In this document: positions 1 through 52,217 of the stretch, piece after piece | How positions within the stretch are numbered: position 1 is the stretch's first letter | Layout: each line of letters opens with the position of its first letter | NCBI GenBank assembly: GCA_902763555.1 | Contig: CACWSI010000007.1 | Coordinates: 1-52,217, forward strand | From: an uncultured Erysipelotrichaceae bacterium | GTDB lineage: Bacteria; Bacillota_I; Bacilli_A; RFN20; CAG-826 | Direction of reading: 5' to 3' | Length of the DNA stretch: 52,217 bases | Program-made: the position numbers and the translations under genes | The notes under the pieces: model-generated | What the model saw: only the letters and a program-made list of their open reading frames with translations | What the model was told of the DNA's origin: nothing | Databases searched by the model: none

Positions 1-134
1 CTCACAATAACGCGTGAAGGGTCTCCACTTTTAATGTTGTAGCCTAGGCAGGTAGATTTAGGTGTCCCCACTTAAATCCACTTTAATTGTCGTAGGCCCA
101 TCTTTTGGATAGGCAATTTTTAAATATTTTGTGA

Positions 135-2891
135 TTAATAGGTTTCGTATTCTAAGATACCTAATTTGATAACACCATTTGTTATTTCAGTCTCATCAAT
201 CTCAACTGCGAACACACCATTTGAGTGGAGATAAGCATCTAGGTAACCCCATAATTTTGTAAACGTGAAACCAGAACCTGTAAGCGTTTCGATATAAGCA
301 TCACGTGCAGCTTCAGCAGCGGCTTGTGTTGGAAGTGTAATGGTTACAAAGGCTTCACCGAAATAGAAATCATATGCGAATGTAGCGCCTTCCGCTTCTA
401 AAGCAGGAAGAATACCTTCAGCGATTGGAAGATCCGCGACAATTTGCGCCATTGGGAATCCATCGCCACCTTGTTGTCCGCCTTCAATTTTCTTAATTGT
501 TAATGATACACCAAATCTATTTGTGCTTACCGCAACAGTGTATTGGTTGTTTGGTGATTTAAATACATCATCGTATTCGTCTGAACTAGCAGAGTCATAT
601 GTGAAGTTAGCGGCTCTTAATAAAGCCATATAATCACTCTTAATTTGATCTTTGTTATCAGCTTCGATAAGAACATATAAGCTACCATCATAGTTTGTAC
701 CAGCGGTGATATCATCACAAATTCCATCATAGGATGGAAGTTCATCTGTATAACCTTGACCCGCGAATAATGCAGTGATCTTAGCGGTTGGCCATAATGA
801 GACAAATGCGGTCACAGGTGTACCGTGGATATTAATCACTAATGAACCATCTTTAACAGACAAACTGATTTGGAATTGATTATTCTTTGAGTTCATGTTT
901 TGTGTAGAAGAATCAAGTGTGTATTCAGCCGCTTCTAAAAGCGCCATATATTGGCCTTGAGCACTTGATGCAGCATCGGTAGCACCATAAACACATGTGA
1001 TTTGAATATCTTCTTCACCAACGATTTTGTATTGATATTCGTTAGCGCCAGTAAGGGCTGGAACAGCATCACTACCTAAGAAATAACTAGAAATTAGGCT
1101 AGACGGGAATACTTTTGTCTTACCAGTCTTAGCAAAATCGATAGTGAAAGAACCTTTTTCTGCGGAATATACTTTAATAGCAATTTCACTATTTGGATTA
1201 GTGTATGTACTAGAGGCCTCATCATAATCGGTATAACCAGCATTTGTTAAATCAGTTTTATATAATTCAACAGCAGCTTCTTCACTGCCTCTTTCAACCT
1301 TAACTAAAACACCGATACCAAACATATCGTTTAAGATAACAAAGCCTTTGTTAGCACCGGTAAATGCTGGAACAGTACCGATAGTGTAATCGCCTAATAA
1401 GGCTGCAATATCATCAGCTGGCCAATCCTTCACAGGAATTGGATCTAATTTAAAGTAGATGGTGAAAATAGCGGCGTTATATTTTGCGCTATATTCAAAT
1501 TGTAATCTGGCAATGCCCTTATCAGCGATTGTTAAAAATGCATAGTAGATGTTACCGTCTTTTTCAACTTCCCAACCGCTTGTTTTTATTGAATCAGTGT
1601 AGCTGACTAAGTTTTGCTCAGTGGCACCATAGACGTACATGAAGGCGTGGATAGCTTCATACGCTCCATAGGCATAAGCTTGTTCGTTAACATCGGATTC
1701 CTTAAAGATATATTCACCATTAGTGACATTAAGAGCAGGGATGTTAACAACATAGCCGTTATATTTGTTATAGAAGTCTTCAATTACTTTTGTGTTCCAA
1801 TAACTAAGTGGACCAAAGTAAATATCTAAACTCTTATATTCATCGTTATAAGCATAATTAACACAGTATTTACCATCTGGGGAGACTGCGACTTTATAGC
1901 TTTGATTTAATTCGTCTAAAACATTCCAGTTAGCGGCAGTTAAAGCAGTGGTATAAGTATCCGCTGCATCTGTATCGTTTGTGTAGCAGAAAATGCCATA
2001 ATCACTAGATGATACTTCATAATAATCCGCACTAAAGGCAGGTGGAACTTCATTAGATCCAAATGCTCCTGTTGCAATTTCAGAAGCAAAAGCAGCAGGG
2101 AAGGTATAGTAATATGGGTCATAAGCTTCTAAATAGAACTTACTTTCCACATTAGCAAAAGCCACTCTTAAGTGTCTTGTAGCGGTATTAACTGTCACTG
2201 ATTTTTCAAAAACATAACCTTGTGGATTAACGTTTGTAAATCCATCGGCGACAACCTTAGCGGCATAAGTAGCAAGTGTATTAGAATCTGCCGCGCCACC
2301 TTGAATAGTAACAGCGTCATTTTCTTCATCATATGCGACTACAGCTTCTTCTGAGCCAGTAAATGGAAGGACATATCCATATAAGTGGTCAGACATGATT
2401 TTAGCTTCAGCGTCTGTCCATGCTTTTTTGCCTGGTTTAGCTACGAGAATGTTAAATGAATTAGTGACTCTTCCATATGCGACAGTAACTGGAATAGCAC
2501 CAATGGTGTTTAAAGTAGCACCGTTAGCAGGATTAGTGGTGTAGTTAGTAACTGCTTCACTTGTATTATCACTATAATTAGCGGTAACAACTAAACCAGT
2601 TAGGTCTAATTTCTCACCTTGCTCATAATTCTTTTTAACATTAGTGGTATCTAATGCGATACCTGTTAATGTAGGGGCAACAGAACTAGACCTGCTACTT
2701 GGGGATGAACTACTTGATTCACTACTAGATGAAGGAATCGAAGTAGATGGATTATCACTAGATCTAGATTCACTAGGTAAACTTGTATCGCTACTGGATG
2801 TGTTGTTATTTGAGGATGAGTTATCACTACAACCAACCATCACACCAGTGGCCATCGCGACTAGGAGTAATAATTTGATATTATTTTTCAT
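135..2891 (-). CDS. Large surface lipoprotein: Ser-rich linker, bacterial Ig-like (Big_3-type) domain, then about 7 tandem copies of a 100-125 aa domain
   Basis: Lipoprotein signal MKNNIKLLLLVAMATGVMVG-C21; Ser/Asn-rich stretch; LTGIALDTT..KKNYEQGEKLDLTGLVVTANYSD is typical of Big_3; recurring [WF]P..I....[VI]P.[FL] and Y...L..xG[FYW] motifs; SD GGAG upstream. Confidence 0.8.
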   Translation of the reverse strand: MKNNIKLLLLVAMATGVMVGCSDNSSSNNNTSSSDTSLPSESRSSDNPSTSIPSSSSESSSSSPSSRSSSVAPTLTGIALDTTNVKKNYEQGEKLDLTGLVVTANYSDNTSEAVTNYTTNPANGATLNTIGAIPVTVAYGRVTNSFNILVAKPGKKAWTDAEAKIMSDHLYGYVLPFTGSEEAVVAYDEENDAVTIQGGAADSNTLATYAAKVVADGFTNVNPQGYVFEKSVTVNTATRHLRVAFANVESKFYLEAYDPYYYTFPAAFASEIATGAFGSNEVPPAFSADYYEVSSSDYGIFCYTNDTDAADTYTTALTAANWNVLDELNQSYKVAVSPDGKYCVNYAYNDEYKSLDIYFGPLSYWNTKVIEDFYNKYNGYVVNIPALNVTNGEYIFKESDVNEQAYAYGAYEAIHAFMYVYGATEQNLVSYTDSIKTSGWEVEKDGNIYYAFLTIADKGIARLQFEYSAKYNAAIFTIYFKLDPIPVKDWPADDIAALLGDYTIGTVPAFTGANKGFVILNDMFGIGVLVKVERGSEEAAVELYKTDLTNAGYTDYDEASSTYTNPNSEIAIKVYSAEKGSFTIDFAKTGKTKVFPSSLISSYFLGSDAVPALTGANEYQYKIVGEEDIQITCVYGATDAASSAQGQYMALLEAAEYTLDSSTQNMNSKNNQFQISLSVKDGSLVINIHGTPVTAFVSLWPTAKITALFAGQGYTDELPSYDGICDDITAGTNYDGSLYVLIEADNKDQIKSDYMALLRAANFTYDSASSDEYDDVFKSPNNQYTVAVSTNRFGVSLTIKKIEGGQQGGDGFPMAQIVADLPIAEGILPALEAEGATFAYDFYFGEAFVTITLPTQAAAEAARDAYIETLTGSGFTFTKLWGYLDAYLHSNGVFAVEIDETEITNGVIKLGILEYETY

Positions 2892-2987
2892 AGTTTCTCC
2901 TTTCTTTTGAGATAAACTTTATGCCATACATACTATTTGTTTTTGAAAAACAAAGCAAGCAAAAGGCAATTTACTAAGATCTAAACA

Positions 2988-3018
2988 AAATAAAAAAGCC
3001 CTTATTTTTCTAAGGGCT
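2988..3018 (-). terminator. Intrinsic terminator of the nucleoside ABC operon
   Basis: 8-bp stem AGCCCTTA/TAAGGGCT followed on the minus strand by TTTTTTATTT, just after the permease stop. Confidence 0.8.
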
Positions 3019-3024
3019 AATTTC

Positions 3025-4005
3025 TTATCTATCTTCTCTAAAGTACGACTGGCCTAGACCCGCCGGAGCTTTGCCTAATTTCTTATTAAAGATACTTGTA
3101 ACAACAAGAATAATAACGGTGACGAAATATGGAATTAAAGCGAAGATTTGCTTTTCTGGACCAGGAACATTTAAGTAGCCAGGCATGATATATAGGAAGG
3201 CGAAAATAAATGAACCAGCGATACCAATATTTGTGTTCCACATTGTGAAGATAACAAGAGAAACCGCTAACCAGCCATATGAATCAACAACGAATTCAAA
3301 TGCTGCGCTACAGTTATCAAATAAATAGTACATACCACCTAAACCAGAAATAGCGGAACCAATAATCGTGGCTAAATATCTATAACGATTAACACTAATA
3401 CCAGCAGCGTCAGCAGCGGCAGGGTTTTCACCAACTGTTCTTAAGAATAAACCCACTCTAGTTTTCTTCATGATAATAGCAATACCGATCGCTACCGCAA
3501 TAGCTAGATAAACAAGAATACCATATGAGAAGAATAACTGTGTGAACCAGTTAGAGTTATAGAAACTTTCAGGGAACACGTGCATTAAGTATTTAGATGA
3601 AAGTGATGAGAATCCAAGAGAGATTTCTTTCTTGAAGAAGGAAATAACAAATGGATATAAACCCACACCAAATGTTGTTAACGCTAAACCAGTAACGTTT
3701 TGATTACAACGAAGTGTGACGGTAATAAATGAGAATAATAAACCCGCTAAACCAGCAAATAATAAGCAGAAGAAAGCAGTAAAGAAGAATGCTAAGAAGG
3801 CATTGGTTTGACCAGGAATGCCCAACTTAACTAAGATGCTTAAATAAATATAAGCACCAATGGCACTGCCCATAGCACCGATACACATAATACCTGGAGT
3901 ACCCATATTTAAGTGACCAGATTTCTCTGTCACTGTTTCACCAGCGGAGCCAAATAAGAAGACAGTGGCAAACTTAATAGAGCTAGTAATAATTTCTAGA
4001 AACAT
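3025..4005 (-). CDS. Nucleoside/sugar ABC transporter permease (BPD_transp_2, NupC-like)
   Basis: GETVTEKSGHLNMGTPG and KTRVGLFLRTVGENPAAADAAGISV motifs; multiple TM segments; operon context. Confidence 0.9.
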   Translation of the reverse strand: MFLEIITSSIKFATVFLFGSAGETVTEKSGHLNMGTPGIMCIGAMGSAIGAYIYLSILVKLGIPGQTNAFLAFFFTAFFCLLFAGLAGLLFSFITVTLRCNQNVTGLALTTFGVGLYPFVISFFKKEISLGFSSLSSKYLMHVFPESFYNSNWFTQLFFSYGILVYLAIAVAIGIAIIMKKTRVGLFLRTVGENPAAADAAGISVNRYRYLATIIGSAISGLGGMYYLFDNCSAAFEFVVDSYGWLAVSLVIFTMWNTNIGIAGSFIFAFLYIMPGYLNVPGPEKQIFALIPYFVTVIILVVTSIFNKKLGKAPAGLGQSYFREDR

Positions 4006-5204
4006 TATTGCTTACCTCCTTCCGCTTTTGGTGTTTGTCCTTCGGACATAGGAGGTTCATTCTTACTCTTGAAGAATTGGCGTAAATTAAATCTAATTCT
4101 AAAGTTAGTGAAGAACTCACTAGTTAAGATTAATAAGAAGAATAAACCAGATAAAACGTTAGCGACTTCGCCACTATATTGTAAGTTAGCAGCGGCATTA
4201 CTACTGCCAACGGTAATAATAGCGTTCAATACTGAATAAAGAACCATTTCTAATGGGTTGAAGTGACCAAGCCAACTAATCATAACAGCGGTAAAACCAC
4301 GTCCACCGACAACTGTTTCACTAACAGTATGGCTAGAACCTGAAACAAGTAAGAAACCAGCAATACCACAAACAGCGCCACATAAGATCATTGTTCTAAT
4401 AGTGACGACCTTAACGTTAATGCCAACATATTCAGCGGTTCTAACACTGCCATTTAAGACCGCAATTTCATACCCGTGTTTGCTATATTTGAGATAGAAC
4501 CATAATGCTACTACTAAGTTAATGATGACGAAAATGCCAATAAGATATGAACTTCCAAAGATCTCTGGCATCCAACCAGCATGAGTACCGGCATTTAATA
4601 CACCAAGAGCGGTACTACCTGTAGCTTTAAACTTCAAAGAGAAGGCCGCCACTAAGCCGATAGCAATATAGTTCATCATTAAGGTGAATAATGTTTCGTT
4701 AGTGTTAAAGAACGCTTTAAATATCGCAGGAATCGCCGCCCAAGCAGCCGCAAATATCAAAGCTAATACAAGCATTAATATAAGCGCTAAGAAGTTAGGA
4801 ATAGATGGAGCGATGAATTTCATAACAATCGCGGCACCAAAGCAACCCATTAACACTTGGCCTTCAGCACCGATATTCCAGAACTTCATCTTAAAGGCTG
4901 GCGTAATAGCAGCGGCAATAATTAATAATAACGATGCATTCCACAGAGTGGAAAATGCTGTATTCATGTTAAAGAAAGTACCTTCAACAACGAATATATA
5001 ATAGCTAATAAACTTTTCAGGCATTTCATCCAATGTTATTGGGGAAACAAGGAAGGAAATAATGCCACATAAAAGCAAGGCACCTAAAATAAATGAAAGT
5101 TTAACAACAAAGACGAACCACGTTGGTACTTCATTACGTCTAGCGATATGGAAAAGAGGATTTCTAACCTTTTTAACTTTTTGTTTTTGTGCTAACTCAG
5201 GCAT
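4005..5204 (-). CDS. Nucleoside/sugar ABC transporter permease (NupB-like)
   Basis: FWNIGAEGQ and FNTNETLFTLMMNYIA motifs; start moved to ATG 5204 (MPELAQ), which overlaps the ATPase stop and follows GGAG. Confidence 0.9.
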   Translation of the reverse strand: MPELAQKQKVKKVRNPLFHIARRNEVPTWFVFVVKLSFILGALLLCGIISFLVSPITLDEMPEKFISYYIFVVEGTFFNMNTAFSTLWNASLLLIIAAAITPAFKMKFWNIGAEGQVLMGCFGAAIVMKFIAPSIPNFLALILMLVLALIFAAAWAAIPAIFKAFFNTNETLFTLMMNYIAIGLVAAFSLKFKATGSTALGVLNAGTHAGWMPEIFGSSYLIGIFVIINLVVALWFYLKYSKHGYEIAVLNGSVRTAEYVGINVKVVTIRTMILCGAVCGIAGFLLVSGSSHTVSETVVGGRGFTAVMISWLGHFNPLEMVLYSVLNAIITVGSSNAAANLQYSGEVANVLSGLFFLLILTSEFFTNFRIRFNLRQFFKSKNEPPMSEGQTPKAEGGKQ

Positions 5205-6945
5205 TTTCTTCGCTCCTTTCTTCAACTTTCTTAGTCATTAATAAACCAATTTCGTTTTTATTAGTGTCTTTGCAGTTTAAGATACCAGCGACTTCCCCGT
5301 CCCTTAACACAAGAACACGATCACAAAGGGCAAGAATGACATCTAAATCTTCACCAACATAGATGACCGCACTGCCTTTTTCTTTTTGCTTATTGATTAA
5401 GTTATAAATCATGTAGGAAGAGTTAATATCTAAGCCACGTACTGGATAGGCCACCATAAGAACCTTTGGACGGGTTGAGATTTCTCTACCGACTAATACT
5501 TTTTGAATATTACCACCAGATAATTTCTTAACTGATGTATGTAAACTTGGTGTTTTAATTTCTAATTCATCCACTAATTCTTTAGCTAAAGCAGCAGGTT
5601 TATTTCTATGAACAATACCACCTTTACCTTTTCTAAAGCTTCTTAGCATCATGTTATCGATAAGGTCCATGCTTCCAACAAGACCCATACCTAATCTATC
5701 TTCAGGAACGAATGATAATTTAATACCTAAATCACGAATCTCAATTGGTTTCTTGCCTTTTAAATTCATGATTTCGTCTTCATAGAAAATGATTTGTTCT
5801 TTATTAACCATTTCAGTTATTTCTTTATTTGTTTTACCTACGAGTGATAGTGGTTCTTTTTTACCTTTTAAGTGGAATTTACCTTGTGCGGCTAATTCTC
5901 TAATTTGTTTAATGTTTTTATGGAAGAAAGTGACTGGTTGTTCTTTCTTTGGGTTATGGAAAATAATCGTGCCTTGTGTATTTCTATTAAGGCCCGCAAT
6001 TGTTTCTAACAATTCTTTTTGGCCACTTCCAGAGATACCTGCGATACCAAGTATTTCACTACCATATACGGTGAAATTGATATTTTTAAGTACTTTTCTA
6101 CCATCTCTACCATTTAAACTTAAATCTTGAACAATTAAGCGTTCACCAGTGGTAGGGATTTCCATTCTATTGATATTGAGATCGACTTTATGGCCAACCA
6201 TCATTTCAGTTAAAATCTTTTCAGTGGCATTTTCTGTTAAGATATCACCAGCGACTTCACCTTTACAAAGAACAGCAACACGGTCACTGATTTCTAAGAC
6301 TTCATTAAGTTTATGAGTAATGATAATGATGGATTTTCCATCTTTTTTCATCGCTCTTAGAACATCGAATAATTTTTCAATTTCTTGTGGAGTTAAAACC
6401 GCGGTTGGTTCATCTAAGATTAAAATATCAACGCCTCTATAGAGCGCCTTAATAATTTCTAATGTCTGCTTTTCACTAACAGACATGGTGTTAACTTTTT
6501 GCCAAGGATTTAATTTAAAACCAAATTTATTACAAATTTCAGTGATGCGATTAGCGCTTGCTTTTAAATTAAAACCCTGTGCTTTTGTGCCATCTTTTTT
6601 GGCAATTTCTTCATAGTCTTTTTTAGTTAGACCCACGACAACATTTTCAACAGCGGTGAATGTATCAACGAGTTTGAAGTGTTGATGAACCATACCTATA
6701 TGGTATTTATAAGCATCGTGTGGTGAACTGATTCTAACCTTTTCACCGTTAACATAGATATCACCAGCATCAGGGCAATAAATACCCGCGAGAGCATTCA
6801 TAAGAGTGGTTTTACCAGATCCATTTTCGCCTAATAATGAGAGAATTTCGCCATTATACAAAGAGAGGTTACAATCGTGATTAGCGACTATACGACCAAA
6901 TATTTTAGTGATGCCTTTTAATTCTATGACTTGCTGTTTTTCCAT
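5197..6945 (-). CDS. Nucleoside ABC transporter ATP-binding protein with two NBDs (NupA/RbsA-like) and an insertion in NBD2
   Basis: Walker A GENGSGKTT, ILILDEPT, ITHKL, LSGGNIQK, VPEDRLGMGLV. Confidence 0.92.
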   Translation of the reverse strand: MEKQQVIELKGITKIFGRIVANHDCNLSLYNGEILSLLGENGSGKTTLMNALAGIYCPDAGDIYVNGEKVRISSPHDAYKYHIGMVHQHFKLVDTFTAVENVVVGLTKKDYEEIAKKDGTKAQGFNLKASANRITEICNKFGFKLNPWQKVNTMSVSEKQTLEIIKALYRGVDILILDEPTAVLTPQEIEKLFDVLRAMKKDGKSIIIITHKLNEVLEISDRVAVLCKGEVAGDILTENATEKILTEMMVGHKVDLNINRMEIPTTGERLIVQDLSLNGRDGRKVLKNINFTVYGSEILGIAGISGSGQKELLETIAGLNRNTQGTIIFHNPKKEQPVTFFHKNIKQIRELAAQGKFHLKGKKEPLSLVGKTNKEITEMVNKEQIIFYEDEIMNLKGKKPIEIRDLGIKLSFVPEDRLGMGLVGSMDLIDNMMLRSFRKGKGGIVHRNKPAALAKELVDELEIKTPSLHTSVKKLSGGNIQKVLVGREISTRPKVLMVAYPVRGLDINSSYMIYNLINKQKEKGSAVIYVGEDLDVILALCDRVLVLRDGEVAGILNCKDTNKNEIGLLMTKKVEERSEENA

Positions 6946-6959
6946 GGGATAAATAAAGG

Positions 6960-6988
6960 TTTTAGCGGGGCTTTTGACCCCGCTAAAA
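6960..6988 (-). promoter_or_regulatory. Intercistronic stem-loop between the binding-protein and ATPase genes (mRNA stabiliser or partial terminator)
   Basis: Perfect 11-bp inverted repeat TTTTAGCGGGG/CCCCGCTAAAA with a weak downstream U-tract. Confidence 0.7.
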
Positions 6989-7009
6989 CATTGTTTTAAA
7001 GTTGTTTAA

Positions 7010-8218
7010 TTATTCTTTTGGGTTGACGGAACCGAGGTCGTTGATACCATCGATTAAAACGTCAAAGCTTGGAGCAGAACGGTATTCGGATTCGTGATAG
7101 TAACCACCTTTGATGAATTCGGTGCCATCTGGGTAATCGAATGTCCATTGTTTGCTTGGAGCCATATTTGCTTCACTTGGAGCTTCACCTTTAACAGTGA
7201 ATTTGCTTGTATCGAAAACTTTTAAAGAACCATTTTCTAATTTGGCTTTGACTTCGGCGACTTTTTCAGCGGTGCCAGGAGCAACATTTTTGCCTAATTC
7301 GGAAAGTTCAACAGAACCTTCTTTGAAACCACCACACCAGTTAGCTGGGATGTTAGCTTTTTCTGGAGATTCAGCTTCTTTAACGGCGTTGACGACGAAT
7401 TCATAGAATGGGGACCAGTTGATTCTGGAAGAAACCATGAATGTTTCTGGAGCAACATTAGCGGTAGAACCGTTATATGTAACGTTTGGAACTTTAGCTT
7501 CTTCACAAGCTGTTGGAGCACCATAGGAGTCAGCGTGTTGAGAAATGAGGACAGCGCCACCGGCGATTAAGGCTTTAGCAGCGGTCTTTTCAGCTGTTTC
7601 ATCATACCAAGAATCGGTATATTTGACGTCCATTGTGACATCTTCAACGATGGATTTAACACCAAGGTAGAATGATGTATAACCGGACATAACTTCAGCG
7701 TATGGGTGAGCGGCGACATAACCGATCTTTGAAGCGACGGAAGCATCAGCAGCTTTCATAGCTTGTAATTTCATACCAGCAACGACACCAGCGAGGTAAC
7801 GGCCTTCGTAAATGGAAGCGAAAGCGTTGTGGTAGTTAGCTAACTTTTCAGCAGCAGCTTTTGTACCTGTAGCGTGGCAGAATTGAACAGTTGGATGCTT
7901 TTTAGCGGCTTCAATCATATAGTCTTCATGACCAAAGGAGTCAGCAAAAACGACTTTGCAGCCTGTGTCGGCTAAGTTTTCAGCAACTTCTCTACATTCT
8001 GGACCTTCTGGAACGTTTTCACGAATGATTGGGTTGAAACCTAATTTCTTCGCGCTTTCTTTGAAAGCTTCAACGAAGTTCTTGTCGTAAGTTGAAGAAT
8101 CGGCTGGGTGTAAGCAGATTAAACCGACTTTCATTTTTGCATTGCCATTACATGCAGCTAAACCAGCGACAGAGGCAGCGGCTAATGCTAATAATGATAC
8201 TAAACGTACTTTTTTCAT
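7010..8218 (-). CDS. BMP-family (PnrA/BmpA-like) purine nucleoside-binding lipoprotein
   Basis: Lipobox GLAA-C23; ADSFGH, YEGRYLAG and ISQHADS motifs; purine riboswitch upstream. Confidence 0.92.
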   Translation of the reverse strand: MKKVRLVSLLALAAASVAGLAACNGNAKMKVGLICLHPADSSTYDKNFVEAFKESAKKLGFNPIIRENVPEGPECREVAENLADTGCKVVFADSFGHEDYMIEAAKKHPTVQFCHATGTKAAAEKLANYHNAFASIYEGRYLAGVVAGMKLQAMKAADASVASKIGYVAAHPYAEVMSGYTSFYLGVKSIVEDVTMDVKYTDSWYDETAEKTAAKALIAGGAVLISQHADSYGAPTACEEAKVPNVTYNGSTANVAPETFMVSSRINWSPFYEFVVNAVKEAESPEKANIPANWCGGFKEGSVELSELGKNVAPGTAEKVAEVKAKLENGSLKVFDTSKFTVKGEAPSEANMAPSKQWTFDYPDGTEFIKGGYYHESEYRSAPSFDVLIDGINDLGSVNPKE

Positions 8219-8250
8219 TTTTGTTTTTCTCCTCCTTGATTTCTTTTCTA

Positions 8251-8286
8251 AAAAATAAAAATGAGCTTCCTATAATTGGAAGCCTC
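8251..8286 (-). terminator. Riboswitch expression-platform terminator
   Basis: Minus strand GAGGCUUCC-AAUUAUA-GGAAGCUC followed by AUUUUUAUUUUU, between the aptamer and the SD of the BMP gene. Confidence 0.8.
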
Positions 8287-8334
8287 TACTTTAAATCAAC
8301 GGCGAAACATACGAACGATTATTTCGCAAACGGA

Positions 8335-8408
8335 TTTGATTCGTAGTGCTACATTATACGGTGTAGCGTAGAGACAACCCACCAATTAGGGAATTATACG
8401 AAGTCAAA
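8335..8408 (-). ncRNA. Purine riboswitch (C74, guanine/hypoxanthine type)
   Basis: Minus strand UUUGACUUCGUA-UAA-UUCCC-UAAUUGGU-GGGUU-GUCUCUAC-GCUACA-CCGUAUAA-UGUAGC-A-C-UACGAAUCAAA has canonical J1/2, J2/3 and P3, L2 GG / L3 CC kissing bases and discriminator C. Confidence 0.92.
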
Positions 8409-8431
8409 GTTTGTTTTCCTTTGACGCCATT

Positions 8432-8461
8432 ATTGTATATTCACAAAATGACAGTTGTAAA
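8432..8461 (-). promoter_or_regulatory. Putative sigma-A promoter of the riboswitch-ABC operon
   Basis: TTTACA-18 nt-TACAAT on the minus strand, just upstream of the aptamer. Confidence 0.5.
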
Positions 8462-8483
8462 CCCTTAAAAAGATAAATTTTCA

Positions 8484-8529
8484 CAAAAAAGTCGCACGGG
8501 TTTTATAAAATAAAGATTTATCGTGCGAC
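8484..8529 (-). terminator. Intrinsic terminator after apt
   Basis: 8-bp stem GTCGCACG/CGTGCGAC with a 23-nt loop, followed by a U-tract on the minus strand. Confidence 0.7.
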
Positions 8530-8544
8530 GTGTATGAACAATTC

Positions 8545-9096
8545 TTAGTAAGCTTCAACCGGAACAATGGAAATTACTGGATATTTCTTTAATAATTCAC
8601 GGCCTTTGAGTGGAGTGAGCTCGATATAGAACATAACACCTGCGACAGAAGCGCCACTTCTTTCAACGAGTTCACATAAGGCTTTCGCGGAACCACCAGT
8701 TGCTAATAAGTCATCGACCACTAAAACGCGATCACCCGGTTTAATAGAATCTTCACTAATTACCAAAGTAGCGGTGCCGTATTCTAAGTTATATGAGACA
8801 CAGTTACCTGGTCTTGGTAATTTGCCAGGTTTTCTCGCCATAACAACACCCTTCTTAGTTAATAAACCAAGAGTGGGACCAAATAAGAAACCACGGGCTT
8901 CTGGACAAACAATTTTATCAAATTGAATATTTTGTTCTTTTAATTCATCAACCATGACATCGAACACTAATTGGAGATATTCTGGATCTTCAAATACTGG
9001 AACGATATCTTTGAAAATGATGCCTGGTTTAGGAAAACCAGGAACATCCTTAATATGTTTTTCGGATAATGAAATGACTTGTTCTTTCTTGGTCAT
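8545..9096 (-). CDS. apt: Adenine phosphoribosyltransferase
   Basis: IKDVPGFPKPGIIFKDI, PEARGFLFG, RKPGKLP, YNLEYG and the PRPP motif VLVVDDLLATGGS. Confidence 0.96.
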   Translation of the reverse strand: MTKKEQVISLSEKHIKDVPGFPKPGIIFKDIVPVFEDPEYLQLVFDVMVDELKEQNIQFDKIVCPEARGFLFGPTLGLLTKKGVVMARKPGKLPRPGNCVSYNLEYGTATLVISEDSIKPGDRVLVVDDLLATGGSAKALCELVERSGASVAGVMFYIELTPLKGRELLKKYPVISIVPVEAY

Positions 9097-9242
9097 AATT
9101 GTGCTACCTCTTATAAAAACGACAAACTTTATTATATGTCAGAACAGTGCTTTTCTCAATGTATGACAGTAAGAAATTTCATGCCAATCTTATGACAAAA
9201 ACTCGATTATGTTTTATCTTAGAAAAATTCTAAAAAAAGTGT

Positions 9243-9270
9243 TTGCAATGATATGCGTATGTGGTAAAGT
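9243..9270 (+). promoter_or_regulatory. Putative sigma-A promoter of the uracil permease-upp-prs operon
   Basis: TTGCAA-16 nt-TAAAGT with extended -10 TG at 9262-9263. Confidence 0.55.
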
Positions 9271-9288
9271 TTTAGGCAAAGGATTGCT

Positions 9289-9384
9289 ATGGAGAAACGA
9301 ATTAGAAAGTGTAAGATTCCCGCCGCATTAGGGGGTTTCTTCCCTCAATTTTCCTCCCCATTCGCTATTCTTATCTGTTTGTAG
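9289..9384 (+). CDS. Putative 31-aa attenuator leader peptide MEKRIRKCKIPAALGGFFPQFSSPFAILICL
   Basis: SD AAAGGA a few nt upstream of ATG; open frame ending in TAG that overlaps the first bases of the terminator stem; 3' half is strongly pyrimidine-rich. Confidence 0.65.
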   Translation: MEKRIRKCKIPAALGGFFPQFSSPFAILICL

Positions 9385-9413
9385 TCACCCCTTATTGTCG
9401 GGTGATTTTTTTT
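9383..9413 (+). terminator. Leader (attenuator) terminator upstream of the uracil permease
   Basis: AGTCACCC-CTTATTGTC-GGGTGATT stem with an 8-U tract, 20 nt before the ATG. Confidence 0.88.
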
Positions 9414-9433
9414 GCGCGAAAGGAGAAACATTT

Positions 9434-10888
9434 ATGTCGGCAAACAAACTTATCTTCGAAGTTGATGGCAAGCCAAGTTTCGGGAAACTCTTGGTCTTCG
9501 CGTTTCAACAAGTCTTAGCCGTTTTAGCGGCCACAATCGCAGTTCCAACAATCATTGGACTTCCAGTACAAATTCCTGCAGCTATCTTAGGTGCTGGTTT
9601 AGGTACACTCGTTTATTTAGTTTTCACAAAATTCAAATCACCAGTCGTTATCTCTAGCTCATTTGCTTTCTTAGGTGCTTTGGCTAACGCCGTCGCATTT
9701 GGTTACATGGGTATCTTACTCGGTGGCTTATTTGCTGGTTTAGTTTACGTGATCATTGCAATTATCATTAAATTTGCTGGTACAAGATGGGTTGAAAAAC
9801 TCATGCCTCCAGTAATTATCGGACCAACTGTTGCTTTAATCGGTCTTTCCTTAGCAGGTGCGGCTATGGGTGACATCGTTAAAGCTTCTGCTTCTCAAAT
9901 CAATGGTGGTTATAACCTCATCGGTTTATTATGTGGCTTAGTCACATTCTTCACAGTTGTTATTCTCTCTGTCCAAAATAGATTCAAAGCCGGTAGATTA
10001 TTACCATTCATTCTTGGTATTGCTGCTGGTTATGCTGTTGCCGCGATCTTCACAGGCATCGGCTACGCTGCTAACTTAGATTACTTCAAAGTTATCAACT
10101 ACTCACCAATCATTGAAAACTTCCAAAACATCACACTCGAATCATTCTTAACATATCCAAGATTCGCTTTAATCGGTGGTATCAAGGAATTAGCTGATGG
10201 TGCAGTCAGCGAGGAAATAGTTGCTGCCGCTGCCCAAAGTGGCAAAGTAGCACAAGTCATTACCCCAGTCGGTGTTGCGGAAGTTGCTTTAGCCTTCGTC
10301 CCAGTCGCATTTGTTACATTTGCTGAACACATCGCTGACCACAAGAACTTAAGCTCCATCATCAACAAAGACCTCATTACAGAACCAGGCTTATCCAGAA
10401 CCTTACTCGGTGATGGTGTTGGTTCCATGGTTGGTACAGTCTTCGGTATCTGCCCAAATACCACATATGGTGAATCCGTTGGCTGCGTTGCTATCACAAA
10501 GAACGCTTCTGTTAGAACAATCTTCGTTGCCGCTTTAATGCTCATCGTCTTATCATTCTTAAGCCCAGTTACCGCTGCGTTAAGAACAATCCCAAGCTGT
10601 GTCATGGGTGGTGTTTGCTTAACACTCTATGGCTTCATCGCTGTCTCTGGCTTAAAGATGTTCCAACAAGTCGATCTCAACAAGAGCAAGAACTTATTCA
10701 CAGTCGCTGCCATCCTCATTTCCGGTATCGGTGGTTTAGCTATCCAAATCCCATATGCTATCGCAAATAATGGTGCAGTTGAAAAAACAATTCAAATTAC
10801 CTCTATCGCAACTGCGTTGATTTTAGGTATTATTACTATGGTGGTAACAAACGCTGTTGAAAAGCGTAATGCCCCAGAAGAAGAATAA
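9434..10888 (+). CDS. uraA: Uracil permease (NCS2/UraA-PyrP family)
   Basis: FQQVLAVLAATIAVP, EHIADH and GDG..S...G..PNTTYGES NCS2 motifs; start set at ATG 9434 after AAAGGAG rather than TTG 9395. Confidence 0.92.
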   Translation: MSANKLIFEVDGKPSFGKLLVFAFQQVLAVLAATIAVPTIIGLPVQIPAAILGAGLGTLVYLVFTKFKSPVVISSSFAFLGALANAVAFGYMGILLGGLFAGLVYVIIAIIIKFAGTRWVEKLMPPVIIGPTVALIGLSLAGAAMGDIVKASASQINGGYNLIGLLCGLVTFFTVVILSVQNRFKAGRLLPFILGIAAGYAVAAIFTGIGYAANLDYFKVINYSPIIENFQNITLESFLTYPRFALIGGIKELADGAVSEEIVAAAAQSGKVAQVITPVGVAEVALAFVPVAFVTFAEHIADHKNLSSIINKDLITEPGLSRTLLGDGVGSMVGTVFGICPNTTYGESVGCVAITKNASVRTIFVAALMLIVLSFLSPVTAALRTIPSCVMGGVCLTLYGFIAVSGLKMFQQVDLNKSKNLFTVAAILISGIGGLAIQIPYAIANNGAVEKTIQITSIATALILGIITMVVTNAVEKRNAPEEE

Positions 10889-10903
10889 GTTGAGGAATAG
10901 ATA

Positions 10904-11578
10904 ATGGCTTTTGAAAATTATCCAACAGTCCATATTCTTGACCATCCATTGATCAAGCACAAAATCACAAAACTTAGAGACAAAACAACTAAGACAAGTG
11001 AATTCAAGATGTTAGTGAAAGAAATATCTGTTTTGGAAGGATATGAAGCACTTCGTCATCTCGGAACACAAATGGTGGAAATTGAAACACCAATCGAAAA
11101 AACACTTCAACCAGTTGTTAAACGTAAATCTCTTTGCTTTGTCCCAATCCTTCGTGCAGGCTTGGGTATGGTCGATGGTTTGCTCGAGCTAGTTCCTGGC
11201 TGTACTTGTGGCCACATCGGTTTATACCGTAATGAAGTCACAAAAGAACCTGTGGAATATTACTGCAAATTGCCTGCAGATATTTCCGAAAAAGATGTTT
11301 ACCTTTTAGACCCAATGCTCGCCACAGGCGGCTCCGCTATTGACGCGGTGAGAATGTTAAAGGCTCATGGTGCTAAAAAGATTACCTTCCTTTGCATTAT
11401 CGCAGCCCCAGAAGGTGTGGAAGCATTTGTGAAGAAATATCCAGATATCCCACTCTATATCGGTGCATTAGACCGTTGCTTAAACGAAAATGCATATATC
11501 TGCCCAGGCTTAGGTGACTGTGGTGATAGAACATTCGGTACCACAAACGGCACAACCGAAGATAGACCAATTATTTAA
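10904..11578 (+). CDS. upp: Uracil phosphoribosyltransferase
   Basis: HPLIKHKIT.LR, VPILRAGLGMV, LDPMLATGGSA, PGLGDCGDR.FGT. Confidence 0.97.
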   Translation: MAFENYPTVHILDHPLIKHKITKLRDKTTKTSEFKMLVKEISVLEGYEALRHLGTQMVEIETPIEKTLQPVVKRKSLCFVPILRAGLGMVDGLLELVPGCTCGHIGLYRNEVTKEPVEYYCKLPADISEKDVYLLDPMLATGGSAIDAVRMLKAHGAKKITFLCIIAAPEGVEAFVKKYPDIPLYIGALDRCLNENAYICPGLGDCGDRTFGTTNGTTEDRPII

Positions 11579-11635
11579 TTATCAACTTATTGATCAGAGT
11601 AGAAATTCCTTTCAGTTGAAAGAGGGAAAGAAGAC

Positions 11636-12565
11636 ATGACAAATAAAGAACAAGTACTAGTATTTTCTTTAACCACCTGTGAAGAATTAGCAAACAAGGT
11701 GTGTGAAGAACTCGGTGTGGAAAAATCACCCGCTATCTGTAGAAGATTCGCAGATAATGAAATTTTTACCAGACCAAACGTTGACGTAAGAGGTAAGGAT
11801 TGTATTGTTATTCATTCAACCTGTAACCCAGTCAATGACAAATTAATGGAATTATTAATCTTCATCGACGCTCTTAAGAGAGGTGAAGCTAAAACCATTA
11901 CCGCGATCATCCCATATTTCGGATACGTGAGACAAGATAGAACTATTGATTTCGGCGATCCAATTAGTGCTAAATTAGTGGCTAATTGTTTAAGAGAAGC
12001 TGGATGTAATAGAGTTGTATCAGTCGATTACCACAGTGGCTCAATGCAACCATTCTTCGAAAATATGGAAGCAGTGGAATTATATTCTTCCTCTGTGTTC
12101 GCTGATTATTACCGTAAACGCTTAAAGACATTAAAAGTTAAACTCGAGGACGTTGTCATTGTTTCTCCAGACAAGGGTGGCCTCGAAAGAGCGAAACATT
12201 TATCCAAAGATTTAGGTGATTTACCAATCGCGGTGTTAAATAAATACCGTCCTGAACCAAATAAGGCCGTTATTACTAACATCAAAGGCGAATCAGTCGT
12301 GGACAAGTACTGTTTAATGATTGATGATATCATCGATACTGGTGGCACAATTATTGCCGCGAGTAAAGAACTTCTTAAAAACGAAGCTAGAGGTATCCTC
12401 ATCTGCGCTTGCCATGGTATCTTTTCCAAGAACGCTCTCGCGAAATTATATAGATGTGGCATCTTAGATATCGCTATTAGTGATTCTATCCCACAAGAAG
12501 AAGACGTTGTTTCTATCGTCTCCTTATCGCCAATCATCGCTAAATATATCAACGAGAACTTCTAA
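11636..12565 (+). CDS. prs: Ribose-phosphate pyrophosphokinase
   Basis: FADNEI, MELLIFIDALKR, IPYFGYVRQDR, VSPDKGG, IDDIIDTGGT. Confidence 0.93.
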   Translation: MTNKEQVLVFSLTTCEELANKVCEELGVEKSPAICRRFADNEIFTRPNVDVRGKDCIVIHSTCNPVNDKLMELLIFIDALKRGEAKTITAIIPYFGYVRQDRTIDFGDPISAKLVANCLREAGCNRVVSVDYHSGSMQPFFENMEAVELYSSSVFADYYRKRLKTLKVKLEDVVIVSPDKGGLERAKHLSKDLGDLPIAVLNKYRPEPNKAVITNIKGESVVDKYCLMIDDIIDTGGTIIAASKELLKNEARGILICACHGIFSKNALAKLYRCGILDIAISDSIPQEEDVVSIVSLSPIIAKYINENF

Positions 12566-12585
12566 TCAATATAAATAAGATATAT

Positions 12586-12613
12586 AAGACCGGAATAAAA
12601 TCCGGTCTTTTTT
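12586..12613 (+). terminator. Intrinsic terminator after prs
   Basis: AAGACCGGA/TCCGGTCTT stem plus U-tract. Confidence 0.88.
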
Positions 12614-12673
12614 ATTTGAAAAATATTGAGAGTATCACATGATATTTGCTATTATTCAATAGAGTGATTATTT

Positions 12674-13915
12674 ATGAAATATAACGTTATTAAGAAAAAT
12701 AAAAGCATTAAAATTATTTACGGTGTTTGTTTATTACTTGCAATCCCTTTTATTGTTATATTTTTGCTCACCGCTAAATTTAGAAATGATTTAGAAAGAA
12801 CTATTGTTATCGTTGGTTCTATTGTTTTTTGGCTTGCGTTTTTTATTGCCTGGCTCGGCTATGTGCTTTGGAAAATAAGCTTTAATGATGAAGAGTTTAA
12901 GATTAGACACTTCTTTTTTACGAAAAAATATAAAAGAGATAACGTTATCGCTATAGATGAATCACGTGCACATCGAGCGGGATATCGAATGGGATATCCT
13001 GACTCTTTTAAGAAATATTATGCTATTCATACGGTCATACGTCGAAAGGACAATAATAGATTAATTGCGGAAATCCATGACTACTTCGTGGGCTCACAAT
13101 TTTTCAACGAATTAAAAACGTTACCTAAAAACAAAAAGTTCATGATGAGTTACAAACACGATAAAATCACTCCGGAAGATTTTGGACTTGTTGAAAGGGA
13201 TGGTAGATATTTCAGTAAAAAAGATAACTCCGAATGGATTAAACATTCGATGTTTGACTATGGTTATGGTCCAGAAGATGGCTTTTATAAGCTGCCATTA
13301 GGCAGTTTCAATGATCTTATTTCATTTATAGAAGGAAACTATAAAAAAGAAGATCAATCACTTTGCGCTGCAATAATGATGATGGAAATGAGTCCATCTG
13401 AAGTCAAAAAATACTTATTAAAAGTAATCAAAAATAATATTAATTCCGATTACAAACATTTTTTAAATTACGCCTTTGTGATCGATGCTTTTACAGACAA
13501 AAGCATGTCGGAAGACGAATGTAAAGAGTGGGAACACATTGGTCGCTGCTTACTTGGAACAGACTTCGTGGTGTATGAGGCTACCTTGGTTTGGGCCACT
13601 CCTGAAGAGGGCGGAAGAAAAGGACCCGTTCCAATGGAAAATAACAAATACGCTCCTCTTATTGGAATAAAAGGGCAAAAGACATTTTATGGTTGTGCTT
13701 GGTCAATAATTTGCTACAACTATGAAAAAACAAGTGATTATACAACTCGCAGTTATTTAAGATTTTTAAATTATGAAAGAGCTCCAAATATCTTAGCGAA
13801 AGGAACAATGTTCGAATTATATGAGGGTAGGAAGCTTGTGGCTAAAGGTGTTGTGGAAAAAATAACAGACGATCCAGATGTCTTAGACTATTTCGATTTC
13901 ACCAAAGAAGACTAA
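12674..13915 (+). CDS. Hypothetical membrane-anchored multidomain protein with a C-terminal EF-Tu domain III-like module
   Basis: Two N-terminal TM helices; C-terminal PEEGGRKGP...GTMFELYEGRKLVAKGVVEKI resembles EF-Tu domain III; no GTPase motifs. Confidence 0.7.
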   Translation: MKYNVIKKNKSIKIIYGVCLLLAIPFIVIFLLTAKFRNDLERTIVIVGSIVFWLAFFIAWLGYVLWKISFNDEEFKIRHFFFTKKYKRDNVIAIDESRAHRAGYRMGYPDSFKKYYAIHTVIRRKDNNRLIAEIHDYFVGSQFFNELKTLPKNKKFMMSYKHDKITPEDFGLVERDGRYFSKKDNSEWIKHSMFDYGYGPEDGFYKLPLGSFNDLISFIEGNYKKEDQSLCAAIMMMEMSPSEVKKYLLKVIKNNINSDYKHFLNYAFVIDAFTDKSMSEDECKEWEHIGRCLLGTDFVVYEATLVWATPEEGGRKGPVPMENNKYAPLIGIKGQKTFYGCAWSIICYNYEKTSDYTTRSYLRFLNYERAPNILAKGTMFELYEGRKLVAKGVVEKITDDPDVLDYFDFTKED

Positions 13916-14067
13916 TATATACGTAACAAAAATCGTTTAAACTACATCTATTTGTGTAAGGTTTTATTTACATTAAAATCATTAAAAATATATTAACAAT
14001 CACGCGTGTATAATCTATACTTAAATAGTGTTTTTTCTTTGTGGAAAAGACTTAAAGGAGATACCTT

Positions 14068-15489
14068 ATGAAATACGATGTCGTGATTGTTGGAGCGGGC
14101 CCAAGTGGATATTTTTGTGCCTACGAATTAGTCAACAAAAACCCAAAATTAAAAGTACTCCTTATAGATAAGGGTCTCTCTATCGAAAAGAGACATTGTC
14201 CAGTTTTAGAACACAAATTAACAAAATGTCCAAGAAATATTAAAGGCTATCAAGAATGCTTCCCAGCTTGTTCCATCACTAATGGTTTTGGCGGGGCCGG
14301 TGCTTATTCTGATGGTAAATTTAACATTACCTCTGAATTTGGTGGTTGGTTGCAAGATTATATTGACCGTGATGAACTCATGAAATTGATTGATTATGTC
14401 GACCAAATCAATCTTAATTATGGTGCCACTCCAGTCATCACTGATCCATACACCAAAGAAGTTAGAGATATTGAAAAGAAAGCCATGTCTGTCGGTCTTA
14501 AATTATTACATAGCAAGGTCAGACACTTAGGCACAGAAGAAAACTTAAAAATCTTAACCAGAATATATTTAGATTTAGAAAAGAAGATTGACACTAGATT
14601 CTCCACAACGGTGAAAGACATTGTCGTGGAAGAAAGCCAAGTTAAAGGCGTTATTTTAGCCGACGATGAAAGAATCGATGCCGATTATGTTTTACTCGCC
14701 GTCGGTCGTGAAGGTAGCCAATGGCTCACTAACTTATTTGAAAAATTAAATGTCGAAATGACCCAAAACCAAGTTGATATCGGTGTTCGTGTTGAATGTC
14801 CAAACATGGTTATGGAAGAAATTAACAAAAACTTATATGAAGGTAAGTTTATTTATAAAGCCTCTACTGGTAGCACAGTTAGAACATTCTGCTCTAACCC
14901 AGGTGGTCACGTCGTTATGGAAAACTACCAAGGTGTCGTTAATGTTAATGGTCACTCCTATAATGACCCATCTTTATCTAGTGAAAATACAAACTTTGCT
15001 TTATTAGTTACACACCATTTTGAAGAACCATTCAAAAAACCAAACGAATATGCCTTAAAAGTCTCATCCTTAGCTAACCAATTAGCGTGTGGCTCTGTTT
15101 TAGTCCAACGCTTTGGTGACATCAAACAAGGAAGACGTAGTACAGTTAAGCGTATTAACGAAGGCTTCGTGAGACCAACTCTTAAAGAAGCAGTCCCTGG
15201 TGACTTAGCCTTATGCTTACCACAAAAAACTATGCAGGCGATTATCGAAATGATTCAAGTCTTAGACCACATCACTCCAGGTATCGCTACTGAACATACA
15301 CTTTTATACGGCGTTGAAGCTAAATACTATAGCGCTCACCCAGAAATTGATAACAAACTTGAAGTCAAAGATATTAAAAACCTCTACGTTGGTGGCGATG
15401 GTGCGGGTCTCACCCGTGGCTTAGCCCAAGCGGGAGCCTGTGGCGTCTATGTCGCTAGAAACATCCTAGAAAAGAAGGGTGCCAAATAG
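14068..15489 (+). CDS. NAD(P)/FAD-dependent oxidoreductase (uncharacterised COG2509-like family)
   Basis: Rossmann motif VVIVGAGPSG; GFGGAGAYSDGK; VRTFCSNPGG.V; LYGVEAKYYS; GDGAGLTRGL. Confidence 0.88.
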   Translation: MKYDVVIVGAGPSGYFCAYELVNKNPKLKVLLIDKGLSIEKRHCPVLEHKLTKCPRNIKGYQECFPACSITNGFGGAGAYSDGKFNITSEFGGWLQDYIDRDELMKLIDYVDQINLNYGATPVITDPYTKEVRDIEKKAMSVGLKLLHSKVRHLGTEENLKILTRIYLDLEKKIDTRFSTTVKDIVVEESQVKGVILADDERIDADYVLLAVGREGSQWLTNLFEKLNVEMTQNQVDIGVRVECPNMVMEEINKNLYEGKFIYKASTGSTVRTFCSNPGGHVVMENYQGVVNVNGHSYNDPSLSSENTNFALLVTHHFEEPFKKPNEYALKVSSLANQLACGSVLVQRFGDIKQGRRSTVKRINEGFVRPTLKEAVPGDLALCLPQKTMQAIIEMIQVLDHITPGIATEHTLLYGVEAKYYSAHPEIDNKLEVKDIKNLYVGGDGAGLTRGLAQAGACGVYVARNILEKKGAK

Positions 15490-15508
15490 AAAAAAGGAGA
15501 AACAAATT

Positions 15509-16699
15509 ATGAGATGTGTTGGTGTGACATCTAGAGGGGTGAGACTCCCTGTCCTCAAAACTGGTGACAACTTAAGAGAGATTGTTGTCGAATCAGTTTT
15601 AAAAGCCTCAGAAAATGAAGGATTCAAATTCCATGATCGCGATGTTGTCGCAATCACCGAAAGTATCGTCGCCCGTTGCCAAGGCAATTATGCCTCTGTC
15701 GACAATATTGCTGACGATGTAAGAAAGAAAACCGGTGGCGACGAAGTAGCGGTCATTTTTCCTATTTTAAGTAGAAATAGATTTGCGATCTTACTTAAAG
15801 GTATCGCCCGTGGTGTCAAGAAAGTCTATTTAATGCTTTCTTACCCAAGTGATGAAGTTGGTAATGCTTTAATTACCGCGGATCAAGTTTACGAAGCTGG
15901 CATTAACCCATACAGCGACGTCTTAACATTAGAAAAATACCGTGAATTATTCGGTTATAGAGTGCACGAATTCACTGGTGTTGACTACGTTGATTACTAT
16001 AAGAAATTAATCGAAGAACAAGGTGCGGAAGCTGTTATTATCTTCGCTAACCGCGCTGAAGCGATTTTAAATTATACAAAGAAAGTCTTAACATGTGATA
16101 TTCACACAAGATTTGCCACAAAACGTTTATTAAAAGATAAAGGTGCTGAATTAGTGTTAGCCCTTGATGATATTTTAACCGCACCAGTTAATGGTTCTGG
16201 TTATAACGAAAAATATGGTTTATTAGGTACCAATAAAGCCACTGAAGAAACCGTGAAATTATTCCCTAGAGACGGTCAGTCTCTCGTGGAAGGTGTTCAA
16301 GCTGACTTATTAGAAAAGACCGGTAAACACTTTGAAGTCATGGTTTATGGCGATGGTGCATTTAAAGATCCACAAGGAAAGATTTGGGAATTAGCAGACC
16401 CAGTCGTTTCTCCATTCCATACCGTGGGCTTAAAAGGTACACCAAACGAATTAAAACTCAAATATTTAGCGGATAATGCTTATAAGGGTTTAAAAGGTAA
16501 AGAACTCGCTGATGCGATTAAAGAAGATATCAAAGCTAAAGAAAAAGACCTCGTTGGTAAAATGGCTAGCGAAGGCACAACCCCAAGACAAATCACTGAC
16601 TTATTAGGTTCTTTATGTGACTTAACAAGTGGTTCTGGCGATAAAGGTACACCAGTTGTCTTAATTCAAGGATACTTTGACAATTATGCCGACGAATAA
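15509..16699 (+). CDS. Coenzyme F420-0:L-glutamate ligase (CofE)-like protein
   Basis: RGVRLPVLKTGD, DVVAITESIVAR, VYGDGAFKDP..KIWELADP, LCDLTSGSGDKGTPVVLIQGY; start set at ATG 15509 after AAAGGAG. Confidence 0.8.
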   Translation: MRCVGVTSRGVRLPVLKTGDNLREIVVESVLKASENEGFKFHDRDVVAITESIVARCQGNYASVDNIADDVRKKTGGDEVAVIFPILSRNRFAILLKGIARGVKKVYLMLSYPSDEVGNALITADQVYEAGINPYSDVLTLEKYRELFGYRVHEFTGVDYVDYYKKLIEEQGAEAVIIFANRAEAILNYTKKVLTCDIHTRFATKRLLKDKGAELVLALDDILTAPVNGSGYNEKYGLLGTNKATEETVKLFPRDGQSLVEGVQADLLEKTGKHFEVMVYGDGAFKDPQGKIWELADPVVSPFHTVGLKGTPNELKLKYLADNAYKGLKGKELADAIKEDIKAKEKDLVGKMASEGTTPRQITDLLGSLCDLTSGSGDKGTPVVLIQGYFDNYADE

Positions 16700-18188
16700 A
16701 AAGAAATTAGCCTTTGATAATAAAGAATATCTGAAAATCCAACGTCAGGAGATTTTAAAGCGCATTAAATCCTTCGGTGGTAAGCTCTATCTTGAATTTG
16801 GTGGTAAGTTATTTGATGACTACCACGCTTCTAGAGTTTTACCAGGTTTTGAACCAGATTCAAAGCTCCAAATGTTATTAACATTAAAAGATGACGCTGA
16901 AATCGTCATGGCCGTTAACGCGAACGACATTAAAACAAATAAAGTTCGTAACGACTTAGGTATCACCTATGAATCAGAAGTTGAAAGACTTATTGATGCT
17001 TATCAAGCCGCGGGCTTATATGTCAGTAGTGTGGTCTTCTGCTTCTATGAAGATAGCCCGGTGTTAAAACAATTTGCCACTAAACTTAAAAAGAATGGTA
17101 TCAAAGTTTATAAACACTACACAATCGCTGGTTATCCACATAACCTAGTCTCTGTTTTTGGTAGTGATGGCTTTGAGAAAAACGAATATGTTGAAACCAC
17201 AAAACCATTAATCGTTGTGACCGCTCCAGGTCCTGGTTCAGGCAAGATGGCTGTCTGTTTAAGTCAGTTATACCATGATATGAACCGTGGCATTAAATCA
17301 GGTTACGCTAAATATGAAACATTCCCAGTTTGGAATCTTCCATTACCACACCCAGTTAACTTAGCTTATGAAGCAGCAACTGTCGATTTAGCGGACGTCA
17401 ACATGATTGACCCATATCACTTAGCGGCCTATGGCTTAACCACCACAAACTACAACCGTGATATTGAAACATTCCCATTATTAAAAACCATATTTGAAAA
17501 GATTTATGGTAGTTCTCCATATCAATCTCCAACCGATATGGGTGTTAATATGGTGGGCTTTGCGATTGTTAATGATGAAGCAGCTTGTGCGGCTAGTAAA
17601 CAAGAAATCATTAGAAGATATTACCAAGCCAAGAAGAATGTCTACTTAGGTAAATTTGATGATGACACAATCGTGAAAGAAGAATCATTAATGAACGCTG
17701 TGGGTGTGACTCCAGCGGATAGAAAGTGCGTTAATGCGTGTTTAGAAAAAGCCAAAAAGTGCAAAGAAAGAGTGGTCGCTATTGAATTACCTAACGGCAA
17801 GATCATTACTGGTAAACGCTCTAGATTATTAGGCGCTCCAGCGGCAATGCTTCTCAACACTTTAAAAGTCTTGGGTAAGATTGATGATAGTATTCACCTT
17901 ATTTCACCACACGTGGTTACCCCAATGGCCGATTTAAAGACTGGTCCATTAAAGAAAGAAAACCCACGTATCAGAGCGGAAGAAATCTTAATCGCCTTAG
18001 CCATTCAAGCTAATAGCAACCCATTAGCCGAATTAGCGCTTAAGCAAATTCCTAAGCTCAAAGGTAGTGAAGCGCACTGTTCATGTATCCTTTCTGATGC
18101 AGACTTAAGAACATTAACCGCGTTAGGTATTAATGTCACTGAAGAACCAGTGGGCTACGCGCACAAACTATATTTTAATAAAAATTAG
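16686..18188 (+). CDS. DUF1846 / UPF0371 family P-loop protein
   Basis: LYLEFGGKLFDDYHASRVLPGF, VTAPGPGSGK, KYETFPVWNLPL.HPVN.AYEAAT; start probably ATG 16686, overlapping the CofE-like stop. Confidence 0.88.
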   Translation: MPTNKKKLAFDNKEYLKIQRQEILKRIKSFGGKLYLEFGGKLFDDYHASRVLPGFEPDSKLQMLLTLKDDAEIVMAVNANDIKTNKVRNDLGITYESEVERLIDAYQAAGLYVSSVVFCFYEDSPVLKQFATKLKKNGIKVYKHYTIAGYPHNLVSVFGSDGFEKNEYVETTKPLIVVTAPGPGSGKMAVCLSQLYHDMNRGIKSGYAKYETFPVWNLPLPHPVNLAYEAATVDLADVNMIDPYHLAAYGLTTTNYNRDIETFPLLKTIFEKIYGSSPYQSPTDMGVNMVGFAIVNDEAACAASKQEIIRRYYQAKKNVYLGKFDDDTIVKEESLMNAVGVTPADRKCVNACLEKAKKCKERVVAIELPNGKIITGKRSRLLGAPAAMLLNTLKVLGKIDDSIHLISPHVVTPMADLKTGPLKKENPRIRAEEILIALAIQANSNPLAELALKQIPKLKGSEAHCSCILSDADLRTLTALGINVTEEPVGYAHKLYFNKN

Positions 18189-18213
18189 AATATATCTAAT
18201 TAAAATTAATAAA

Positions 18214-18243
18214 GAGGAAAGGGTAAAATACCCTTTTCTTTTC
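18214..18243 (+). terminator. Probable terminator after the DUF1846 gene
   Basis: AAAGGGTA/TACCCTTT stem followed by a U/C-rich tract. Confidence 0.65.
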
Positions 18244-18360
18244 TAATATTTCATTCAAAATGTTTACTAATGTTTATGAAACGCGCGATAATAATATAGT
18301 AGTCGTTTGTATTCGCAATGAAACAAACATCATAAAAATAATAAGAAAGGGTATTTTTTC

Positions 18361-21300
18361 ATGAGAAAAAAAGTATTGTTTCCTGCTCTATTGTTAGGCT
18401 TAACAGCACCTTTATGTTTTTCACAACAATTTAGTGGCGTGTCCGCTGAATTCATTGGTGATTATTCAAAGAGTGCTGAAAAAAGCGACTATATTAAAGC
18501 GGGTTCAGCATTGAATGAACAAATCTGTGATGAAGGTTTGCCAAGGCCAAAAAGTATCATTAGTTGGTAAGAGTTCAGGCAACCTTGTTAGAGGCGGTGG
18601 TGGTTCCGGTTCAGGCTCCGTCAATGGTGAAGAAAACTGGCAACTAGTCCGCGATTCTGGTGGCAATGAAACCATTAAAGGTTCTCTTGAAGAAGTTGGC
18701 TTTGAAGTCAATAAGGACATCCAAGCATTCTACGGCAAATGGTCAAGTGGTGGTTGGGGTGGCTTATCTTACTCCAATGACTCTAGATCCGGAAGTGGTA
18801 GAACAAATGGTAATGATGGTTGGAAAGGTAACTCTGAAGTTACTATTGGTGAAACACCAATCTCTAGTTATTCCGCTGAATTATTAGCGACACTTGATGA
18901 ATATAATGATGCCGCTATTCAAGTCATTTCCCGTGAAGGTAGTGAAGGTTGTGACGTTAAAACATGTAACGCTCACGATAGTAAGAAAACAAATTCCAGC
19001 GCGGAAAAAGTTAGTGATAGACACGCTCTTCAATTATCTGAAAACGAAGAAGCGTTATTCGAAGAACTTAAAAAGCACACCGATAACATCATTATTGTTG
19101 TCAACTCTGGTAACATCTTCCAATGTGACAAATTTGAAAATGATGATGCTGTTAAAGCCATCCTTTGGATTGGTAATCCAGGCGCTGTTGGTGCTAAATC
19201 AGTTGGTAAGATTTTAACAGGTCAAGTCAACCCATCAGGTCGTACAGTCGATACATGGGCTCGTGATTTCACTAAAGACCCAACATTCCAAAACTTCTCT
19301 GATAACTCACAAACAAACGAAGTAGTGTCCACAAACGGCAAGACATATTATGCTCCACAAGATACATTATTTGCCGCTGATGGTGCGCCAATGCTTAGTT
19401 ATGGTACTGATAAGAACTATAAAGAGCATAGTGCGCCAAGATGGGATACCGCTCGTGGTGGTGAAGAATTCAAAGTCGTCTCGGGTGGTTTAAACGGTGT
19501 TAAACCTGCTTCCTATTTAGCGTATGAAGAAGGTATCTACGTTGACTATCGTTATTACGAAACAAGATACGCTGATATGGCTAAAGGTAATAAAGGCGAA
19601 GCCGATACTTGGTATGGTGGCGAAGAAGGTGTCATCTATCCATTCGGTTATGGCTTAAGCTATACCTCATTTAAACAAGAAATCGTTTCCTCAAATGTTA
19701 AAGGAAAAACACTTAAAGATGGTATCTATGATATCGAAGTGAAAGTTAAAGTTAAAAACACTGGTAATGTCGCTGGTAAAGATGTTGTCCAATTGTATTG
19801 GAAAGCGCCATATACCAAAGGCGGTATTGAAAAAGCTGATCGTGTTTTATGTGCTTTCGCTAAAACAAAATTATTAAATAAAGGCGAATCAGAAACATTA
19901 ACACTTAAGATTAATACTCAAGATTTCGCTAACTATGACTTTGCTGATAAAAACGGTAATGGCTTCAAGGGTTATGAACTTGAGGGCGGTGATTATTACA
20001 TCACTCTCAACCAAAACGCTCATGAAGAATTAGGCTCCGTTAAATTCTCCGTGGCCAAAGAAGGTATTAAATACGATAAAGACCGTTATACTGGCCATGA
20101 AGTTAAAAACAGATTCACCGATAGAGGCTTCTATGACTGCTTACCAGGTGAAAATGATTTCGACTTCGAACAATATTCTCGTGAAGATATGGCTAACGTT
20201 CCAACTCATCCAACATATGAAGATAGAACAGTTAAAGCCGGTAGCCGTTATGAAGAATACTTAACTCATGAATTCAGAATGGAAGACTTAGAAAATGAAA
20301 ATAAAGGTCTCTACATTCCTGAAGAAGTCAATAAAACTAAAGCCGATATTGAAGCTTTAGGTTGGACACAACCTGCTACCGCTCCAAGTCAAGCAGATAG
20401 TATTCAATTCCAAGATTTAGTCGGTCTTGATATCAATGATCCACTTTGGGAACAAGCGATGAATCAAATGACATATAACGAAATGATTGGCTTCTCCTAT
20501 GGTGGTGGTCAACATAACCAAGCTATCAGTAGAATGGGTAAACCAGCTACTGGTGATAGTGACGGTCCTTCCCAATTCCAAATCATTTGGTGGGCAGGCG
20601 CTCCAATCGTTGCCGCAACATACAACGTTGATTTAGCTAAGAGACAAGGTGAAATGGTCGGTATGGAAGCCCATATTAATGGTACATATGGTTGGGCTGG
20701 TCCAGCGGTCAACTTACACCGTTCTCCATTCGGTGGTAGAAACTTCGAATATTATTCAGCCGATCCATTCTTAATGGGCAAAATCGCTGGTAGAGTCGTT
20801 GCTGGTGCTACTGATTTAGGCTTATATTGCTTCTTCAAACACTTCGCCGTTAACGATCAAGAAAAGAACCGTGAAGGTGTTTCCGCATTCTTAACAGAAC
20901 AAGCTTTACGTGAAATTTACCTCAAACCATTCCAAATTGTTGTCCAAGAAGGTAAATCCATGGCTATCATGTCTTCCTATAACCGTTTAGGTTTAATGGA
21001 AACCGCCGCTTCTTATCCATTATTAACAGAAGTCTTACGTGATGAATGGGGCTTCAAAGGTCACATCATTTCCGATATGACCCATAGTGGCAATAGTAGT
21101 GTTAACAATTACTGCTATGAAAACATCAATGACCGTATCTTAGCGGGTTGTAACCAACAATTAGATAGTAACGGTTTCAGAGACGATATCGAATGCAAAT
21201 GGGATAGCAGTGCTTTTGATGGTAAAGGCGCTCCAGTCTTCACAAAGAAAGATGGCACAAAAGTTGAATCCTATACCTGGTGGTATATGCTCAGAAAGAA

Positions 21301-21817
21301 CGTTAAGGAAACAATGTGGACATGTGCTAACTCTGGTGTTATGTCTAAAGTTTGTGTTAAAGAAGCACACTTAACATTCAAAGATGTCGTTAACAATCGT
21401 TATGAAGGCGCTGTTGGTGCTAATATCAACATCAAAGTCGAATTACCAAACGAACTAAAAGCGGGTGGTCAATACAATGAAAAGACCATTAACTCCGTTG
21501 AAATGGTCATCGATCCAGTCACTCCATTACCAGCGGGCTTATCATTCGATGGTAACACAATCTCTGGCACACCAGAACGCAGTTCTAACTGGTTCATCCG
21601 TGTCTTGGTTAAGTTATCACTTGATGGTGATGATGAACCAACAACATTAGGTTCAAGCTTAGAACTCTTTGTTCCAGAAATTCAATCAAAAGATCTTCCA
21701 AACAAGAAAGCTGGTTGCTTCGGCTCATTAGAAGCCACTATGGTGAGCGTTATGGCCTTTGCAATCGCTGGTGTTGCTCTACTCTTAGTCACTAAGAAAA
21801 GAAGAGAAAACGCCTAA
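18361..21817 (+). pseudogene. Frameshifted, domain-permuted GH3 beta-glycosidase: signal-peptide fragment 18361-18570 plus body in the +1 frame to 21817, with C-terminal Ig-like domain and TM anchor
   Basis: The N-terminal ORF aligns to the first ~60 aa of the paralog at 22093; similarity resumes in another frame at 18542; the VLLKN motif is missing; body has YEEGIYVDYRY, YPFGYGLSY, KHFAVNDQE and nucleophile region ISDM. Confidence 0.8.
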
Positions 21818-21835
21818 TTGTTAAATTAAACAATT

Positions 21836-21862
21836 AAGACCCTCAAAGCGAGGGTCTTTTTT
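21836..21862 (+). terminator. Intrinsic terminator after the first GH3 gene
   Basis: AAGACCCTC/GAGGGTCTT stem plus U-tract. Confidence 0.9.
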
Positions 21863-22092
21863 GTTGAAAAAATATTGATAAAATCTTAATAAATTTAATT
21901 TCTAAAAGAATACCTAATCAAATAATAGTCCTGCCTGCATATAATAATTGTCATATAAAAAATAGGCCCTTCAATTTATATTGAATATACTAATGCATTA
22001 TGGATTCTAGAAAATAATGATTTAAAAATCCGGTTTTGCACTCGCATTGAGGCAAAATTAATAATGCAAATTTACTTTGAAAGGAAAAACAT

Positions 22093-25000
22093 ATGAAGAA
22101 AAAAGTTTTAATCCCAGTTTTTCTTGCCGCGATTGCTTTGCCTGTGTGTTTGAACAAAGGTGCTTCTTCTGTTAACGCTGATTATATTGGCGAATTTGGT
22201 GTTGGCCAAAGTAAAGACAGAACAGCATATATTGAACACGCTTCAGCAGTTCAAGATCAATTAGCGGAAGAAGGTTTCGTCTTACTCAAAAACAAAGACA
22301 ACTACCTCCCAAGAGATACTCAAGGCATGAAAGTCAGCCTTGCCGGTAAGAGCTCAGTTAACCTCGCAAGAGGTGGTGCTGGTTCCGGTTCTGGTTCCGT
22401 TTCTAACGGTGTTGCTGATTACCAATTAATGGAAAGTGCTGAAGGTCACGTCAAAGGTGCTCTTACTGAAGTAGGCATGGAACTTAACCAAACACTCATC
22501 GATTTCTATGGAACATGGACCTACAACTCACAAAGAGATACTGTTTCATTCAGCAACAACAGCAAGTCTGGTTCTGGTAGAAGCAATGGTAACGATGGTT
22601 GGAAAGGTAATTCCGAAGTCGTTATCGGTGAAACACCATTATCTAGTTATTCCGCTGAATTATTAGCGACACTTGATGAATACAATGATGCCGCTATCCA
22701 AGTCATCACTCGTGAAGGTTCCGAAGGTTGTGACGTTAAAACATGTAACGCTCACGATACCAAGAAGACAAACTCCAGTGCTGAAAAAGTTTCTGATAGA
22801 CACGCTCTTCAATTATCCGAAAACGAAGAAGCCTTATTAGAAGAATTAGGCAAACACACCGACAACATTATTGTCCTTATTAACTCCAGTAACATCTTCG
22901 AATGTGAACAATTAGAAAATAATGACAAAGTCAAAGCCATCATTTGGGTTGGTAACCCAGGTGACCGTGGTATCCGTGCTGTTGGTCGTATTATCAATGG
23001 TCAAGTCAACCCATCTGGTCGTACAGTCGATACATGGGCACGTGACTTCAGAGAAGATCCAACATTCCAAAACTTCTCCGATAACTCCCAAACAAACGAA
23101 GTTACATTATCCAATGGTAAAACATACTATGCTCCACAAGACACAATGTTTGCCGCTGATGGTGCTCCAATGCTCAGTTATGGTACTGATAAGAACTATA
23201 AACAACACAGCGCACCAAGATGGGACACCGCTCGTGGTGGTGAAGAAGCAAAAGTCGTCTCTGGTGGTATCAATGGTGTTAAACCAGCCGCTTACGTTTC
23301 CTACGAAGAAGGCATTTATGTCGACTATCGTTACTATGAAACAAAATATGCCGATATGGCAAAAGCTGATAAAGCAGCCGCCGATACATGGTATAACGGT
23401 AACAAAGGTGTTCTCTATCCATTCGGTTATGGCTTAAGCTATACATCATTCGAACAAAAGATTGTTAAAACAAATATTAAGAAAGGTGGCACTGTTGGTG
23501 AAAACAATAAAGTCGTCGCCTTAACAGTCGAAGTTAAGAATACTGGTAGCATCGCTGGTAAAGAAGCTGTCCAATTATACTTCAAAGCTCCTTATACCGC
23601 TGGTGGTATCGAAAAAGCCGATCACGTCTTATGTGCATTCGGTAAAACTGGTCTCATTCAACCAGGCAAAACAGAAAAAGTCGAATTATCATTCTACTTA
23701 CAAGATGTTGCTAACTACGACTTCACAGATGCTAACAAGAATGGTTTCGCTGGTTATGAATTAGAAAAAGGTGATTATGAACTCTTACTCGCTAAGAACG
23801 CTCATGAAAACTTTGAATCATTCAACTTCAAGATTGCCAGCGACATTAAATATGAAAACGATCGTTTCTCTGGCAACAAAGTTGAAAACCGTTTCACAAA
23901 CAATGGTTTCTATGATTCCATGCCAGGTGAAAATGATATCGAATTCACACAAATGAGCCGTGCTGACTTTGATGGCACATTCCCAACTCACCCAACATTT
24001 GAAGATAGAACAGTTAAGGCTAACAGCCGCTTCGAAGAATTCTTAACATATAAGTTCTCATTAGAAGATTTCGAAAACGGTAATAACGAATACATTCCAG
24101 CCGCTGCTCGTAAAGATGCTTCTGTTGCCGCTAACTGGGAACAAGGTTCCAAAGCTACAAGTCACAAGATTAAAGAATTACTCGATGTCCCACTAGATGA
24201 TCCAATTTGGGAAGAAGTCGTTAACCAAATGTCTTGGAACGATATGCTCAAGATTGTTGAAACTAACCAAATGTCCTCTAAACAAATTGATAGCGTTGGT
24301 AAAGGTGGCTTCTCTGAAGGTGACGGTCCACAAAAATTCAACATTATGTGGTGGGTCTCTTCTCCAATCATCGCCGCTACATTCAACCAAGATTTAGCTC
24401 ATAAACAAGGTGAATGCGTCGGTATGGAATCCCATATCTCTGGTAAATCCGGTTGGTGGGGTCCAGCTGTTAATACTCACCGTTCTCCATTCGGTGGTAG
24501 AAACTTCGAATACTATGCCGCTGACCCATTCTTAATGGGCCGTATGGCTGCTCAAGTCGTCGGTGCCGCTACAGATAGAGGCGTCTACGCTTACTTCAAA
24601 CACTTTGCTGTCAACGATCAAGAAAAGAACCGTGAATCTGGTATCTCCTTCTTAACAGAACAAGCATTACGTGAAATTTACTTAAAGTCCTTCCAAATGG
24701 TCTTTGAAGAAGGCAAATCAATCGGTGTCATGGGTTCCTACAACCGTATGGGCTTAATGGAAACCGCTGCTAACTACAACTTATTAACAGAAGTTCTCCG
24801 TGGTGAATGGGGCTTCAAGGGTTCTGTCTTATCCGATATGACCCACAGTGGTAATGGTAGTGTTGATAACGATTGCTACGAATGTGTTACAAACCGTGTC
24901 TTAGCTGGCTGTAACGCTCAATTAGACTCTGGTGGCTTCTCTGGTCACTCCCAAGCTAAATGGGATAGCACATTAAAAGCCCCTGTTTATACAAACAAAG

Positions 25001-25485
25001 CCGGTGAAAAAGTTATTTCTTACTCCTACTGGTATGCTGTCAGACAATGTTCCAAAGAACACTTATACATGTCTGCTAACTGTACAGCCACAAATAGAGT
25101 AATGGTTCCAGTCGTTGGCGAAGAATATAAGACTGTTGAAGCTCGTAAAGACTTCTCTTATAACGTCGAAATCGAAGGCGCTGCTGAAATCAAACTCAAT
25201 CACCGCGTCAATACACCAGAAGGTCTCACCATTGAAGGTGGTAGAATCACTGGTAAAGTCGCCCTCGAAGGTGTCTATCACTTAGACTTCGTTGGCTATG
25301 ACGCTGATGGTAAAGCTGTTGGCGCATTCAAATTAATCCTCACCGCCGCTACAGGCGATGGTGGTGCCGCTGCTAAGAAAGGCTGCTTCGGCGATATCGC
25401 TGCTTGCAGTGCAATCATTAGCTTAGTCGCAATTGCTGGTGCAGGTTTATTACTTGTCTCCTTACGCAAAAAAAGAAGAGCATAA
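22093..25485 (+). CDS. Secreted, C-terminally anchored domain-permuted GH3 beta-glycosidase
   Basis: Signal peptide ending VNA; EEGFVLLKN, YPFGYGLSY, Fn3-like segment, then TIM-barrel motifs GRNFEYY, KHFAVNDQE, SYNR and VLSDM; Ig-like segment; KKGCFG-TM-RKKRRA tail. Confidence 0.93.
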   Translation: MKKKVLIPVFLAAIALPVCLNKGASSVNADYIGEFGVGQSKDRTAYIEHASAVQDQLAEEGFVLLKNKDNYLPRDTQGMKVSLAGKSSVNLARGGAGSGSGSVSNGVADYQLMESAEGHVKGALTEVGMELNQTLIDFYGTWTYNSQRDTVSFSNNSKSGSGRSNGNDGWKGNSEVVIGETPLSSYSAELLATLDEYNDAAIQVITREGSEGCDVKTCNAHDTKKTNSSAEKVSDRHALQLSENEEALLEELGKHTDNIIVLINSSNIFECEQLENNDKVKAIIWVGNPGDRGIRAVGRIINGQVNPSGRTVDTWARDFREDPTFQNFSDNSQTNEVTLSNGKTYYAPQDTMFAADGAPMLSYGTDKNYKQHSAPRWDTARGGEEAKVVSGGINGVKPAAYVSYEEGIYVDYRYYETKYADMAKADKAAADTWYNGNKGVLYPFGYGLSYTSFEQKIVKTNIKKGGTVGENNKVVALTVEVKNTGSIAGKEAVQLYFKAPYTAGGIEKADHVLCAFGKTGLIQPGKTEKVELSFYLQDVANYDFTDANKNGFAGYELEKGDYELLLAKNAHENFESFNFKIASDIKYENDRFSGNKVENRFTNNGFYDSMPGENDIEFTQMSRADFDGTFPTHPTFEDRTVKANSRFEEFLTYKFSLEDFENGNNEYIPAAARKDASVAANWEQGSKATSHKIKELLDVPLDDPIWEEVVNQMSWNDMLKIVETNQMSSKQIDSVGKGGFSEGDGPQKFNIMWWVSSPIIAATFNQDLAHKQGECVGMESHISGKSGWWGPAVNTHRSPFGGRNFEYYAADPFLMGRMAAQVVGAATDRGVYAYFKHFAVNDQEKNRESGISFLTEQALREIYLKSFQMVFEEGKSIGVMGSYNRMGLMETAANYNLLTEVLRGEWGFKGSVLSDMTHSGNGSVDNDCYECVTNRVLAGCNAQLDSGGFSGHSQAKWDSTLKAPVYTNKAGEKVISYSYWYAVRQCSKEHLYMSANCTATNRVMVPVVGEEYKTVEARKDFSYNVEIEGAAEIKLNHRVNTPEGLTIEGGRITGKVALEGVYHLDFVGYDADGKAVGAFKLILTAATGDGGAAAKKGCFGDIAACSAIISLVAIAGAGLLLVSLRKKRRA

Positions 25486-25516
25486 CTCTTAAAATAAGCT
25501 CTAACTAAAAAGCATG

Positions 25517-25545
25517 ACTGCTAGGGCCCGCGTGGTCCTAGCAGT
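25517..25545 (+). terminator. Strong 12-bp stem-loop after the second GH3 gene (weak U-tract; terminator or stabiliser)
   Basis: ACTGCTAGGGCC-CGCGT-GGTCCTAGCAGT. Confidence 0.65.
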
Positions 25546-25733
25546 TTAATGCATATTAATGCATATACATTACACGCACATAGTGGTATGCTATAAATAC
25601 TAATTAAAATCGTTAATAAAGCATCATCTTAAATCGTTCCGTATTAAGATGGCGCTTGATTATATACCCCTAGAAAGGAGAACGTTATTTGGTAGTGAAT
25701 CCTAGGGTTAACCGAATAACAAACTATTAATTT

Positions 25734-26810
25734 ATGAAAAATAAAACACTCTTTATTGGTTTAGCAATTGCTACTCTCACACTCGCTGGTTGCGGTGGTG
25801 GCAATTCAAAATCTAACGCACCAAAATCTTCATCTTCAGCCGAACCTGTTAAAACATATGAAGTGAAGATTGATGATGGTAACGAAGTCAAAACAGAACA
25901 AATTGAACTCGGCGCTAAGATTACAAAACCAGCCGATCCAGCCGCTCCTGCAGGTCAAGCCTTCTATGGTTGGATGAATGTTAAAAACGGTGGTCAAATT
26001 TGGAACTTCGAAGACGATACCCTCGGTGCCGTCATGACCGATGTCGAATTAAAACCATTATTCGTTCCAGCTGGCCAAAGCGCTCAAGTATTTGAAGCTG
26101 AACTTTGCCCAGATGTTTCTGAAAAGATCGGTAAAGATGGCACTCCAGGTATGGATGGTGTTACCTATTCCGGTGGTCAAAAAGGCTTAGGCTTAATCGG
26201 TAGAGACTATTATGAAGAAGATGGTTCTCATAACGAATTTGACGCTTCCGGTCTTTATGTCAGAAATACTGAAGGTGTTGGCCGTTATGCTACTCAAGAA
26301 GATTTAGCTAACCCAGATATCGCTCCATCAGTCTTTGGTGGTTTCGTTCACTATAACTACGAAAAAGGCAATACATTAACATGGGAACTCGAAAGTGATG
26401 TCGCCGCTGAAAACGTCACCATCTTTATGAGAGTTTCTGGTGAATATGGTCTTCCTGAACCTGACCAAATTTTCGAAGGTCAAGGTGAAGATAGAGTTTA
26501 TGAAGTTTATGATGATGAATCATTCCCAGTCACTGTGAATGGTGAACCACTCAAATATGGTACACAAGTCATCCATAACATCATTCCAAAGACATTCATC
26601 ACTTTCCAAGATTTCTTCTTAGGTGCAACTGTCAACTTAGTGGCCGGTAAGAACACCATTCAAATGAAAGTTGATAACAAAGATTCCATTAACGGCACAA
26701 TCGCTTCAACAGCACCAGTTGTTGACTGCATTAAAGTCTACTCTTCAAGTCAAATCACATGGCCAAACGCTAAGATTTCTCAAACAGATAAGAGTAGTGC
26801 ACAAAACTAA
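25734..26810 (+). CDS. Lipoprotein with an InlB B-repeat-like domain and a CBM6/35-like beta-sandwich
   Basis: Lipobox LAG-C20; ITKPADP....AFYGW resembles the B-repeat; FEAE...NLVAGKNTIQMKV...APVVDCIKV resembles CBM6/35-type modules. Confidence 0.72.
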   Translation: MKNKTLFIGLAIATLTLAGCGGGNSKSNAPKSSSSAEPVKTYEVKIDDGNEVKTEQIELGAKITKPADPAAPAGQAFYGWMNVKNGGQIWNFEDDTLGAVMTDVELKPLFVPAGQSAQVFEAELCPDVSEKIGKDGTPGMDGVTYSGGQKGLGLIGRDYYEEDGSHNEFDASGLYVRNTEGVGRYATQEDLANPDIAPSVFGGFVHYNYEKGNTLTWELESDVAAENVTIFMRVSGEYGLPEPDQIFEGQGEDRVYEVYDDESFPVTVNGEPLKYGTQVIHNIIPKTFITFQDFFLGATVNLVAGKNTIQMKVDNKDSINGTIASTAPVVDCIKVYSSSQITWPNAKISQTDKSSAQN

Positions 26811-26832
26811 TTTTTTATAAAAGGTAAATATT

Positions 26833-29823
26833 ATGGGTTTTATTAAAAAATTACTAAAGCCTCGCGTTATTGTCTGGGCAGCGACCACATTAGTGCTTAC
26901 TGCTGTTCTCATTGTCGCAGACTATATGGCGATGAACAAATACGTCAAGTTAATCGAAGCGACTGACTTAGGCGGTGATAAACCAATCTTAGATCCAAAT
27001 CAAAAAGGTAATGCTTTTACCCCTGATTTCACTTCTAAAGATGCTGCATTCAATAATGGTAATGAAGTGGCTAAACAAATTTGTGAAGAAGGTATGATTC
27101 TTCTCAAAAATGATAACAACGCTTTACCACTCGCCAAAGGCGCTAAAGTTACAGTCTTTGGTAGAAACTCAATCGATTTAGTCTATGGTGGTTCAGGCTC
27201 CGCCGCTCCAGGTAAGAGTTCAAATCCTGCTTACCAAAAGAAATATGGTTGGAGAAAAACCATCAATGATTCATTGAAAGAAGCTGGCTTCTCTGTTAAC
27301 CCTGAAATGGAGAAATTCTACAGCAAACAAAAAGTTCGTGATCCTGAACCAGGCTTAGAAGATGCTTCTGGTCAACAAAAAGCCGTTGCTACTTTATTCC
27401 CAGGTGAAGCTTCATACGATAAGTACACAGATCCTGTTAAACAATCTTATGGTCAATATGGTGACGCAGCGCTTATTGTTGTTTCTCGTATCGCTGGTGA
27501 AGGTTGGGACCTCCCAAGACAAGCCTACGATAATGATCAACGTCACTATCTTGAATTAGATAATGCTGAAAGAGCATTAATCAAAGAAGTTGCCGCTTCT
27601 GGCAAATTCAAAAAGATTATTCTCTTACTTAACGGTTCTAACTATATCGATTTAGGTTTCTTATATGAAAGAACCAACTCCGCCGAATACAATGAATTCG
27701 GTAAATACATCGACGCTGTTATTAATGTCGGTAGCCCAGGTGCTAATGGTATTATGGCCTTAGGTGGCATCCTTGATGGCACAGTTAACCCATCCGGTCA
27801 TACAGTTGATACTGTTTACACATCCTATCAAAATGACCCAACATGGCAAAACTTCGGTGGCAATAAATCCTTCCAAAATCCAAATGGTACAGATAACTAT
27901 ACAAGAGGTGGTAATTCTTCCGATTATTATCTTGTTGAATATGAAGAAAACATCTATCTCGGTTATAGGTATTATGAAACACGTGGTAAAGTCGAAGGTG
28001 AAGATTGGTACAACGCTAACGTCGTTTATCCATTTGGTTATGGCTTAAGCTATACAGAATTCTCTCAAGAAATTACTAACGTTTCTGCTTTAGAAGGTGA
28101 AGCTTTAGAATATGGCAAGACCTTCAAAGTTCAAGTCGAAGTTAAGAACACAGGCAATGTCCCTGGTAAACAAGTCGTTCAACTCTATGCTTCCGCTCCA
28201 TATACCGCCGGTGGCATTGAAAAAGCTCACAAAGTCTTAGTCGGCTTTGCAAAAACAAAAGAATTAAAGAAGAACGAAACAGATACAGTTGAAATTACTG
28301 TTAATCCATATGATTTCGCTAGTTTCGATTCTCAAGACAAAAACGGCAATGGCTTTAAAGGTTATGAATTAGAAAAAGGCGAATATACCTTCTATGCAGG
28401 TACAGACGCTCATAATTCATTCGGTGAATTCAAAAAGACTTTAGCTGCTGATGTGCAAATTGATAAAGATCCAGTTACTCAAAATAAAGTCGAACCTTTA
28501 TTCCCAGAATTAACTGCGCACATGACTGAAAGCTTATCAAGAAGTGACTTCGCTGGCACATTCCCAAAACCAATCACTGATGCTGAACGTGCTCTTGATG
28601 AAGACACATTCGCTAAATTAAAATCTCAAGAATCCACAAATGATGAGACATATGACAAAGTCCCAACTATGGGTGCTGAAGTCAAATATACTCTCAGAGA
28701 TATGGCGGGTAAGAAATATGATGACCCAATGTGGGAAGAATTCCTCGATCAATTCACATTCGAAGAAATGCTCATGTTATTCAACGATGGTTGTTATTCC
28801 ACAGCCTCTATTACTCGTAAGATGAAAGTCATCAACGAAGAAACACACGAAGAGGAAGAAAAGAACGTTGTTATCGTTCCAAAGACAACCTCTGCGGATG
28901 GTCCAACTGGTATCGTTGGCTTCTTAGGTGATCCAAGTATTTATGGTTGCTGCTACTATCAATCAGAATGCTTATTAGCCCAAACATACAACGTTGAATT
29001 AGCCGACTTACAAGCCAAGGCTATCGGTAATGAATGTTTAATCGGTAATGAAGCTGGTGGTGGTCTTGCCTACCCAGGCTGGTATGCTCCAGGTGTTAAC
29101 TTACACCGTTCTCCATTCTCTGGCCGTAATACTGAATACTACTCCGAAGATCCATTCTTAAATGGTAGATTCGCTGGTAGAGTCATTAAAGGCGTTGCGG
29201 AAAAAGGTGTCTACGCTAACGTTAAACACTTCGCGGTTAATGACCAAGAAACACATAGATCCACAAAAGGTATCGCTACTTGGGTAGACGAACAAGCAAT
29301 GCGCGAACTCTATCTCAAAGCATTCGAAATGGCTGTTAAAGAAGGCGAAGCCCATGGCTTAATGACTTCCTTCAACCGTATCGGTACTGAATGGGCTGGT
29401 GGTTCCTATCGCTTATGCACAACCATCCTTAGAAAAGAATGGGGCTTCCAAGGTTCTGTCATTTGTGACTTCCATACAGACTTCTATATGGATAGTAAGC
29501 AAATGCTCTACGCTGGTGGTGACTTAAACCTCTGTGCTGATAAGGAAATTAAATTACAAACAAGTGGTAGATATAGCACCCCTTATGTCAAGGCTACTAA
29601 CGCTAAAGACGCTAACTTAGTGAGAAGAAGTGCTCATAACAACTTATTTGCATTAGCTAACTCCTGCGCGCTTAAGGTTGATGTCATTCGTTATGAAATG
29701 GCATGGTGGAAAGTCACATTCCGTGTTGTTGAAATCGCAATTCCTGTCGCTTTAGCAGGTTGGGGCTTCGCGGTTATCTTCACTGCTTTACGCAAGAAAG
29801 AAAAAGCCGCCGCTGCGGAATAG
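26833..29823 (+). CDS. Membrane-anchored domain-permuted GH3 beta-glycosidase with N- and C-terminal hydrophobic segments
   Basis: EEGMILLKN, YPFGYGLSY, DGPTG, GRNTEYYSEDP, KHFAVNDQE, TSFNRIG, nucleophile region ICDF. Confidence 0.93.
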   Translation: MGFIKKLLKPRVIVWAATTLVLTAVLIVADYMAMNKYVKLIEATDLGGDKPILDPNQKGNAFTPDFTSKDAAFNNGNEVAKQICEEGMILLKNDNNALPLAKGAKVTVFGRNSIDLVYGGSGSAAPGKSSNPAYQKKYGWRKTINDSLKEAGFSVNPEMEKFYSKQKVRDPEPGLEDASGQQKAVATLFPGEASYDKYTDPVKQSYGQYGDAALIVVSRIAGEGWDLPRQAYDNDQRHYLELDNAERALIKEVAASGKFKKIILLLNGSNYIDLGFLYERTNSAEYNEFGKYIDAVINVGSPGANGIMALGGILDGTVNPSGHTVDTVYTSYQNDPTWQNFGGNKSFQNPNGTDNYTRGGNSSDYYLVEYEENIYLGYRYYETRGKVEGEDWYNANVVYPFGYGLSYTEFSQEITNVSALEGEALEYGKTFKVQVEVKNTGNVPGKQVVQLYASAPYTAGGIEKAHKVLVGFAKTKELKKNETDTVEITVNPYDFASFDSQDKNGNGFKGYELEKGEYTFYAGTDAHNSFGEFKKTLAADVQIDKDPVTQNKVEPLFPELTAHMTESLSRSDFAGTFPKPITDAERALDEDTFAKLKSQESTNDETYDKVPTMGAEVKYTLRDMAGKKYDDPMWEEFLDQFTFEEMLMLFNDGCYSTASITRKMKVINEETHEEEEKNVVIVPKTTSADGPTGIVGFLGDPSIYGCCYYQSECLLAQTYNVELADLQAKAIGNECLIGNEAGGGLAYPGWYAPGVNLHRSPFSGRNTEYYSEDPFLNGRFAGRVIKGVAEKGVYANVKHFAVNDQETHRSTKGIATWVDEQAMRELYLKAFEMAVKEGEAHGLMTSFNRIGTEWAGGSYRLCTTILRKEWGFQGSVICDFHTDFYMDSKQMLYAGGDLNLCADKEIKLQTSGRYSTPYVKATNAKDANLVRRSAHNNLFALANSCALKVDVIRYEMAWWKVTFRVVEIAIPVALAGWGFAVIFTALRKKEKAAAAE

Positions 29824-29836
29824 TTAAAACTAAACT

Positions 29837-29865
29837 AAAAATGGATCTCACTGAGGTCCATTTTT
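29837..29865. terminator. Bidirectional terminator between the GH3 cluster and the lgt-like gene
   Basis: AAAAATGGATCTC-ACT-GAGGTCCATTTTT, with A/T tracts on both sides, between convergent genes. Confidence 0.88.
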
Positions 29866-29880
29866 ATTATGCTTTTTTAT

Positions 29881-30705
29881 CTATTCAGTAATGGCTTGTT
29901 TCTTTTCTTGGATCTTTTTATCAAAATAACGATATAAGAAGAAGAAAGCAATACCACCGATAACCATTAAGATTGACCAAAACTGAGAAGGAGTTAAACC
30001 TGGAATGAACTGTCCTCTATCATCGTCTCTAACAAATTCAATTAAGAATCTCCAGATACCATATCCGATTAAATAAACGGTCATATTGTATTTAAATTTA
30101 TATTTAAAGTATAAGAGAATCATTACTGCACTTATTATAAATAAGAAAATGGCCTCAAATAACTGCGTAGGGACGTGTTTAACGTGTTCCCCAGGGAATT
30201 GTACTCCAAACCATAAATCGGTCTCTATACCGCCACAACAGCCCGCACAGAAGCAACCTAATCTACCGAACGCATGGGCTAATGTGATTGAGATAGGGAC
30301 AAACATCAATAATTCCCATACACCTTTATTCATATCGGACTTAAAGATGTTATTTTCTTTGAGATGTGGATTAATTGCATAGACATAAATGAAATAGATA
30401 CCTAAATAGGCAATAACTCCCCCTAATAGGCCACCTAAGAATGTCATCTTACCAGTAATCTTAAATCCTTCACTTGGATTAGCAATGAAATCATAAATAG
30501 ATTGAGTGAATACCGCGAATAATAAGCCTAATGAAATAGCGAAGAAACCAATGATTAAAATAGTGTCTCTAGCGCTAGAGGAATAACCACTTTTTCTCAT
30601 CGCAATATAGGTAAAGACAAAACAAGCGATTAAGCCCACTAAAAAGCAAATCGCATACATATCGATTTCGATACCAAAGATATTAAAAAGTGGCTCAGGA
30701 ATCAT
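29881..30705 (-). CDS. lgt: Prolipoprotein diacylglyceryl transferase (Lgt) family protein with a non-canonical signature
   Basis: MTFLGGLLGG, GRLGCFCAGCCGG, VPTQLFE, WRFLIEFVR; 7-TM-like hydropathy. Confidence 0.85.
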   Translation of the reverse strand: MIPEPLFNIFGIEIDMYAICFLVGLIACFVFTYIAMRKSGYSSSARDTILIIGFFAISLGLLFAVFTQSIYDFIANPSEGFKITGKMTFLGGLLGGVIAYLGIYFIYVYAINPHLKENNIFKSDMNKGVWELLMFVPISITLAHAFGRLGCFCAGCCGGIETDLWFGVQFPGEHVKHVPTQLFEAIFLFIISAVMILLYFKYKFKYNMTVYLIGYGIWRFLIEFVRDDDRGQFIPGLTPSQFWSILMVIGGIAFFFLYRYFDKKIQEKKQAITE

Positions 30706-31471
30706 ATTTATGTCTCTCCATATTTATTAAAGTAACAATAATATGGCCAGCAGACAATAGTCCAAAAACAATTGTTAAAATCCAGAAGACAACATCCCAT
30801 GGATCACCAAAGGCAAAACCAAATTGAGTGAACATGCCACCGAAATTAAATAGAGCATGTAAAATTACACAATACCAAACACTACCCATCTTAATTTGGA
30901 TAACTGCAAACATACAGCCGATTAAGAAAGTATATGTCATTTGTAATAAAACACCCTCAATAGTGGCGCCTATAAATAAATTGAAGAGATGGAAGGCGGC
31001 GAATATCGCAGAAGAAATAAGAACAGAGAAGACATAAGGTAATTTAGTCCTTCTCATATAGGCGAAGACAAGGTTTAATAAAACCCCTCTAAAGACAAGT
31101 TCTTCCACAAGAGCGGTGGAGAAGACAAGAATGGCATACAACGCGATATAACCAGACATGGAGACGGTGACATTACCTGAAAAAACTCCAAACCATGGGA
31201 AATTAACAAGACATGTGATTAAACATGGTAGACACCACAATAATTTCTTTTTAGTGGTTCTATTTAAGAATAAATATTGCCTATCACCCATGATATAGAT
31301 GAGCCAAATGAAAAGCGCACCGATAGACAATTGATAGATAGTTCTACCAAGCATTGAATTAACAATAGGATCAGTGGTGAGAATCTTATTTTGCAATTCA
31401 AACAACACGAAAGTTGTTACCGCTAGCGCGACTAACGCTATGGTTACAAGGTATTTGGAGTACTTGTTCAT
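30695..31471 (-). CDS. CPBP (Abi / CAAX protease type II) family intramembrane protease
   Basis: All three motifs are present: EELVFRG (EExxxR), FAAFH (FxxxH), HALFN (HxxxN); multiple TMs. Confidence 0.93.
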   Translation of the reverse strand: MNKYSKYLVTIALVALAVTTFVLFELQNKILTTDPIVNSMLGRTIYQLSIGALFIWLIYIMGDRQYLFLNRTTKKKLLWCLPCLITCLVNFPWFGVFSGNVTVSMSGYIALYAILVFSTALVEELVFRGVLLNLVFAYMRRTKLPYVFSVLISSAIFAAFHLFNLFIGATIEGVLLQMTYTFLIGCMFAVIQIKMGSVWYCVILHALFNFGGMFTQFGFAFGDPWDVVFWILTIVFGLLSAGHIIVTLINMERHKYDS

Positions 31472-33156
31472 AATTGCTCCGCTAATTTTTCAGTTGGATC
31501 GTCACCAGTTGGGTTAACAATGGAATAACCAATATTGACTAAGTGGTCAGCCACTCTTTCTAATTCACTAACTAAAGTGGTGTAGAATGGAGAATTTTCC
31601 ACGTGACATGTTTTATTTTGGATACGCTCATAGTGAGCGGTACTTAAGGCATTCTTTAAATTATCTGTTTGATCTTCTAAATCGTGTAACTTCTTTAAGC
31701 TATCACTGCTCTTGTCGTGGAAGATAACAAATGTTAAATCAAACATCTGACAAATAACATCGAACATACTATCAAATTCTTTTTTGGCAACATCGGAGAA
31801 CTTCAAATCATTACTAACCATCTTTAATGATGATTCATAGAAGTTATAAGCATGGTCACCAATACGTTCAATATCGTTAACAACGTGGAAATAACTACCT
31901 AATGTCTTTTCATCTTTTAATGAAACGTTATGTGTTAAGTTGATTAAGAACTGTGTAATAGCGTTATTGATATAGTCAATCTTATCTTCGGTTTCGATAA
32001 GTTCTTTATCTTGTGAATTATCTTGAGTAAGGATACGTTGATAACCAAGTCTTAAGTTGTCATAAGAAAGATGCATCATACTGATGATTTCTCTTTTGAC
32101 CTGCATCATAGCGACGGTTGGTGTATCTAATAAGTGGTTATCAATATACTTGAGAGATTGTTTCATCTTCTCTTGTTCTTTATCTTTAACTAATTTAAAG
32201 GATAATTTCTCTAATGGTTTTACCAACGGTAAAGCCGCGAGCATGAAGATCACGTTATAAGCGATATGGAATAACGCCATTGCTAAAGCACGGCCTTCTT
32301 TCTTGGTGAAATCAAATGCGGCATAGAAGCCAGAAGCAATTTGATTTGTTAATGGCCAGCAAATAGCTAACGCAATTAAAGCGGCTAATATACGTATAAT
32401 CAATACAATCAAACCGGTACGTTTAACATTAACGTTGCCACCGATTGTTTGAATCAAAAGAGTGATGACGGTACCGATTGTAGCGCCTAAAATCAAGTAC
32501 ATAGCTTGTTCAAACTGTAAGACACCAGAACCGGTAATAGCAACGATAATACTGGTGGAAGCCGAACTGGATTGCATTAAAGCAGTAACAACCGCACCAA
32601 TTAATAAGAGTAATAGTGGGAAGTTAACCGCACTAAAGAAATCACTAACGAGTTTAACTAATTGAGGATTACCTGTCTCTGTATCTAAAACACCACTCAT
32701 AGTGTTTAAACCAAAGAATAAGATACCTAAACCAGTTAGAATTTCACCGACGTTTCTAATTGGTTCTTTTTTAAAGAACATTAAGATAACACCGATGACG
32801 GCGATAACAATAAGATATTTAGAAATCTTTACTGTAGATAAAGCGGCAAGCAAACCAGTAACAGTGGTACCAACATAGGCACCTAAGACTGTATTAACAC
32901 CTTGGAATACTGTCATTGCGCCGGCACCGATAAAACCGATAACCATGACGCCAGTGGCCGCACTGCTTTGCACCAACATGGTTACAGTGGTACCGATACC
33001 AAAGCACGCAAATCTATTGTTTCTAATCTTCTTTAATAACTTCTTTAAACTTGGTCCTGTTGATTTCTTTAAACCAGAGGACATCATGTTCATACCAACG
33101 ATAAATACCGCGGCGCCTACAAATAATGTAATAATACTTAATGCTAAATCATTCAT
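31468..33156 (-). CDS. Na+/Pi cotransporter family protein with C-terminal PhoU-like domain
   Basis: Repeated QSSSA motifs (VQSSAATG, MQSSSASTS), GATIGT; cytoplasmic EDKIDY..N and NDIERIGDHA. Confidence 0.92.
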   Translation of the reverse strand: MNDLALSIITLFVGAAVFIVGMNMMSSGLKKSTGPSLKKLLKKIRNNRFACFGIGTTVTMLVQSSAATGVMVIGFIGAGAMTVFQGVNTVLGAYVGTTVTGLLAALSTVKISKYLIVIAVIGVILMFFKKEPIRNVGEILTGLGILFFGLNTMSGVLDTETGNPQLVKLVSDFFSAVNFPLLLLLIGAVVTALMQSSSASTSIIVAITGSGVLQFEQAMYLILGATIGTVITLLIQTIGGNVNVKRTGLIVLIIRILAALIALAICWPLTNQIASGFYAAFDFTKKEGRALAMALFHIAYNVIFMLAALPLVKPLEKLSFKLVKDKEQEKMKQSLKYIDNHLLDTPTVAMMQVKREIISMMHLSYDNLRLGYQRILTQDNSQDKELIETEDKIDYINNAITQFLINLTHNVSLKDEKTLGSYFHVVNDIERIGDHAYNFYESSLKMVSNDLKFSDVAKKEFDSMFDVICQMFDLTFVIFHDKSSDSLKKLHDLEDQTDNLKNALSTAHYERIQNKTCHVENSPFYTTLVSELERVADHLVNIGYSIVNPTGDDPTEKLAEQL

Positions 33157-33198
33157 ACCTTATATTATTAAAAAACATTTATCGATTATGTTCAATAA

Positions 33199-33227
33199 TT
33201 GATAACAACATATCATCATGATATCAT
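33199..33227 (+). promoter_or_regulatory. TA promoter with a palindromic operator
   Basis: TTGATA-17 nt-TATCAT with extended TG; inverted repeat ATATCAT-C-ATGATAT at 33210-33224 overlaps the spacer and -10. Confidence 0.65.
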
Positions 33228-33261
33228 TATAACGACAAGATAACGATATGGAGGTACTACT

Positions 33262-33534
33262 ATGGAAATTATTCCTTCTGCAGAAATTAGACTGAATTAC
33301 AATGGCGTTGTGGAAAAATGTAAAGAATCAGGCGAACCAGTCTACTTAACAAGAAATGGTCAAGGCGAATTGGTAGTTATGGACATTGCTTCTTTTGAGA
33401 AAAAGCAACAAGAGCTAAAAGCTCAACAATTGGTCCTAGAAGCTTTAGCGGATGAATTGTTTGGCTCTAAAACATATTCAAATGAAGAAGTTTTTTCTGA
33501 CCTCGATAAAATGCTTAGCGAGGCTAAAAAATGA
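33262..33534 (+). CDS. Phd/YefM family antitoxin
   Basis: IIPSAEIR.NY..V...C.ESGEPVYLTRNGQGELVVM. Confidence 0.9.
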   Translation: MEIIPSAEIRLNYNGVVEKCKESGEPVYLTRNGQGELVVMDIASFEKKQQELKAQQLVLEALADELFGSKTYSNEEVFSDLDKMLSEAKK

Positions 33535-33842
33535 ATAACTACAACATAGAATGGAGTAATAAGGCAAGGGAAGACTTGTTTAATCATTTTTCTTTCCTTC
33601 TAAATGTATCGTATGAAGCTGCCTCAAATTTTGTAACGCTGATGAAAGAGGAAATTGTTTCTTTATCACAACTGCCTCAAAGATATCCTATTTTTGAAAT
33701 GAACAATATAATATCCACCATAGAATTTAGAAAAATGGTTGTTGATAAACGTTACATTGTCATCTATGCAGTCTACAAAACCTCGGTGAAAATATATCGA
33801 ATATTGGATTCTCGCAAAAAATTCGAAACACTAGTGGGCTAA
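33531..33842 (+). CDS. RelE/ParE family toxin
   Basis: YNIEWSNKAREDL, L..LPQRYP, FRKMVVDKRYIVIY, VKIYRILDSR; ATGA overlap with the antitoxin. Confidence 0.88.
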   Translation: MNNYNIEWSNKAREDLFNHFSFLLNVSYEAASNFVTLMKEEIVSLSQLPQRYPIFEMNNIISTIEFRKMVVDKRYIVIYAVYKTSVKIYRILDSRKKFETLVG

Positions 33843-33933
33843 GAAATAATCAGGTGATAAACAATTCTTTTCTCTTTGTTTCAACAAAGAATGTAAGTAT
33901 AATTACTACGGAAATAAAAAGGAGAAAACTCAC

Positions 33934-34680
33934 ATGCATAAATTAGTATTAATTAGACATGGTGAATCCGAATGGAACAAACTCAACCTCTTCACAGGTT
34001 GGACTGATGTCGAATTAAGTGAAAAAGGTGTTGAAGAAGCTCACCGTGCTGGTAGAACTTTAAAAGAAAAGGGTTATGACTTTGATGTCGTTCATACCTC
34101 TTTATTAAAGAGAGCTATTCACACAATGAACAATGTCTTATTTGAATTAGACAGAGAATGGTTACCAGTTTACAAATCCTGGAGATTAAATGAACGTCAC
34201 TATGGTGCTCTTCAAGGTTTAAACAAAGCTGAAACCGCCGCTAAATATGGTGAAGAACAAGTTAAGATTTGGAGAAGAAGCTATGATTGCCCACCTCCAG
34301 CTCTTGAAAAAGACGATCCACGTAACCCAGCTTTACAAGCTCAATTCAGAGATGTTGATCCAAAAGATTTACCATTAAATGAATCCTTAGAATTAACAGT
34401 TAAAAGAGCAGTTCCATATTTTGAAGAAGTTATCAAACCAGAAATGGAAGCTGGTAAGAGAGTCCTTATCGTTGCCCATGGTAACTCTTTAAGAGCTTTA
34501 GTTAAATACTTCGACAATATGGCGGATTCCGAAATCGTCGGTGTTAACATCCCAACAGGTGTCCCACTAGTGTATGAATTTGATGACAATATGAAAGCCA
34601 TCAATCATTACTACTTAATGGACGAAGAAGAACTCAAAAAACAAATGGAAGCTGTTGCTAACCAAGGCAAAGCAAAATAA
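33934..34680 (+). CDS. gpmA: 2,3-bisphosphoglycerate-dependent phosphoglycerate mutase
   Basis: [45 protein letters not shown]. Confidence 0.98.
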
Positions 34681-34702
34681 TTAGGAATAACCGAATAAAA
34701 TT

Positions 34703-34726
34703 GCCACGCTAGTTCGTGGCTTTTTT
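34703..34726 (+). terminator. Intrinsic terminator after gpmA
   Basis: GCCACG-CTAGTT-CGTGGC plus U-tract. Confidence 0.85.
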
Positions 34727-34860
34727 GTTTTTTGACAAATTAGAAATAAACAAAACCTTATTTTTGTAATAAAAAAGCCAAAAAGTTTTGAATGCATGAG
34801 AAAAAAATGTTGATTATTTGTCTTTTTTAACTAAAATCGCCTTGAAAGGAAATTCAGAGT

Positions 34861-35661
34861 ATGAATACAAAAACAAAAACAATTTTAGCTGGCGTAATCG
34901 CAACTATTTCGCTTTGTATGTCAGCAAAGGCAGTTACGGATAGGCACTTTAACGGGGTCGATGCTGCTGGATATAATAGCCCTGCAACTTTATGGCCACA
35001 GGACTATAACGATTTTATTAACAAAGATTATGCTCCTGTTAAGTATCACACATTCACTAGCCCATCATATAGAGTTGGCGTGATGGGGCATAGAAGAGTA
35101 GTTAGATTTGGAGGGAACTTTAAGTTAAAGGTTGTCGAAGTTGAAAAGTATTGTGATTACAAGAGTGCTGGTAGTCTATCATCTTTCGTTGTTCAAACAA
35201 CCACAACAAGCAGTTTTACTAAAGAAGTGAGTGTTTCGACTTCAATGGCAGTTTCTTTTACTCAACTAGTCAAAGCATCGGTTACATTTGAAAGCATGGC
35301 AAGCGTAGGTATTGAAAATTCAATGACTGAACAACTCACAAACACACTTTCAGTTTCTTATTGCAGATCGTTGACTTCAACTCGCACAATCGACGAAACG
35401 CTGAATATGAACAATATACTTGATGGTAAAAGCCTTTTTAGATATAGCAGAGTAGCTTTAGTTTTAGATGTAGAAGTATTAGAGAGATGGTCTGAAGAAA
35501 ATCAATGGTTTAGGGGCTGGGTTCCATTTGGTGTAGATCGTAATCCATTTTATGCTAGATATTACATAAGCGAAGCGGATATGATTGTATATAGCGATGG
35601 CACTTTTGGTGACAAAGTTATTGGAGAATTCAGACTAAATGAAAATATTAAGAGCTATTAA
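34861..35661 (+). CDS. Secreted hypothetical protein with a Ser/Thr-rich amphipathic beta region (possible aerolysin/ETX-MTX2-like pore former)
   Basis: Signal peptide ending AKA; central TTTTSSFTKEVSVSTSMAVSF...LTNTLSVSY pattern. Confidence 0.55.
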   Translation: MNTKTKTILAGVIATISLCMSAKAVTDRHFNGVDAAGYNSPATLWPQDYNDFINKDYAPVKYHTFTSPSYRVGVMGHRRVVRFGGNFKLKVVEVEKYCDYKSAGSLSSFVVQTTTTSSFTKEVSVSTSMAVSFTQLVKASVTFESMASVGIENSMTEQLTNTLSVSYCRSLTSTRTIDETLNMNNILDGKSLFRYSRVALVLDVEVLERWSEENQWFRGWVPFGVDRNPFYARYYISEADMIVYSDGTFGDKVIGEFRLNENIKSY

Positions 35662-36589
35662 TAAAATCAAAAACTATGCATTTGAGTTTTTAGTAGCCTT
35701 TGCGTGTTTCTTCTCATTATATTTACCGTTTTCAACCTTTACTCCTTATAGAAAAGCATTCAATAAGTTGAGTGATGATTATATTTACTCGTTTAACGTT
35801 GAATCGTCTCTTTTTGAAAACGCTAGAGATATAGCTTTATATCACTATGAATATGAGGAAGATGGAACAACACTAATTCTAAATAAAAAAGGTCTAAAAA
35901 TGGGCGCACCGCTTATAGCGGACGCCCCTTTAGGCATTTATTTGTTTGATATAAATCAAAGCATTAATTTCGAATCCAATGTCAAGGTTTCAGTAAAAAG
36001 CAATAATGCCTTAACACAACAAAAGATAAAAACTGACTTTGGTGAAATTGCGCTAGATATCGTTTATATATTGCTTGATGAAACTATAGATAGTCATTAT
36101 GAATGCGAATACAAGTTTTGCCCACATAATGAAGCTCCTGCTGTTAGAGATGACATGACACTCCGTGAATCATTTTCTGCGACAGGCAAATCAATCAAAA
36201 ATAGCCTACTTTCGTCAAGTAACAATATGGGCGTGATTTTGATTTTAATTGCAACCATCCCTGCAACTATTATGCTTTTTGCTATGTTCTTTTATTACAC
36301 AATGCAAATTGAAAAAGAGAGTAAAAGAATAATAATTGATTATGTTTTTTATAAGCCAAAGAAAAAACTTACCTTCCAAGTTTTCTTGAAATATTTCGGT
36401 AGGTCGGGCGTATTTGTTATTGTTTCAGCAATCATTAATTACTTTATATTTGTCCAAGTTGGTCTAGAACTATTGTTCGTACCACTAGTTATCTTCTTTG
36501 TAATTGATTCAATATATTTGTTTGCTGTTACAAACGCTAATGTTAAACGAATTTTAAAAGAAGGAGTTGATATTAAATATGTTAATTAA
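35639..36589 (+). CDS. Putative ABC transporter permease (divergent FtsX-like topology)
   Basis: N-terminal TM, extracellular domain, three C-terminal TMs; overlaps both neighbours. Confidence 0.6.
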   Translation: MKILRAINKIKNYAFEFLVAFACFFSLYLPFSTFTPYRKAFNKLSDDYIYSFNVESSLFENARDIALYHYEYEEDGTTLILNKKGLKMGAPLIADAPLGIYLFDINQSINFESNVKVSVKSNNALTQQKIKTDFGEIALDIVYILLDETIDSHYECEYKFCPHNEAPAVRDDMTLRESFSATGKSIKNSLLSSSNNMGVILILIATIPATIMLFAMFFYYTMQIEKESKRIIIDYVFYKPKKKLTFQVFLKYFGRSGVFVIVSAIINYFIFVQVGLELLFVPLVIFFVIDSIYLFAVTNANVKRILKEGVDIKYVN

Positions 36590-37214
36590 ACTAAAAATTA
36601 ATGAAAAATCATTCCCAAACAAGACTATTTTTAAAGACACTTCGTTAGAAATAAACGAAAAAGATTTTGTGGTCATCTATGGTGAATCGGGCATTGGCAA
36701 AAGCACATTGTTAAATATGATTGGCTTAATCAATGATTTCGATGGTGAATATTATTTTAACGATATTTTGATTGAAAAAAAGAACAGAGAACAAACACGT
36801 ATTAATAATTTTTCATATTTATTCCAAGATCCATATCTAATTCCATATCTTAGTGTTTATGACAATATCGTCCTTCCTCTAAAAAATATGAAGGCAGATG
36901 TTGATAAAGAAGAAATTATGGGAATATGCAAGAGATTGAAAATTGATGAGCTTATTGAAAGAAAACCGAACAAATTAAGTGGCGGCGAGGCTATTCGCGT
37001 TTCTATAGCAAGGTCGATTGCTGCTAATAAAAGAATAATTGTTGTGGATGAACCAACAGGTAATCTAGATTCAGATAATGCTGAAAGTGTAATGAACATA
37101 TTGAAGGAAGAAAATAGCAAAGGAAAAACCATAATTATGGTTTCTCATAGCAAAGAATTTGAAAAGTTCTTCAATAGGATCATTAAAATAGAGAACAAGA
37201 AAATTATATGCTAA
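36579..37214 (+). CDS. ABC transporter ATP-binding protein (LolD/MacB type)
   Basis: GESGIGKST, LSGGE, VDEPTGNLD, MVSH; start placed at ATG 36579 on SD spacing. Confidence 0.93.
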   Translation: MLIKLKINEKSFPNKTIFKDTSLEINEKDFVVIYGESGIGKSTLLNMIGLINDFDGEYYFNDILIEKKNREQTRINNFSYLFQDPYLIPYLSVYDNIVLPLKNMKADVDKEEIMGICKRLKIDELIERKPNKLSGGEAIRVSIARSIAANKRIIVVDEPTGNLDSDNAESVMNILKEENSKGKTIIMVSHSKEFEKFFNRIIKIENKKIIC

Positions 37215-38326
37215 GAAGATTGTTTTTCCCTTTGAAAACCAATATTGTGATAATGCTTTTATCATTTTTTGCATTATCTCCTTTTTGCTTTTTAGAAATA
37301 GCAAAAGGCGCTGTAAAAGGCGGGTTTGAAAAAGAATATTCTGAAGCTAGTTATAATTGTGTTTTTGACGAAGAAGGAACTTATTTAAATAGCTATAACG
37401 ATATCGAAACAAAATTGGACGAAAGTGTTAATTCAATCAAAAAACTTTCTAAGAAAGACTATTTGAAAACCGACTACATAGTCAGTGGTTCCATTCTTGC
37501 TAAATCTAATAGTGGTAGAGACTTTATGTGTGGCTTTTATTACAGCCCATCTTTAGACGCCTTTAAGCAATATGCAGGGATTGGAGAATATATTAATGCC
37601 ATTCTAGCGCCTAAAAACAATTATTTTGCAGCTATGCCTAAAGCTTTTGCGTACTCAAATGGATTTGATGCCGGATTGCCAATCACATTATCAAATTACA
37701 ACGATTCCACCAAGACAGCGGAAATAGCATTTGATTATTTTTATGAAACAAAGGTCAGCCAATCGACAAGCGATATCATTGTTTGTGATGATAGATTAGA
37801 TGAGAATATTTTCAACACATTAATAGGTGCAAGAATATTTTATGTTCATTACTACAGTTCTAAAGTAAACTCATCAATAGTGCAAGAAGCCTCCACGAAA
37901 ACATATACAAAAATCGAGTGTAAAGATTACAAAGTTGAAGCAAAATATATGCCTTATAGAGTACTGTTTGATCAAGGAAGAATCGTAGTTGCAGCGGTTT
38001 CTGTTACAACGTTTTTAATTCTTTTCTGCGCTTTCTTAAGAAAAGAAGATAAATTGCAACAGATTGAAAAAATACAACGTTGCTATTATGAGAGTAAAAC
38101 CAAGAACTTTTTCATACATTTGTTGAGCGACGCGCTCTTATTAATAATTTCTCAAACATTGGTTTTGTTGACTTTTGTGGCAGCCTATGGAATATCTTAC
38201 ATAAATGGAATTACATTGAATATCAGCATAAGCTTTTTATATCTATTTGTCGTTCAAGCAGTTACGGTTTTAATCGAATCGACAATCTCCTATTTTGTGG
38301 GCACCAAAAAGCCTATCAGCAATTGA
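37208..38326 (+). CDS. Second putative ABC permease (divergent FtsX-like topology)
   Basis: N-terminal TM, large extracellular loop, three C-terminal TMs; overlaps the ATPase stop. Confidence 0.6.
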   Translation: MLRRLFFPLKTNIVIMLLSFFALSPFCFLEIAKGAVKGGFEKEYSEASYNCVFDEEGTYLNSYNDIETKLDESVNSIKKLSKKDYLKTDYIVSGSILAKSNSGRDFMCGFYYSPSLDAFKQYAGIGEYINAILAPKNNYFAAMPKAFAYSNGFDAGLPITLSNYNDSTKTAEIAFDYFYETKVSQSTSDIIVCDDRLDENIFNTLIGARIFYVHYYSSKVNSSIVQEASTKTYTKIECKDYKVEAKYMPYRVLFDQGRIVVAAVSVTTFLILFCAFLRKEDKLQQIEKIQRCYYESKTKNFFIHLLSDALLLIISQTLVLLTFVAAYGISYINGITLNISISFLYLFVVQAVTVLIESTISYFVGTKKPISN

Positions 38327-38368
38327 TTTGCTTCTGAAACAAATAGTTTGTAATATTCAACTTTTATG

Positions 38369-38397
38369 GGTCATACATTGCTGTGACCTTTTTATTT
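38369..38397 (+). terminator. Probable terminator of the secreted protein-ABC operon
   Basis: GGTCATA/TGTGACC stem plus TTTTTATTT. Confidence 0.65.
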
Positions 38398-38471
38398 ATA
38401 AAAAATATTTTACTTTTTCCTAATTATATATAAAATATAGCCAATGTGTTTTAAGAAGGGTTTTTAAAGAA

Positions 38472-39023
38472 ATGAACAAAAAATACGCAATTCTCGTCGT
38501 TGATATGCTTAACGACTTTGTGACTGGTGTCATCGGTTGTGACAACGCTAAAGCGATTGTTAAACCAACACAAGAATTATTAGAAGGTGCAAGAAAGAAT
38601 GACGTCCCAGTTATCTTCTGTAACGACTGCCACTATAAGGGTGTCGATAACGAATTAAAATTATGGGGCGATCACGCTATCAAAGGTACATGGGGTGCTG
38701 AAATCATTCCTGAATTACCAGTTAGTGAAAAAGACTACATCGTTCCAAAGAGAAGATACTCTGGTTTCTTCCAAACAGATTTAGACTTATTACTCAAAGA
38801 ATTAGGTGTTACCACAGTTGTTATTGCTGGTTTACACACCCATATGTGCTGCAGACATACTGCTGCGGACGCATATCAAAATAACTACGAAGTTATCTTT
38901 GCTAACGAAGCCACAAATTCCTTCACCAAGGAAGACTATGAATATGGCTTAAGATACGCTAAAGAAACTTATGGTGCTCCTAACTACACCAATAAAGAAT
39001 TATTCGAATTATTCGCTAAGTAA
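38472..39023 (+). CDS. Isochorismatase-family cysteine hydrolase (nicotinamidase-like)
   Basis: Asp-Lys-Cys triad in VVDMLNDF, KRRYSGF and GLHTHMCCRHTA. Confidence 0.92.
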   Translation: MNKKYAILVVDMLNDFVTGVIGCDNAKAIVKPTQELLEGARKNDVPVIFCNDCHYKGVDNELKLWGDHAIKGTWGAEIIPELPVSEKDYIVPKRRYSGFFQTDLDLLLKELGVTTVVIAGLHTHMCCRHTAADAYQNNYEVIFANEATNSFTKEDYEYGLRYAKETYGAPNYTNKELFELFAK

Positions 39024-39030
39024 TTTAAAA

Positions 39031-39083
39031 AATAAAAGACGACCTATATCGAACTATCAATCGACATATGTCGTCTTTTTATT
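39031..39083. terminator. Bidirectional terminator
   Basis: AATAAAAGACGAC/GTCGTCTTTTTATT outer stem with an inner imperfect stem, between convergent genes. Confidence 0.82.
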
Positions 39084-39099
39084 ATAAATAATAAATATC

Positions 39100-39567
39100 C
39101 TATCCTAAGAATGATGGTGGAATAAATGTCGCACCTATCGCACAAACGATATATGCAATACCAAATATAATGAGTAAGCGACCAAAAACATAATGATCAA
39201 TAGCGACTATTTCTTTTGTCTTCTTATTTTTGCCTGAGCGCATGAAGGATATGCCTGTGACTAAATAGAACGTAAGAACACCAGCATCTACGATTAATAC
39301 AATTGGCCAAATAAAGAGGCTGCCTATTAACAAAGTGCCGTTGCCAATTACATCAGCGCCTTCGCTCGCTTCTCTTACAAGGAAATAAATATCTAATATA
39401 AGGAAGAGTGGTAGTAATATCGCCCCTAGTACAATAAGCCATACTCCATTACTTCTTTTTGGGTTACTTTTATCTTTATTTTTAGCAAAGACAATGCCAA
39501 ACACTAATAAAAGAAGCGCAGTAAGAGTAACTGTAAGTATCATTAAGTTAAAGAATATCAATCCCAT
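39100..39567 (-). CDS. Hypothetical 4-TM membrane protein
   Basis: Four hydrophobic segments separated by short basic loops; SD-like AAGG upstream. Confidence 0.75.
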   Translation of the reverse strand: MGLIFFNLMILTVTLTALLLLVFGIVFAKNKDKSNPKRSNGVWLIVLGAILLPLFLILDIYFLVREASEGADVIGNGTLLIGSLFIWPIVLIVDAGVLTFYLVTGISFMRSGKNKKTKEIVAIDHYVFGRLLIIFGIAYIVCAIGATFIPPSFLG

Positions 39568-39578
39568 ATTAATTCCTT

Positions 39579-40535
39579 TTACAAGGAAACATATCCTGTT
39601 TCGTTAATGATTTCTTGGCCAAGAGAGGAAAGAACAAAGTCTAAAACCTTTTGGACATTTGGATTTGTTTCACCTTTTCTTGTAACGGCATAGAAATTAG
39701 AAACGATAGGGTAGGATTCGTTTTGCACGTTTTCTCTACTTGGATAAACATCATTTAATTTAAGCATCTTAATATGTCCATGCTTTGTTAATTCTTCAAC
39801 ATAGAATCTAAAGGAGAAACCTAATGATGCCCCTAAAGGACCAAAGAAGTTTTGTTTAATATCTTTACCAAATAGCTTTTCTAATGTGGTTTGAGAACCA
39901 CTGCCTTGGTTTCTTTGCACGACATTGATAGGGCGGTTAGCGCCTCCAACCTCTTTCCAGTTAGTAACTTTACCAGAATAGATTTGTTTTAATTGTTCCA
40001 TGGTTAAACCATCGACTGGATTATTTTTATTTACAATAAAGACAAACGCTTCTCTACCGATAGGTGTTAATTCTAATTCCACACCTTTATCTAAACCATA
40101 TTTAACTTGGTCATCACTAGGTTTAGCGCAGAAAGCGATATCACAGTTCCCATCCACGATACCTTTAAACGCACCGCGTGTGTTGTGGTATTGCAAAGCG
40201 GAATCTTTTGTGAAATCACCGTTTTCATATTTAACGGATGATTCAGGATAGATGGAATACACGAGTGAATTAAAGACAGGCACTAATGCCGCAGCGCCAT
40301 CGATAACAGGTAAATCACCTTCTAATTTATCGCTATATTCCCTTTTAACGATTTTGGTTTCTTGCGCAAATGGTAAATATTGATCTACTTCTACACTCTT
40401 TGCCTGCATTTGTGAGGATGTATTATTGATACATCTATTAGTGAATACAGAGAAAATAAAGACATTGGTGATGACCATAAAAGAGACAACACCGAATATT
40501 GCTAATATTTGTTTAACTAATTTCTTTTTATCCAT
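39579..40535 (-). CDS. PstS-like (PBP superfamily) substrate-binding protein with N-terminal membrane anchor
   Basis: LPVIDGAAALVP, PIGREAFVFIVNKNNPVDGLT, QRNQGSGSQT, GFSFRFY; start ATG 40535 follows AAGGAG and overlaps the upstream TAA. Confidence 0.82.
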   Translation of the reverse strand: MDKKKLVKQILAIFGVVSFMVITNVFIFSVFTNRCINNTSSQMQAKSVEVDQYLPFAQETKIVKREYSDKLEGDLPVIDGAAALVPVFNSLVYSIYPESSVKYENGDFTKDSALQYHNTRGAFKGIVDGNCDIAFCAKPSDDQVKYGLDKGVELELTPIGREAFVFIVNKNNPVDGLTMEQLKQIYSGKVTNWKEVGGANRPINVVQRNQGSGSQTTLEKLFGKDIKQNFFGPLGASLGFSFRFYVEELTKHGHIKMLKLNDVYPSRENVQNESYPIVSNFYAVTRKGETNPNVQKVLDFVLSSLGQEIINETGYVSL

Positions 40536-40675
40536 TACCAAAGCTCCTTTTCAATGAATGTAATCATTGATGTTTGTCGATAAAGGACAATAGTGACTAT
40601 CAAAAGAGTGACAATACTAACCACTCCAACGATAGCGATGATGGATAAAATCCATTTAAATAACTTATCGCTCAT
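40535..40675 (-). CDS. Small single-TM protein (46 aa)
   Basis: MSDKLFKWILSIIAIVGVVSIVTLLIVTIVLYRQ...; ATG lies 1 nt after the upstream stop and its own stop overlaps the next ATG. Confidence 0.62.
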   Translation of the reverse strand: MSDKLFKWILSIIAIVGVVSIVTLLIVTIVLYRQTSMITFIEKELW

Positions 40676-40676
40676 A

Positions 40677-41117
40677 CTACATAAACCTGATTTCGTTTGC
40701 GTCTCCGCTACTTTGTTGATCAAAGACAATTGTTAAAGGAATAACAATCGCTAAAACTAATACAATGGCCAAGATAAGTAGTGCCCAACCAGCAATGATT
40801 TTGTTGGTATTTAAGTTACCGTCTTGGTCCTTTTGATAGCCTTTAACTAAATTACCGACACCTAAACCAATGGCCACAACAAAGCCAATAAACATTAATG
40901 CTGGGAAAGCATAGGTGATAAAAGCGGAAGTTAAACTCTGTTCACCAAGGCCGGCGAAAAGGATGACTCCCACGATAGTGCCGACAATCGCGGCAATAGT
41001 GAGTACCCAACCACCAATAAGCATTGGCTTTTGTTGACGCTTACCGCCATTAATTACTAACATGACGCCTGCAGTAATGAGCGCAGCACCGATTAATATA
41101 CAAACAATAATTTCCAT
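40677..41117 (-). CDS. Hypothetical 4-TM membrane protein
   Basis: Four hydrophobic segments; SD AGAGGA upstream. Confidence 0.78.
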   Translation of the reverse strand: MEIIVCILIGAALITAGVMLVINGGKRQQKPMLIGGWVLTIAAIVGTIVGVILFAGLGEQSLTSAFITYAFPALMFIGFVVAIGLGVGNLVKGYQKDQDGNLNTNKIIAGWALLILAIVLVLAIVIPLTIVFDQQSSGDANEIRFM

Positions 41118-41152
41118 AGTTTTTAAATCCTCTATTAATTAGACGCTAATAA

Positions 41153-41554
41153 CTACATCAAACTGATAGGTAAACCAAAAATTGATATCAAAACAACTGG
41201 AGCGACAATGACTGCTAAGATAAATCCTATAAAAGAAAAGCCTAGTACCACGGTACCACTCTTGTGTTCTTTAAATCCGGCAATAATTAAACGAATTGAA
41301 TAAACGAACCATACTATCGTGAGAGAGATAACTATAGCCAAAACAAGCGGAGACGCTAAGATGTAGACAAATAAAAGTCCAGTAAAGAATCCTGCTACGA
41401 GAATTCCAATTATTGTTGTGCATATTAAAGCAACACCCCACGCAAACATTATTCTATTTTTAAACTTATCACCAAGAGACATTAAAACAATCGCGCCTGG
41501 TAAAAGAACGAAGAATAAGAGAAATAGAATCAAATAAATTACAGAACTCATCAC
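41153..41554 (-). CDS. Hypothetical 4-TM membrane protein (start GTG 41554 or ATG 41551)
   Basis: Four hydrophobic segments, similar in pattern to its two neighbours. Confidence 0.75.
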   Translation of the reverse strand: MMSSVIYLILFLLFFVLLPGAIVLMSLGDKFKNRIMFAWGVALICTTIIGILVAGFFTGLLFVYILASPLVLAIVISLTIVWFVYSIRLIIAGFKEHKSGTVVLGFSFIGFILAVIVAPVVLISIFGLPISLM

Positions 41555-41687
41555 AAAATATTATAGATTGGTTCAAAAAATAAACAACTCTTGAAGGTTG
41601 CTAAACAATGTAATCAAAATTATATTTGATTGTCCTCTACATATACATACCTAGAGTTTGTCACAAATTATTTTTACCGTTTTTGTT

Positions 41688-41715
41688 AATTATTTATAAA
41701 TAATTGTGATACAAT
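41688..41715 (+). promoter_or_regulatory. Extended -10 promoter of pckA with an adjacent 18-bp perfect palindrome
   Basis: TG-A-TACAAT at 41707-41715; AATTATTTATAAATAATT at 41688-41705. Confidence 0.5.
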
Positions 41716-41767
41716 GATTTCGATTTGGGCGTTTTTGGGTTAAACGCTTAGAAAGAGGAGTAAACAT

Positions 41768-43375
41768 ATGCCAAATATTGATTTAGGTAAATATGGAATC
41801 AAAAATGTAAAAGAAGTGGTTTATAACCCTTCTTATGAACTTCTTTTCGAAGAAGAAACAAAAGCTAGCCTCGAAGGCTATGAAAAAGGTACAGTTACCG
41901 AACTTAACGCTGTTAACGTTATGACTGGTATCTACACAGGTAGATCCCCAAAGGACAAATACATTGTCGTCGATAAGAACAGCGAAAACACAGTTTGGTG
42001 GACTTCAGAAGGTTATAAGAACGATAACCATCCAATGAGCGAAGACGTTTGGGCCAAAGTCAAAGCTCTTGCTCAAAAGGAATTATCTGAAAAGAGATTG
42101 TTCGTTGTTGATGCCTATTGTGGCGCTAACAAGGATACAAGAATGGCCGTCCGCTTCATTATGGAAGTGGCATGGCAAGCACATTTCGTTAGAAATATGT
42201 TCATTAAGCCAACAGAAGAAGAATTAAAGAACTTTGAACCAGACTTCATCGTTTATACTGCTTCTAAAGCTAAAGTTGAAAACTACAAAGAATTAGGACT
42301 TAACTCTGAAACATGTGTTGCGTTCAACATCACAAGTAGAGAACAAGTCATTTTAAATACATGGTACGGTGGTGAAATGAAGAAAGGTATGTTCTCCATG
42401 ATGAACTACTACTTACCACTTAAAGGCATTGCGTCAATGCACTGCTCCGCGAACACCGATATGAATGGTGAAAATACTGCCATCTTCTTCGGTTTATCTG
42501 GTACAGGTAAAACCACATTATCAACCGATCCAAAGAGATTACTCATCGGTGATGATGAACACGGTTGGGATGACAATGGTGTCTTCAACCTCGAAGGTGG
42601 TTGCTACGCTAAAGTCATTAACTTAGACAAAGAAAGTGAACCAGATATCTATAACGCTATCCGTAGAGACGCTTTATTAGAAAACGTTACTGTTGATGCT
42701 AACGGCAAAATTGATTTCGCTGATAAGAGCACAACAGAAAATACACGTGTTAGCTATCCAATCAATCACATTGAAAAGATTGTTAAACCAATTAGCCATG
42801 GTCCACACGCTAAGAATGTTATCTTCTTAAGTGCAGATGCCTTCGGTGTTTTACCACCAGTCAGCATCTTAACTCCAGAACAAACACAATATTACTTCTT
42901 AAGTGGTTTCACAGCGAAACTCGCTGGTACTGAAAGAGGTATTACTGAACCAACACCAACATTCTCCGCTTGCTTCGGTCAAGCTTTCTTGGAATTACAT
43001 CCAACAAAATACGCTGAAGAATTAGTGAAGAAGATGAAAGTCAGTGGTGCTAAAGCTTACTTAGTCAACACTGGTTGGAATGGTACAGGCAAACGTATTT
43101 CCATCAAAGATACACGTGGTATCATCGACGCTATCTTAGATGGTTCTATCAACAAAGCTCCAACAAAGAAAATTCCTGTCTTTGATTTTGAAGTCCCAAC
43201 TGAATTACCAGGTGTCGATCCAAAAATCTTAGATCCAAGAGATACATATGCTAACCCAGCCGAATGGGATAAGAAAGCTGCTGACTTAGCTTCTAGATTC
43301 GTTAAGAACTTCGTCAAATATGAAAGTAACGAAGCTGGTAAAGCCTTAGTCAAAGCTGGTCCTAAAGCTGAATAA
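41768..43375 (+). CDS. pckA: Phosphoenolpyruvate carboxykinase (ATP)
   Basis: [51 protein letters not shown]. Confidence 0.98.
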
Positions 43376-43384
43376 GGAATAATT

Positions 43385-44755
43385 ATGGGTGTTAAAATTG
43401 TCGAAACAGGCCTAAGAGACGGCCATCAATCATTATTCGCCACAAGAATGAACACCGAAGAAGTTCTTTGTGCGCTTAAAGAACTTGACCAAGTCGGTTA
43501 CCACGCCATTGAAATTTGGGGTGGTGCCACATTTGATGCTTGTTTAAGATTCTTAAACGAAGATCCATGGGAAAGACTTAGATTAGCGAAGAAAGTTTGT
43601 AAGAAAACCAAATTACAAATGTTATTCCGTGGTCAAAACATCCTCGGTTACAGACACTATGCTGACGATGTCGTTGAAAAGTTCGTCGAAAAATCCATCA
43701 AGAATGGTATTGATATTATCCGTATCTTCGATGCTTTAAACGATATTCGTAACTTAGAATGCGCTGTTAAAGCCACCAAGAAATATGGTGGTGAATGTCA
43801 AATCGCTTTAAGCTATACAACATCCCCAGTTCACACTGTTCAATACTATGTTGAATTAGCGAAAGAAATCGAAAAGATGGGTGCTGATAGCATCTGTATT
43901 AAAGATATGGCTGGTGTTATGATGCCAACCGCTGCTTATGAATTAATCAGTGCGTTAAAGAAAAACACCAAATTACCAATTGAATTACACAGTCACTGCA
44001 CAGGTGGCTTATGTGAAATGACATATTTAAAAGCTATTGAAGCAGGCGTCGACATTGTTGACTGCGCTATAAGCCCATTAAGTGGTGGTACATCTCAACC
44101 ATGTACTGAATCCCTTAACTTCGCCCTTCAAGGCACTGAATATGATCCAAAACTTAACGTGGCAATGTTAAATGCCGCTGCCGCTAAATTGGCGCCAGTC
44201 AAAGCAAAATACCTTGCCAATGGTTTATTAAATCCAAAAGTTTTATCCGTTAATGCGAACATTATCAAATATCAAGTTCCAGGCGGTATGTTATCTAACT
44301 TAATCAATCAACTTAAGCAACAAGATGCTTCTGATAGATTAGATGAAGTTTTAGCGGAAGTTCCAAATGTCCGTAAGGATATGGGCTATCCTCCACTTGT
44401 TACTCCATTATCACAAATGGTCGGTACACAAGCTGTCTTAAATGTTCTTTCTGGTGAAAGATATAAGATGGTGCCAAAAGAAATCAACGAATACCTACAT
44501 GGTAGATATGGTAGATCTCCAGCACCAGTTGATGAAGAAATCAGACGTAAGATTATTGGTGATGACAAAGTCATTACTTATCGTCCAGCCGATGATTTAA
44601 AACCAGAATTTGAAGAACTTAAGAAACAATACAAAGGCATCGCTAAGAGTGATGAAGACGTTTTATCCATTGCTTTATTTGGTGATGTTGCGATTAAATT
44701 TATCGAACAAAGAAACGAAGACGCGATTCCAACCGTCATCCACGTTGAGGCTTAA
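43385..44755 (+). CDS. oadA: Oxaloacetate decarboxylase alpha (carboxyltransferase) subunit without a fused biotinyl domain
   Basis: LRDGHQSLFATRM, WGGATFD.CLRFL.EDPWERL, IKDMAG, HSHCTGG, QVPGGMLSN, PPLVTP.SQMVG. Confidence 0.9.
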   Translation: MGVKIVETGLRDGHQSLFATRMNTEEVLCALKELDQVGYHAIEIWGGATFDACLRFLNEDPWERLRLAKKVCKKTKLQMLFRGQNILGYRHYADDVVEKFVEKSIKNGIDIIRIFDALNDIRNLECAVKATKKYGGECQIALSYTTSPVHTVQYYVELAKEIEKMGADSICIKDMAGVMMPTAAYELISALKKNTKLPIELHSHCTGGLCEMTYLKAIEAGVDIVDCAISPLSGGTSQPCTESLNFALQGTEYDPKLNVAMLNAAAAKLAPVKAKYLANGLLNPKVLSVNANIIKYQVPGGMLSNLINQLKQQDASDRLDEVLAEVPNVRKDMGYPPLVTPLSQMVGTQAVLNVLSGERYKMVPKEINEYLHGRYGRSPAPVDEEIRRKIIGDDKVITYRPADDLKPEFEELKKQYKGIAKSDEDVLSIALFGDVAIKFIEQRNEDAIPTVIHVEA

Positions 44756-44757
44756 TT

Positions 44758-45057
44758 ATGGTTTTAGGTGTTTGGCAGAATTGGGAATCCTTAAATGTTG
44801 GTGAAGCCTTCTTAGTAGCGCTTATCGCCATCTTTATCGTCTTCCTTGTTCTTGCAATCATTATTTTCATTACTTGGGCAATGCAAAAAGGCATGGAGAA
44901 AATCGATGCCTCTACAAACATTTTGCCTAAGGAAGAAAATAAGATTCTTAGCGAAGATCCAAACGCTGTAGTAGCCGCTTTAGTGGCTTCTATGGAGTTC
45001 TATCGCGAAACAGGCAAAGAAGTACGTATTGTTTCTATTAAAAGAATTGAGGACTAA
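44758..45057 (+). CDS. oadG: Na+-decarboxylase gamma/delta (OadG-like) subunit
   Basis: Single TM (IFIVFLVLAIIIFI) followed by VVAALVASM..Y...G...RIVSIKR; operon position. Confidence 0.78.
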   Translation: MVLGVWQNWESLNVGEAFLVALIAIFIVFLVLAIIIFITWAMQKGMEKIDASTNILPKEENKILSEDPNAVVAALVASMEFYRETGKEVRIVSIKRIED

Positions 45058-45060
45058 TTT

Positions 45061-45408
45061 ATGAAGATTTATAAAATCAAAGTTAACGGTAAAGCATACC
45101 GTGTTGAACTCGAAGCTATTGAACAAGTTGATACTGTTCCATTAGAAGAGAAGAAAAAACAAGAATCAAAGAAAATTGTTAACACCACAGGTGCCTTAGA
45201 AGTACCTTCTCCAATCCAAGGTCAAGTTGTTAACATCAAAGTTAAACCAGGCGACAAAGTGCAAAAAGGTGATGTCTTATTAATCATCGAAGCCATGAAG
45301 CTTGAAAACGAAGTCGTCTCTCCATTTGAAGGAAAGGTTGCACAAATTTTAGTAACTAAAGGCCAAAACGTTAAGGCGAAAGAAGTCATCGTTACTATTG
45401 AACAATAA
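45061..45408 (+). CDS. Biotin carboxyl carrier subunit
   Basis: YKIKVNGKAYRVE N-terminus; biotinylation motif EAMKLENE. Confidence 0.93.
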   Translation: MKIYKIKVNGKAYRVELEAIEQVDTVPLEEKKKQESKKIVNTTGALEVPSPIQGQVVNIKVKPGDKVQKGDVLLIIEAMKLENEVVSPFEGKVAQILVTKGQNVKAKEVIVTIEQ

Positions 45409-45420
45409 CGGATAAAAGAT

Positions 45421-46839
45421 ATGGAAAAATTTTGGAATACAATTGTAGCGTTTTTCCAACAATCCGGTATTGTAGGCTTTTTCCATGGTTATTGGCTCAA
45501 TTTAATCATGATTGTCGTGGCGTGTGTACTCTTGTTCCTCGCCATCAAAAAGGACTTTGAACCATACCTCCTCTTACCAATTGCATTCGGTATGTTACTT
45601 GTTAACTTACCATATGTTGGTCAAGAAATATTCAACAAGGGCGCAACTGAATATAACTATATTTCGTTAGCCTCTAAAGTTGGTTTATCCTTGGACCAAG
45701 CCAAATACTTAATTTCTGAAATAAGACATGTTCCTGTTGCAGAAATTGTTGATGAAGTCGGAATTGGACTAAAAGTTACAACAAAAGAATTACACGATTT
45801 AGTGATGAATGAAGCATTCTTAAAAAATGCGCCTGCTACTTTAGGCTTTACTAAAGAGTTAGTTGCAGACATTGATCACTTATTCAACTACGACTATAGT
45901 GGTATCTTCGGATTCCTCTACTATGGTGTTAAATGGGGTATTTACCCATGCTTAATCTTCTTATGTATTGGTGCGACCACAGACTTTGGTCCATTAATCG
46001 CTAATAAGAAAACTATGTTATTAGGTGCCGCTGCTCAAATCGGTATCTTCATTACCTTTATCGGTGCGATTGCCATCGGTAAAAACGGCTTAGGCTGGAC
46101 AAACTTTACTGCTAAAGATGCCTCCGCTATCGGTATTATCGGTGGTGCGGATGGCCCAACCGCAATTTTAGTAACAACAAGATTGGCTCCAGAAAAATTA
46201 TCTTCTATCGCCATTGTTGCTTATTCATACATGGCTTTAGTGCCAGTTATTCAGCCTCCGATCATTAGACTCTTAACCACTAAGAAAGAAAGAGCTATCA
46301 GAATGGAAACTCCAAGAGAAGTTTCTAAGACTGAAAAGATTCTCTTCCCAATCGTGGTTACTGTTATTACATGTTTATTAGTGCCAAGTGCTGCGCCATT
46401 AATCGGTTGCTTAATGCTTGGTAACTTAATCAAAGAATCTGGTGTTGTACCAAAGATTAGAGATACATTGGCAAATAGCTTAATGTATATCGTTACCATC
46501 TTATTAGGTGTCTGCGTTGGTATGACCGCTGATGCGGCTACATTCTTAACCTTAGATACAATCCTCATCTTCGGCTTAGGTATTATCGCCTTCGCTGTTG
46601 CAACTGCGGCTGGTGTCTTAGGTGGCAAGTTAATGTGTGTCTTAACTAAAGGCAAAGTTAATCCAATGATTGGTGCTGCTGGTGTCTCTGCTGTTCCTAT
46701 GGCGGCGCGTGTTGTCCATAAGGAAGGTCTTAGAGAAGATTCAACAAACTTCTTATTAATGCACGCAATGGGTCCTAACGTTGCTGGTGTTATTGGCTCC
46801 GCTGTTGCAGCTGGTGTCTTACTCCTCTTATTTGCATAA
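45421..46839 (+). CDS. oadB: Na+-transporting decarboxylase beta subunit
   Basis: FEPYLLLPIAFG, TDFGPLIAN, LLGAAAQ, IGIIGGADGPT, YSYMALVP, AGVSAVPMAARV, HAMGPNVAGVIGSA. Confidence 0.95.
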   Translation: MEKFWNTIVAFFQQSGIVGFFHGYWLNLIMIVVACVLLFLAIKKDFEPYLLLPIAFGMLLVNLPYVGQEIFNKGATEYNYISLASKVGLSLDQAKYLISEIRHVPVAEIVDEVGIGLKVTTKELHDLVMNEAFLKNAPATLGFTKELVADIDHLFNYDYSGIFGFLYYGVKWGIYPCLIFLCIGATTDFGPLIANKKTMLLGAAAQIGIFITFIGAIAIGKNGLGWTNFTAKDASAIGIIGGADGPTAILVTTRLAPEKLSSIAIVAYSYMALVPVIQPPIIRLLTTKKERAIRMETPREVSKTEKILFPIVVTVITCLLVPSAAPLIGCLMLGNLIKESGVVPKIRDTLANSLMYIVTILLGVCVGMTADAATFLTLDTILIFGLGIIAFAVATAAGVLGGKLMCVLTKGKVNPMIGAAGVSAVPMAARVVHKEGLREDSTNFLLMHAMGPNVAGVIGSAVAAGVLLLLFA

Positions 46840-46860
46840 GAAGAAAAACCCAAAAAGCAA

Positions 46861-46888
46861 AGCTCTCGTGAGAAACGAGGGCTTTTTT
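46861..46888 (+). terminator. Terminator of the pckA-oad operon
   Basis: AGCTCTCG/CGAGGGCT stem plus U-tract. Confidence 0.82.
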
Positions 46889-46948
46889 CTTTACCAACCA
46901 TATAAAAAACATCACATATTTGCTAATATATTTTTAAAGGAGTTTATT

Positions 46949-47200
46949 ATGCTAGCAATAAACGTTTCTGCATTACAAGAATCTTTAGCTTCTTCAGTTG
47001 ATAAAGTAGTTGAATCTAATGAAATAATTAAGATTTGCACCAACAAAGGAAATGCAATTATTATTTCTGAAGAAGATTACAACGCTCTTTTAGAGACCCT
47101 CGCTCTTCAATCTGATCCAAGAGTTATAAAGAAAATAAAAGATGGAGAAAAAGAAAGCTTTTCTACAATGAATTCCTATTATTTAAATGAAAAATGGTAA
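46949..47200 (+). CDS. Orphan Phd/YefM family antitoxin (83 aa)
   Basis: Start at ATG 46949 after AAGGAG; IKICTNKGNAIIISEEDYNALLETL is typical of YefM. Confidence 0.82.
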   Translation: MLAINVSALQESLASSVDKVVESNEIIKICTNKGNAIIISEEDYNALLETLALQSDPRVIKKIKDGEKESFSTMNSYYLNEKW

Positions 47201-47217
47201 TCTCTCAATAAATATAG

Positions 47218-47245
47218 AGTCTTCGCTTAAAGCGGAGGCTTTTTT
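47218..47245 (+). terminator. Terminator directly after the orphan antitoxin
   Basis: AGTCTTCGC-TTAAA-GCGGAGGCT plus U-tract. Confidence 0.8.
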
Positions 47246-47261
47246 GTTTTACAATATCCCT

Positions 47262-47966
47262 ATGCAATATCATCAAATTCACTTCCAGGAGATAGATTCC
47301 ACAAATACATATCTAAAGAACACTTATAAGTTATTAAGTAACTTTACTTTTGTGTCCACTGATTATCAAAGTCATGGTAAAGGTAGAAACGATAGAACTT
47401 GGAGTAGTGAGCCTGGTGAAAATTTGATGTTCTCATTTTTAATTAAAGACGAGAACTTATTAAAACAATCACCAATTATTTCACTTTTAAGCGCAGTAGA
47501 GGTCGCGAAAGTGTTAGAGACATATAAAATCAAGCACGTGAGCATAAAATGGCCTAATGACGTCTTAATTAACGATAAGAAGGTGTGTGGCATTCTAGCG
47601 GAAGGTCAACTTCCTGATTATATGGTCGTTGGCATTGGTTTAAATGTTAACCAAAAGAAATTTCCTGAAGGATTAAGAAGGCCAGCGACATCGTTATGCT
47701 TAGAACATAAAAAAGATATTAATATTGAAGAACTTAAAGAAAAGTTGTTCCCACAGTTAGTGGATTCCCTAACTAATTTAGATTTAGATAAGTCGTTAGA
47801 GTACTTTAGAAAACATAACTATTTATTAAATAAAAGAGTTAAGGCGATTGTTAATAATCAAACATTTATTGGCGAAGTAGTGGGAATTGATGATTCATTC
47901 TGTTTACAAGTCGTCACTCATGGTATGCTTTTACACATTGATAGTGGGGAAATTGAAATCTTATGA
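47262..47966 (+). CDS. birA: Biotin--protein ligase, lacking the N-terminal HTH domain
   Basis: IDSTN, QSHGKGRNDRTW, IKWPNDVLI..KKVCGIL, VGIGLNVN; start placed at ATG 47262 because the longer ORF runs through a terminator. Confidence 0.92.
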   Translation: MQYHQIHFQEIDSTNTYLKNTYKLLSNFTFVSTDYQSHGKGRNDRTWSSEPGENLMFSFLIKDENLLKQSPIISLLSAVEVAKVLETYKIKHVSIKWPNDVLINDKKVCGILAEGQLPDYMVVGIGLNVNQKKFPEGLRRPATSLCLEHKKDINIEELKEKLFPQLVDSLTNLDLDKSLEYFRKHNYLLNKRVKAIVNNQTFIGEVVGIDDSFCLQVVTHGMLLHIDSGEIEIL

Positions 47967-48628
47967 AATTTCTAGGTAAAGACATTAAAGCGGTCATCTT
48001 CGATATGGATGGAACAATGATTAATTCCACTGGTCTTTGGCATGAAATTGATAAGAAATTCTTCACTAAAAGAGGCATGGAACTTCCTAAAGACTACGCG
48101 CAAAATATCGTTCATCTTGGTTTAAAAGAAGCCGCTAGATTCACTAAGAGAACATATGGTATTAAAGAAAGCGAACAAGAGATTATGGATGAATGGCATC
48201 AGATGTCCATTGATATGTATCAATATGATGTGGAATTAAAACCAGGTGTTAGAGAAGTATTGGATTTAATTAAATCAAAAGGTGTGATTATGTCCATCGC
48301 CACAGCGAATGATGATTCTTTATATATGCCATGTATCAATAGACTTGATTTAGGTAAATATTTTGACTTTATCGCTGATGTTAACAACGTTAAAGAAGGC
48401 AAACACAGTGTTCGTATTTATTCATATCTATGTGAAAAGATGGGCTCTCTCCCAGAAAACACTTTAGTGTTAGAGGATATGCCAACATGTATTAAGACAT
48501 GCCATGATAATGGTTTTGTGACAGTCGCGGTCTATGATAATGCCTCTAAAGATTTTGATAATCAAAAAAGGTCTAATTCAGACCTCTTTATCAATGATAT
48601 GAATGAGCTACTTCCTTTACTAAAGTAG
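47963..48628 (+). CDS. HAD family hydrolase (phosphatase, beta-PGM-like)
   Basis: IFDMDGTMINS motif I; EGKHS.RIY; LVLEDMP motif IV. Confidence 0.9.
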   Translation: MKFLGKDIKAVIFDMDGTMINSTGLWHEIDKKFFTKRGMELPKDYAQNIVHLGLKEAARFTKRTYGIKESEQEIMDEWHQMSIDMYQYDVELKPGVREVLDLIKSKGVIMSIATANDDSLYMPCINRLDLGKYFDFIADVNNVKEGKHSVRIYSYLCEKMGSLPENTLVLEDMPTCIKTCHDNGFVTVAVYDNASKDFDNQKRSNSDLFINDMNELLPLLK

Positions 48629-49618
48629 ATCAACGTTATGTTTCTTGAATTCTTTAATATCGTCTTCAGGCCAATAAGAGGATTGCACTTCTCCGATGTG
48701 GACCTTTTTTAATAAATACATACATAAACGAGATTGGCCAATACCACCGCCTATTGAAAGTGGTAGTTGTTCATTAATAACCATTTGATGGTACGCTAAA
48801 GCGAACTTACCCATTTCACCTTTGGCTTTAAGCTGTTTCACTAATGAATCTTTATTTACTCTAATACCCATACTACTTAATTCAAAAGCAATTTGAAGTG
48901 GTTCATACCAAAGCAAGATATCACCATTAAGTTTCCAATCATCATAGTCCGCTGCACGGCTATCATGTGGCTTACCGTCTTTTAAGTTAGCGCCAATTTG
49001 CATTAAGAAAACCGCACCATATTGTTTACAGATAGCGTTTTCTCTTTCTTTTCTATTAAGGTTTGGATATCTAGCTTCTAAATCTTTAGTGGTGATAAAT
49101 GTAATATCTTTTGGTAAATCGTTAGTGAGTTCTGGATATTGTTTCACCAAAACTTTATAAGTCTTATTAAAGGCTTTATAGATTTTCTTCACTGTTCTTT
49201 TAAGAGTGGAGACATTTCTTTCTTTAGGATCTAGTCTTCTTTCCCAGTCCCATTGGTCAACATATAAAGAATGGAGATTATCTAAATCTTCAAATCTTCT
49301 AATCGCGTTCATATCGGTATATAAGCCATCAATGTTATATTTCTTCAAAGCGTATCTTTTCCATTTCGCTAAGGATTGAACGATTTCTAGTTCGCGGTTA
49401 TTTTCATTCACTTCAAAAGAGACAGGTTTTTCATAACCACTTAAGTTATCGTTTAAGCCTGTGCCTGGTTCCACGAATAGTGGAGCGCTGACTCTCATTA
49501 AATCAAGCTCTTTTGCGAGCTCTTTTTCAAAAGTATCTTTAATTAATTTAATGGCCCTTTGTGTATCGACCAAATTTAAAACGCTGTGATAGTTTTTTGG
49601 ATAGATGTTGTTTTTCAT
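48620..49618 (-). CDS. asnA: Aspartate--ammonia ligase
   Basis: GLNDNLSG.EKPV.F, EIVQSLAKWKR, SLYVDQWDWE, HDSRAADYDDW.LNGD, IGGGIGQSRL. Confidence 0.97.
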   Translation of the reverse strand: MKNNIYPKNYHSVLNLVDTQRAIKLIKDTFEKELAKELDLMRVSAPLFVEPGTGLNDNLSGYEKPVSFEVNENNRELEIVQSLAKWKRYALKKYNIDGLYTDMNAIRRFEDLDNLHSLYVDQWDWERRLDPKERNVSTLKRTVKKIYKAFNKTYKVLVKQYPELTNDLPKDITFITTKDLEARYPNLNRKERENAICKQYGAVFLMQIGANLKDGKPHDSRAADYDDWKLNGDILLWYEPLQIAFELSSMGIRVNKDSLVKQLKAKGEMGKFALAYHQMVINEQLPLSIGGGIGQSRLCMYLLKKVHIGEVQSSYWPEDDIKEFKKHNVDLL

Positions 49619-49619
49619 G

Positions 49620-50132
49620 CTAGATAATTTCTTTCTTATTTTTGTTTCTATAGGTGGTGAATCTAATTTCTAAATCCCCATCCATCACTGGCGTACCTTC
49701 ATCAATACATTCAAAGTCTGGATTTTCATCCAAATTAACGAAGAATACTTCCGCGCCTCCATCAGCGTTGACTTTGGTTAAAAGAACTTGGTCAACATAT
49801 GGAAGAGTTTGTCTATATATAGAAGCACCACCGATAACGAATACCGTGTCGCTTATTTCTCTTTCTTTCATCGCTCTTAAGAAGTCTTCAAAACTATGAA
49901 CATTAATGACACCTTCATAGTTATGTGTTGGATCTTGAGATAAGACAATATTTGTTCTGCTCTTTAATGGTTTACTACCTGGGAAAGATAATAAAGTATT
50001 CTCACCCATACAAACAGTATGGCCTTGAGTTGTTTCTCTAAAGAACTTCATATCTAAAGGAAGAGAAAATAATAATCCATTTCTCTTACCAATACCGTAT
50101 CTTTTATCGCAGTTAAGAATAGAAATAATCAT
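49620..50132 (-). CDS. folA: Dihydrofolate reductase
   Basis: GIGKRNGLLFSLPLDMKFFRETT, MGENT..SFP..KPLKSRTNIVLS, VIGGASIY. Confidence 0.93.
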   Translation of the reverse strand: MIISILNCDKRYGIGKRNGLLFSLPLDMKFFRETTQGHTVCMGENTLLSFPGSKPLKSRTNIVLSQDPTHNYEGVINVHSFEDFLRAMKEREISDTVFVIGGASIYRQTLPYVDQVLLTKVNADGGAEVFFVNLDENPDFECIDEGTPVMDGDLEIRFTTYRNKNKKEII

Positions 50133-50133
50133 A

Positions 50134-50964
50134 TTAGATAGCCACCGGAATCTTTTTATCTAAAGGCTCATATTCGTAATCTTCTAATTCAAAATCTTCG
50201 AGTTTGAAATCGTAGAAGTTTTTAACATTTGGATTCATTTTTAATTTAGGCGCTTTGTGTTGTGGTTTAGCGATCACTTCTTTAACGATATCAATGTGTC
50301 TATCGTAGATATGAGCATCAGCGATAACGTGAACAAGTTCACCCGCTTTTAAGCTAGAGACTTGGGCAAACATCATCAATAAGATTGCGTATTGTAAAAC
50401 GTTCCAGTTATTCGCTGTTAACATATCGTTACTTCTTTGATTTAAGATACCGTTTAATGTATCGCCACTGACATTGAATGTCATGGAATAAGCACATGGA
50501 TAAAGACCCATTTCATGTAAATCATCAAAGTTATAGATATTGGTCATAATTCTTCTAGATTGAGGATTATGTTTTAAATCAAATAAAACTCTATCGACTT
50601 GGTCGAATTCACCTTCTGGATAGATGGATTTTTTTGCTAATTGGTAGCCATAGGCTTTACCGATAGAACCATTTTCATCGGCCCAAGAGTCCCAAATATG
50701 GGAGTGTAAGTCATGAATGTTATTGGATTTCTTTTGCCAAATCCAAAGAAGTTCATCTAAACAACTCTTAAAAGCGGTTCTTCTGATAGTTAAGATTGGT
50801 AATTCTTCTTGGAGGTTATAACGGTTCACAATGCAGAACTTTTTAACTGTATGAGCGGGAGTGCCATCTTCCCAGTGTGGTCTTACTTTTAAATCGGTGT
50901 CCCAGAAACCGTTTTCCATGATGTCTTTCATGTTGCTAATAAAAATTTGGTCAGCTTTTGACAT
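50134..50964 (-). CDS. thyA: Thymidylate synthase
   Basis: ELLWIW, SIGKAYGYQ, SRRIMTN, LYPCAY, QRSND, ADAHIYDRH. Confidence 0.97.
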   Translation of the reverse strand: MSKADQIFISNMKDIMENGFWDTDLKVRPHWEDGTPAHTVKKFCIVNRYNLQEELPILTIRRTAFKSCLDELLWIWQKKSNNIHDLHSHIWDSWADENGSIGKAYGYQLAKKSIYPEGEFDQVDRVLFDLKHNPQSRRIMTNIYNFDDLHEMGLYPCAYSMTFNVSGDTLNGILNQRSNDMLTANNWNVLQYAILLMMFAQVSSLKAGELVHVIADAHIYDRHIDIVKEVIAKPQHKAPKLKMNPNVKNFYDFKLEDFELEDYEYEPLDKKIPVAI

Positions 50965-50987
50965 ATGAATTACCTCGCAATGTAAAC

Positions 50988-51016
50988 ATTATAAGAGATA
51001 ATCTCTTATTCTTAAA
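50988..51016 (-). promoter_or_regulatory. Putative thyA promoter with a 19-bp palindrome in the spacer
   Basis: Minus strand TTTAAG-17 nt-TATAAT; ATAAGAGAT-A-ATCTCTTAT at 50991-51009. Confidence 0.55.
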
Positions 51017-51152
51017 GATAAAAGAATAAGAAAATCTAAACCATGTCAAAAAAGAGTGATACTACCTAGTTTTTAATAAAGTAAACACTTTTAATATTTT
51101 TTAAAAAAATAGAAAAAGAGTTTATAATATACGTGTATGCACGAACCATTTT

Positions 51153-52217
51153 ATGAAAATAAGAATATTCTTATTTAAAAACAAACACCCTGATTTAGAT
51201 ATTAAAATCATTTCTCGTCATGAACTGATTAATAAGGTTTCATATTCATTCGCTAAAGATCCAATTCCTTTCCTTATTAAAGAAGGTATTGGTTATAAAA
51301 AGGCCAAAAAATATTTAGACATCATTTTGACCGCGGATGTTAGTAAGAACAAAGAACTAACTGATTTATTTAATAAGCTAAATGATAATGGCTATCTTAT
51401 TAAAGATGAGTATGGCCTATATGAGTTAAAGGGCAGTCATATCTTCTTATTTGAAATGGAACAAGATGTCGCTATTCAAGAATTCTTAAAAAGAAACGCG
51501 TTAGCATATAGTTTTCTAAGATTAGAAGGTTTAGATCTTTATAAGAATAATGCTTATATCAGTCCTAATATTATTTACTTTGAAAATAAGATGACACAGT
51601 TCTTCTATATTTTCTCTTGGGCGAGAGATAAAGCTAGAGATAATCCAAATCAAAAACAAAGAATCATCATCAACAGTGATGAAGACATCTTCTATGTCAA
51701 AATCATGTCTGAATTATTCCATATCCCAGTTTGCTATGTAGAAGAAAGACCTTTAATCTCCATTAAAAGCGTCAGGGCTAAGATAAACAAAATCTACACT
51801 AATAAGTCTTTTGAATTTAATGATGAAGAATTAGAAGACCAAGATATTAAAGCCTTAAAAGACTTAATTGAATATTATGGATTAAATAAGAGTGATGATT
51901 TTTTATTTAGCTATGCTAATTTATTAGAAATCGTGGCCTCTAAGAACACACGTATCCCAGTCGGGGAAGGTGGTGTGGTTATTTCTAATAAGTTTGTCTT
52001 TGACCCATCATTCTTTACTTATGTCACTAATTTCAATTCCGATGCTTTTTATAAAATATACGCAGACGATAATGTCTTATCAGATGCTGAATTAAAAGAA
52101 GTGGGCTACAACACTTCCTACACTAAGACAGCGATTGAAAGAAGAAATAAAATCAACTTCTTAAGACATAATAATGTCGCAGTTATTTCCCGTGTGGAAA
52201 GACATCTTGGTGATAAG
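51153..52217 (+). CDS. Partial gene running off the window; resembles the N-terminal part of AddB/RexB-like PD-(D/E)xK nuclease-family proteins
   Basis: 355 uninterrupted codons translated by hand (MKIRIFLFKNKHPDLDIKIISRHEL...YVTNFNSDAFYKIYADDNVLSDAELKEVG...); absent from the ORF track because it has no stop; nuclease motifs are not within the window. Confidence 0.6.
   Translation, partial: MKIRIFLFKNKHPDLDIKIISRHELINKVSYSFAKDPIPFLIKEGIGYKKAKKYLDIILTADVSKNKELTDLFNKLNDNGYLIKDEYGLYELKGSHIFLFEMEQDVAIQEFLKRNALAYSFLRLEGLDLYKNNAYISPNIIYFENKMTQFFYIFSWARDKARDNPNQKQRIIINSDEDIFYVKIMSELFHIPVCYVEERPLISIKSVRAKINKIYTNKSFEFNDEELEDQDIKALKDLIEYYGLNKSDDFLFSYANLLEIVASKNTRIPVGEGGVVISNKFVFDPSFFTYVTNFNSDAFYKIYADDNVLSDAELKEVGYNTSYTKTAIERRNKINFLRHNNVAVISRVERHLGDK

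Follow-up and report, generated by a model that had tools for sequence, protein, structure and literature searches.

The gene for a probable uracil permease in an uncultured Erysipelotrichaceae bacterium is preceded by a short open reading frame (ORF) that ends on the first base of an intrinsic terminator, and the arrangement of these elements makes it likely that the leader acts as a translation-dependent attenuator. With less assurance, we favour a more specific reading as the probable one, in which the leader would control a permease-upp-prs operon as a pyrBI/pyrE-type, ribosome-dependent attenuator and would sense pyrimidine nucleotides through the speed of RNA polymerase. The leader lies in a 52,217-nucleotide stretch of DNA (‘the window’) from a metagenome-assembled genome (MAG) of 1.145 Mb, with 36% GC and a completeness of 85%; identical copies of the permease gene were found in rumen metagenomes. 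An earlier note on the same DNA had put forward the core of this reading, namely a translated leader ORF on an intrinsic terminator that controls uracil salvage independently of PyrR, and it is supported here by comparative evidence and by a bias towards U at synonymous positions.

The promoter that had been reported upstream of the leader can be read from the sequence at positions 9242–9270 of the forward strand, with a −35 element TTTGCA (9242–9247), a 17-nt spacer and an extended −10 element TGgTAAAGT (9262–9270). It matches the consensus at 8 of 12 positions, which falls under the threshold of the consensus scan and so left it unlisted there, and it is kept in three congeners (L003, L005 and L017) despite their diverging flanks. 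Transcription would be expected to start near 9274–9277, approximately 12–15 nt upstream of the leader ATG. A Shine-Dalgarno (SD) sequence, AAAGGA (9278–9283, forward strand), stands 5 nt upstream of that ATG, and the leader ORF itself (9289–9384, forward strand) comprises 31 codons plus a TAG stop (MEKRIRKCKIPAALGGFFPQFSSPFAILICL). The predicted peptide matched no Pfam family (four leader peptides searched, E values up to 10).

The two ends of this ORF differ in composition. The initial 27 nt include 21 purines, while the last 15 codons form a pyrimidine tract (9336–9380, forward strand) in which 38 of 45 nucleotides are pyrimidines (23 U and 15 C). The SD sequence, the ORF and all of these counts had been given in the earlier note and were reproduced on the window. 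The entire 1.145-Mb genome, counted on both strands, contains 24 tracts with at least 38 pyrimidines or purines in 45 nt, and the pyrimidine content of the leader tract is matched by 7 of 804,671 sense-strand windows of long ORFs. We propose that the tract may be a slow zone for RNA polymerase that is sensitive to UTP and CTP.

The intrinsic terminator (the putative attenuator; 9384–9413, forward strand) consists of a 7-bp stem, GUCACCC/GGGUGAU (9384–9406), a 9-nt loop and a run of eight U residues (9406–9413), with a folding energy of −8.9 kcal/mol. The TAG stop occupies 9382–9384; it thus starts 2 nt ahead of the stem, which opens with the G of this codon. The U run and the permease ATG (9434) are 20 nt apart, and the SD sequence of the permease gene, AAAGGAG (9419–9425, forward strand), lies between them. 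The overlap of stop and stem, the eight U residues and the 20-nt distance all agree with what had been described before.

At the entry to the pyrimidine tract are two small hairpins (9316–9345, forward strand), each of 6 bp, which have a G run in common and are mutually exclusive: AUUCCC/GGGGGU (9316–9321 with 9331–9336) and AGGGGG/UUCCCU (9330–9335 with 9340–9345). The first is the weak hairpin noted previously ahead of the tract; it is present, but competes with the second. These hairpins could possibly serve as a pause hairpin for RNA polymerase as it enters the tract. Nine related leaders have an internal hairpin with a 4-bp consensus, and covariation there is weak.

Besides its two local partners, the G run of the window (AGGGGGU, 9330–9336) can pair over 7 bp with ACCCCUU (9387–9393) of the terminator 5′ arm. 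Such pairing would suit a mechanism in which the leader RNA binds a metabolite, as a riboswitch does, or some protein distinct from PyrR, so that the balance between terminator and antiterminator shifts and the ORF is incidental. We regard this explanation as quite improbable. The terminator arms of three related leaders (L007, L008 and L021; GACUCUC, GGCUCUC) lack a complementary G-rich partner, and within the genus the inclusion of the terminator arm shifts the fold energy by only 0 to −6 kcal/mol. The leader matches no Rfam family at E values up to 10, its fold as a whole is not unusually stable (z = −1.1), and the leaders, which retain the ORF and its stop position throughout, diverge too far in sequence to share an aptamer. 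Pairing of the G run with the terminator arm was accordingly rejected as a common mechanism, being unconserved outside the genus and energetically marginal.

The first gene behind the leader encodes an NCS2-family nucleobase permease of 484 amino acids (9434–10888, forward strand; Pfam Xan_ur_permease, E = 2e-65). Its best NCBIfam matches are ncs2 and uracil permease, both under their curated cut-offs, and it is probably a uracil permease of the UraA/PyrP type, a substrate suggested by the adjoining upp gene. This second gene (10904–11578, forward strand) encodes uracil phosphoribosyltransferase and matches two NCBIfam equivalogs above cut-off (NF001097, 266 bits; TIGR01091, 262 bits). It is followed by prs (11636–12565, forward strand), for ribose-phosphate diphosphokinase or PRPP synthetase (NF002320, 306 bits, above cut-off). 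The identity of these three genes bears out uracil salvage as the target of the leader. An ORF of 413 amino acids without a family match is found downstream of prs. Divergent from the leader are apt and then a Bmp/PnrA-type nucleoside ABC transporter, which is preceded by a purine riboswitch (8324–8421, reverse strand) identified in an Rfam scan of the window.

The earlier note had seen no PyrR binding loop, and the Rfam searches concur: PyrR RNA (RF00515) was found neither in the window, at the gathering threshold or at E values up to 10, nor anywhere in the genome. A check of the genome for pyrR returned no protein match above the 140-bit cut-off (the best scored 23 bits), and PyrR is likewise missing from the closest congener, G035, whose genome is 92% complete. 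In the same 85% complete genome pyrF was not found, and pyrB was represented by a carbamoyltransferase match under cut-off only; the supply of UMP therefore probably depends on the uracil salvage operon. No rho gene was found in the genome, where the only weak matches were two adjacent ORFs of ∼500 amino acids (38.6 and 29.2 bits, with the cut-off at 509) that are probably ATP-synthase-like P-loop ATPases. Since completeness is 85%, pyrR, rho and pyrF are probably absent, though not with certainty.

The state of rho bears on a further explanation of the tract. Rho targets in B. subtilis are pyrimidine-rich segments of nascent RNA (C over G, T-rich) in stretches of more than 150 nt (PMC13323073), and the tract of the leader, with its 15 C against 3 G, resembles them in composition. 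Were Rho to load there, the transcript would be shielded by translation of the leader, which would amount to classical polarity in a species with runaway transcription. That the tract serves this purpose is extremely improbable given the missing rho gene, a length of 45 nt against the >150 nt of the B. subtilis targets and the presence of a strong intrinsic terminator in every leader of the comparative set.

That set was drawn from 110 homologous permease loci, 30 of them from the same family and 80 from other Bacillota (mostly Clostridia MAGs). The layout seen in the window is shared by 27 of these loci, 17 in the window's own family and 10 in Clostridia MAGs, which together represent approximately 21 sequence groups. 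The leader ORFs at these loci start with ATG and have 23–48 codons; an SD-like motif is present at the corresponding position in 25 of the 27, and an equivalent intrinsic terminator in all of them. The first base of the stop codon lies between −9 and +10 nt from the first base of the stem in 26 leaders (median −2), which places it before the stem, within the 5′ arm or in the loop, and a single leader ORF (L009) runs through the whole terminator. In every leader, the terminator 5′ arm would be covered by a ribosome positioned on or close to the stop. The frame of the ORF is free of stops in all 27 leaders, whereas the two alternative frames contain 64 and 58.

The encoded peptides are unrelated between sequence groups. 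Shared pieces occur within groups: peptides of the own-family group have G-x-[FI]-P-[LQ] in common, and those of a Christensenella-like group ...AFSFDEC...TIIA-stop. Natural variants of the same species were uninformative, the leaders being identical in L113–L115 and masked in L112. The position and frame of the ORF are thus kept and its sequence is not, which is the signature of a leader that needs to be translated, rather than of an RNA aptamer or a functional peptide. In this respect the orthologous leaders behave as the earlier note had anticipated, with a conserved ORF position and stop-to-hairpin distance and divergent peptides. When the leaders were shuffled in 15-nt blocks, so as to preserve the purine-rich start and the pyrimidine-rich end, an ORF of at least 20 codons with an SD and an ATG and ending in a generous window around the stem arose in 4.4% of trials per locus. 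A scan of the genome for the same succession of SD, short ORF, terminator and gene picked up only one other candidate besides this site, a dubious one; it lies upstream of an ORF of 736 amino acids that we tentatively take to be pnp from its N-terminal sequence.

The basic N-terminus and the subsequent hydrophobic C-terminus of the peptide could also belong to a functional small membrane peptide that has its own terminator, with the permease expressed by leaky readthrough. Such a role is very unlikely, since the sequences are not conserved between groups, the position of the stop follows the terminator stem and not the length of the peptide, and the 20 nt between the terminator and the permease hold no promoter; for this last reason the operon depends on readthrough. 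Neither a Pfam match nor conservation across groups supports a functional small peptide.

The last 45 nt of the 27 ORFs are on average 67% pyrimidine (U 43%, C 23%, A 20%, G 13%). The pyrimidine bias, which the earlier note had proposed to compare in orthologues, varies, and some leaders (L009, L033 and L034) have only 23–24 pyrimidines in 45. It is more than a side effect of encoding hydrophobic residues. In the last 15 codons of the 27 leaders, U was observed at 190 synonymous third positions against 114.8 ± 8.1 expected (z = 9.2) from the amino acids and the codon usage of each locus's permease gene, a reference that may not represent short ORFs; codons 2–11 displayed no such excess (z = 1.3). 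The phenylalanine codons TTT and TTC occur in a ratio of 39:24 in the leaders, as compared with 267:520 in the permease genes. The excess of U at synonymous sites and the reversed preference for TTT over TTC indicate selection on the RNA, and not only on the peptide, with the nucleotides of the leader's 3′ half as its object. Beyond the terminator stem, the U run is followed by G in 22 of the 27 leaders and by GC in 15.

These observations are relevant to the possibility that the leader is a ribosome-dependent attenuator for some other signal, such as general translation capacity, the charging of a tRNA (Phe, Ser, Pro or Leu) or a pyrimidine compound sensed by an arrest peptide in the exit tunnel. 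The geometry of ORF and terminator by itself leaves the signal unspecified, Phe is enriched 2.7-fold in the last 15 codons, the peptides are partly conserved within sub-groups, and two leaders end in RP-stop, a context of slow release as in TnaC. We nonetheless consider a signal of this kind unlikely. No peptide motif is common to all of the ∼21 groups, Phe is missing from the C-terminal half of one leader peptide (L004), the regulated genes are unconnected with Phe, and the synonymous U excess together with the reversed TTT/TTC preference points to selection on RNA. The conserved pieces of peptide may merely reflect the RNA as well, because they overlap the conserved hairpin and the pyrimidine tract. 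An amino-acid attenuator of the trpL, hisL or pheL type was rejected, as the operon is one of nucleobase salvage, Phe is not universal and there is no conserved antiterminator.

Under the preferred reading of a ribosome-dependent attenuator that senses pyrimidine nucleotides, the terminator at 9384–9413 would form by default, and transcription would end 20 nt short of the permease gene. Only a ribosome running directly behind RNA polymerase would reach the TAG in time. With the TAG in its A site, the footprint of that ribosome would cover the terminator 5′ arm while the polymerase is in the U run, so that the hairpin would be blocked and the operon transcribed. The leading edge of the ribosome would lie ∼12–15 nt past the A-site TAG, spanning the 7-nt 5′ arm, and the polymerase would retain ∼14–18 nt of transcript behind its active site. 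Taken together, these distances imply that the stop could be occupied only with the polymerase at least ∼26–30 nt further on, which corresponds to the U run (24–31 nt downstream). If only a closely trailing ribosome can block the hairpin, the relative speed of the two machines would be the regulated variable.

When UTP or CTP is scarce, the 45-nt U/C-rich tract, coming after the small hairpin, would slow the polymerase and allow the ribosome to catch up, turning the operon on; when pyrimidine nucleotides are ample, the polymerase would outrun the ribosome and terminate, turning it off. The bias of the tract and the regulated function (uracil plus PRPP gives UMP) fit a slowing of RNA polymerase by limiting UTP or CTP ahead of the terminator, and it is this composition and context that suggest a dependence on UTP and CTP. 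We infer from the sequence that the leader ORF is translated, and likewise the sign of the effect. One additional idea is that the tract, once transcribed, might also close the leader ribosome-binding site. Pairing of the purine-rich SD/ATG region with the tract, as an anti-SD timer, had a predicted probability of 0.63, but dinucleotide shuffles already gave 0.57 (Wilcoxon p = 0.049), so that such pairing is largely an effect of composition. In pyrG-type control, the transcript starts with GGGC and a poly-G pairs with the terminator arm. Reiterative transcription of this type was rejected too: the start reads AGGC in the window, but AGUC, AGGU, AAGAC and AUGAC in its relatives.

The relation of the leader to PyrR was followed across the comparative set. 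In 20 related loci Rfam detected neither PyrR RNA nor another cis-regulatory family, and a regular expression for the PyrR loop matched at no locus. PyrR protein is missing from 21 leader-bearing genomes and encoded in the other six, including two congeners; the leader usually but not always occurs without PyrR, and the two are not mutually exclusive. An alternative solution is a pyrR gene directly upstream of the permease, found at 23 of the 110 loci. Elsewhere the permease is preceded by a plain promoter, by operator-like repeats or by an unclassified terminator/antiterminator leader of another kind. When the leader type is mapped on a tree of the 110 permeases, it clusters but is also scattered; at least 11 changes are needed to account for it, and at least nine gains or losses are forced by well-supported branches. 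The flanks in one congener (G121; apt, leader, upp and prs) are 80–95% identical to those of the window, whereas the permease body is only 40–75% identical and belongs to another permease clade. In that genome the permease was exchanged beneath a retained leader.

The pyrBI leader of E. coli and Salmonella (pyrL) resembles the leader described here in having a dedicated short ORF with its own SD sequence and no regulatory protein, and in the succession of a hairpin, a U/C-rich tract and an intrinsic terminator with eight U residues directly before the structural genes. The E. coli sequence contains a small hairpin, 31 pyrimidines in the 45 nt before the attenuator (...CCGUUUUUCUUCCCGUUGAUCACCCAUUCCC), an 8-bp terminator and eight U residues followed by GCCC. 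Its peptide contains ...GLPFFFPLITHS... (...PFFFPLI...) and in this resembles the present leaders, which contain UUUCUUCCCUCAAUUUUCCUCCCCAUUC (GGFFPQFSSPF and KGFFPLIKSS are example peptides). Unlike the ORF of the window, whose stop begins 2 nt before the stem, pyrL has 44 codons and extends through the attenuator, with its stop 44 nt past the first stem base; L009 reads through its terminator as pyrL does, alone among the 27 leaders. The target of pyrBI is de novo synthesis in an enterobacterium, whereas here it is uracil uptake and salvage in a small-genome bacterium of the Bacillota, and the control by reiterative transcription at the pyrBI promoter has no visible counterpart. Pfam includes a model of the pyrBI leader peptide, and none of the four leader peptides searched gave a Pfam match at E values up to 10. 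The likeness to pyrL is compositional and does not denote homology, because codons made up of pyrimidines encode only F, S, L and P. We therefore take the element to be analogous to pyrL, as judged from the sequences, and not a member of its family by descent.

A second enterobacterial system provides a parallel for the position of the stop. In E. coli rph-pyrE the stop codon of the upstream ORF precedes the attenuator hairpin by a few nucleotides, and termination is prevented only by a ribosome that arrives there close behind a polymerase limited for UTP; the rph-1 frameshift, through which translation stops earlier, lowers pyrE expression. In this geometry the stop lies at the foot of the stem as it does here, but the upstream ORF is a full-length gene, rph, and not a dedicated leader peptide. 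Within Bacillus and other Bacillota, PyrR-mediated attenuation of pyrP or the pyr operon agrees with it in the regulated function (uracil permease in the pyrimidine regulon), in its place within the 5′ leader and in its output, an intrinsic terminator. The leader of the window differs from those systems in that there is no PyrR binding loop, no pyrR gene and no conserved antiterminator or anti-antiterminator, and a conserved leader ORF is found instead.

The position of a ribosome on a leader ORF is already known to decide termination at antibiotic-inducible genes of Bacillota (bmrB-bmrCD, PMC4191407; vmlR, PMC9226507). The leaders of bmrB-bmrCD, vmlR and msrD share with those described here the combination of a leader ORF and an intrinsic terminator in Bacillota. 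There, a drug-stalled ribosome selects between alternative hairpins; the present leaders conserve no such hairpins, their ORF finishes on the terminator itself, and they would control nucleotide salvage. The earlier note had further argued that an attenuator of this kind would imply functional coupling of transcription and translation in a lineage not known to use such an attenuator. That implication is less radical than stated, because antibiotic-inducible genes in Bacillota already use ribosome-mediated transcription attenuation (PMC4191407, PMC9226507).

Full-text searches of the literature gave no description of a leader-peptide attenuator on pyrP or a uracil permease in Bacillota. Attenuation that is sensitive to UTP, coupled to translation and free of a regulatory protein is textbook knowledge for enterobacterial pyrBI and pyrE, and the pyrimidine genes of Bacillota are thought to use PyrR or, in the case of pyrG, reiterative transcription. 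Runaway transcription has reportedly been described in B. subtilis, reopening the question of coupling outside Proteobacteria. What the present leader would add is the application of the pyrBI/pyrE principle to uracil salvage in Bacillota, with an ORF that ends on the terminator, ribosome-mediated attenuation itself being already known there. It also marks a gap in annotation, in that the leader is unmatched by the models of Rfam 15 and the peptides of these 23–48-codon ORFs are unmatched by Pfam.

It is conceivable, and we put it forward tentatively, that many gut and rumen Bacillota (Clostridia as well as small-genome, probably Bacilli-like lineages, often without PyrR and here also without Rho) gauge UTP and CTP without a regulatory protein, by a race between polymerase and the first ribosome on a leader ORF that finishes on a terminator. 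If that is true, the leader would represent a third, PyrR-independent solution for the control of pyrimidine genes in Bacillota, and would explain how PyrR-less, pyrimidine-auxotrophic bacteria of the gut and rumen regulate the only visible route to UMP. It would further constitute direct genetic evidence that tight coupling of transcription and translation operates in these lineages and has a regulatory role there, unlike the runaway transcription of B. subtilis, and would offer a simple genetic read-out for the physical coupling of the lead ribosome to RNA polymerase outside Proteobacteria.

The leader of the uracil salvage operon had been proposed in the earlier note to act independently of PyrR, and a check of the window's own genome for pyrR agrees with this: none was found in the whole genome, which is 85% complete. 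Neither rho nor pyrF was found in that genome at this level of completeness, and a pyrB-like match fell below the cut-off and is located at a contig end. The purine content of the sense strand across this genome is 52.3%.

The minus strand of the window carries a purine riboswitch at 8324–8421 (Rfam RF00167, 45.4 bits), downstream of which lie genes for a Bmp/PnrA-type substrate-binding lipoprotein (7010–8218, minus strand) and an ABC ATPase (5197–6945, minus strand). Through this combination of riboswitch, lipoprotein and ATPase, purine/nucleoside uptake therefore adjoins apt and the uracil salvage operon back to back, and together these genes form a nucleobase salvage island. At the other end, 3′ of prs and on the same (plus) strand, a 413-aa ORF (12674–13915) that has no family match in either Pfam or NCBIfam is possibly the operon's last gene.

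The homologous locus of a congener genome (L017, in G121) is 80–95% identical to the window in apt, leader, upp and prs, and only 40–75% identical in the permease body (compared across window positions 9486–10900); its permease is placed in a clade other than that of the window's. The permease ORF at this locus was swapped while the leader above it stayed unchanged.

A G lies directly 3′ of the terminator U run in 22 of the 27 leaders that share this layout, and is followed by C in 15 of the 27 (window positions 9414–9417). The E. coli pyrL leader has GCCC after its own U run, matching the G/GC at the equivalent position, and these bases may have a bearing on escape from the U tract. At two loci (L015 and L020) the leader ORF ends in RP-stop, with the stop codon inside the terminator loop. 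Release is slow where proline precedes a stop codon, as is known for TnaC, and such an ending would lengthen ribosome occupancy on the terminator.

Other homologous permeases are preceded by different layouts. Six loci in Oscillospiraceae-type MAGs (L035, L061, L064, L067, L088 and L095) share a different conserved leader, ∼60–150 nt upstream of the permease start, in which a structured insert is enclosed by a helix, CAUCUU...AAGAUG, whose 3′ strand (CGACAAGAU) could alternatively pair with a terminator arm (GUCUUGUCG). These six leaders contain no ORF and have no Rfam match, and are therefore candidates for an unclassified riboswitch or protein-binding attenuator. At three further loci (L046, L048 and L053), repeated TTCTACAATATATTGACA boxes upstream of the permease overlap the promoter and look like operators of a repressor. 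If these boxes are operators, they would represent a third mode of control for the same permease.

Follow-up and report, generated by a model that had tools for sequence, protein, structure and literature searches.

A cysteine-containing C-terminal tail is conserved among secreted proteins of Bacilli, and it co-occurs with, and is sometimes encoded beside, one clade of CPBP intramembrane proteases and an extra copy of Lgt. By a modest margin, we favour the view that the tail is a C-terminal sorting signal of secreted surface hydrolases in sortase-less, small-genome gut Bacilli, and that it serves a C-terminal lipid anchoring performed by these two enzymes. The locus is located in the window, i.e. 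the whole stretch of DNA that was analysed, 52,217 nucleotides of contig CACWSI010000007.1 from an uncultured Erysipelotrichaceae bacterium.

Two GH3 proteins end in the same cysteine-containing tail

The following features were identified in the GH3 cluster.

18361-18539, plus strand: 5' piece of GH3-1, from the frame translation; ATG start, signal peptide beginning MRKKVLFPALLLGLTAPLCFSQQ, ~60 initial codons in a frame other than that of the remaining gene
18515-21817, plus strand: GH3-1 in its assembled form, 1100 aa; permuted GH3 (C-domain, Fn3-like, N-domain), Ig-like region, Cys tail
21704-21817, plus strand: Cys tail 1; KKAGCFG, helix, KKRRENA; profile E-value 1e-19
21836-21858, plus strand: terminator-like hairpin 3' of GH3-1
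22093-25485, plus strand: GH3-2, 1130 aa; N-terminal signal peptide and Cys tail
25375-25485, plus strand: Cys tail 2; KKGCFG, helix, RKKRRA; profile E-value 6e-18
25734-26810, plus strand: N-terminal lipoprotein; lipobox LAGC, Listeria-Bacteroides repeat
26833-29823, plus strand: GH3-3, 996 aa; N-terminal membrane anchor, Cys-free C-terminal helix followed by RKKEK
29836-29866, no strand assigned: hairpin inside the 57-nt gap where the convergent GH3-3 and lgt genes meet

GH3-1 and GH3-2 were both assigned to GH3 by Pfam and share 58% overall identity. The translation of 18515-21817 ends in NKKAGCFGSLEATMVSVMAFAIAGVALLLVTKKRRENA and that of 22093-25485 in AKKGCFGDIAACSAIISLVAIAGAGLLLVSLRKKRRA; the last ~130 residues of the two proteins have diverged and the tail alone realigns. 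Translation and alignment thus uphold what the preliminary description had claimed: two GH3 proteins share a tripartite tail behind diverged regions, and the third ends in a plain transmembrane tail with no such motif. The latter protein, GH3-3, with its Cys-free helix, provides an internal contrast to the Cys-tailed GH3-1 and GH3-2.

The reading of GH3-1 had to be corrected, since its frame is broken in the assembly by a deletion. Alignment to the two nearest genomes (G013 and G014) showed that 41 nt are missing between positions 18539 and 18540, which puts the true start (ATG 18361) out of frame. GH3-1 as assembled is therefore without a signal peptide; the orthologues in G013 and G014 are intact, with 1177-1178 aa. 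The product of 25734-26810 is an ordinary N-terminal lipoprotein, evidence that the bacterium uses the classical lipoprotein pathway.

The cysteine tail is a conserved C-terminal signal

Restriction of the motif to the two GH3 paralogs, which would have counted against a sorting signal, was not observed. In the source genome (1.1 Mb) the tail is carried by 5 proteins from 3 unrelated families (GH3, S8 subtilase and one unknown protein of 290 aa), and the motif was found in 22/22 genomes of the genus and, beyond it, in further genera and families of the Bacilli. The carriers identified across genomes were GH3, S8 subtilase with PA, endonuclease I, the unknown 290-aa protein and others. N-terminal signal peptides are visible on four of the five carriers of the source genome, the fifth being the frame-broken GH3-1.

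The sequence GC.G occurs 19 times in the 346,103 residues of long ORFs of the source genome. Five of these 19 sites lie ~30-35 residues from the C-terminus, immediately ahead of a helix and a basic cluster, for a chance expectation of ~0.03 (Poisson p ~1e-10).

Variants of the tail escaped an initial, overly narrow profile (A1), and detection required a wider one (A4) together with a permissive search whose hits were inspected visually. Profile hits across related genomes yielded 57 distinct tails, with Gly-Cys present in all of them, Gly at position +2 after the Cys in 49/57 and an aliphatic residue or Phe at +4 in 57/57. The distance from the Cys to the C-terminus was 26-35 residues, and 3-7 Lys or Arg residues were found among the last 12. 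The resulting consensus is [KST]-x-G-C-[GF]-G-x-[ILV], with a helix and then a Lys/Arg cluster behind it. Among orthologues the tail was kept and the region preceding it was divergent. Cys-less helix anchors of control genomes did not match the motif part. These data show that the tail signal exists and is conserved.

The statement of the preliminary description that no named signal of this form is known in Bacilli also held. None of the NCBIfam CTERM models scored over its cut-off on the 13 tails submitted, the best being TIGR03901 MYXO-CTERM (13.2 against 20) and NF033191 JDVT-CTERM (11.6 against 27), and no comparable system in Bacilli is described in the literature searched. The model NF058595, a 'lipo-invert putative C-terminal anchoring domain', gave no tail hit (E up to 10 and up to 1). 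Its sole hit in the region was weak (17.6 against 37) and lay in the product of 25734-26810, at the N-terminal lipoprotein signal. NF058595 was rejected as a prior description of the tails, which it does not match; the term 'lipo-invert' is absent from the literature searched.

Processing by sortase was considered on account of P-x-T-G-C tails in two other families and an LPXTG_anchor hit of 16.5 bits. It was rejected: a sortase search (PF04203) that recovered its positive controls, B. subtilis, C. glutamicum and L. lactis, gave hits in 0/42 genomes. The LPXTG motif is not present in the tails of the source genome; where LPXTG_anchor comes close to its cut-off, the score stems from the helix and basic end.

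A CPBP protease and a second Lgt are encoded next to the GH3 cluster

Three genes are located on the opposite strand.

29881-30705, minus strand: Lgt paralog, a second copy in the genome, 274 aa; signature of the Clostridia type, GRLGCFCAGCCGG; 11-nt overlap of its start with the stop of the CPBP gene
30695-31471, minus strand: CPBP / Rce1-type glutamic intramembrane protease, 258 aa; all catalytic motifs
31468-33156, minus strand: Na/Pi cotransporter-PhoU gene; overlaps the CPBP start by 4 nt

The lgt and CPBP genes converge on the GH3 cluster across the 57-nt gap, and their overlapping reading frames show that they are translationally coupled. This part of the preliminary description, overlapping genes for an intact CPBP protease and an Lgt-family enzyme facing the cluster, was confirmed. 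The Na/Pi cotransporter-PhoU gene is likely to lie on the same transcript as the CPBP gene and is not considered part of the system.

The CPBP protein scored 63.8 bits against PF02517 (Rce1-like; cut-off 22.4), with the EExxxR, FxxxH and HxxxN motifs intact and residues E123, E124, R128, F157, H161 and H205 invariant in 22 homologues. A database search with the CPBP protein recovered only genus-level relatives with generic names. An AF2 model of the protein (pLDDT 89.2, pTM 0.85) had MmRce1 (4CAD) as its top PDB match, with a probability of 0.99, a TM score of 0.48 and a weak Foldseek E-value of 0.16; the next match had a probability of at most 0.30. Myxosortase models remained below their cut-offs (Mrt_core, NF040914, 22.6-37.4 against 100 bits; MrtJ, NF033192, 33.6 against 75). 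Membership of the myxosortases was rejected, as two unrelated CPBP proteins of the same genome score about equally (~26 bits), so that the likeness to the Mrt models is generic.

The Lgt paralog matched PF01790 (LGT) over its full length with 113 bits (cut-off 24.9) and fell short of the NCBIfam equivalogs for this family (PF01790; TIGR00544), at 72.6 against 118.9 and 112.9 against 334. The E. coli catalytic residues Arg143, Arg239 and Glu243, together with Tyr235, are matched: the GRLG... motif and GYGIWRFLIEFVR align to 5AZB, and R148, Y215, R219 and E223 are invariant in the paralog alignment. The canonical signature G-R-x-G-N-F-x-N-x-E-x-x-G and His103 are not present in the paralog, which has GRLGCFCAGCCGG and FLGG instead.

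The preliminary description had called this Lgt non-canonical, a detail that had to be corrected. The GCC-type signature (GRxGCxxxGCC) is carried by the sole Lgt of 5/6 Clostridia genomes checked. The type is therefore a working lipoprotein transferase, and the substitutions in the signature are no argument against activity. The signature was rejected as the mark of a specialised Lgt: the 70 closest relatives from outside the genus are solo, with no CPBP gene or tails within 10 kb. Since its nearest relatives are the solo housekeeping enzymes of Clostridia, the Lgt itself gives no sign of specialisation. A canonical Lgt is also kept in 18/18 checked Bacilli genomes with CPBP and GCC-type Lgt. 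These findings identify the GCC-type Lgt of these genomes as an extra copy, ordinary in many Clostridia, and not as an exotic enzyme.

The tail co-occurs with the CPBP clade and the extra Lgt

Co-occurrence was analysed in a sample of 300 Bacilli genomes, 29 with this CPBP type and a GCC-type Lgt and 271 others. At a uniform threshold, tails were detected in 13/29 enzyme-bearing genomes and in 1/271 of the others (Fisher p = 5e-14, not corrected for kinship). After lax follow-up checked by eye, these numbers became 23/29 and at most 2/271. In the follow-up subset, 10/16 genomes with the enzymes had tails, compared with 0/14 same-family controls (p = 3e-4). The Fisher p-values assume more independence than the sample offers, its genomes being related. 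The presence and absence of tails and enzymes varied together at short range: within genus g70, G174 and G121 have both and G222 and G284 have neither, and covariation was also seen within family f1. The tail-positive, enzyme-bearing genomes span 13 genera.

Genomes with the motif and without the CPBP clade would likewise have spoken against the proposal; in fact CPBP clade and GCC-type Lgt were present in 13/14 tail-positive genomes at the uniform threshold and in ~23/25 after follow-up. The GCC-type Lgt occurred in 24/24 tail-positive genomes of the sample, besides or apart from the canonical Lgt. One genome (G296) combines a tail with a GCC-type Lgt and gave no CPBP hit. Every CPBP-positive genome also has the Lgt, and the contributions of the two enzymes therefore cannot be separated in these data.

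No tail was detectable in 6/29 genomes with CPBP and GCC-type Lgt. Within the genus, no lgt-CPBP pair was detected in three genomes with intact tails, G005 (95% complete), G002 and G011. This may be due to assembly gaps, since 3.8 missing pairs are expected from completeness and 3 were observed. The co-occurrence of the tail with this CPBP clade and the extra Lgt is shown.

Coupling of lgt and CPBP genes is widespread and tail genes are only sometimes adjacent

The lgt and CPBP genes were overlapping or adjacent in 19/19 genus genomes having both, and also in ~22 sampled genomes from four other families and other genera of the same family. Both gene orders were seen, and the coupled Lgts occupy at least 3 clusters of the Lgt tree. 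A single monophyletic clade of coupled Lgts was rejected, the tree requiring at least 3 changes. CPBP and Lgt genes were unlinked in G268, G121 and G081.

The GH3 cluster adjoins the pair in 8 of about 15-16 loci of the genus. In G023 the order is lgt, cpbp, a small ORF and a tailed S8 subtilase gene; in G116 a tailed endonuclease I gene follows cpbp directly, with the Lgt encoded on another contig; and in G295 and G066 tail genes lie 9-11 kb from the enzyme genes. With the genus itself, five separate contexts have tail genes beside or near enzyme genes. The 20 lgt-CPBP pairs fetched from other families and from other genera of the same family were all without a tail gene within 10 kb. Adjacency of the pair to tail genes, as seen at the source locus, was therefore rejected as a general rule (7/15 genus loci and 20/20 pairs elsewhere are without it).

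Proposed pathway

In the proposed pathway the carrier would be exported by its N-terminal signal peptide. The tail helix would then hold the protein in the membrane with the Cys at the outer face, a step that follows from the sequence. The second, Clostridia-type Lgt is inferred to put diacylglycerol on the tail Cys, and the coupled CPBP protease is inferred to cleave directly behind this Cys once it carries the lipid, by analogy with Rce1 and prenyl-Cys. The enzyme would remain anchored through its C-terminal lipid, with the helix gone.

The preliminary description had already inferred that the Cys is lipidated and the helix removed by the CPBP protease. Co-occurrence supports this. That the Lgt paralog attaches the lipid and that the CPBP protease takes off the helix are both inferences only. 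We regard mirror-image C-terminal lipoprotein anchoring as having a narrow edge over its alternatives taken together; no biochemical evidence of any kind exists for it. A bolder reading, in which the GCC-type Lgt is the lipid transferase for Cys-type C-terminal signals and the CPBP protease the counterpart of signal peptidase II at the C-terminus, is in our view possible, with the balance slightly against it. If true, it would complete a mirror-image lipoprotein pathway and name the transferase that the myxosortase field lists as unidentified.

Cys-containing C-terminal signals and CPBP 'sortases' are known; what is new is a signal family that tracks a pair of CPBP protease and extra Lgt across genera, the protease gene lying in reading-frame overlap with the extra lgt and a canonical Lgt already being present in the same genomes. 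The pair is a small, defined two-gene candidate that could be tested with a single reporter. The pathway would explain how wall-less, sortase-less gut Bacilli could retain large polysaccharide- and protein-degrading enzymes on their surface. The signal, G-C-[GF]-G-x-[ILV] followed by a helix and Lys/Arg, is not yet recognised by annotation pipelines.

Alternative explanations

The alternative that survives best, although we consider it unlikely, is that the CPBP protease alone is the sorting enzyme, myxosortase-like or a shedding protease. The Cys would then either receive its modification from the housekeeping Lgt or some other enzyme or matter for recognition alone, and the Lgt paralog would serve, for example, a second pool of N-terminal lipoproteins. 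In favour of this are the G116 locus, where the tail gene follows cpbp without lgt, the three genomes with unlinked genes, the ordinary housekeeping type of the Lgt paralog, and the report that in E. coli no dedicated transferase is needed for MrtX to process its substrate (PMC11980579). Against it, overlapping lgt and CPBP frames recur in both orders with Lgts from several parts of the tree, and no tail-positive genome of the sample lacks the GCC-type Lgt.

It is very unlikely that the lgt-CPBP pair is a maturation module for N-terminal lipoproteins and the Cys tails unrelated, plain membrane anchors. A precedent exists in LnsB of S. aureus, a protein of CPBP fold involved in lipoprotein N-acylation (PMC7387801), and the pair has a wider distribution than the tails that could be detected, and mostly lies away from them. 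However, LnsB is without the CPBP catalytic residues, which all members here keep; the co-occurrence with tails is strong and varies inside genera, and in G116 the CPBP gene adjoins a tail gene without lgt.

Equally remote is an unprocessed single-pass anchor, with Gly-Cys serving, for instance, a disulfide, cytoplasmic-side acylation or packing and the link to the gene pair due to shared descent or joint horizontal transfer. In its favour, GH3-3 does use a plain helix to anchor an enzyme of this kind, the genomes in the sample are relatives of one another, and few lineages bear tails. Against it, processed sorting signals typically show what is seen here, a Gly-Cys that never varies and keeps a constant spacing to the helix behind it, in unrelated carrier families and in several bacterial families; tails and enzymes also co-vary within g70 and f1.

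Comparison with known systems

Cys-type tails with CPBP sortases have been described (Haft 2023). The lipid transferase for them is listed as 'unidentified', with housekeeping Lgt as the leading candidate on no more than a guess (PMC11980579). The present tails share with the tripartite signals of this type (MYXO-, JDVT-, Synerg- and CGP-CTERM) the invariant Cys, the helix, the basic cluster and unrelated secreted carriers. Common features are also the N-terminal signal peptides of the carriers, a candidate protease of CPBP / Rce1 type, dispersed carriers and, in G116, the 'one-client' neighbour arrangement of the myxosortase systems. The differences are the consensus motif given above, a basic cluster that is Lys-rich and not Arg-rich, and monoderm, sortase-less Bacilli as hosts, with no outer membrane or type II secretion step. 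Translational coupling of the protease gene to a second lgt is unreported for published Mrt systems.

With the LPXTG/sortase system the tails have in common the kinds of cargo (S8 cell-envelope proteases, glycosidases) and the helix with its basic end; the sortase gene and the LPXTG motif are lacking, in the 42 genomes and in the source-genome tails, respectively. With respect to LnsAB of S. aureus, the CPBP protease and its homologues keep the catalytic motifs that LnsB has lost.

The proposed pathway resembles the CaaX processing of eukaryotes and archaea, where a prenyltransferase is followed by Rce1, in that a lipid would be placed on a Cys of the C-terminal region and an Rce1-fold protease would cleave after it; the best structural match of the CPBP model is MmRce1 (4CAD). 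It would differ in the lipid, diacylglycerol from phosphatidylglycerol instead of a prenyl group, in acting at the outer membrane face and in removing ~30 residues including the helix, not three.

With the pathway of Lgt followed by Lsp, the tails share the placement of the Cys, between small residues, next to a helix and at the outer face of the membrane, and the proposal shares the order of events, a lipid step by an Lgt-family enzyme and then removal of the helix by an intramembrane protease. In the proposal the protease would be CPBP and not the aspartyl peptidase Lsp, and the Cys would become the last residue and not the first; since the signal is C-terminal, the chain crosses the membrane in the direction opposite to that of classical lipoproteins.

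Genes of the GH3 cluster and the Lgt-CPBP pair

The assembly containing the window is 1.15 Mb long and 85% complete; genus-level relatives have been sampled from rumen, other gut and digester. The Cys tail considered here consists of a C-terminal Gly-Cys motif, a membrane helix and a basic cluster on secreted proteins. The genes concerned are:

18515-21817, plus strand: GH3-1, a GH3 frame-broken at its 5' end, with a Cys tail
22093-25485, plus strand: GH3-2, a GH3 with a Cys tail
25734-26810: an ordinary lipoprotein gene, lipobox LAGC
26833-29823, plus strand: GH3-3, a GH3 with a Cys-free helix and RKKEK at its C-terminal end
29881-30705, minus strand: Lgt-family gene (Pfam LGT, 113 bits)
30695-31471, minus strand: CPBP/Rce1-like gene (64 bits), with EExxxR, FxxxH and HxxxN intact

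The Lgt-family and CPBP genes overlap by 11 nt and point toward the GH3 cluster. The next gene upstream, encoding a Na/Pi cotransporter-PhoU protein, shares 4 nt with the start of the CPBP gene and was left outside the proposed system; just past it lie paired genes for a Phd/YefM antitoxin and a ParE toxin (33262-33842).

The domain order is permuted in all three GH3s and in a fourth GH3, encoded on contig C13: C-domain, Fn3-like domain and, last, the N-terminal catalytic domain. Their closest NCBIfam likeness is exo-alpha-(1->6)-L-arabinopyranosidase, with a score far under the cut-off. When compared with the two nearest genomes (G013 and G014), GH3-1 lacks 41 nt between 18539 and 18540, so that its start codon (18361) and signal peptide are not in frame with the rest of the gene. 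The gene is unbroken in the orthologues (1177-1178 aa), and the deletion could mark either a pseudogene confined to this strain or a mistake in the assembly.

A conserved C-terminal Gly-Cys signal

The preliminary description had reported the C-terminal ends of GH3-1 and GH3-2, which on translation held exactly, and the lack of a Cys motif in the third GH3, which also held. When the full genome was scanned in all six frames, five ORFs were found to terminate in [KT]-K-x-G-C-x-G followed by a helix and a basic cluster, where chance would give about 0.03:

Window: GH3-1 and GH3-2
Contig C13: a third tail-bearing GH3
Contig C3: S8 subtilase with a PA domain
Contig C64: 290-aa protein with no Pfam matches

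The tail profile matched 1-7 genes per genome in 22/22 genomes of the genus, and 2-3 genes in one genome from another genus of the same family. The motif takes the form [ST]-G-C-G-G-N-[IV]-x-T-T-S in other genera of the family and x-T-G-C-[FG]-[GS] in other families. Among 57 distinct tails, Gly(-1) and Cys(0) were invariant, position +2 was Gly in 49 and position +4 was Ile, Leu, Val or Phe in every one; the Cys lay 26-35 residues from the C-terminus (mode 32), and the last 12 residues included 3-7 Lys/Arg. These data show the signal and its conservation. No NCBIfam sorting-signal model reached its cut-off on the Cys motif and no description of such a signal in Bacilli was found in the literature searched; within these limits, the earlier statement that no signal of this form has been named in Bacilli held.

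Two further Bacilli families have P-x-T-G or A-E-T-G ahead of the Cys tail (e.g. VPETGC, APDTGC), which resembles LPXTG (loci L158, L174, L156, L157 and L167, from genomes G208, G187, G084, G182 and G121, respectively); no sortase gene was found in these five genomes. A distant CPBP relative (31% identity) on a G+C-rich contig from an unrelated lineage (L232, 840-10786; metagenome contig ERZ1106922 NODE-261) lies 5 kb from a gene for a 1401-aa protein ending in AAGGCGGSVAGT, a helix and VKKSRKD.

The Lgt copy and the CPBP protein

The canonical Lgt of the genome, encoded downstream of uvrA on contig C14, has the signature GRLGNFFNCEVHG; that of the window copy is GRLGCFCAGCCGG. The canonical protein (C14, 9067-10638; locus L001, 1027-2598) is 523 aa long, its Lgt domain being flanked on either side by long membrane extensions, and similarly extended canonical Lgts (ORFs of 475-602 aa) occur in several related families. 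In an alignment with E. coli Lgt (5AZB), Arg143, Tyr235, Arg239 and Glu243 are conserved in the window copy, while His103 is replaced by Leu and Asn146 and Glu151 by Cys.

More than 570 relatives of this GCC-type Lgt (GRxGCxxxGCC) were found. The best 70 outside the genus are solo Lgt genes of Christensenellales, Ca. Coproplasma and other Clostridia, with no CPBP or tails seen near them. The GCC form was the sole Lgt in 5/6 such genomes checked, from which we infer that it is a working lipoprotein transferase. The signature had been called non-canonical; it does differ, but the form is not exotic, and most GCC-type Lgts in the Clostridia sampled are solo. In the checked Bacilli genomes it comes in addition to a canonical Lgt, which was present in all 18 that carry the CPBP and a GCC-type Lgt; in two genomes of the same genus that lack the pair, the canonical Lgt was the only one.

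The CPBP-coupled Lgts are spread over three or more clusters of the Lgt tree, in which that of this genus is sister to the solo Clostridia clade (support 100/99). Together with the two gene orders observed (see below), this suggests that the coupling was established, or re-established, on more than one occasion, which argues for a functional tie between Lgt and CPBP.

The CPBP catalytic motifs were invariant in 22 homologues, so the intact protease described earlier held on motifs; its activity is inferred from sequence. For the predicted AF2 structure (pLDDT 89), MmRce1 (4CAD) was the only high-probability structural match.

Co-occurrence and gene neighbourhood

Orthologues of both genes were found in the same 19/22 genus genomes, always adjacent with cpbp upstream, and the same overlap occurred on about 33 genus-level metagenome contigs; gene coupling is thereby shown. 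The pair is missing from three genomes, with completeness values of 74, 95 and 71%; completeness would predict 3.8 absences. The 95%-complete one (G005) still stands as a possible counter-example, since its tails are intact.

Across the class, 300 genomes were sampled with four profiles. The CPBP clade of the window and a GCC-type Lgt were both present in 29 (enzyme-positive genomes), adjacent in about 22 of these and in both orders. At a uniform threshold, motif-covering tail matches occurred in 13/29 enzyme-positive genomes versus 1/271 others (G296). Of 16 further enzyme-positive genomes, 9-10 yielded Gly-Cys tails in a lax search whose weaker matches were judged by eye; 14 enzyme-negative same-family controls yielded none, their matches being Cys-less helix anchors. 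Co-occurrence is thus shown. Fisher tests of it ignore relatedness among genomes, but presence and absence vary inside one genus (g70) and between genera of one family (f1).

A tail gene near the CPBP/Lgt genes was observed in five contexts, which supports the link. In this genus the GH3 cluster lies by the pair in 8/16 loci. In G023 the order is lgt, cpbp, a small ORF and a tail-bearing subtilase gene; between the CPBP and subtilase genes, positions 11099-11524 of locus L024 (contig C3) encode a 141-aa membrane protein with no Pfam matches. In G116, a one-client arrangement (L188, 1873-3831; contig C41), the gene directly after cpbp encodes an endonuclease I whose tail comprises KKGCRASIGGSS, a helix and KKKKDDK, and the GCC-type Lgt sits on a separate contig. 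In G295 and G066 tail genes lie at 9-11 kb. No tail gene was found within 10 kb of 20 pairs fetched from other genomes; the adjacency first noted therefore held only in part, in some contexts and not as a rule.

Comparison with known sorting systems

The best-supported reading, which we favour by a modest margin, is a myxosortase-type C-terminal Cys sorting signal that has been adapted to monoderm Bacilli without sortase. In this scheme, lipidation of the tail Cys would fall to the extra Lgt and removal of the tail helix to the coupled CPBP. Both steps, as proposed in the preliminary description, are still inferred, and so are the chemistry, which depends on topology, the sequence of events and the part played by each enzyme. 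The absence of sortase is shown: PF04203 was found in 0/42 genomes tested, tail-positive and controls, and was detected in three control species.

An analogy with LnsB of S. aureus, a CPBP-fold protein in lipoprotein N-acylation, is weakened because LnsB has lost the catalytic motifs. Membership of the named myxosortase (Mrt) families was rejected: the Mrt model scores were far under cut-off and no higher than those of the genome's two other CPBPs, so the protein is a CPBP yet outside these families. The NCBIfam 'lipo-invert putative C-terminal anchoring domain' (NF058595) was discarded as a description of the tails, which it did not match. This model, for which no description was found in the literature searched, scored 17.6 bits (cut-off 37) on the N-terminal lipoprotein signal of the 25734-26810 product.

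The myxosortase-type reading falls within the published frame for Cys-type tails and CPBP sortases (Haft 2023; Guo et al. 2025). An Lgt paralog coupled to CPBP was not described in the literature searched; in Guo et al. 2025 the acyltransferase is unidentified, and Lgt is the leading candidate.
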